From assembly GCA_000320545.1 (NCBI GenBank), contig ADNK01000646.1:1-33964 (forward strand): 33,964 bases of DNA, given 5' to 3'. Shown here piece by piece: positions 1 to 33,964 of the stretch. Position numbers and translations under genes: made by a program. How positions within the stretch are numbered: position 1 is the stretch's first letter; every line of letters starts with the position of its first letter. Source of the stretch: Bigelowiella natans CCMP2755. Its lineage: Eukaryota; Protista; Cercozoa. The notes beneath the pieces are model-generated. The model saw only the letters and a program-made list of their open reading frames with translations, was not told where the DNA came from and did not search any database.

Positions 1-329
1 AGCTGCCCAACATCATGTGTCTGATACTGTATTCTATCGATACTTTCAGTTTGGCGTAGTTGCTCGCCCTGGGTCGCAAGGCTCGTAATGCCATTACGAC
101 CTTCTTGCTTTCGGCGGCCACGTCCTCGTCGTCCGCATCGTAGAAGTTCTCCAGTCCCTCTGCTGCTGCATCTGCTTTCTTAATCCCGGGTGCTGGTCCC
201 GGCGGTGCCCTGTGGAGGTGTTCCTCCTCCTTCCTTAGCGTCCGTATCGCCCTTCCTTTCCTGTTTCTGCTCGTGCCCTTGCACGGCCTGCGAGCCAAAG
301 TCCTGCTGTTCTTCTAGCTGCTGTGACAT
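1..329 (-). other. Possible 5' end of a gene or degenerate element running off the left edge (frame-disrupted ORF)
   Basis: ATG at 329 gives MSQQLEEQQDFGSQAVQGHEQKQERKGD... but stops after 49 codons. An overlapping frame reads RKEEEHLHRAPPGPAPGIKKADAAAEGLENFYDADDEDVAAESKKVVMALRALRPRASNYAKLK... open to position 1. No recognisable domain. Confidence 0.25.
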
Positions 330-1196
330 TGTTAGTCAAATCGTTTCCCGTGTGTGGAAGCCAAAGGTTGTTGCGCGTAAGGTGTTCACAGGCCGAGGCG
401 CTACGTGCACAAGTAGGCAGGGGGGGGGGAAGGCACGTTTGCTTCCTTTTGAAGAGTTGTGTTTATTTTTATTAAAGATTATATTTTTATTAAATCGTGC
501 ACTGCGTAATCATTCGCGAAGCTTTCGCGAATGCCGCCGCACGTGGGGCAGCACACTTCCGGTGTGCTGCCATGAGTCCCGCCGGAACCCACGTGCCCAT
601 GCTGTATTAATATCTACGTTATCTATATTCTATATCCGCGACAACCCCTTTGTTGTCGCACGTGACTTGTGCCCGCGTAGTGGTACGCGCTACATTGTGT
701 TCAAAGATCATGGAGCGTGGACAAGAGACACGTCGTCTGTTTGTGTTTTGTTTTCTCAGCAAAGCGTGCGTTGTGCACACACGTGCGCCGCATTTCATGG
801 CCGCCGCAACAGACGACATAGCATTGGTTGTGGGCGTGTGACCACAGCTAGCTAGACAGGTTCAAAGGTGTCTGGTGCTAGACGTTGCTCACGACTTCTA
901 GACTTGTGAAAGGGTGCCACGCTAGGCATGTGCGTCTGTACTAGTGTTGTTGCGACGCTGTGTGTGCGATGCGTTTGTGTGTTGTGCCAACTTGCGACAG
1001 GGAAATGTTTTCGCACACGTTCCAGGCATTTCATTGCGCGGGCGAGATGGTTGACGACATCATTCCACAAAGGCAATCCAATGCGGCCACAACATGCACG
1101 TGCACATCTTGACATACATGGGCACTCAAGCACTGTTGCAGATGAGACATGCTAGCATGCAATCAGATGAATTGAGACTCGCCATGAATTTAGCTT

Positions 1197-3134
1197 TCAA
1201 AGTGTGTTTCCAAATTTCAGCGTCACCTTCTTCTTCACCATGACACCTTTCTTCCCCACCAAAAACTTCAGCAATTTCGTCAACGCCTCAATGACTGTCT
1301 TCTCCTTCGGATAAATGCAAGGTGCAATCCTGTAAAGCATTTCAAGAAACTCTGGCCATTGCATCTCACTGTCTTCAGACATGAGCTCACCGTTAAATTG
1401 GGGTTCGATAGGCATGCAGTATGCCTTGTACGCTTCCCTGCGCTTCAACTCCGAGCCCTTTCCAAATAGCTCAATATCTTTAAGCCATGATGTGTATTCG
1501 TCTATGCTCATTGATGCTGTGGCAACGTCATCCTTTCGATCTTCCTCTGGCTTCATTCCTTCGTCTAGCATGGCAATTGGTAGAAAACATTTAGTGAAGA
1601 GTGACCTAAGAAATGGGTTGAAAGCGCGCTTAACTTCGAGCGTGTCCATTTCTCGGCGGAGACGAATAAACCCCTCCAGCAAACTCTTCTGCTTTGGCAA
1701 AATATGTTCCTCTATCAACCGTTTGAATCCCTCTCCTACTCCAATTTTGCGCCATTTTACCAAAGAAATTCTCACCAGAGCCTCGAGAAATTCAGACCGT
1801 ATGAACTGATTGCTCGGGTTGTCAGGGTCGCTTGAAATTTGCATTCCGCGCTTTAAATCTACGCCATCTAATTCTTCGTCGGAACCATAATCTTCATCGA
1901 CATTCACCCGAACAAAAATCTGTGAGACATTGGAAACTGTGAATTTCTTTGTGTATATCTTCAATTTCGCAATTAGGAGAGAGAATGTGCTCTGGTCCAT
2001 AAATGATATAGGAATCTTGAGGCAGGAATATGCCCTAAATATTTGCTGCAGGTCATTCCAATACTGGTAAAGTATCGTTTTCACATCTTTTCTGTCACTT
2101 GCTTGGGGAACGACATCGTTCAGTTGTATTTCTCGCCAATCGCGAGCAAATAAACTTTCAAATTCGTCGCCGGTGGGTACCCGAGGAATCTCATACTCCC
2201 AGAATATTTCTTCTTCTTTCTTTTTTGGTTTTTCTGTTGGCGTCCAACCATTGAAAGTATCCCACGGGTCTACTTCGATATCTGGGGCAACGAAGGAATC
2301 GGCAACATGTATCTCGTTCATTCGTTGTGGAGTGCCTTTTGCCCCGGTTGCAAATATTACATCGTAAATTGAGCTGACTTCCACAATTCCCTCGCCCACA
2401 AAGTAAAACCGAAGAGGAGAATATGGGGGTACTTTCAATCGGGCTGCCATCTTCCGACCTTTACGGACAAGGCTTAGGGACTCACTATATCCATTTACAT
2501 TAGTGAACATCCTGACAGCCTTAGCAGCCGCAACTTTCCCGTCATATATAATTGTGAAATCAATCCAATCATCTCGAGGCGTATTAGCTATAACTTGCCA
2601 CATGCTTCGAATATCATCCCCATTATGTCGTTTTAGCGTTACAACCACTCCTTTTTCTTGCACTTTCTCCAAATACTTAGATATCTTCCAATCAGGTTGG
2701 AGTATTTTTTTGGTTTCCCTGTCACGGGTCTCAAGAACCTCCAGTTCGTCGATTTTGAACTTGAAGCGCATATACGTGACGTATTTGAGCTTAGCTACAT
2801 TCGAAACCCACTTGAAGTCCTCGTCGGTCGAAGATAGTCGTAACTTGAACTTGATATCGCGAACCTCAACAGACAACATCCTTGCCTGTCCCGCAGTCCT
2901 CACTTGAGGAGCTGAGAGCTTAGGTCTTCGTCCCGATATAGACATCGACAAGAAGCTCTGGCCGAATCTGCAAGGAGCCAGCCTATTCGGCGGCAATCTC
3001 GTCCCAGGTGTGCCGATTTGCCTCTTGGTCCTGGAAGATTTTTGGGCGCCCTGCCTTTTGCTTTTACGATTGCCATTGCCGCCAACCCCCGATCCCTGGA
3101 TGGATAGGCGAGATTTGGACTGTAAACTTCGCAT
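1197..3134 (-). CDS. Intronless 645-aa protein of unknown function; possible Par3/HAL-N-like, degenerate CBM48-like and EF-hand-like helical segments
   Basis: Uninterrupted 1938-nt ORF with protein-like composition. Repeated helical motif RSEFLEALVRISLVKW / WPEFLEMLYRIA. Domain guesses are by eye only. Confidence 0.85.
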   Translation of the reverse strand: MRSLQSKSRLSIQGSGVGGNGNRKSKRQGAQKSSRTKRQIGTPGTRLPPNRLAPCRFGQSFLSMSISGRRPKLSAPQVRTAGQARMLSVEVRDIKFKLRLSSTDEDFKWVSNVAKLKYVTYMRFKFKIDELEVLETRDRETKKILQPDWKISKYLEKVQEKGVVVTLKRHNGDDIRSMWQVIANTPRDDWIDFTIIYDGKVAAAKAVRMFTNVNGYSESLSLVRKGRKMAARLKVPPYSPLRFYFVGEGIVEVSSIYDVIFATGAKGTPQRMNEIHVADSFVAPDIEVDPWDTFNGWTPTEKPKKKEEEIFWEYEIPRVPTGDEFESLFARDWREIQLNDVVPQASDRKDVKTILYQYWNDLQQIFRAYSCLKIPISFMDQSTFSLLIAKLKIYTKKFTVSNVSQIFVRVNVDEDYGSDEELDGVDLKRGMQISSDPDNPSNQFIRSEFLEALVRISLVKWRKIGVGEGFKRLIEEHILPKQKSLLEGFIRLRREMDTLEVKRAFNPFLRSLFTKCFLPIAMLDEGMKPEEDRKDDVATASMSIDEYTSWLKDIELFGKGSELKRREAYKAYCMPIEPQFNGELMSEDSEMQWPEFLEMLYRIAPCIYPKEKTVIEALTKLLKFLVGKKGVMVKKKVTLKFGNTL

Positions 3135-3220
3135 GGCGAAGATGTAGCGTTGCTCCCAGGAGCTTCTCCGAACTTACCCCCGATGAAAAACACGCATCCT
3201 CCTGTTGGCCTGCCGCAATG

Positions 3221-3330
3221 AGGTCGTTCAGTCAAGTCTGGACCTTGCGCAGGCCGCAATGAACAATGAACAATGGTGTGCGAAACGCAGTGTCTCGAAC
3301 TAGGCTGTTCAGTCAAATCTAGACCTTGCG
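3221..3330. repeat. Imperfect 29-nt direct repeat in divergent promoter region
   Basis: aggtcgttcagtcaagtctggaccttgcg (3221-3249) vs aggctgttcagtcaaatctagaccttgcg (3302-3330), 4 mismatches. Confidence 0.7.
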
Positions 3331-3711
3331 TTTTCCTACGAGTAGATCCTACATGCGTTACTTATTCCTATGAGTACGACACCCAGGATGCATCACATTT
3401 CAATGCTGCGACATGCTTCAAATGGGCTCTCAAGATGTAAAAGCCATCGACTTTGTAAAGAATGTTTGTGGGATCATATTCTGAACCGAAAACATCGTAA
3501 ACCAGTCCTGAGAAATACTTATGTCCAGAAAAGAGCACGGCTAACCCTCTGCTCTACTGGCCACACAAGGAAGGTGCTTTTAACAGGACCAGAGGATGGG
3601 GGGGGGGGGGGGGGGGATGATGAGTGCTGGATGTTGACCATGGTGGAAATTTGTATTAAAATTTTTCACGAAACAAAACTAAACCGCCACAAACGTTGTT
3701 CCAAGTTGGAA

Positions 3712-6457
3712 ATGCCGTCCAAACTCCCCTTCCTCGATCTCCAGGGCAAAGTTGCTATCATAACCGGTATTTTTGGAGACTGGTGTTGATCGTGACGGGT
3801 TTCTTCTAAATCTTCCGACCATATCCGGCTTTCTTTTGGCCTTCTTACAACAACTAGGCGCCAGCAGAGGTATTGGAAGAACGTGCGCCCTTGAACTTGC
3901 AAAGCGAGGCTGTGGGTAAGTACTGTGCAGCGTATGTTAATGCCAGGCTTCATAGCTACTAACTCCCTACGAGCATTAAGACAGATAATCCTGAAATATT
4001 TATTATGTCTAACCCGTAGGGTCGTAATTGCAGCCAAGACAACCGAAGTAAGTAAGAGGAATCGCCATCTATGTACAGACAAACTTGCTGAAACCGTGCT
4101 TTTCTTTTGTGAAAAACAGCCCAAAAAAAATCTCCCCGGCACGATTTTCAGCGTCGCAGATGAAGCGAGGTATGGCCAGGAGGGTGTATACGTGTAACAT
4201 CATGCTGGGTTGGCGGCATTGATTGGATGAAACTTGTATCTCTCTCTCCTCCTAGGGCTTTGGGAGGAAAAGCACTCGCATACAAGCTAGACATACGGTC
4301 AGCTTCATAGAGAATGGCTCTATTCGGTCTGTGCGTAAGTGATTTTGTCTATTTTCTTTCGCCAGGGATGCAAAGCGGTGCGTTGAATGCGTGGAGGCGA
4401 CCTTGGAATACTTCGGAAAGGGGCCAGATATTCTTATCAACAATGCGAGGTTAGTCTTCGGCTCGATCACTTTTTGTCAACACCAATCCTATCACCATTG
4501 CGAATTGCAAATTGTTCAGTTATTGAAATGTAGTTGTGAATGGGCCATGCGCTGTCGTCTCTCTTTGAATGTAGCATACGCTACAAGTATTGATTTCTGT
4601 TATGAACCTCAGCGCACTATGGTGGCAAAAGATTGAGGACACTCCAATCAAAAAGTAGTTGACTATTTTCCATTAAAAAGTTAACCTTTTCCGTCGCTCG
4701 CTTTCCCCATTCATTCAATTGATGACTCTGCCAGATACGACTTAATAACATCTATCAACGTTCGAGGGACTTTCGCCATGACTAAAGTGAGAAGCCGCAA
4801 CAACACACTGCAAAAGCGATTACTCTCGTTCACAGTTTGCTTCACCAGGAGTTAGAAATATTGCATGTTGACCTTTGCCTTAGACACAAGCGCGCCTGAG
4901 CGCGCGCGCACGGTGACATATTGAACACACCTATTGGTGGTTACAACACTTTCCCCTTCACTTTCTAGGCTTGCCTCCCTTACATGGTGAAGCAAGGCTT
5001 TGGTCGCATCATTTGCATGTCGCCCCCCCTTGCTCCCATTGGTTTCAACGGTAAGGCTCGTTTTGCATACTTTCTGATAACCGTCAAGATATACGATTGA
5101 TTGCCAATACTCCTACCGTGTCGATACCTCATTAGTTTATTATTTTTTTAACGAATTGTACTGTAGCTAACTGGTGACCTGTGCCATTCCTCCCCCCCCC
5201 CCCTCCCCACCATATTGTTCCACTTTCCATGCTGGGTCTGGGTGGATGTTTAGGCCGAACAGCCTACAATGTTTCTAAGTTCGGTATGACAATGGTCGCC
5301 CTAGGGGTGGCAGAGGAATACCAGGATCAGGTGCTGCATTCGTAACACATGTTGTTGTCTCCTTTTACGTCGTAGAATTTTAGATGGCGGTGGTCATAAA
5401 ACGGGTACACGATAGATGAAGAAAGAGATGGAAAGGGGCAGGATTACACATTCTCCCTAGTAGCCTAGCATTTGAAGCGCTGTTCGTGCAAAAATATGAG
5501 CATATTTACTCCGACAGAACATAACCGCGCACTCGCTTTGGCCAGCCACCATTATTGAGAGCCTGGCTTCGATCAACTTCAAGCTGGGAGAGAAGGCTAT
5601 GTGGAGGAAACCAGAGTAATGTCTTCCTCTTTAAAAAAGTGATAACTAAGAAAGCAGTGGCAATTGCAGATTATGAATCGCAAAGGATAACCCTTTCGAA
5701 ATTCTTTGCCAGGATCCTTTCCGACTGTGTGATTGGGCTTATTGGAGAAGACAAGAGTTTTACAGGTGAGGGCAAACGCTGGCAAAATGCACATGCACAA
5801 AATGAGAGACACCGCTCAACCAAGACATCGAAAGCGATGAAAGGAATGACTAGTACCAAAATTTCCTCTACTTTTTCATTTTATGCTTGATCTGTTTGCA
5901 AGTGTTGTTGATAGTACTGCCCAGTCGCATCTCAACCATAGTTTCGTATTGGAGCAATGTTTTGTGACTTATTTTTATGAAAAAATAAAATAGGGAAGAT
6001 GCTAATCGATGAGCTGTACCTTCGAAGCCGCGGGTATCCCCTCTCCTCGCACATCCCATTGGCAAACAGAGGCTAATTGAATTATTCTCTTCTTTATTCA
6101 TGGACACCTTCAATTTAGATATAAGGATGAGGACTTTGTGAAGTATCGCTGTGACCCAAACGTGCGAACTTGTTCTTTGTCGTGTTGTCTTGTTGTGGAA
6201 ATCGTAGCAGCGGCTGTGGTTTTATTGAAACCCCTGAGGATGATCAGGGATTGGCGCATGTATGAGTTCATCCTATGTTTGCAGGTGGAACCTCCGAAAT
6301 TGTTAATGCAGGAGACATCTGATGTATGGATCTTTAGAGGGGATGTGAAAAAGGTTCTCCTTTTGCTTACCATATGAAGAATATACATAAGAGCTTGGAT
6401 TTGATTCAGTTGGATGAAGATAAGGAGAAGCTCAAGGAACTCCAATCGAAGCTGTAA
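3712..6457 (+). CDS. HSDL2-like short-chain dehydrogenase/reductase, predicted peroxisomal (PTS1 SKL), 16 exons
   Basis: Spliced product MPSKLPFLDLQGKVAIITGASRGIGRTCALELAKRGCGVVIAAKTTEPKKNLPGTIFSVADEAR...DILINNASALWWQKIEDTPIKKYDLITSINVRGTF...SPPL...AYNVSKFGMTM...SLWPATII...LKELQSKL*. Contains the TGxxxGIG Rossmann motif, YxxxK catalytic motif and HSDL2-type AAKT/LPGTI/SPPL/LWP motifs. All introns are GT-AG and phase-compatible. Confidence 0.92.
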
Positions 6458-6975
6458 AGGATGTTTAGTTGCTTCTTATTGTGAACTTTATCGATGTTAT
6501 TTTCATTAAAAACTATTACACACCATTAGACTGAACATAGACTGCCATGATGTCCATGTCATCACAACATTCATTATGAATGTGTTCATTACGTAGCAAC
6601 TAGACAAATTACGTATTTGTTACGATTCGTATCGGCAAATACAGATAGTTAATAGTGTCTAGAGTGTGTGCCATCTAGCCATGCCACTCTAGCACTGCTG
6701 ACATGTTTCTGCAGAGTTAAATGGTTTAGCAGCTTTTCAATTTGGCGTATGAACATGCATCTTTCTCCCGCTAAATGAGCCATTGCGAGGTTGTTACGCA
6801 GCTATTAAACACGACACGCGTAAGTCTCATGCCACTGCGATGCAAGCTCAATGAATGGTCTTAAATTACATTAGAACGCGCATAGTTGTGGACATTACAT
6901 GTAGAATTTCATGTGCAAGCTGCAGATCTAAATCATCTAGATTAGACATCCATGGATCATTAAATTATGAGCATG

Positions 6976-9301
6976 TTAGTTCATAATTGACTTGCTTCGT
7001 AAATGTGCCTGGGCAACATTATTCTCAGGATCTGAAGCATTCACTGACGGGAGCGTGGGTGTGGAGGACATTCTTTTTGTCCTGAGTTCCTGGTGACGGC
7101 TATTCGCCATCTTGTGTTCTGATTTTCCCTCATTATTGATACTACCTTCCCTTCTTGGTTTTGGTCTTGAACCAAGAATATCTTTTCGAATGATGTCCTT
7201 CAATTTTTGATTCTCACCTTTCAACATCTCTACTGCATTTTGCGCCATAGTCAGTTCTTGATTTCCCTGTTAGAATCCAATTTTAATTCGATTTCGACTC
7301 ATATTCAAAGTTTCAGTAAGTTTAGGGGAAATTACCTCGATCCAAATCTTATGAAGCTTCTTCACATCAAATATGAGTTGCGCTAAGACCTGGTCATTAC
7401 ACTTTAATATCCATGATCTTGCTTGCTTGATATCCATTGAGGCGAAAGTATTCATCTGAGTGGAAGCAATTTCGACTGATTCTAGAAGAGAGTTATAATT
7501 TGGTGTGAATTAGACTGTTATGAAACCGTCGCAAATTCGGGCCTCGATCTCGGGTCTTCTTCTATCGAATAGTCCCATGCGTTGAAAAGATTCTGCTCTT
7601 CCAGAGACAAGGGATCATTTAATAAACTATTTTGTAGGCTATCGCGGACCCATTTGTCTGCCGTTTTCTCGCTGTTTTCCACAGAAAAGGCTGCTGCCTG
7701 TGGTCTCACTAGGGAGGCTACTTCACCTTCCTCTAATGCTTTCCAATCTATTTCATGGAAGACATTATGCTCCTTCAAGTCCATTGACCCTCTAAAGTTT
7801 GATTCATTATTGTGAGTCAGTTTACTGTTAAAATCATTCAATAAAACAAACTCCCTCGAGTGAAATAAGATACTAGTTTTCAAACCTTTCTCCGCATCCT
7901 AATCGGGTCCTCCAATCAAGACGGAGCAGTTTCGATATCATATCTGCAGCGTTGTTGGACACGTGGGACCCGATATTTGGCCTCCTTTTGTCCACTATGA
8001 CCTTCGGATATAAAATCAATGCACATGAACACTTCATGATGACTTTTGAACTTACTACCTGCAGCTCTTGCTCCCATGTACGGAATTTTCTTCTTTTTTC
8101 TAGCCAAGGACTAGATTTTTTTCCATGAAGCATTGTCCAGAAGCATACACCAGCGCTCCACCTACACATATCATTGTATCTGCGAAAACATAATTTTAAA
8201 TAACAAGAAAAAGGACTCACCAATCTGGAGAGCAAACAGGGAATCCAGTCTCCATGACCAAAATTTCAGGAGACTGAATTTGAAAACAATGAGTGGGTTG
8301 AATGGTTCGATAGCAACATAAATATGTCTCAGTACAAGGTATCCCGACGTTCCGAAGTAAGACTTGCTGTCGAACTGAGTTTGTGAGTAATATCACGATG
8401 AACACTATTCAACCACCACTATTTTTAAGTTTAACCTTCGTAACAGAGCTCGGGAACTTTACAGCACCATTAAAATCAGCTAGTTTCAGATGACCCATTA
8501 TGTCCAAGAGACAATTCGCTTTATTCCGGATATATGACCATTTAGCACATTCAAATGAAAAAATAGAAACATAAAATGGATACCGAGTTTAACATCCATA
8601 TGAACAATTCCGAGGCTGTTATTGCATTTATATTAAAAAAATAAATCGACAAGTTACTGTATCAATTTGAACCTATGAAGGTGCTCCAAAGCCAAAATGA
8701 GCTCAGCAAATAGGAATATTGCGTGCTCTTCACTTAGTCTTGATTCTCGCCGTACAAGTTGGTCAACAGACCCGCCTTCGCAAAGATCAGTAACCAAGTA
8801 CAGGGTACCTGGATCTTGAAATGCATAATGCAGTTGTAGAACAAAAGGTGATTTCAACATTCCCGCCATGATATTGAATTCTGCCATTGTCCCCTCAAGG
8901 GCCTCTCGTTGTAGAACCTTCATTAGTAATATAATCCGTTAGATATCCAATCAATGGCCGGTCATATGGTAAATTATAATGTGCTGGTCTACCTCAGTCT
9001 TGGAGATGCACTAATTAAAACATTTCAAAAATTAATAAGACGTAACCCTTACAAAAACAGCTATGTTTAAACAACCTTTATTGCATATAATTTGTAATCT
9101 TCATCCGTTTGTTTGTGCTTTGGAGACCTAAATCTTCTTTTTCGTGCAGCTAACACGGCTCCGAAAGCTCCTAAAACAAATTTCCTTATTGCAAAGGAAA
9201 GCAATTCATTTCTTAAGTGCAACACTGACACAATGACCTGTTCCGATTCCTTGGACGATCTCCCATTTGTCCAGAGGGCTACGGCTGCTAGCTCCACCCA
9301 T
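6976..9301 (-). CDS. AGC-group Ser/Thr protein kinase, STK32/YANK-like, 13 exons
   Basis: Spliced: MGGASSRSPLDKWEIVQGIGTGAFGAV...YAIK-CISKTE (18-nt exon 8993-9010)-VLQRE...SPFVLQLHYAFQD...IVHMDVKLANCLLDIMGHLKLADFNGA...YFGTSGYLSPE...DWWSAGV...RLGCG...FHEIDWKALE...EEQNLFNAWDY (AGC hydrophobic-motif-like), then a helical tail. In-frame stop just upstream of ATG 9301. Confidence 0.9.
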
Positions 9302-9700
9302 TACCGTGAATCGATCTTATGGATACGGAGTCACACTCCCTCCCTCGATCCCCTCAATGAGTTGGAACTCCCTCGCCGTTGAAAACGTCGAATTTGGGGT
9401 TGCGGTTGTCCGTACAATAATGTACAATTGGGTTCGATGAGTAGTGCTGCAGGAGGAATGCAGTGCATTTATTAGTTGTCGCTATAATAAAATATTGTCG
9501 TAGGCTGAAACCCCCTGCTTTCTCGGTCTTCCACTCGTCAGCAGAAACTCGGAAGCCGTGGAATCCGAGATCCGACGATATCTTACGATCCAAAAGTTGC
9601 CAGGCTTGGACCTCGATTTCCATGTAGAATATAGGATTATTTTGCTCTGCGACAAAACAAAAAATGCAAAAATCCTAGTTTCTATTGAGAAGTAGTTCTA

Positions 9701-9752
9701 GCGCAAGATCCGAAATCGGAGCAGCGCCCGTACGGTACGGGCGATGCGCATC
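9701..9752. promoter_or_regulatory. Cluster of nested inverted repeats in the divergent kinase/fusion-gene intergenic region
   Basis: tccga-aa-tcgga (9709-9720); cgcccgtac-g-gtacgggcg (9725-9743); gcgca...tgcgc (9701-9705/9745-9749); perfect palindrome gatgcgcatc (9743-9752). Regulatory role is inference. Confidence 0.35.
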
Positions 9753-10111
9753 AAAACTCCTCCCCTAATCCCATCTTCCCGTCACTTATAGTGAATGGGC
9801 GAGATCGAATACCTAGTTATTTGTGCACGTGAAACTATATTTTGATGCTGCTCGTCCCTCTCTGAATCTGATGTTACGAGAACGAAGTGGTTTTTTTTAA
9901 ACTGGTCGATCTCGTTGATTCGAAAATGACAACAATGAGAGTGGGGCTGGGTGCAAGGGATAGCAGACACAGTAGCTTCCAATATTTTTTCTAGAGTCTC
10001 AGTTTTTCTTGACAGAGAATGGTGGAAAACGATGCATACGCCTGCTGATCAAATCTTCAGAATGCGTGTTTACTTCATCTCTTCGCACGATATCAACATC
10101 AGACAAGAACG

Positions 10112-11986
10112 ATGGTTGTGACCTCATCTAAGCCGATAGCAGAGGCAAAGAACTACAATGGTAAAGCATTTCCACTGACCTATCGTCCAAAGGAAGAGGG
10201 CATGGGAGCTTTCCAGCTTTCGGAGTGGATCGCTAACAACAAGGAGGCAGTCAAGAAGAGTGTAATAATTACACCACCATTAGAAAAGAAAATATTGCTC
10301 CTATAGATCTATCGTAGCATTGTCGAATTTCTGGCAATTTTTCCAAATACAATTTGTCAATTTTATGCTCACTATCACCGCTCATAGGTGCAAGAGCATG
10401 GAGCTGTGCTGTTCAGAGGATTTGACCTCCGGTCTCCAGAAGAGCAGGTTGGTTTCTTCTTCTTCTTCTTCTTCTTCTTCTTCTTCTTCTTCTTCTTCTT
10501 CTTCTTCTTCTTCTTCTTCTTCTTCTTCTCTGATCGGCCAATAACCGAATCGCCCAGTCGAGTATACTCCAGATTCGTCGTCGTGCTCTTATCGTGTGCT
10601 GCTGCTGCAATCTATTTTATTAGGCAACGGTGATCATGTCGCTCGGCCTCAAACCCATGCCATACGTTGGAGGGGCTGCAGTCCGCAATAAAGTAGTTTG
10701 TAGCAGTAGTGCCACCTTGCAGCTGCGGAGTACTCGTCGAGAGAGTGTATGGCGGAGAATTTGCAGTGTGGCGAGCGAGTGTGTTGCATTATTCGCATGG
10801 AAATGATCTTCATTTGTCCTTCCGAACAACCCGTCTAAGCCGTAGGCATTTGAGCGCCATTGATAAGTTAGTTCAACGAAATTATAACCACCCTACAGGT
10901 TGTTGGAGATCTCATCATGACGACCAATGAATCGCCGCCCCAGGTACGTGCAAGCTATGGCTCTTTGAAGTATCGTAATAAACATATGGTACTAGTAATT
11001 TACCAAACATTATCACCATTATCATCATTAATCCCCATCGCTAAGATGGTAACTACACTTATTATAATTTTTTTCCTCACTTTCTTCACCAGGAGCCTAT
11101 TCCCTTCCATCATGAGATGGCGCAGTGTCCTGACCCTCCCTCCCACCTGGCCTTTATGTGCAGTATTCCAGGTTGTTTGTTTATCGACACGTAAACGTAC
11201 GTACAAACATGAACATGTTTAAGTATATAAAGTAAAATTCTCATCCTGACATTGTCTGCCCACCCCACCCCCTTGTCTGCCAAAGCTCAATCCGGAGGAG
11301 CTACCCCGATCCTGCGCTCCAATGCTGTTTACGAGTCAGTATATTCATTGATGGCTACGTTTTGCCTCATGTTTTTTGTGTGTGGTGCCACATGCGATAA
11401 TCTTACTTGCATGTTCTTCGTCACTCTCTTCCTCATCAGTATCATCATCGATATTAGGTTTCTCAACAAGAAGCATCCTGCTTTCTGCGCTAAGATGGAG
11501 AAGTTGGGAGTCAGGTGAAAGCAATCGAGCGTATTGTGACCTGATTGGGGAGGGAAGATAGAGGAGGGGGGGGGCTACTGCAGAGATTCTGTATCACTAC
11601 AAAAATAAAATGATGATTGAGGAAGAGCAGCCTGACCTTGAGCTTTTCTTCTCGATTAACATCCGCTCACTTATGACAACAACAACAGCAACAACAACAA
11701 CCACCACCACCACCGTTAGATACGTGCGTGTCATGCCCGGAGAGGACGATGCTAAATCTGCAATCGGAAGGTTCACAATGGAGGAGAGTTGCATAAGTGA
11801 TAATGATGACGATGACGATGATGATGATGAGGAGGGGGATGAGGGGCCATGGATATGTCGGTGAATTTGAATCTTGAAAGATGCTAGCAATACCAACCCA
11901 CTCCTTCGCATTGATGAAAGGAGCTGGAGGAACACGTTCAATGCTAAAACAAAGGGAGAAGCAGAGGTGCTGTGGTGATGGAGCTG

Positions 11987-12025
<39 letters not shown>

Positions 12026-12754
12026 CCTCCCTCCCTCCCTATCTTTCTCTCCTCTCCCCTCCCCTCCATCCTTAAGTCTCCAACCCGCATTGTGAGTGCC
12101 TGAACATCTGTTTGTGAGCGTTCTCAAGTTATCCCTCATCCTCTCCTTCATGTCCTTTCCCCGTTCCTTCAATTCTGCCCCCCCCCCCCCTTGCTCGCCC
12201 AGGAAGCAATGAAGAAGCTCGGAACGACCTGGGAGTGGCTCGAGAACGGCTGTGTCAAGACGACCACCTCCACCGTCCCCGCCATCCGTAGATGATGATG
12301 ATGATGACTAATACTAACATCAACATCCATGCGCGACGGCTTCTCCCAATTATGTATAAACGTGTGCGTGTGTGTGCGCGGCTTGCAATGGTCGTGAAAC
12401 AATGTGAGTGCGCAAGGGGGGATGTCTCGCAAAACACCATGCACCGCGACAAAAGGTAAGGATGAGAGGACGGGGCAAAAGATCTTCTTCAACTCTGTCG
12501 TAGCTGCCTTCACAGGTAGTACCGTGGACCCCTGAATGAATGAGTAACAGCGCACTCGGGACACACTGATCGATCGGCCCTCCATCCAATCTGCCTCCTG
12601 GATTACTGGAGGGGCATCGTCGTCAGATACAAATGATGGCGATGGTGATAATGGTGGTGATGCATGATGAGGATTCTGTATGTGCTTCATCACAGGGTGG
12701 GTTGACTCACGCAACGATCCTACCAAAGCCGTCCTCCTTGGAGATGGTCAGTAA

Positions 12755-12791
<37 letters not shown>

Positions 12792-13172
12792 CGTCGTCGT
12801 AGCAGCGGCACATGTGTAGTGGAAGTGGCAGCAGTAGCTGCATTGTAAAACAACGGTTACTGAGGGGGCGGGTAAGCAGTAATAATAGTTGCGGAGGTAG
12901 TAGTAGTAGCAGTAGCAGCTTTACAGTAGTTAGTGGTGCAAACGTAATCCATTTCCTCAAAGAACGGTGTGATGATGGGCAGGGAGCGCTGTGGATGCCG
13001 ACGCGCTGAAGGACGTCGCAGCGTTCATGGAAAAGGAGAAGGTATTGTCCATCGCTGTCTGCGCCTGTGTGTCACGAAGGAAGAACAAAGAGGAGGGTAT
13101 TGTTGCGAGGGAGAATTAAAGAAGAGTTGATGATGAAAAAGATTGATGATAGCACAAAAGAATATTATAAAT

Positions 13173-13221
<49 letters not shown>

Positions 13222-13301
13222 ATACATTTATAAAGGTGTCGTTTGCTTGGGAGAAAGGCGACGTGCTGGTTGTTGATAACTGGGTAGGTGCCACTTAAAC
13301 C

Positions 13302-13338
<37 letters not shown>

Positions 13339-13393
13339 TGTCGTCCATCGAAACAACGTCCTTCATCCATCGAAACAAGACCCTACTTTGTGC

Positions 13394-13438
<45 letters not shown>

Positions 13439-13561
13439 GTAGTGCTGAAGCTGCTGCTAGGCTACTGATGTTTTGTCCTGCGGCCGTTGTATGCATGATG
13501 AGCCAGCAGCAGCAGCATGATTTCCCTGTTTGTCAGCGAGTTTGTTATGTGCTCCTACCGC

Positions 13562-13605
<44 letters not shown>

Positions 13606-13823
13606 TGACGATGCACTCCCGACAGCCGTTCGAGGGGCCACGCAAAGTGCTCGCGTCGGTGTTTCGCGGCGATGATGCGGATGCTAAGGACCGCCCCGCA
13701 TACGCCATCCTCACCTCTGGTAGCAAAAATACAAATGGCAAAAAACAGCGACAGCAGCAGATAGCACTAGCAGCAGCAACATGAGACTCTTTGGGGGATG
13801 GAAAAGCCAGCCTTCATGTGTGT

Positions 13824-13862
<39 letters not shown>

Positions 13863-14612
13863 GATATACGGCTGTAGGCGATAAGATACCACTGGTAGGA
13901 CTGGGAATGTGGAAGATTCCGAAGGAAGCGTGCCCGAAGGTCCCGTAGAGAAGTTGTGGTGAGGGGGGGGGGGGGTGAGTTGAGGGGTTACTTTCATAAG
14001 CACACTTTGTGGATCATAAATCGATGATGCAGTTATCAACGAATTGAATGAAAGATCTATTTTATAGGTGGTCGTGGACGCCATCAAGGCTGGATATCGA
14101 TGCTTTGACAACGCCTGTGACTACGGTGGGGTGACCCATTTGTCCGCCGTGCCGTCAGCATTGTTCTCCCCCTCGTCCTCCTCCTCCTCCTCTAGCTGAA
14201 TCGTTGTTTTCTGATTTTATCATCTTGTGGTCATTCTCAGGGAACGAGGTGGAGGTGGGGAAGGGCATCTCAGATGCTCTCAAGAGTGGGATCATCACCA
14301 GGGAGAAGCTATGGGTTGCTTCCTAGCCTTCTCAGCGATCGTTTTTTTGGGACGATTCTATTTGTAGTTGTAGTATCTTGCAGTAGTTCCACTACCACTA
14401 CCGCAACTGCCACTCATTGCTGCTGCTTTTAGTGCCGCCGCTGCTGCTGTTTTCTGTCTCCTTATTAAAGCTGTAACTTCGTATAGATCACTTCCAAGCT
14501 GTGGAACACGTACCATGCTAAGGAGCACGTCAAGATGGCATGCCTCAAAACGCTGAAAGATCTAAACCTCAAGTACCTATCTATCTTCTGAAGATTCCTA
14601 CCATTGTTATTG

Positions 14613-14647
<35 letters not shown>

Positions 14648-16934
14648 CGTTCACTTTTTAATTGTATTCTTCCCTCCTCGTAGCGATGAGATCTTGTTGA
14701 GGGATCATCCTGCTTGCATTTGATGATGACAATGGTTGTAATGATGATGGTGGTGGTGATGATAGCGTTGGCAGCTAACACGGGGCTGCTGACCCAGCAT
14801 CATCCGATTTACCCATTCCCCCCCCCCCCAAACCTTCTCCCTCTCTTTCATCCCCTTCGCATGGCATGGTGTTGCTGACGACGACGTAAAATGGTGTTGG
14901 CAGGTACCTTGACCTTTACCTGATCCACTTCCCCATCGCCCAGAAGTACGTTCCCATCGAGAAACGGTAAGAACACGCGTCGTCGTCCACGCCTCAATCA
15001 TCAACATAACCGTGCACAAGCTTCCTTCGCCATTGATGAGAGACGGGCATGGATGATTGTTGGAGCCAGCCTGCATTATTATTTGGAAACGTCCATAAGC
15101 GGGAAATTGCTTCAGTCGTCGTCGTCGTCGTTGTCGTTGTCGTCGTTTCGTGCGGGCATGTCATCAAGTACGAAGCCGCGAGATGCTTGCTGATGTTGCT
15201 TATGCTGATGATGTGTTAGATACCCTCCGGAATGGAGCTACGATCCTGGTAGGGCCAGTAGGAGTAGTAGTAGTAGTAGTAGCAGCAGCAGCAGCAGCAG
15301 AATGGCAGTTTTGTGTGATTTGTGCGTGTGTGCACTATGTAGATATGCACACGTAATAAAGCTGCACCACTACCATCATCATCATCATCATCATCATCTT
15401 TTAAGACGATACTGGTTGCTCTACGGTGTGTCAGAGGAGAAGAAGGAATTCACCGAGTCGATCGTGCAAGTGCCCGTTCCCATTGCTGAAACATGGGCTG
15501 CGATGGAGGTGCTGTTTAGTGTTGCCTACTGGGGTGCATGCTCGCTGTGCTCAGCCAATTCTGATATAAAGATAATTTATATATATAATTATTTACAAAT
15601 ATATGAATAGACGCCCTTTCTAGGCGTATAATTGTCATCATCTACCATCTATTGTCACCATCATCATCATCATCATCATCATCAAAGTAGGCACACACGC
15701 ACACACACACGCACACACACACGCACACACACACACACATAGGAGCTGGTGAGCGAGGGGCTAGTCCGCAACATCGGTGTGGCCAACTTCAACTGCGCTC
15801 TGCTGCGGGAGCTGATGAAGACGGCAAAGATCAAGCCCGTTGTCAATCAGGTATCATTGTAAGGCGCATGGGACAGGGGGGGGGACGATGAGGCTTGCTC
15901 GTCTATCAGTATGCTTCATATGCAACCAATCGAATATTGTAGGTGGAGCTCCATCCGTATCTGACCCAGCCTAAGCTCGTTCGTTTCTGCCGTCGAAACG
16001 TAAGAAGGCGATTCTTTGATGTTGTTTGCCGCTGCTATCACGACACTGCTGCTGCTACTTTCCCACCATCAACTATACTGCACACTGAGCAAAAGCCTGA
16101 GCTAAATCCAATCATTACGCGCGATCGCAAAATCACATACACCCAGGGAATCCATATGACGGGGTTCAGCAACCTCGGGGCACCCTCTTACGTCGAGCTT
16201 GGAATGGCGACGAAGGCCGATTTCGTGCTTGATCAGAAGGTAGGAGAGGGGGGGCATTGTGCATGTATCTGTCGATGTAGTAGTTGCAGCGGAGATCGCA
16301 CATTCAAGAAGCAGCCGCTAATCACAGCATTTGTGATCCTCTCGTTTTCTTTTTTGATCCCCTCCATCCCCCACCGCCATGCAGTGTGTTGTGGAGATCG
16401 CGAAGGCGAAGAGTAGGACCCCAGCGCAGGTCAGTACTCCGTGTTGCTGCTAAAAGTTGTTCTGTTTTCCCGAATTTTATATAAAATACTTATTCACATT
16501 GAATTGTACCAAAAATTATCTCTCCCCCTCATCAGGTGGTGCTTCGTTGGCATCTGCAGCGTGGCACATCAATCATTCCAAAGACAACGAAGGTAAATGT
16601 TGTGTCGGTGTAGGCGCTAGTAGCGAGTGTAGCAAGAGGAGGAGTAATACGAGTAGCAATTGTGGTATCGGCAAGAGGAGGGGGCTTAGTAGTGCTGATG
16701 GCTTCTTCCAACAATCGGTCATCGGAAGGGTATAGAGCTTTCTTAGAAGTCTACGGTGTCATTCTACCTAACTAACGTATGGAATGGCCGTCGTAGGAAC
16801 ACCGCTTGAAAGAAAACATTGGCTTGTTCGACTTCTCGTTGACAAAGGAGGAGATGGAGAAGGTGTCAGCCCTGAACATTCACCGCCGATTCAATGATCC
16901 AGGAGTCTTCGCAGATATTCCAATTTACGACTAA
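10112..16934 (+). CDS. Fusion protein: N-terminal clavaminate-synthase-like/TauD-family Fe(II)/2OG dioxygenase + C-terminal aldo-keto reductase (xylose reductase/M6PR-like), 28 exons, ~650 aa
   Basis: N-half: [36 protein letters not shown] (H-x-E at 11108-11116), [70 protein letters not shown]-half: [92 protein letters not shown]. All 27 introns are GT-AG and in phase; the junction lies inside one exon (13605-13719) with no stop. Confidence 0.92.
10454..10528. repeat. (TTC)25 microsatellite in intron 2 of the fusion gene
   Basis: Perfect TTC run, read directly. Confidence 0.95.
13177..13603. repeat. Cluster of intronic microsatellites (TA)n(TG)n, (GAT)n, (GA)n, (AT)n around exon 14 of the fusion gene
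   Basis: Read directly; representative of dozens of SSRs in introns from 10.4 kb to the window end. Confidence 0.9.
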
Positions 16935-17203
16935 GACTGCAGAGGAAAATCAATCAAGCAGGGCATGTAGCACACGTGATCAGTGATGTTGCCGCTATCT
17001 GAACATCATTGGTATGAATATCGTGTCACATATCGATATACACATGGGTGCATGGTGCATGCATCGGACACCTTGTTGTCCATTAGTTATTGCTCTCACA
17101 TGTGCATGCCATGCTAATACATGCGATCTTGATGGCGATTTGTTGATGCAGCCACGAGCACAATAGTCGCAATGCAATGCAAACGCAATGCAAAGCAGGC
17201 ACG

Positions 17204-17235
<32 letters not shown>

Positions 17236-18338
17236 TGCACACATGAACAACAACAACAACAGGCTATGACTAGCATGCTCAGCCTCATGCTTTCGATCTG
17301 GTTAGAGACGTGCACATGCAGCAGCACATCATCTAGCCGCATGCATGCACACCATTAGCTTGCCTCCGCCTATGGCCACATGCATGCTACATTTAGTAGC
17401 CAATGTGCATTGAATGCCACGACATCATTCCGCCAGATCACAGCATTCTAGCTATGAAAGCCATCTGACCATTCATCATAATAGACACAGCAATGTGATG
17501 TGCATTATGCATATCGCATCACATGTCCACAATAAGCATCCGCTTCTTCATGTCTATGATCATCATGGCCATTGATCCAGTGTTGGCACAAGTGAGCATG
17601 TGCGCCAGCACGCTTGCGTCGCACACCACAAAAGCTAGAATAGCCAGGCAGCATGTATAATATGTCTGGTCATGCACATAAAAACAAAAACTGAAGCCGA
17701 CGTGCACGAGGTGCGTGCGGTCTGAGAACGAGACAAATTTTGAAAGCTTCTTTGCGGAAGCATGCGTGGAAGAACACGATGCTTGCCACAGCTTGCTGCT
17801 TCGCTGGACGATTTGCCCACGTCGCCAATGGAAAACAGGAAAAGAAGAAAGTGATGATGATGAAATCGTTTGCAAGTGCTGATGAGTTTGATCACTCACT
17901 CCCTTCACTTGATTCCCACGTCTAGAAGTGGATCTGAAAAGCTGCTGAACAGGGTGAGTGAACGACTTCCAGTGGTGCAGTTGAAAGGATAATGACTATG
18001 GGATGTGCTAACCTATTGCCTCATCCACACCCTTGGCACTGCCCGCCATGAATGAATGTGTGAATGAAGCATGAAAGGATCATTGGACGTGCAACTCATC
18101 CACATCCTCCTAGCCTCCCCCCAACAAGATGCCAGCAGAATCCGGCTCGGCAAAGAAAGACCGGCATTCTCGAGAGTCCTCCGTGCCTCTCTGAGAGAAG
18201 GAGCATCCGAGAAAGTAATTCGTACTGAATCCCCCTCATTTCCAAGGGTGCGACTTGATATTTACAAATGTCTTAAGCGATAGATTTCTCTTGCGCACTC
18301 ACTCACCCCAAGCAGCGATTACACCATCCCGACTGCTC

Positions 18339-20149
18339 ATGTTCAAGGTAAGCGCGCCCCCACCCCTCCCTTTTCCGTTTTGAATCGCCTGGATTAGCGC
18401 TGATGATTCTTCTCAAACTGTTCCTTTCAGGACTCGGGAAATGGCCCTGGCAAGGGCGAGCCTAACGGCAACGGGGACAGTAAGAGAAGGTGAGTATCGC
18501 GGAGAACGATGCCATTTGGTTGTGTATCATGAGCCCCCTCTTGCTCTATTGTAGGAGAGACAGAGATCGCGACAGAGACCGTGACCGAGAACGCGACCGA
18601 GGGCGAGATCGTGACCGTGACCGCGATCGTTCATTGTCACGCTCCGACTCATCTGATGATGGAGACCGCAGGCGGAAGAGAGACAGGAAGCGGCGAAAGA
18701 AGAGGTTGGTCACTCTTTAACGGAAAATGGCGATGAATCTTCTCATTCAACCCGTACGATGAAAACTCATGCTTCATCCCCTTTCGCAGTAGTAGGCGAA
18801 GGAGAAAGCGTTCCCGCCGTAAATACAGCAGCTCGGATTCTGAATCCGAGGAAGATCCCAAGCCACGGTGCTTTGCTGTGCATGCTCAGCCCCTCGCTAT
18901 GATGATGATGATGATGAAAATGATGACGACACTGACACTCTGGATTCCGCGCTGTCTTCTTTAGGCGAAAAAGGGGAGGGATGTGGGATCAAGGTCCCGC
19001 GCCCGGAACGACTGGATTTGGTAGGATTGATTCAAGCTACTTTCTGCTGCCCCCTGTCTCAAACCCCCCACCCGCTTCTACGCTAACCACACGCATGCCT
19101 CCATCCAGGTGTCGCCCCAACTATACCGACGTTGGGACTGCCGAGCGTTCCAGGCGTGCATCCGATGATGCTAACGGTAGCTAGCGAGAAGCGTGTAGAG
19201 GGGGGGGTCGGACTGGGGGTCGGGGGAAGGAAATGTTCACATAGGATTCAGCGGAAGCCATTGGCATGGAGCAAGTTCGCCGCCTTCGATGTCCTTCCTG
19301 CTTACCTTCTCCTACTCACACTACAGGCTACCAATCAACACGCAGCACGGCAAGCACGGCGAGTGTACCTTGGAAACGTAACGCACGTGATCGTGGAGGT
19401 AAAGAGGACGGGTACATCATGCGGGGAGATAGAGAATGAGGGCAGGCTGGAGAGACACACGCATGCAGTCAACCAACTAAAAATCAATCTCACTCACTCA
19501 GGCGGAGCTCGTCAATTTCCTAAACGAAAGGATTAAAGCGGTGCCGGAGAGAACGCCGTTGAACCCAGCACTGGTGGCAAGCAAAAGACACTCACACGAT
19601 TCGTTCTGCTTGTCTGTGAGATGGCATGTTGTCGTATACGTTGCCTTTGGGTTGATGATGTTCCTGTCTGTTCGATGTATTGACGCCCTTCCTCAGGAGC
19701 CTGTCGTATCAGTAACAATGAATCGCGAGAAGGTTGCGTGGCACTCCAACTGATGAAACCCAACAATCTAGCAGCCGCCATCACGACAACGACCAAACAG
19801 CCCCTATCCCCATTCAATGCTTTCTTGCTGCTGCTGCTGCTGCTGCTGTTCGTCCTTGTTCCTTTTCCGTAGCTAGTAGCATGACTGTGCAGCTTTGCGT
19901 TGGTTTTGGTACTCACCATCTTCTCCATTATCACCATCATCGTTGCCATCGGTAGGCGTACGCATTTGTGGAGTTCCACAGCGAGCAGGATGCTGATATT
20001 GCGGTGTGCATGGATGGAATCTTGTTCAAGGTATGACGTACGCAAGAGAAAAGATTGAATGCATGCTTCTTGTCGCCGCCATAGACGAAACATTGGGGTC
20101 TTGTTCTTGACAGATGGCATCCTCCTTTCTCTCTGCGTGTTCCTTCCAT

Positions 20150-20198
<49 letters not shown>

Positions 20199-20682
20199 CC
20201 TAAACATTACTTAACATATTTACTCAACCAATTTACATATATGTACAGGGAGTTATACCTTTGAAGATCCGACGACCTAAGGTGCTGGATATCCAGCTAG
20301 CTTACTGCTAGTGATGATAATAATGATGATGATGAGGATGAACGATGATACGCCAATAGCTTCCCCCCGCCCCCCTCCCCCTTGTTCTCCTTCTGTCTGA
20401 TTTAACACATTTAATATTACTTACTGTCGGTAGGATTACCAGCCCCCCCAGGATGGAAAGCAACGAGTGTATCATGTACCAGGAATAGTCTCCACGAACG
20501 TAATATGCTGGGCGGGGGGGGAAGGGGGAAGGGTATTTGAGAAGGACGAGTAAAGTAGAGGAGGAGTGGCAGCTAGTGCAGCAATCAACTCAAACTCACA
20601 TGGGAGTTGAACCTAGAAGAAGAAGAAGCAGGGCCTCTTTTGATCGATAATAACGAAGATGAAGACGCATGTTTTCCGTGCA

Positions 20683-20718
<36 letters not shown>

Positions 20719-20873
20719 GTTGCCACTCGCCGCCTCATCTTTCTTGTTTGTTTTCTGGCTCCCTCTCCTCCTCCTCCTCCTCCATCACCACCACCATCTT
20801 GTGTGAATGACTCCTCTTCTAGGTAGAGGATGGTCCAAACAAGGTCTTCATAGGTGATGCTCACTAAAATATA

Positions 20874-20917
<44 letters not shown>

Positions 20918-20919
20918 CA

Positions 20920-20961
<42 letters not shown>

Positions 20962-21081
20962 ATCACACACATAAACACACGCGCGCAAATGAACCCAGGA
21001 AACCTACCGCAAAAGCTTGGTGACGCCGAGGTGAAGGAATTTCTATCTACATACGGCGCTCTGAAGGTGAATACGAGGGGG

Positions 21082-21115
<34 letters not shown>

Positions 21116-21481
21116 GAGTGCGAGTATACCAGGCCGCAGAGTTTTCTTTCTTCATTTACTCATCCTAGCACGGCAAGAGTTGCGCGCGCGAAATGCAGCA
21201 GCAGCGATCTCACTGCTTGAGAGGCGCTCGCACCCACGCTTTGTGTTTTATGTTTCTCAGTCCTTCCATTTGGTGAAAGATTCGAGTACAGGGCTCGCGA
21301 AAGGTGCTTGTGTGTTATGGCAGCGATGGATGAGGAAGGAAGTCAAACCTGACGATTTATGCCCTCCTCCTCCTCCCCCTTTCTTGCCTTCGTTGTTGTT
21401 TTTTGTTGTTACAGGATATGCGTTCTTTGAGTATGCTGATGAGAAGATAACGGATGAGGCGTGCAAGGGTATCAAATGCAA

Positions 21482-21538
<57 letters not shown>

Positions 21539-23415
21539 ATATATAATAGTGTGTGTGTGTGTGTGTGTGGTAAGATAGTAGTACGCACTTCAATTCTCAT
21601 TCAATTAAGATAAAAGCAGCTGCTTGATCCTTCCCGCCTCTCCTGCTATTTTGTGCTGTCTCATCCTCATCATCCTCATCACCACCAAATCAATTGCTGC
21701 CTGTCGCCGCCATGTGTCTTGCCGTCAGGTCTCAATGGAATCGAGCTTGCGGGAAAGAACCTCGTTTGCCAAAGGGCAAACATCGGGTAACGATGGTGAT
21801 GATGAGTAGTTGGCGATGTGGCGTTGTTCTCATTCTTGTCGTTGTTGTTGCTGCCTCTATTGTGTGTAGAGCCAAGCCAAACGCCAACGTCTCGGCATCC
21901 TTGATGGGCGCAGTCACGAACCCTGGTGATGCGTGCTTTGTCACCTTCATCTCTTGCAACCACCCCCCTTCTTCCCTCCCTCCCTCCCTCCCTCCTTCCC
22001 TCCCTCCCTCTCCTCCTTCTTCTCCTGCAAAGGACACAACAACTAACCATACAGCTCTTCTGGGGCTGCCCCAGCTGAATAGCCTTCCCGGCCTCAATAA
22101 AGGAGGTGCCGTTGCATACGATATTGAATGCTGTGTGATGCTGCGGTGTCCTTTGTTATATGTGCTCCTTCCATGGTCGCCTCCTCCTCCTCCTCCTCCT
22201 CCTCCTCCTCATGTTCCTACTATTTTTCTCCGCCCCCCCTCCTCAGGGCTGCTCGCACAGGGGATTCCCGGACTGCTGCCGTTGATACCGGTAATACATG
22301 CAGTAGTGTTATGTCTAGTAGAAGGAGTGATTTAGTAGCGTGGCCCGCCGAGAGGGAGAGCCCATCACTGATATATATATGTATATATACGCTGTCGTTG
22401 TCCTTGGCTAATTCCGGGTGCAAGCGAGCCAACGTTGAGCTTTGCCCCGCCTACCGCCGCCATGCATCCACCCATCCAGTCAGTCATCCATTCGTGCATT
22501 CATCACAATGGATCGATGGTCGTCTAGCTTTCACTTGCTTCATCTGCTGCTGATGCAAGGGGCTGCCCTTCGTATCTGCAAACCTCCCCTAACCTCTCTC
22601 CCCCCCCCCCCCCCCTTCTCTATCTGTGTGCATGTGCGCGGTATTTGCTCTCGTGGCGTCGGAACAACCCGACCAGATCACTCCAATCATACCAGGTAAT
22701 GGTTGCCAAGCATGCTAGAACATGCGCAAGACGCACAGCACACACGCATGCGTGCGTATATTGACGTGAGCTCGTTGCCGCACCACAGGCCAAAATGTCG
22801 GTCCCAGTAGAATTCTCGTCCTTCAAAATATCATCAAGGAAGCCGATCTGGCAGACAACTCGGAGGTGAGTTCTCTGCGCACGTGCACATGCTATACACG
22901 TGTATACACGCACAGGCAGGAAGCGCAACGTGCAGTTCAACTGCGGTAGCTTTTGCATCGATACGCTGACACTAAAAATGTGTGTGTGCGCGTATGCGTC
23001 AGTATGAGGACGTGAAGGCGGATATAAAGGAGGAGTGCGAACGCATGGGCGGCCCGGTGAAGGAGGTTCTCATCCCGCGCAAGGAACCGCAAATGCAGGA
23101 GAGTGCCGTGGCGGTACAGGGACTGGGGAAGGTTAGCGCAGTACACATCTACTCCTACACCCACGGAATTGCGAGTGTGCGCGCACATTTTGCACACGCA
23201 TAAACATGCACGCATCCACGCGAACACGGACACACGCGTGCGCGTATATGCACGCAAAAACACGCCTGGCACTTCAGGTTTTCATTGAATTTGAAACGCA
23301 AGAAGGGGCGAACAAGGCCCGTCTGTCGCTTGGAGGAAGAAAATTTAATGGCCGGGTTGTCCTCTCACGCTTTCTCAGTGAAGAGCATTATAAAAAAGGC
23401 CTGCTGGACGCCTGA
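18339..23415 (+). CDS. U2AF2: Splicing factor U2AF large subunit (U2AF65), ~24 exons
   Basis: MFK micro-exon; RD/RS-rich N-terminus; ULM-like RRKRGGMWDQGP; RRM1 ARQARRVYLGN...AYAFVEF...MDGILFKGVIPLKIRRPKDY; PGIVSTNVEDGPNKVFIGNLP (RRM2)...FHLVKDSSTGLAKGYAFFEY...ACKGLNG; UHM ILVLQNII...YEDVKADIKEEC...GLGKVFIEF...LGGRKFNGRVV. First exon is the least certain. Confidence 0.93.
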
Positions 23416-24186
23416 GTTGCAGTTGAATCATGCATATGTGTATTAACATATTATATACGTACATACATATATGTAGAGATGAGTCCAAAATGTCAGGTGT
23501 GCCATTACTCAAGAAGTTTAAATCATTTCAAGTCTCCCGCAATATATTTGTATATGTGATGATGCCTTTGTTATTATTATTGCCAGCAAGGTAGCACGGA
23601 TGTCAGCAATACATGCTATCGCTTCCCGCAGCCAACCCCCTCTTGCTACATGCATATACTTAGGCGCTACTAGTACATATCTCTACATGCGTGTAGCGTG
23701 TAGCGACCTAGCGATGCCATATTTCATCATCATTATTATCATTATAATTGTAGTCCCTTGATTCAACATGAATAAAATGGAATCTTATGCACAGAACAAG
23801 GCAAAATCGATCGATCCATGCATGATGTTTATTACGCTACAGCAACGTATCTTGTTGCTATCACTATGTCTTTTTATTGCGTGTATGAAGCAGCCGCTGC
23901 GTGGTGCGCCTGGCGAATTGTATCGCTACTATACTACTTATTTGGTATTTTTGTTGTGACACTGCCCAAGTGTAGCACATTACGTCTCGTCATTGCAACA
24001 TCATCGACGTGCAGCTGGATTTTGGAAATAATGACAGAACCTTACATGCGCATGTGTGCAATTGCAGCATCAATGCAACAAAGATCCATTCCGAACGTTG
24101 AAACAGAGGAGAAGGAAATCGCAGATATCGAGTAAGCTTCCCCTCCTCCTCATATCATACGTCACTACGTCACACTGCGCGCACTA

Positions 24187-25281
24187 TCAGCTGCTGTCCT
24201 TCAGGAGTGATGACCAGGTCACCTCTCTCGCCTTTTCCAGCACCACCGACACGGCCCTCTCGCCACCGTCTGGCGTCACACATGAAATCGGATGAGATAA
24301 ATGGAATACCGCGCTCAGCCCATGAGTTCTATTTAGTTAGCCAATTTTACTAGCTTTTGCAGCCTACTACCTCCTGACAAGGACCAGGTCGAGCCATCTG
24401 TGTGTATCACGTTGCTCAGGCTGCCTTCCAGGACAACTACGGTGGGTGGCATGATGAGCAAATTAATTGGATCGGGAAGGGAGGGGGTAAAATTGCTTGA
24501 CGATAATGATCCGAAATTTGAAGAAAAGGGCATCTCACCCTAATCCATTGTCCCCCCCCCCTTCCAACTATCCTGTAACAACTCTCCTATTCCTTCCTCA
24601 CCTTCGCCCTTGACTTCGACCGATATCGTCTTCGACTTCATCTTCACTACCACATCCTTGCCAGAGCAACCTAAACAACTCAGCCAATCAATCAATGGCA
24701 AGAAGGGGAGTGGAAGGGAGGGGAGGGGATAGGAACGAAGGGCGCCGAGAAGTCTCAACGTACAGAAACGATAAACGATATACACCATTCTTCTGCACAC
24801 AATAGGCAGCTGCTAACTTGAACGCTCTACCGAGAAGCGATGCTAAGATTGCTTTAAAATCTCAAACGTCATCGACGATACAGAAAATCAACGATTCCCC
24901 TTTGTTTTCGAGCAACATCATGGACAGGAGGAAATACAAGGGGGGAACAACCTGGATGGACGGGAACCGTGATCTCCACCTCATCCTCACTCTGGGTCCA
25001 TTTATATCTTCCAAGATGATAACGACAACGACGACAACAACAACAACAACAAGCAGAGCGATAGCAACAGCCATAGCAGCAGAGAGCAGAGAGTTAAGAA
25101 GATAGAGCAAGAAGAAGCGGAAAGGGAGAGTGCTGTGCCGATGGACTGATGCCGTTGCGTCATCTTCCCAGAGTAAAGCACAATTGACAAGGCTACTACT
25201 ACAAATGTTGCACTACTACTTTTCGTTAGATCCTTCTGGAAGCTTCTTCTTCTCCCTCCTGAAGTAAACCCAGAAAGCAGC

Positions 25282-25331
<50 letters not shown>

Positions 25332-25851
25332 GGGGGGCGGGGAGGGGGAGAGAAGGAAAGAGAGATGGAGAAATTTGCAGCTTCAGTGTTCAGGAGGGAG
25401 ATGGACGAATAAGCGAGGTAGATAGGAATAAGCGGACTAGTGACCACCGCGATCATCACATTACCAGACAAACGCACGCACGCACGCACGCACACGCATA
25501 CGCTACTCTAACAATACAGCGTGTATACTGAAGGAATCGAACCCTGCTGCTTGTGCCGCTGCTTGGGCTTGCTGCTGCATGAGCATGTTCTTCAGATTCA
25601 TGGTGGAGGCGGTGTTACTTGCCTGCCCTTCCTTATTCGCCTCCTGAGCACCAACGAAGAACAACATCAACAACGATAAGAAGAAGATAACCGGGAAGAA
25701 CAAAATCTTTGGTAAATTTCTCATCTTTTGTATTCAATATGTACTTATCTCTGCATATTCGAGCGTTGGTATCAATATGATTCCTATCTCTGATGATCTT
25801 GTGCCCCACGCTTCTTTCTTGGATAATAAGTGCAGGAGCTTCGCCACGGAC

Positions 25852-25882
<31 letters not shown>

Positions 25883-26175
25883 CGTGTACGATTGCAAAAA
25901 ATACCTTCGCTGAGAGCAGCCACTCTGCGTCGGAGCTGCAATCCTTCATTGTGAAGTCTCGTCGGCCCCAGTCGTCCTAACAGTGCCGACAAACGACCAA
26001 GGCACCACCGGGTGGATAATAGTAAATAATAATAAGGACGAGTGTAAGAGCGATAGTAGGAGGAACAACGGCATGATCTATAGTAGCAGTGTGCTTGTAC
26101 GCTGCTGTAGTAATCATCCGAATACTGCACAATGATATGAGAAGGGGGCTGCTCCTATTTACTTCCCTCTCCCCC

Positions 26176-26250
<75 letters not shown>

Positions 26251-27859
26251 ATATCAGAGTACTTGATCATCGTAGACCCTTCCGAAGAAAGCGTCCCCTC
26301 TCACTTCCATCGGTCGGCCAGCTGCAAACGAGATCTGGCATGCTCGTTCGTTCTTTGGAAGGTTCTTGGCTATGCCTTGGTCGTCCACGTACATGCTGCG
26401 GATAGATGATGGTGATGATGATATGGTGATAATGGATAGGAGGAGGAAGAGGAGGAGGAAGAAGGGGGAACATGAATCAATAGAGCGCCGAAGTCGGCGA
26501 AACAACGCTATGTGAGAGCCAAATTAGAGACTTCTTGCAAAAAAGAAAGGGTGGGGGGGGGGGTCTGCTCTTAACCAGCTCTATCTCCTCATTGCATTAT
26601 TATCTCTTCCACTCTTCTGCAAGCTCTGATCAGCATCGTCATCATCGCTACTACTACTACAACCTTATAGAAAGGAACTTGGTTCGCTTCAAAGGGAGCA
26701 CCAAAGGCACGATCTCTACGCTACTGCGATGTGCATTGCCATGCGTTTATGAGATGACGTCCACCCACCAGCCAAACAACGAGGAGAAGCAGCGAGGCAA
26801 TCCGTCAGCATTACAATATAAATCATGCACTTCTCACATGAAAATCAACCTTTCTCTCTCTCTCCCTCTCTCTGGTTGTTGGATGGAATTGTGCAATAAT
26901 ACCTGTTGGACATGAGCATGTCCATGTACTTCTCATCGATCTTTATGATTATGTGGCAAACAGCACTTAGCATTGAGCAGACAACAGATGATCTTCTTAT
27001 TTCAAAGGCTTTTGGTATGTTTCTGCGGTTTTGCGAGGCACTTAACTGCCATTTCCACGAATATGTATTCAAATAAATATTGCACTTCTCTCATGGTGTA
27101 TTTTGCATGTCTGCTTGGAAGTTGATCTTAATTTCACGACGACAAACCATCTTGCCCTTCGTCTTCTCAGCAACTTGTTTCTCCAAGAGCTTCCGGTCCA
27201 TCTGATGATATCGTCGTCGTAGCCGTTGCGTGGATGATGATTTCAACTGACAAATTGAATCACACCCCCCCCCCCCCCCCCCCTTCCTCTCGCCCCTTCG
27301 CCCGTGTAATATTTTCAAAGATTTTGTTGCTATTTGAAAGAGTTGTTGATTCGGCTTTACCTTCCCTCTGGAGGAGAAGTGCTTTCTCAATGTCTGATGA
27401 TGATGATGATGATGTTTCGAATGTAGAGAAGAAGTAGGTGAGAATTCAATGCGATGGAATGGAAGGTGCGGCCAAAAGAACATCGTTCAAAATGCTATGT
27501 TGTTATTGCCACGCACCGTGGTGAAGTTGTCATCCTCAAGTCCCTCTGATGGTAAAAAGAACCATTTACTTCAAAGCATAGAACAACTCAATTCTTGGGC
27601 CGTATTTTGCACACCACCCACCACCCTCACCGCCATGGTTACTATCATCATCGTCGTTGTGCTTATTATCAGCCCATACTCTCAAGCAACTTAGCCGATG
27701 TTGTATCCATCGGTAGTATCATTCAAATCCGAAATGCTTCTCACTTGGACGGGGAGCTTCGAGTTCTTGGATTGGGTCCCCAAACGCGGCAGGAATGAGG
27801 ATATACTTGAAAAGCGGTGAGGAGGAGGAGGAGGAGGAGGGTGCATTCTTCGCTGACAT
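24187..27859 (-). CDS. NudC-type CS (p23-like) domain protein with uncharacterised N-terminal domain, 14 exons
   Basis: Spliced: [55 protein letters not shown]...SVEIVPLVLP...ISMYVDDQGIAKNLPKNERA...VRGDAFFGRVYDDQDDWGRRDFTMKDCSSDAEWL...KYKWTQSEDEVEITVPV...KDVVVKMKSKTISVEVKGEVVLEGSLSNVIHTDGSTWSL...VSVVLEK...TWSSLL. The Y.WTQ...EV, STW and LEK...W..L motifs are the NudC CS signature. Confidence 0.82.
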
Positions 27860-28060
27860 CGTGGTTTATGTTGGCCGTCGAACCTGCGCAAACGCATTGT
27901 AAAGCAGGAACGTCTATCAGCCCGCACGCTTGTTGCCGTGCTTTTTCGGACATTGCCTCATCAAACCCTTCCTCGGAACGGCCCAACCCCCACCGCCTAT
28001 GCTTCCCATGGAATTTGTTTCAGAGAATCCTTGCATGACTACGGCGATGGCGATGAAAAT

Positions 28061-29503
28061 ATGGATGCGGATGAATGGGGAGGTGGAGGGCTACCCGTCG
28101 CTGCGTTGGTTCGGTTAAATTGCGGCAGAACTGCTAGTGCTGCCCGTTAGGCATAATTTCATGCTAAGAATATCGGATTTCAGAGTGTCTTTCATATCGA
28201 ATTTCATCCGGAGCACTTCGAACTATGTAGTTGGAATAGCTGGTACCAATTAGACCATATTTTGATACAAATATATCTGAAACTGATTCGAACACGTGAG
28301 TAAGCAGGCCATTGCGCTTCCCCCCTCCGAGCACCGTCGCCAGGTTACCTTTGAAACGAACGCCGTTATGGCCTGCCTGGCCACTGGGGTCGGCTGTTGA
28401 GGCGGGTTCAAGGTCGACATCTAATGATGGCAGAACAACGCAATCTTCGCTGGGAACGGAGACTTCCAAGGTGTGTGAAATTAATCACGAGACGATGATG
28501 GAATATTGTATTTGATGACTTGGTGATCCAGCAGGCGATGGGGTCAGTGCATGGCCCTTCTCTTTTGCCTCGCAAGCCTCCAACACCTCCTAATGCAAAG
28601 CTCGCAGCCATCTGCCAATTCGTCCTCCTCCGCCTCCTCCTCTCGGGTGCTCTCATTGTCCGCTTCCGCGCCGCCATCTGTGCTGGGAAACATGATGCCT
28701 TCTTCGTTCGACGAGGTGCTCCTGATGCTGAAAGCCGAGCTGAATAGCAAGAAGGTCACGAAGATAATGCCATCCCTGCCATAGTGAATAAACACTTCCC
28801 GCGCGTCCCTCTCCCCCGACTCCGTCTCTATCAAAAAGTGTTTGATAGCTGCATACGACACGCAACTGAACTCCACCGCCTGTCTTATTGCTCCCACACA
28901 TCCTGCTCCCCGCCTTGTTACTTTCTTGAAGCGTCAATTAGGCATTCAGAAACCGCACTGCTACGATGCCGTCGTTTCCACCGTCATCAGGGATTTTAAG
29001 CAGAGAAAGCCATTTGTGAAGGATCCCAACGGGGACTACCAATTCAACGCCGCCTTCTGGGCAGATAGGTCACTGGATCGATATGTTCATTCCAAAACGC
29101 GCTTTTAGCGAGACGCCTTTCTCCGTCTCCTGTCCTCCTCTAGCCTCTCTATGTATCCTCCGCGCTAAACCAAGTTTTTCATTGATGTGCTCGTTTGTTA
29201 CCTTAGTGGCCTTTTGGACCCTGAACGCGAGTATCGCGACGTGAGGCCCTTGAATAAGACGACGGCAGAGCTGCACGCATATTTTTCCCAATACGTTGAT
29301 GCCGTATGCGTTGCTCTCGCCAGGAAAGACTATAACAAATCGCTAAGCATGGTTATGAGGTCGTACGACAAGGATGATAGCGGCAGCAACTTTGGGCTGG
29401 ACAATGCCGCGTAATGACATACCGAACGATGATAGAATAAAGAACAACAAAGAGATGAGTTTTTTAAAATGTACTGTTCTGTTCTCTCGTCTCTCTCATA
29501 TCA

Positions 29504-29555
<52 letters not shown>

Positions 29556-29647
29556 ATAAATTTACGTTATGTGGAGATGTAACATGTACGTACGACTTGG
29601 AAGCAAAAGGAAACAGTTTACTTCTTACTCCTTCAATGCAGATGTTA

Positions 29648-29686
<39 letters not shown>

Positions 29687-30032
29687 AACACACTGAACCC
29701 CACTCCATCGATCCCACCCCTAGTGTGCACATCGTACCATCACAAATGCGCGAATTTGTGCGGGAGCGGATAAAGTTTGAAGCGCTGAACCAGAAGCTCG
29801 AGCAGGTCGGTGTCCACGATTTCACCATAAGCATGCAGTAGAAGAAGAAGGAAAAGAAGAATAAAACCTATGGCCTATATACACATACAAATATGATGCC
29901 GACGCTCTGCATATGAAGCAGGCGGTTCTTCCTAATATTGTGTGCTTAAGTGTGTGTGTGTGTGTGTGCATGTGTGTGTGTGTGCATGTGTGTGTGTGTG
30001 TGCATGTGTGTGCGTGTGTGTGCATGTGTGTG

Positions 30033-30071
<39 letters not shown>

Positions 30072-30383
30072 TGTGTTACTATGCGTTCGTCCCTACCGTC
30101 TATTACATTGATGCAATCCAAATTACAAAAGGAAATTCAAGGAAAGGAGGAGAGCCTACGATTAGCGTCGGCGAAGAACGAGAAGCTCCTAGACGAGTCA
30201 AACCGTGAGGTCGTCTTTTTTTTAACGCCACGGACCATGCGACGATCTAGATAGAAAGAAGAAGAAAAAGGAGAGAAATCGATGTAATTTATAAGTGTGA
30301 GTGTGAGTGTGTTTTTGTGTGTGTGTGTGTGTGTAACCAGCTCCGTGGGGTGAGAAAGCAGTTGGGAGAGAGCGAGGTATGGT

Positions 30384-30428
<45 letters not shown>

Positions 30429-31227
30429 CTCTATGTATGTATGTATGTATGTATGTATGTATGTTTGTCAAAAACAGTGGTAGGTTGTTGCCAGGGTTGT
30501 TGTATCGCCACTCACGTGCAGATGCGTAAAAAATGTTTGTTGTCCTTTCTGCACACCAACAAACCTCCCCAGGAAATGCACAAGTCGGACGTAACGAAGT
30601 ACCGCTCGAAGGTGCATTTTCACCCTTTCTACCCTTCTCACATAATACCCTGATGCGTGCGCCCGTTCGGTAGATAGCGGAGCTGAAGGCGGCTGAAAGC
30701 AGTAGAGATGCCGAGATATCACAGCTCAAAATGCAGCTCCGCGATGCGCAGGAGAGGCTTCAGAAATATGCGGTGCGAAGGGGAAAATCATATTATTATC
30801 ATTTTCTCTGTGTATGCTAACCAAAGGATTCGAACCAAGAGCTTTTCCTACTCTTTCGTTATGTATGCTAAATAAGCTCAACCCCCCCCCCCCCCCCCCT
30901 CCACCAGCGCGCGCGCCCAACGAATAAATGCTTCTCCCCCTTTAGGAATGGGCTCGGCAGCGGCAAGAATACGACCAAAAATACTACCAGCATCAGCGCA
31001 GTAGTCTAGATGCAAAGCCGGCAGTAGCGGCAGCAAGCGGGAAGCAAGCCTCCGCTGCGACATCACCCACGAATACGGAGCCAGCCAACAGACATCATCG
31101 TAGCATTGTACCGGATACTGTCGAACGACAGGGACGACCGCCATCACGTAGGATGGAGGGGGCTGAGACAATTGCAGAGGGCGATGATGATGATGATGAC
31201 GAGTACGAAGATCCTTTCATGCAGTAG
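28061..31227 (+). CDS. Hypothetical multi-exon coiled-coil protein with acidic C-terminal tail (start uncertain)
   Basis: Phase-compatible exons: ...RQLGIQKPHCYDAVVSTVIRDFKQRKPFVKDPNGDYQFNAAFWADSGLLDPEREY...MREFVRERIKFEALNQKLEQEIQGKEESLRLASAKNEKLLDESNRELRGVRKQLGESE...IAELKAAESSRDAEISQLKMQLRDAQERLQKYAEWARQRQEY...GDDDDDDEYEDPFMQ*. The 5' exons (28061-28760) are ambiguous. Confidence 0.6.
29950..30070. repeat. ~120-bp compound (TG)n/TGCATG alternating purine-pyrimidine tract
   Basis: Read directly; intronic. Confidence 0.9.
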
Positions 31228-31528
31228 TAGCAGTAGTAGTACTTTACGTGGTGTAAATGTATGTTGAGTTAAATCAAGCTTGGGATCGACATTATTAGGG
31301 GTCGAACCTTATGCACAACATCAGCTAGACTGTTGCAGCGCTTGTTTGTGTTGGCACATACAACGGCATCTTGCGGATAATGCCGCGCTACGATTACGTA
31401 ATTGTTCGCCTTGTGCAAATATGTAATTCTTGCACGCAGCTATTATTGTCTACTTAGCCATACAACTCCACAGCAGTTTCTCATGCACATAGTGGGAAAA
31501 TGTGCGCGTTCACCAGTCTGGCCGCATG

Positions 31529-31571
<43 letters not shown>

Positions 31572-31665
31572 AATATATGATGACATTGCCACATTGATAA
31601 TTGCACGCACACGTTGCATCAAGTTATTACGACGATATAAAAGAGCAGCATCTGGGCTACAGCTG

Positions 31666-32322
31666 TCACGATAGCGCGCAATAGCTACCGTTTGTGGAGT
31701 TCTTGCCCCCCGTTTCCTCCAACTCCCTGCTGGAGGATGCCGACTGCTGATTCCCTTCGTGGCCGTTGCCCCCGCAGTGCGATTGCGCTCCGTGCGCCAG
31801 AGCCTCGTAAAGCATCGTGATCTCCGGCCCAACGTTGCTCGCCGCGGCAGCGACTGCATCTCTGCTCGATGGCGGTTTCCCACCGACGCGGCGAACGCTT
31901 GCATGGAGTTTCGCTACGATAGCGCTACATGCAGCTTTGATCTGTGGGTGGTCAAATGGGTCCGCACAGTCGAAGTAGAAGGCGTCCGGGGTGTACTCTT
32001 CCTCGCTGTTCACCACACACAATCGATTCAAGTCGCACCCAGCGCATATCGAAATGGCCCAGACAAAATATGGCGAGGATTCTCAGAACGAGCTGCGTGT
32101 TCAGACAGGTGTGCGGTGTGCTTCTTGCTCAGATAGTCTGTGTAGTATATATATCTTGATGTATGTGCGTGTGTGGTGTGAGGCGAAAGTACATCTTCGT
32201 CCCCCATGGATGCCGAGAGTAGAGCGTAAGGTACTCCGCAAACCGAGAGTGAGCCAGCTGAACAAAAGCAGCAGTAAGATGCACTCCATCCACACATTCA
32301 CACACACACAAGCGCACACACT

Positions 32323-32365
<43 letters not shown>

Positions 32366-32896
32366 TGCGTGTGCGTGTGTCTTATTTGACTAACGTGCTG
32401 AGCAAAGACATTGGCAGCCCGTAGCTACAAGAGAAGGCAAGGAGCGTCTACGCAAAGGCGCATGATTGACTACTACCTCCTCGTCGCAAATCCTTTGTAT
32501 TATCTTCTCCTTCGTGAATGCCTGTTCAGTCGCATCATATACGTTGAAAGCGCAGCTTCAGTGCTCGCTTTTCGGTTGCGCGCTGTGCATCTTCGATGGT
32601 GCGTATTATGCTTTTATAACTACTATAATTTCTTGTGCGTTTTGTGCGTCTGTGTACGCACGCGCGCGCGTGTGCATCATCATTGTCGCATCGCCTGCAG
32701 CAACATCAGCATTAGCAGTGGTGAGGCAGCCCTTGTAAGTAGCATTGATGATACTACCTCGATGGTGTCGGCCACACTCTCACACGCTTCCTCAAAACTC
32801 TCCCGTTCTTTGATATGCCTCACCTTATGTTGGAGAGAAGAAGAAGAAGAAGAAGAAGAAGAAGAAGAAGAGGATGCTCTCAGGATGAGGATGGGG

Positions 32897-32930
<34 letters not shown>

Positions 32931-32981
32931 CGAGGGAGATCATGTATGTTGTTGATAGCAACGCAAGTGGCATATTGTGTG

Positions 32982-33028
<47 letters not shown>

Positions 33029-33311
33029 CCAAACTGACCTTTAGATTATATCCATGGAAATGGCACCGATGCAAATGCAGCCCCAACGCCGGAGCTTTCG
33101 GGACCTGCGACAAACAAACAGGCACACTGATCAGAGCGCCTTCTCTTGCGGAAGAACACGGTATTCCAGAGAAAGAAGTGGTGGCAGTTGATTAATTTCT
33201 TGAGGCTAGCACAAACACATCGGATAACGTGCGTAATCACACCGACGTTGCAGTGTCGCTGCGGTAGCTACTGTTGGCTTGCATATTGAAGATACAAAAA
33301 AATATGAAATG

Positions 33312-33346
<35 letters not shown>

Positions 33347-33373
33347 ACGCACACGCACACGCACCCCATACAC

Positions 33374-33421
<48 letters not shown>

Positions 33422-33584
33422 TGTATGTGTGTGTGCATAGTATTTTTGTGTGTGTTCCGTCTACATGAATCTTCTCTTCTCCAAACACGGTTCCGTAAAC
33501 CGATTCTTCCACATCTCCTATGGGGTAAGTGCTATTTATTGGTTCACGATTATCCTTAGAAATTGTATACGTGGTATTTTTAAT

Positions 33585-33620
<36 letters not shown>

Positions 33621-33654
33621 GCGCGCATTAGGCTTAGATAACTCGTTCTAAACA

Positions 33655-33709
<55 letters not shown>

Positions 33710-33780
33710 GGCTCTCTCAATTACTTCTCATCACTGCTACTGCCATTCCAATCATCTTGCGGATCTGATGCAGCATGAAG
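31666..33780 (-). CDS. PUS1: tRNA pseudouridine synthase TruA/Pus1 family, 3' portion (gene continues beyond right edge)
   Basis: Exon 33780-33725 reads SFMLHQIRKMIGMAVAVMR (Pus1 signature), then ...FGEEKIH-VPKAPALGLHLHRCHFHGYNLK, ...AFTKEKIIQRICDEE-LAHSRFAEYL...; last exon most likely 32005-31666. Confidence 0.85.
33312..33436. repeat. Compound microsatellite (CA)n(CACACG)n(TA)n(TG)n
   Basis: Read directly; lies in a PUS1 intron. Confidence 0.85.
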
Positions 33781-33792
33781 CTAGCGCCTAAA

Positions 33793-33834
<42 letters not shown>

Positions 33835-33964
33835 AGAGAGAGAGAGAGAGAGAGAGGGGCGGGATGAAAAGCCTTAAGAACAGAAGCAAAGCACAAGTAG
33901 CACTATGGTCGATGCGAAGGGACACACATCACACATCCCCTGCGGCATTTTCTAATCTTCTTTG

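What the first reader, a model, noticed from the sequence alone, without database searches (positions are those of the whole stretch)
10112..16934. Hidden 28-exon fusion of an Fe(II)/2OG dioxygenase and a sugar aldo-keto reductase: candidate two-step oxidise-then-reduce enzyme
Seen: one reading frame is conserved across 27 GT-AG introns. Exon 13605-13719 carries the dioxygenase end ([19 protein letters not shown]), a short linker ([11 protein letters not shown]) and the AKR start (AYAILTSG) with no stop and no Met between the domains. Both active sites look intact: facial triad H-x-E (FHHEMA) plus distal H (MHSR) and a candidate 2OG-binding R; AKR tetrad D/Y (FDNACDY), K (TSKLW), H (LIHFP). 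Known: the N-half matches the clavaminate-synthase-like (At3g21360-type) TauD superfamily, and the C-half matches AKR2 xylose/mannose-6-P reductases; these are normally separate proteins. Inference: the dioxygenase may generate an aldehyde (by desulfonation, O-demethylation or dealkylation of a modified sugar) that the AKR reduces. This parallels bacterial oxygenolytic sulfoquinovose pathways, where an oxygenase yields 6-oxo-glucose and a reductase converts it to glucose. The fusion could hint at the substrate of a poorly characterised dioxygenase family. It is invisible in the ORF track.
Basis: partly seen in the sequence, partly recalled or inferred. Interest (0 to 1): 0.9.

Follow-up and report, generated by a model that had tools for sequence, protein, structure and literature searches.

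The report
Fused sulfoquinovose dioxygenase-aldehyde reductase gene
A 28-exon gene of a chlorarachniophyte alga encodes one protein joining a sulfoquinovose-type iron dioxygenase to an aldehyde reductase; it probably turns the abundant plant sulfosugar sulfoquinovose into glucose and sulfite, a route so far characterised only in bacteria.

Summary
Window 10112-16934 (+) holds 28 exons and 27 GT-AG introns, giving one 655-codon reading frame. Transcript contigs from three studies run through the junction exon, and one 2014-nt contig covers the whole coding sequence.

The N-half belongs to the SqoD/At3g21360 dioxygenase family. It keeps the iron triad and every sulfoquinovose-contacting residue of the crystallised bacterial sulfoquinovose dioxygenase except one (Val249 is Ala). 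The C-half is a xylose-reductase-type aldo-keto reductase (AKR) with an intact catalytic tetrad.

All 13 closest bacterial relatives of the N-half that I fetched have a SmoB-type 6-oxo-glucose reductase gene, directly adjacent in 12. Several also sit near sulfoquinovosidase, sugar-transporter or sulfite-reductase genes. The eukaryotic protein therefore fuses what bacteria keep as neighbouring genes, using a different AKR subfamily.

The fusion is not rare. At least 110 full-length fused proteins occur in chlorarachniophytes, diatoms, dinoflagellates, pelagophytes, labyrinthulids and others. They are mostly annotated "xylose reductase". I found no paper describing them, and a 2026 review states that no eukaryotic sulfoquinovose pathway has been characterised.

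Best reading (about 0.6): a one-polypeptide sulfoquinovose-to-glucose-plus-sulfite enzyme. Biochemistry is untested.

The parts
10112..16934 (+). Whole coding span: 28 exons, 27 GT-AG introns, 655 codons plus stop (exon list in the Full report section)
10112..13664 (+). Exons 1-15 (first part): SqoD/At3g21360-type Fe(II)/2-oxoglutarate dioxygenase domain, aa 1-323
13605..13719 (+). Exon 15, the junction exon: dioxygenase end, linker and AKR start in one open exon
13665..13697 (+). 11-residue interdomain linker (aa 324-334)
   Evidence: bacterial and plant homologues end here
13698..16934 (+). Exons 15 (last part) to 28: AKR2/xylose-reductase-type aldo-keto reductase domain, aa 335-655
11108..11116 (+). 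Iron ligands His114 and Glu116 (MaSqoD His115, Glu117)
13614..13616 (+). Distal iron ligand His307 (MaSqoD His308); Arg316 lies at 13641-13643
11123..11125 (+). Gln119, equivalent of the sulfonate-binding Gln120 of MaSqoD
12698..12700 (+). Trp252, equivalent of Trp253 of MaSqoD (binds C1-OH and C2-OH of sulfoquinovose)
10675..10686 (+). Lid-loop residues Ala88, Ala89, Arg91 (MaSqoD Ala89, Ala90, Arg92)
14107..14124 (+). AKR catalytic Asp376 and Tyr381
14496..14498 (+). AKR catalytic Lys410
14926..14928 (+). AKR catalytic His443
12288..12455 (+). Intron 10, retained in some transcript contigs; retention meets a stop at 12293-12295
   Evidence: (X1 record 2, X7 record 7)

Best explanation
The gene encodes a 655-residue, probably cytosolic, bifunctional enzyme. 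Step 1, inferred from family membership and pocket conservation: the N-terminal Fe(II)/2-oxoglutarate dioxygenase hydroxylates C6 of sulfoquinovose. The alpha-hydroxysulfonate then collapses to sulfite and 6-dehydroglucose (6-oxo-glucose), with succinate and CO2 as co-products. Step 2, inferred from the fusion and from the bacterial gene pairing: the C-terminal NAD(P)H-dependent aldo-keto reductase reduces the C6 aldehyde to glucose. The protein would thus be the core of the bacterial sulfo-SDO/sulfo-ASDO pathway in one polypeptide. It could let the alga, and the many protists with the same fusion, recover carbon and sulfur from the sulfolipid SQDG. Shown here: the gene structure, the single transcript, domain identities, intact catalytic residues, the wide distribution of the fusion and the bacterial gene neighbourhoods. 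Inferred: the substrate, both reactions and the physiological role.
For: Single mRNA: one 2014-nt contig colinear with all checked exons, and contigs from three studies across the junction. Family: exon 5 hits only MaSqoD (9yut, E 1.1e-5) and At3g21360 (1y0z) in the PDB. The N-half of the 82%-identical orthologue gives E 1.2e-90 to MaSqoD and 1.6e-91 to At3g21360. Pocket: all MaSqoD ligand contacts listed in PMC12951627 are matched in the window protein except Val249, which is Ala. The iron triad, Arg316, Ala89, Arg91, Gln119 and Trp252 (window numbering) are invariant in 110 fused proteins. Bacterial gene pairing: 13 of 13 bacterial relatives (48-55% identity) have a SmoB-like AKR, 12 of them directly adjacent on the same strand. 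The best PDB hit of the L023 neighbour is SmoB, the 6-oxo-glucose reductase (7bby, E 8e-81). Neighbourhoods include a YihQ-type sulfoquinovosidase (L026, E 1.5e-212 to 5aed), GH31 genes, MFS sugar transporters, a Gfo/Idh/MocA gene that hits SqgA at E 4.5e-20, and sulfite reductase plus sirohaem synthase. The AKR tetrad is conserved in 109-110 of the 110 fused proteins. The AlphaFold model of the orthologue has pLDDT 92.7 and pTM 0.89, which indicates a defined two-domain arrangement. The same genome holds a YihQ-type sulfoquinovosidase candidate that keeps the Arg and Trp of the sulfonate-recognition triad.
Against: No biochemistry exists for any fused member. The pocket residues are also conserved in plant At3g21360, whose substrate is unknown, so they mark the family rather than prove the substrate. 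The AKR half is xylose-reductase-type, only 23-25% identical to the SmoB-like bacterial partners, and SmoB is absent from its best 60 PDB matches. Its preference for a C6 aldehyde is therefore untested. Met118 is Leu in about half of the fused proteins, and Ala185 is Pro in 44 of 110; both are backbone contacts only. A bacterial SqgA-like query found nothing in this genome. An internal promoter giving an additional AKR-only transcript cannot be excluded from assembled contigs. The spliced model itself was not sent to any search tool.
Confidence: 0.6

Rival explanations
1. The two domains are coupled as proposed (oxidative cleavage to an aldehyde, then reduction), but the physiological substrate is not free sulfoquinovose. 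It could be sulfoquinovosyl glycerol, another sulfonated or modified sugar, or the still unknown substrate of plant At3g21360.
For: The family includes At3g21360, of unknown function. The pocket differs from MaSqoD at Val249 (Ala in all 212 homologues checked), and many fused proteins differ at Met118 and Ala185. The AKR partner belongs to a different subfamily from the bacterial reductase.
Against: Both side chains that read the sulfonate and the C1/C2 hydroxyls are invariant. The nearest bacterial relatives sit in clusters with genuine sulfoquinovosidases and SmoB-type reductases.
Confidence: 0.22
2. The two domains act independently, an aldose or xylose reductase and a separate dioxygenase. 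In this reading the fusion only ensures co-expression and no intermediate is shared.
For: The AKR half is 44-45% identical to fungal xylose reductases, with TM 0.97. Databases name the fused proteins xylose reductase.
Against: Independent pairing of the same dioxygenase family with an AKR in 13 of 13 bacterial loci argues for a shared pathway. So does the fixed order, short linker and both active sites being kept in 110 fused proteins, and the confident domain packing (pTM 0.89).
Confidence: 0.1
3. The fusion is an artefact: two adjacent genes joined by a wrong model, read-through or chimeric transcript assembly.
For: Assembled contigs cannot show transcript starts or ends. The raw-read run gave only 58 reads, mostly at the 3' end.
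Against: There is no intergenic space, because both domain ends lie inside one 115-nt exon with no stop codon. Three studies bridge it. Transcriptome-derived full-length fused orthologues exist in many lineages.
Confidence: 0.02

Closest known systems
SqoD, Fe(II)/2-oxoglutarate sulfoquinovose dioxygenase of Marinobacterium aestuarii (PDB 9yut-9yux; PMC10507154, PMC12951627)
   Same: Same family: E 1.2e-90 for the 82%-identical orthologue, and best PDB hit of exon 5. Same iron triad. Same sulfoquinovose contacts (Gln120, Trp253, Ala89/Ala90, Arg92, Ala185, Ile186). Same C-terminal end point.
   Different: SqoD is a stand-alone bacterial protein whose reductase partner SquF is a separate gene. 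Here the domain is N-terminal in a fusion, Val249 is Ala, and the gene is eukaryotic with 27 introns.
Arabidopsis At3g21360, clavaminate-synthase-like protein (PDB 1Y0Z/2Q4A)
   Same: Equally close in sequence and fold: E 1.6e-91, and Foldseek TM 0.96 at 44% identity for the orthologue model. Same pocket residues.
   Different: It is stand-alone and its function is unknown. It has no fused reductase.
SmoB/SquF, NADPH-dependent 6-oxo-glucose reductase (PDB 7BBY-7BC1; PMC8795539)
   Same: Same predicted reaction (6-dehydroglucose to glucose), same superfamily and the same Asp/Tyr/Lys/His tetrad. SmoB-like genes flank the bacterial relatives of the N-half.
   Different: It belongs to a different AKR subfamily: 23-25% identity, and SmoB is not among the best 60 PDB matches of the C-half. 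The window protein works like SmoB but is not a member of that family.
Fungal xylose reductases, AKR2B (Candida tenuis 1JEZ/1K8C, Debaryomyces 5ZCI)
   Same: Closest solved relatives of the C-half: E 8e-87 to 2e-83, 44-45% identity and TM 0.94-0.97 for the orthologue.
   Different: These are stand-alone and reduce C1 of xylose. Here the domain starts without its own Met directly after a dioxygenase, and it is predicted to reduce a C6 aldehyde.
Bacterial sulfo-SDO (sulfo-ASDO) gene clusters
   Same: Same two-enzyme logic. The relatives fetched here (L017-L029) combine a SqoD-like gene and an AKR with a sulfoquinovosidase, a transporter or a sulfite reductase.
   Different: They are separate genes in operons, whereas the window has one intron-rich eukaryotic gene. 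The candidate sulfoquinovosidase of this genome lies on another contig.

Membership tests
TauD/TfdA Fe(II)/2-oxoglutarate dioxygenases (PF02668) | His-x-Asp/Glu ... His iron triad and 2-oxoglutarate-binding Arg | tested here: met
   His114, Glu116 and His307 align with the MaSqoD triad, and Arg316 is conserved
TauD/TfdA Fe(II)/2-oxoglutarate dioxygenases (PF02668) | Profile score above the Pfam cut-off | tested here: inconclusive
   Single exons are too short: the best is exon 2 at 14.5 bits against a cut-off of 27, and the genome scan missed the window. The 82%-identical orthologue scores 120.5 bits. The joined model was not scanned.
SqoD sulfoquinovose dioxygenase family | Full-length similarity to a characterised SqoD | tested here: met
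   Orthologue N-half against 9yut gives E 1.2e-90 over residues 10-322. Exons 5, 12 and 15 each hit only 9yut and 1y0z.
SqoD sulfoquinovose dioxygenase family | Sulfoquinovose-contact residues (Gln120, Trp253, Ala89/90, Met118, Ala185, Ile186, Arg92) | tested here: met
   All are identical in the window protein; the flanking Val249 is Ala
SqoD sulfoquinovose dioxygenase family | Association with a 6-dehydroglucose reductase and sulfoquinovose-release genes | tested here: met
   Fused to an AKR here. Bacterial relatives are adjacent to a SmoB-like AKR in 12 of 13 loci, with YihQ-type SQase, GH31 and MFS genes nearby.
SqoD sulfoquinovose dioxygenase family | Sulfoquinovose-dependent sulfite release and succinate formation | not testable with these tools
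   Needs an enzyme assay
Aldo-keto reductase superfamily (PF00248) | Profile score above the cut-off and the Asp/Tyr/Lys/His tetrad | tested here: met
   Exon 23 alone scores 29.3 bits against a cut-off of 24. Asp376, Tyr381, Lys410 and His443 are present, and are conserved in 109-110 of 110 fused proteins.
AKR2-type xylose reductases | Closest sequence and fold relatives | tested here: met
   Orthologue C-half: 5zci E 8.4e-87, 1jez E 1.9e-83; Foldseek TM 0.94-0.97. Xylose reductase activity itself was not tested.
SmoB/SquF 6-oxo-glucose reductases | Sequence membership in the SmoB/YdhF-like AKR group | tested here: not met
   23-25% identity to SmoB-like neighbours. SmoB is not among the best 60 PDB hits of the C-half, whereas the bacterial neighbour hits SmoB at E 8e-81.

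The most novel reading that the evidence does not exclude
This fusion family is the first sulfoquinovose-degrading (sulfolytic) enzyme of eukaryotes. It would be a single polypeptide that converts sulfoquinovose to glucose and sulfite, and it is widespread in marine phytoplankton and in heterotrophic protists. It would supply the missing step after the algal sulfoquinovosidases already reported. It would also explain how algae recycle sulfolipid sulfur, and it implies that the plant At3g21360 family has the same activity.
Probability: 0.5. Interest if true: 0.85.

Novelty: new variant of a known kind. Interest (0 to 1): 0.78.

Why it matters
Sulfoquinovose is made on a scale of about 10 billion tonnes a year. 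A January 2026 review states that all known degradation pathways are bacterial and that none is characterised in eukaryotes (PMC12890257). Algal sulfoquinovosidases have been reported (PMC12780224, PMC13436972), but the fate of the released sugar in algae is open. A fused SqoD-type dioxygenase and reductase, present in diatoms, dinoflagellates, pelagophytes, chlorarachniophytes and labyrinthulids, would make that question directly testable with one recombinant protein. It would also change carbon and sulfur budgets that currently assign sulfoquinovose turnover to bacteria alone. It would correct hundreds of "xylose reductase" annotations, and it gives a concrete substrate hypothesis for the orphan plant protein At3g21360.

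Tried and rejected
All later scripts used coordinates only.
- The junction exon (38 aa) searched against 1.84 billion representatives gave one meaningless low-complexity hit. The query was too short, so this says nothing about absence.
- Pfam on single exons was nearly blind for the dioxygenase half, and the genome-wide PF02668 scan missed the window.
A stop-free 49-aa frame around exon 5 worked.
- The raw-read run X21 gave only 58 reads, mostly at the 3' end, so transcript starts and ends remain unknown.
- The joint 11514 to 11918 with GT..GA ends is not exon skipping. Exon 8 lies in a masked repeat, and the contig arithmetic shows its 51 nt are present.
- The long open frame upstream of the L029 gene looked like a possible bacterial fusion. 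The AKR lies in another frame, and its stop overlaps the dioxygenase start.
- A bacterial SqgA-like query found nothing in this genome.
- Midpoint rooting of the N-domain tree was uninformative. An unrooted split was used instead.
- NCBIfam has no model for this dioxygenase family.
- I considered complex prediction for a domain-domain interface but did not run it, because no binding claim depends on it.


Full report
**Gene structure**

The region is intron-rich eukaryotic DNA with microsatellites in many introns. I took reading-frame segments from a three-frame translation and fixed the boundaries with RNA evidence. The resulting model has 28 exons:

10112-10261, 10388-10447, 10624-10692, 10899-10943, 11093-11171, 11286-11334, 11458-11514, 11720-11770, 11921-11966, 12203-12287, 12456-12515, 12696-12746, 12983-13041, 13236-13283, 13605-13719, 13878-13939, 14068-14125, 14241-14314, 14487-14572, 14904-14966, 15220-15248, 15435-15508, 15743-15850, 15943-15999, 16147-16239, 16385-16429, 16536-16592, 16797-16934.

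- All 27 introns are GT..AG, 92-331 nt long.
- The CDS is 1968 nt, giving 655 aa.
- An in-frame stop lies 66 nt upstream of the ATG.

**One transcript**

The look-up of sequencing runs returned about 20 transcriptome-like runs of one organism. They hold roughly 0.2 of the sampled words, which is the share expected for spliced exons.

I laid four runs on 10950-16949.
- Run X2 has a single 2014-nt contig (depth 160) with pieces in exons 5, 10, 15, 19, 23, 25 and 28.
- The offset between contig position and model position is 16 at every checked exon from 5 to 28. The contig is therefore exactly the spliced model plus a 16-nt leader.
- X1 (1379 nt) and X7 (1572 nt), from two further studies, also run from exon 10 or 11 through the junction exon to the 3' end.
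- Fifteen joints are listed directly. Those hidden by masked repeats follow from the arithmetic.
- Intron 10 is retained in some contigs.
- The raw-read run was too thin and too 3'-biased to define transcript ends.

**How the spliced model was handled**

Exons were searched by reference. Full-length comparisons were made in two ways. One was inside scripts that build the model from window coordinates and compare it with sequences the tools had fetched. The other used a natural proxy: P0031, a 655-aa protein of chlorarachniophyte strain BC52. P0031 is 82% identical to the model over all 655 residues without a gap. It recovers at least 20 exons in colinear order in the genome, and shows no second copy of the N-half.

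**The N-half**

Exon-level PDB searches:
- Exon 5 matches only two PDB sequences: 9yut and 1y0z. 9yut is the Marinobacterium aestuarii sulfoquinovose dioxygenase MaSqoD, identified by its residue pattern and the 2026 paper. 1y0z is At3g21360.
- Exons 12 and 15 behave the same way.

Full-length comparison:
- The proxy N-half gives E 1.6e-91 to At3g21360 and 1.2e-90 to MaSqoD.
- The paper notes that At3g21360 is the closest structural relative of MaSqoD.

Residue mapping:
- I mapped the residues described for the sulfoquinovose complex through these alignments.
- Window numbering: iron triad His114, Glu116, His307; Gln119 (sulfonate); Trp252 (C1/C2 hydroxyls); Ala88, Ala89 and Arg91 (lid loop); Met117; Ala184; Ile185.
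- All are identical to MaSqoD. Only Val249 is Ala.
- In 110 fused proteins the triad, Arg316, Gln119, Trp252, Ala89 and Arg91 are invariant.

The domain ends exactly where the bacterial and plant proteins end. There is no N-terminal extension, which suggests a cytosolic protein (inference).

**The C-half**

- Exon 23 alone passes the Pfam AKR cut-off.
- The best solved relatives of the proxy C-half are fungal xylose reductases (E 8e-87 to 2e-83).
- Foldseek on the AlphaFold model gives TM 0.94-0.97.
- The catalytic tetrad Asp376/Tyr381/Lys410/His443 is present in the window protein. In the 110 fused proteins Asp, Tyr and Lys are invariant and His is conserved in 109.
- The full-length model of the orthologue has pLDDT 92.7 and pTM 0.89. 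A score that high for a two-domain chain implies a defined mutual orientation.

**Bacterial relatives**

A pattern search seeded from the exon-5 frame fetched 13 bacterial loci, from Myxococcota, Gammaproteobacteria and Hydrogenedentes MAGs. Their stand-alone proteins of about 325 aa are 48-55% identical to the whole N-half.

- Every locus has an AKR gene, and in 12 it directly abuts the dioxygenase gene on the same strand, in either order.
- The best PDB match of the L023 neighbour is SmoB, the characterised 6-oxo-glucose reductase (E 8e-81).
- L019 and L023 continue with a Gfo/Idh/MocA gene and an MFS sugar transporter. The second-best PDB hit of the L023 Gfo/Idh/MocA gene is the NAD-dependent sulfoquinovosidase SqgA.
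- L026 holds the closest relative. It has an MFS_2 transporter and a GH31 enzyme that matches E. coli sulfoquinovosidase YihQ at E 1.5e-212 and passes the NCBIfam equivalog cut-off.
- L022 and L025 also carry GH31 genes. L022 adds sulfite reductase and sirohaem synthase.

The nearest bacterial kin are therefore embedded in sulfoquinovose-type catabolic clusters, and the dioxygenase-plus-AKR pairing recurs there. The eukaryotic fusion pairs the same dioxygenase family with a different AKR subfamily (23-25% identity). That points to a need for an aldehyde reductase as such, rather than to shared ancestry of the pair.

**Distribution**

A search with a stop-free bacterial frame long enough to admit 650-aa candidates found 16 fused proteins among the best 120 hits. 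A search with P0031 gave 415 proteins at E 1e-30 or better, and all of the best 120 carry PF02668 plus PF00248.

The 110 full-length fused proteins are 597-788 aa long, always with the dioxygenase first. Named sources:
- Chlorarachniophytes (strain BC52, labelled Norrisiella in its source record, and Amorphochlora)
- The dinoflagellate Durusdinium
- Diatoms (Seminavis, Epithemia, Craspedostauros, Helicotheca)
- Pelagophytes (Aureoumbra, Chrysophaeum)
- Octactis
- A cryptophyte
- The kinetoplastid Neobodo
- Labyrinthulids (Schizochytrium, Mucochytrium)

Source annotations read "D-xylose reductase", "NADP-dependent oxidoreductase domain-containing protein" or similar.

In an N-domain tree, one branch (support 95) puts all 111 fused rows plus six short stand-alone or truncated rows on one side, and the other 109 stand-alone rows on the other. 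This is compatible with one origin of the fusion, but the tree is unrooted.

**Context in this genome**

A multi-exon GH31 gene on contig C1451 matches the bacterial sulfoquinovosidase at 39-54% identity per exon. One of its exons hits only the sulfoquinovosidase subgroup of GH31 in the PDB. That exon keeps the Arg and Trp of the sulfonate-recognition triad described for SmoI.

**Literature**

I found no paper describing this fusion or a eukaryotic SqoD. A 2026 review states that no sulfoquinovose pathway is characterised in eukaryotes. Others report algal sulfoquinovosidases and suggest self-recycling of sulfolipid.

**Verdict**

The fusion is real, expressed, conserved and widespread. The most likely function is sulfoquinovose to glucose plus sulfite in one enzyme (about 0.6). 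The main uncertainty is the substrate, because the orphan plant homologue shares the same pocket and no fused member has been assayed.

Noticed in passing
window 12288-12455: Intron 10 is retained in contigs of two studies (X1 record 2, X7 record 7). Read-through reaches a stop at 12293-12295, which would truncate the dioxygenase before its distal His.
   Followed up: partly
window 12459: All three transcriptome studies read C where the assembly has A. This changes codon 232 from Lys to Thr. It could be a strain difference, an assembly error or editing.
   Followed up: no
window 16000-16146: Intron 24 is 147 nt (49 codons) with no in-frame stop, so the only long ORF of the region (15943-16416, 157 aa) is exon 24, intron 24 and exon 25 read together. 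Retention of this intron would keep the frame.
   Followed up: no
window 13562-13603 and 15692-15739: Fourteen microsatellite arrays lie in the introns of this gene. An (AT)n array ends at the acceptor of the junction exon, and a (CA)n array ends three bases before the acceptor AG of exon 23.
   Followed up: no
window 1197-3134 (-): An intronless 645-aa ORF with no Pfam family. Six other ORFs of 165-224 aa in the window also had no Pfam hit.
   Followed up: partly
G000:C1451:146887-149206 (L031, L032): A multi-exon GH31 gene resembles YihQ-type sulfoquinovosidases. One exon hits only sulfoquinovosidases in the PDB and keeps the Arg and Trp of the sulfonate triad.
   Followed up: partly
L023 4793-6715; L025 2648-4729: A DUF3604 gene lies upstream of the dioxygenase-AKR pair: about 0.9 kb away in the gammaproteobacterial locus L023 and about 1.9 kb away in the Myxococcota locus L025. 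It may be an unrecognised member of these clusters.
   Followed up: no
L022 9581-12558 (-): Sirohaem synthase and a sulfite/nitrite reductase lie about 0.9 kb beyond the AKR-dioxygenase pair, after one 287-aa ORF with no Pfam hit. This fits assimilation of released sulfite.
   Followed up: no
G000:C1142:42296-43927 (-): A 794-aa open frame with two tandem AKR domains.
   Followed up: no
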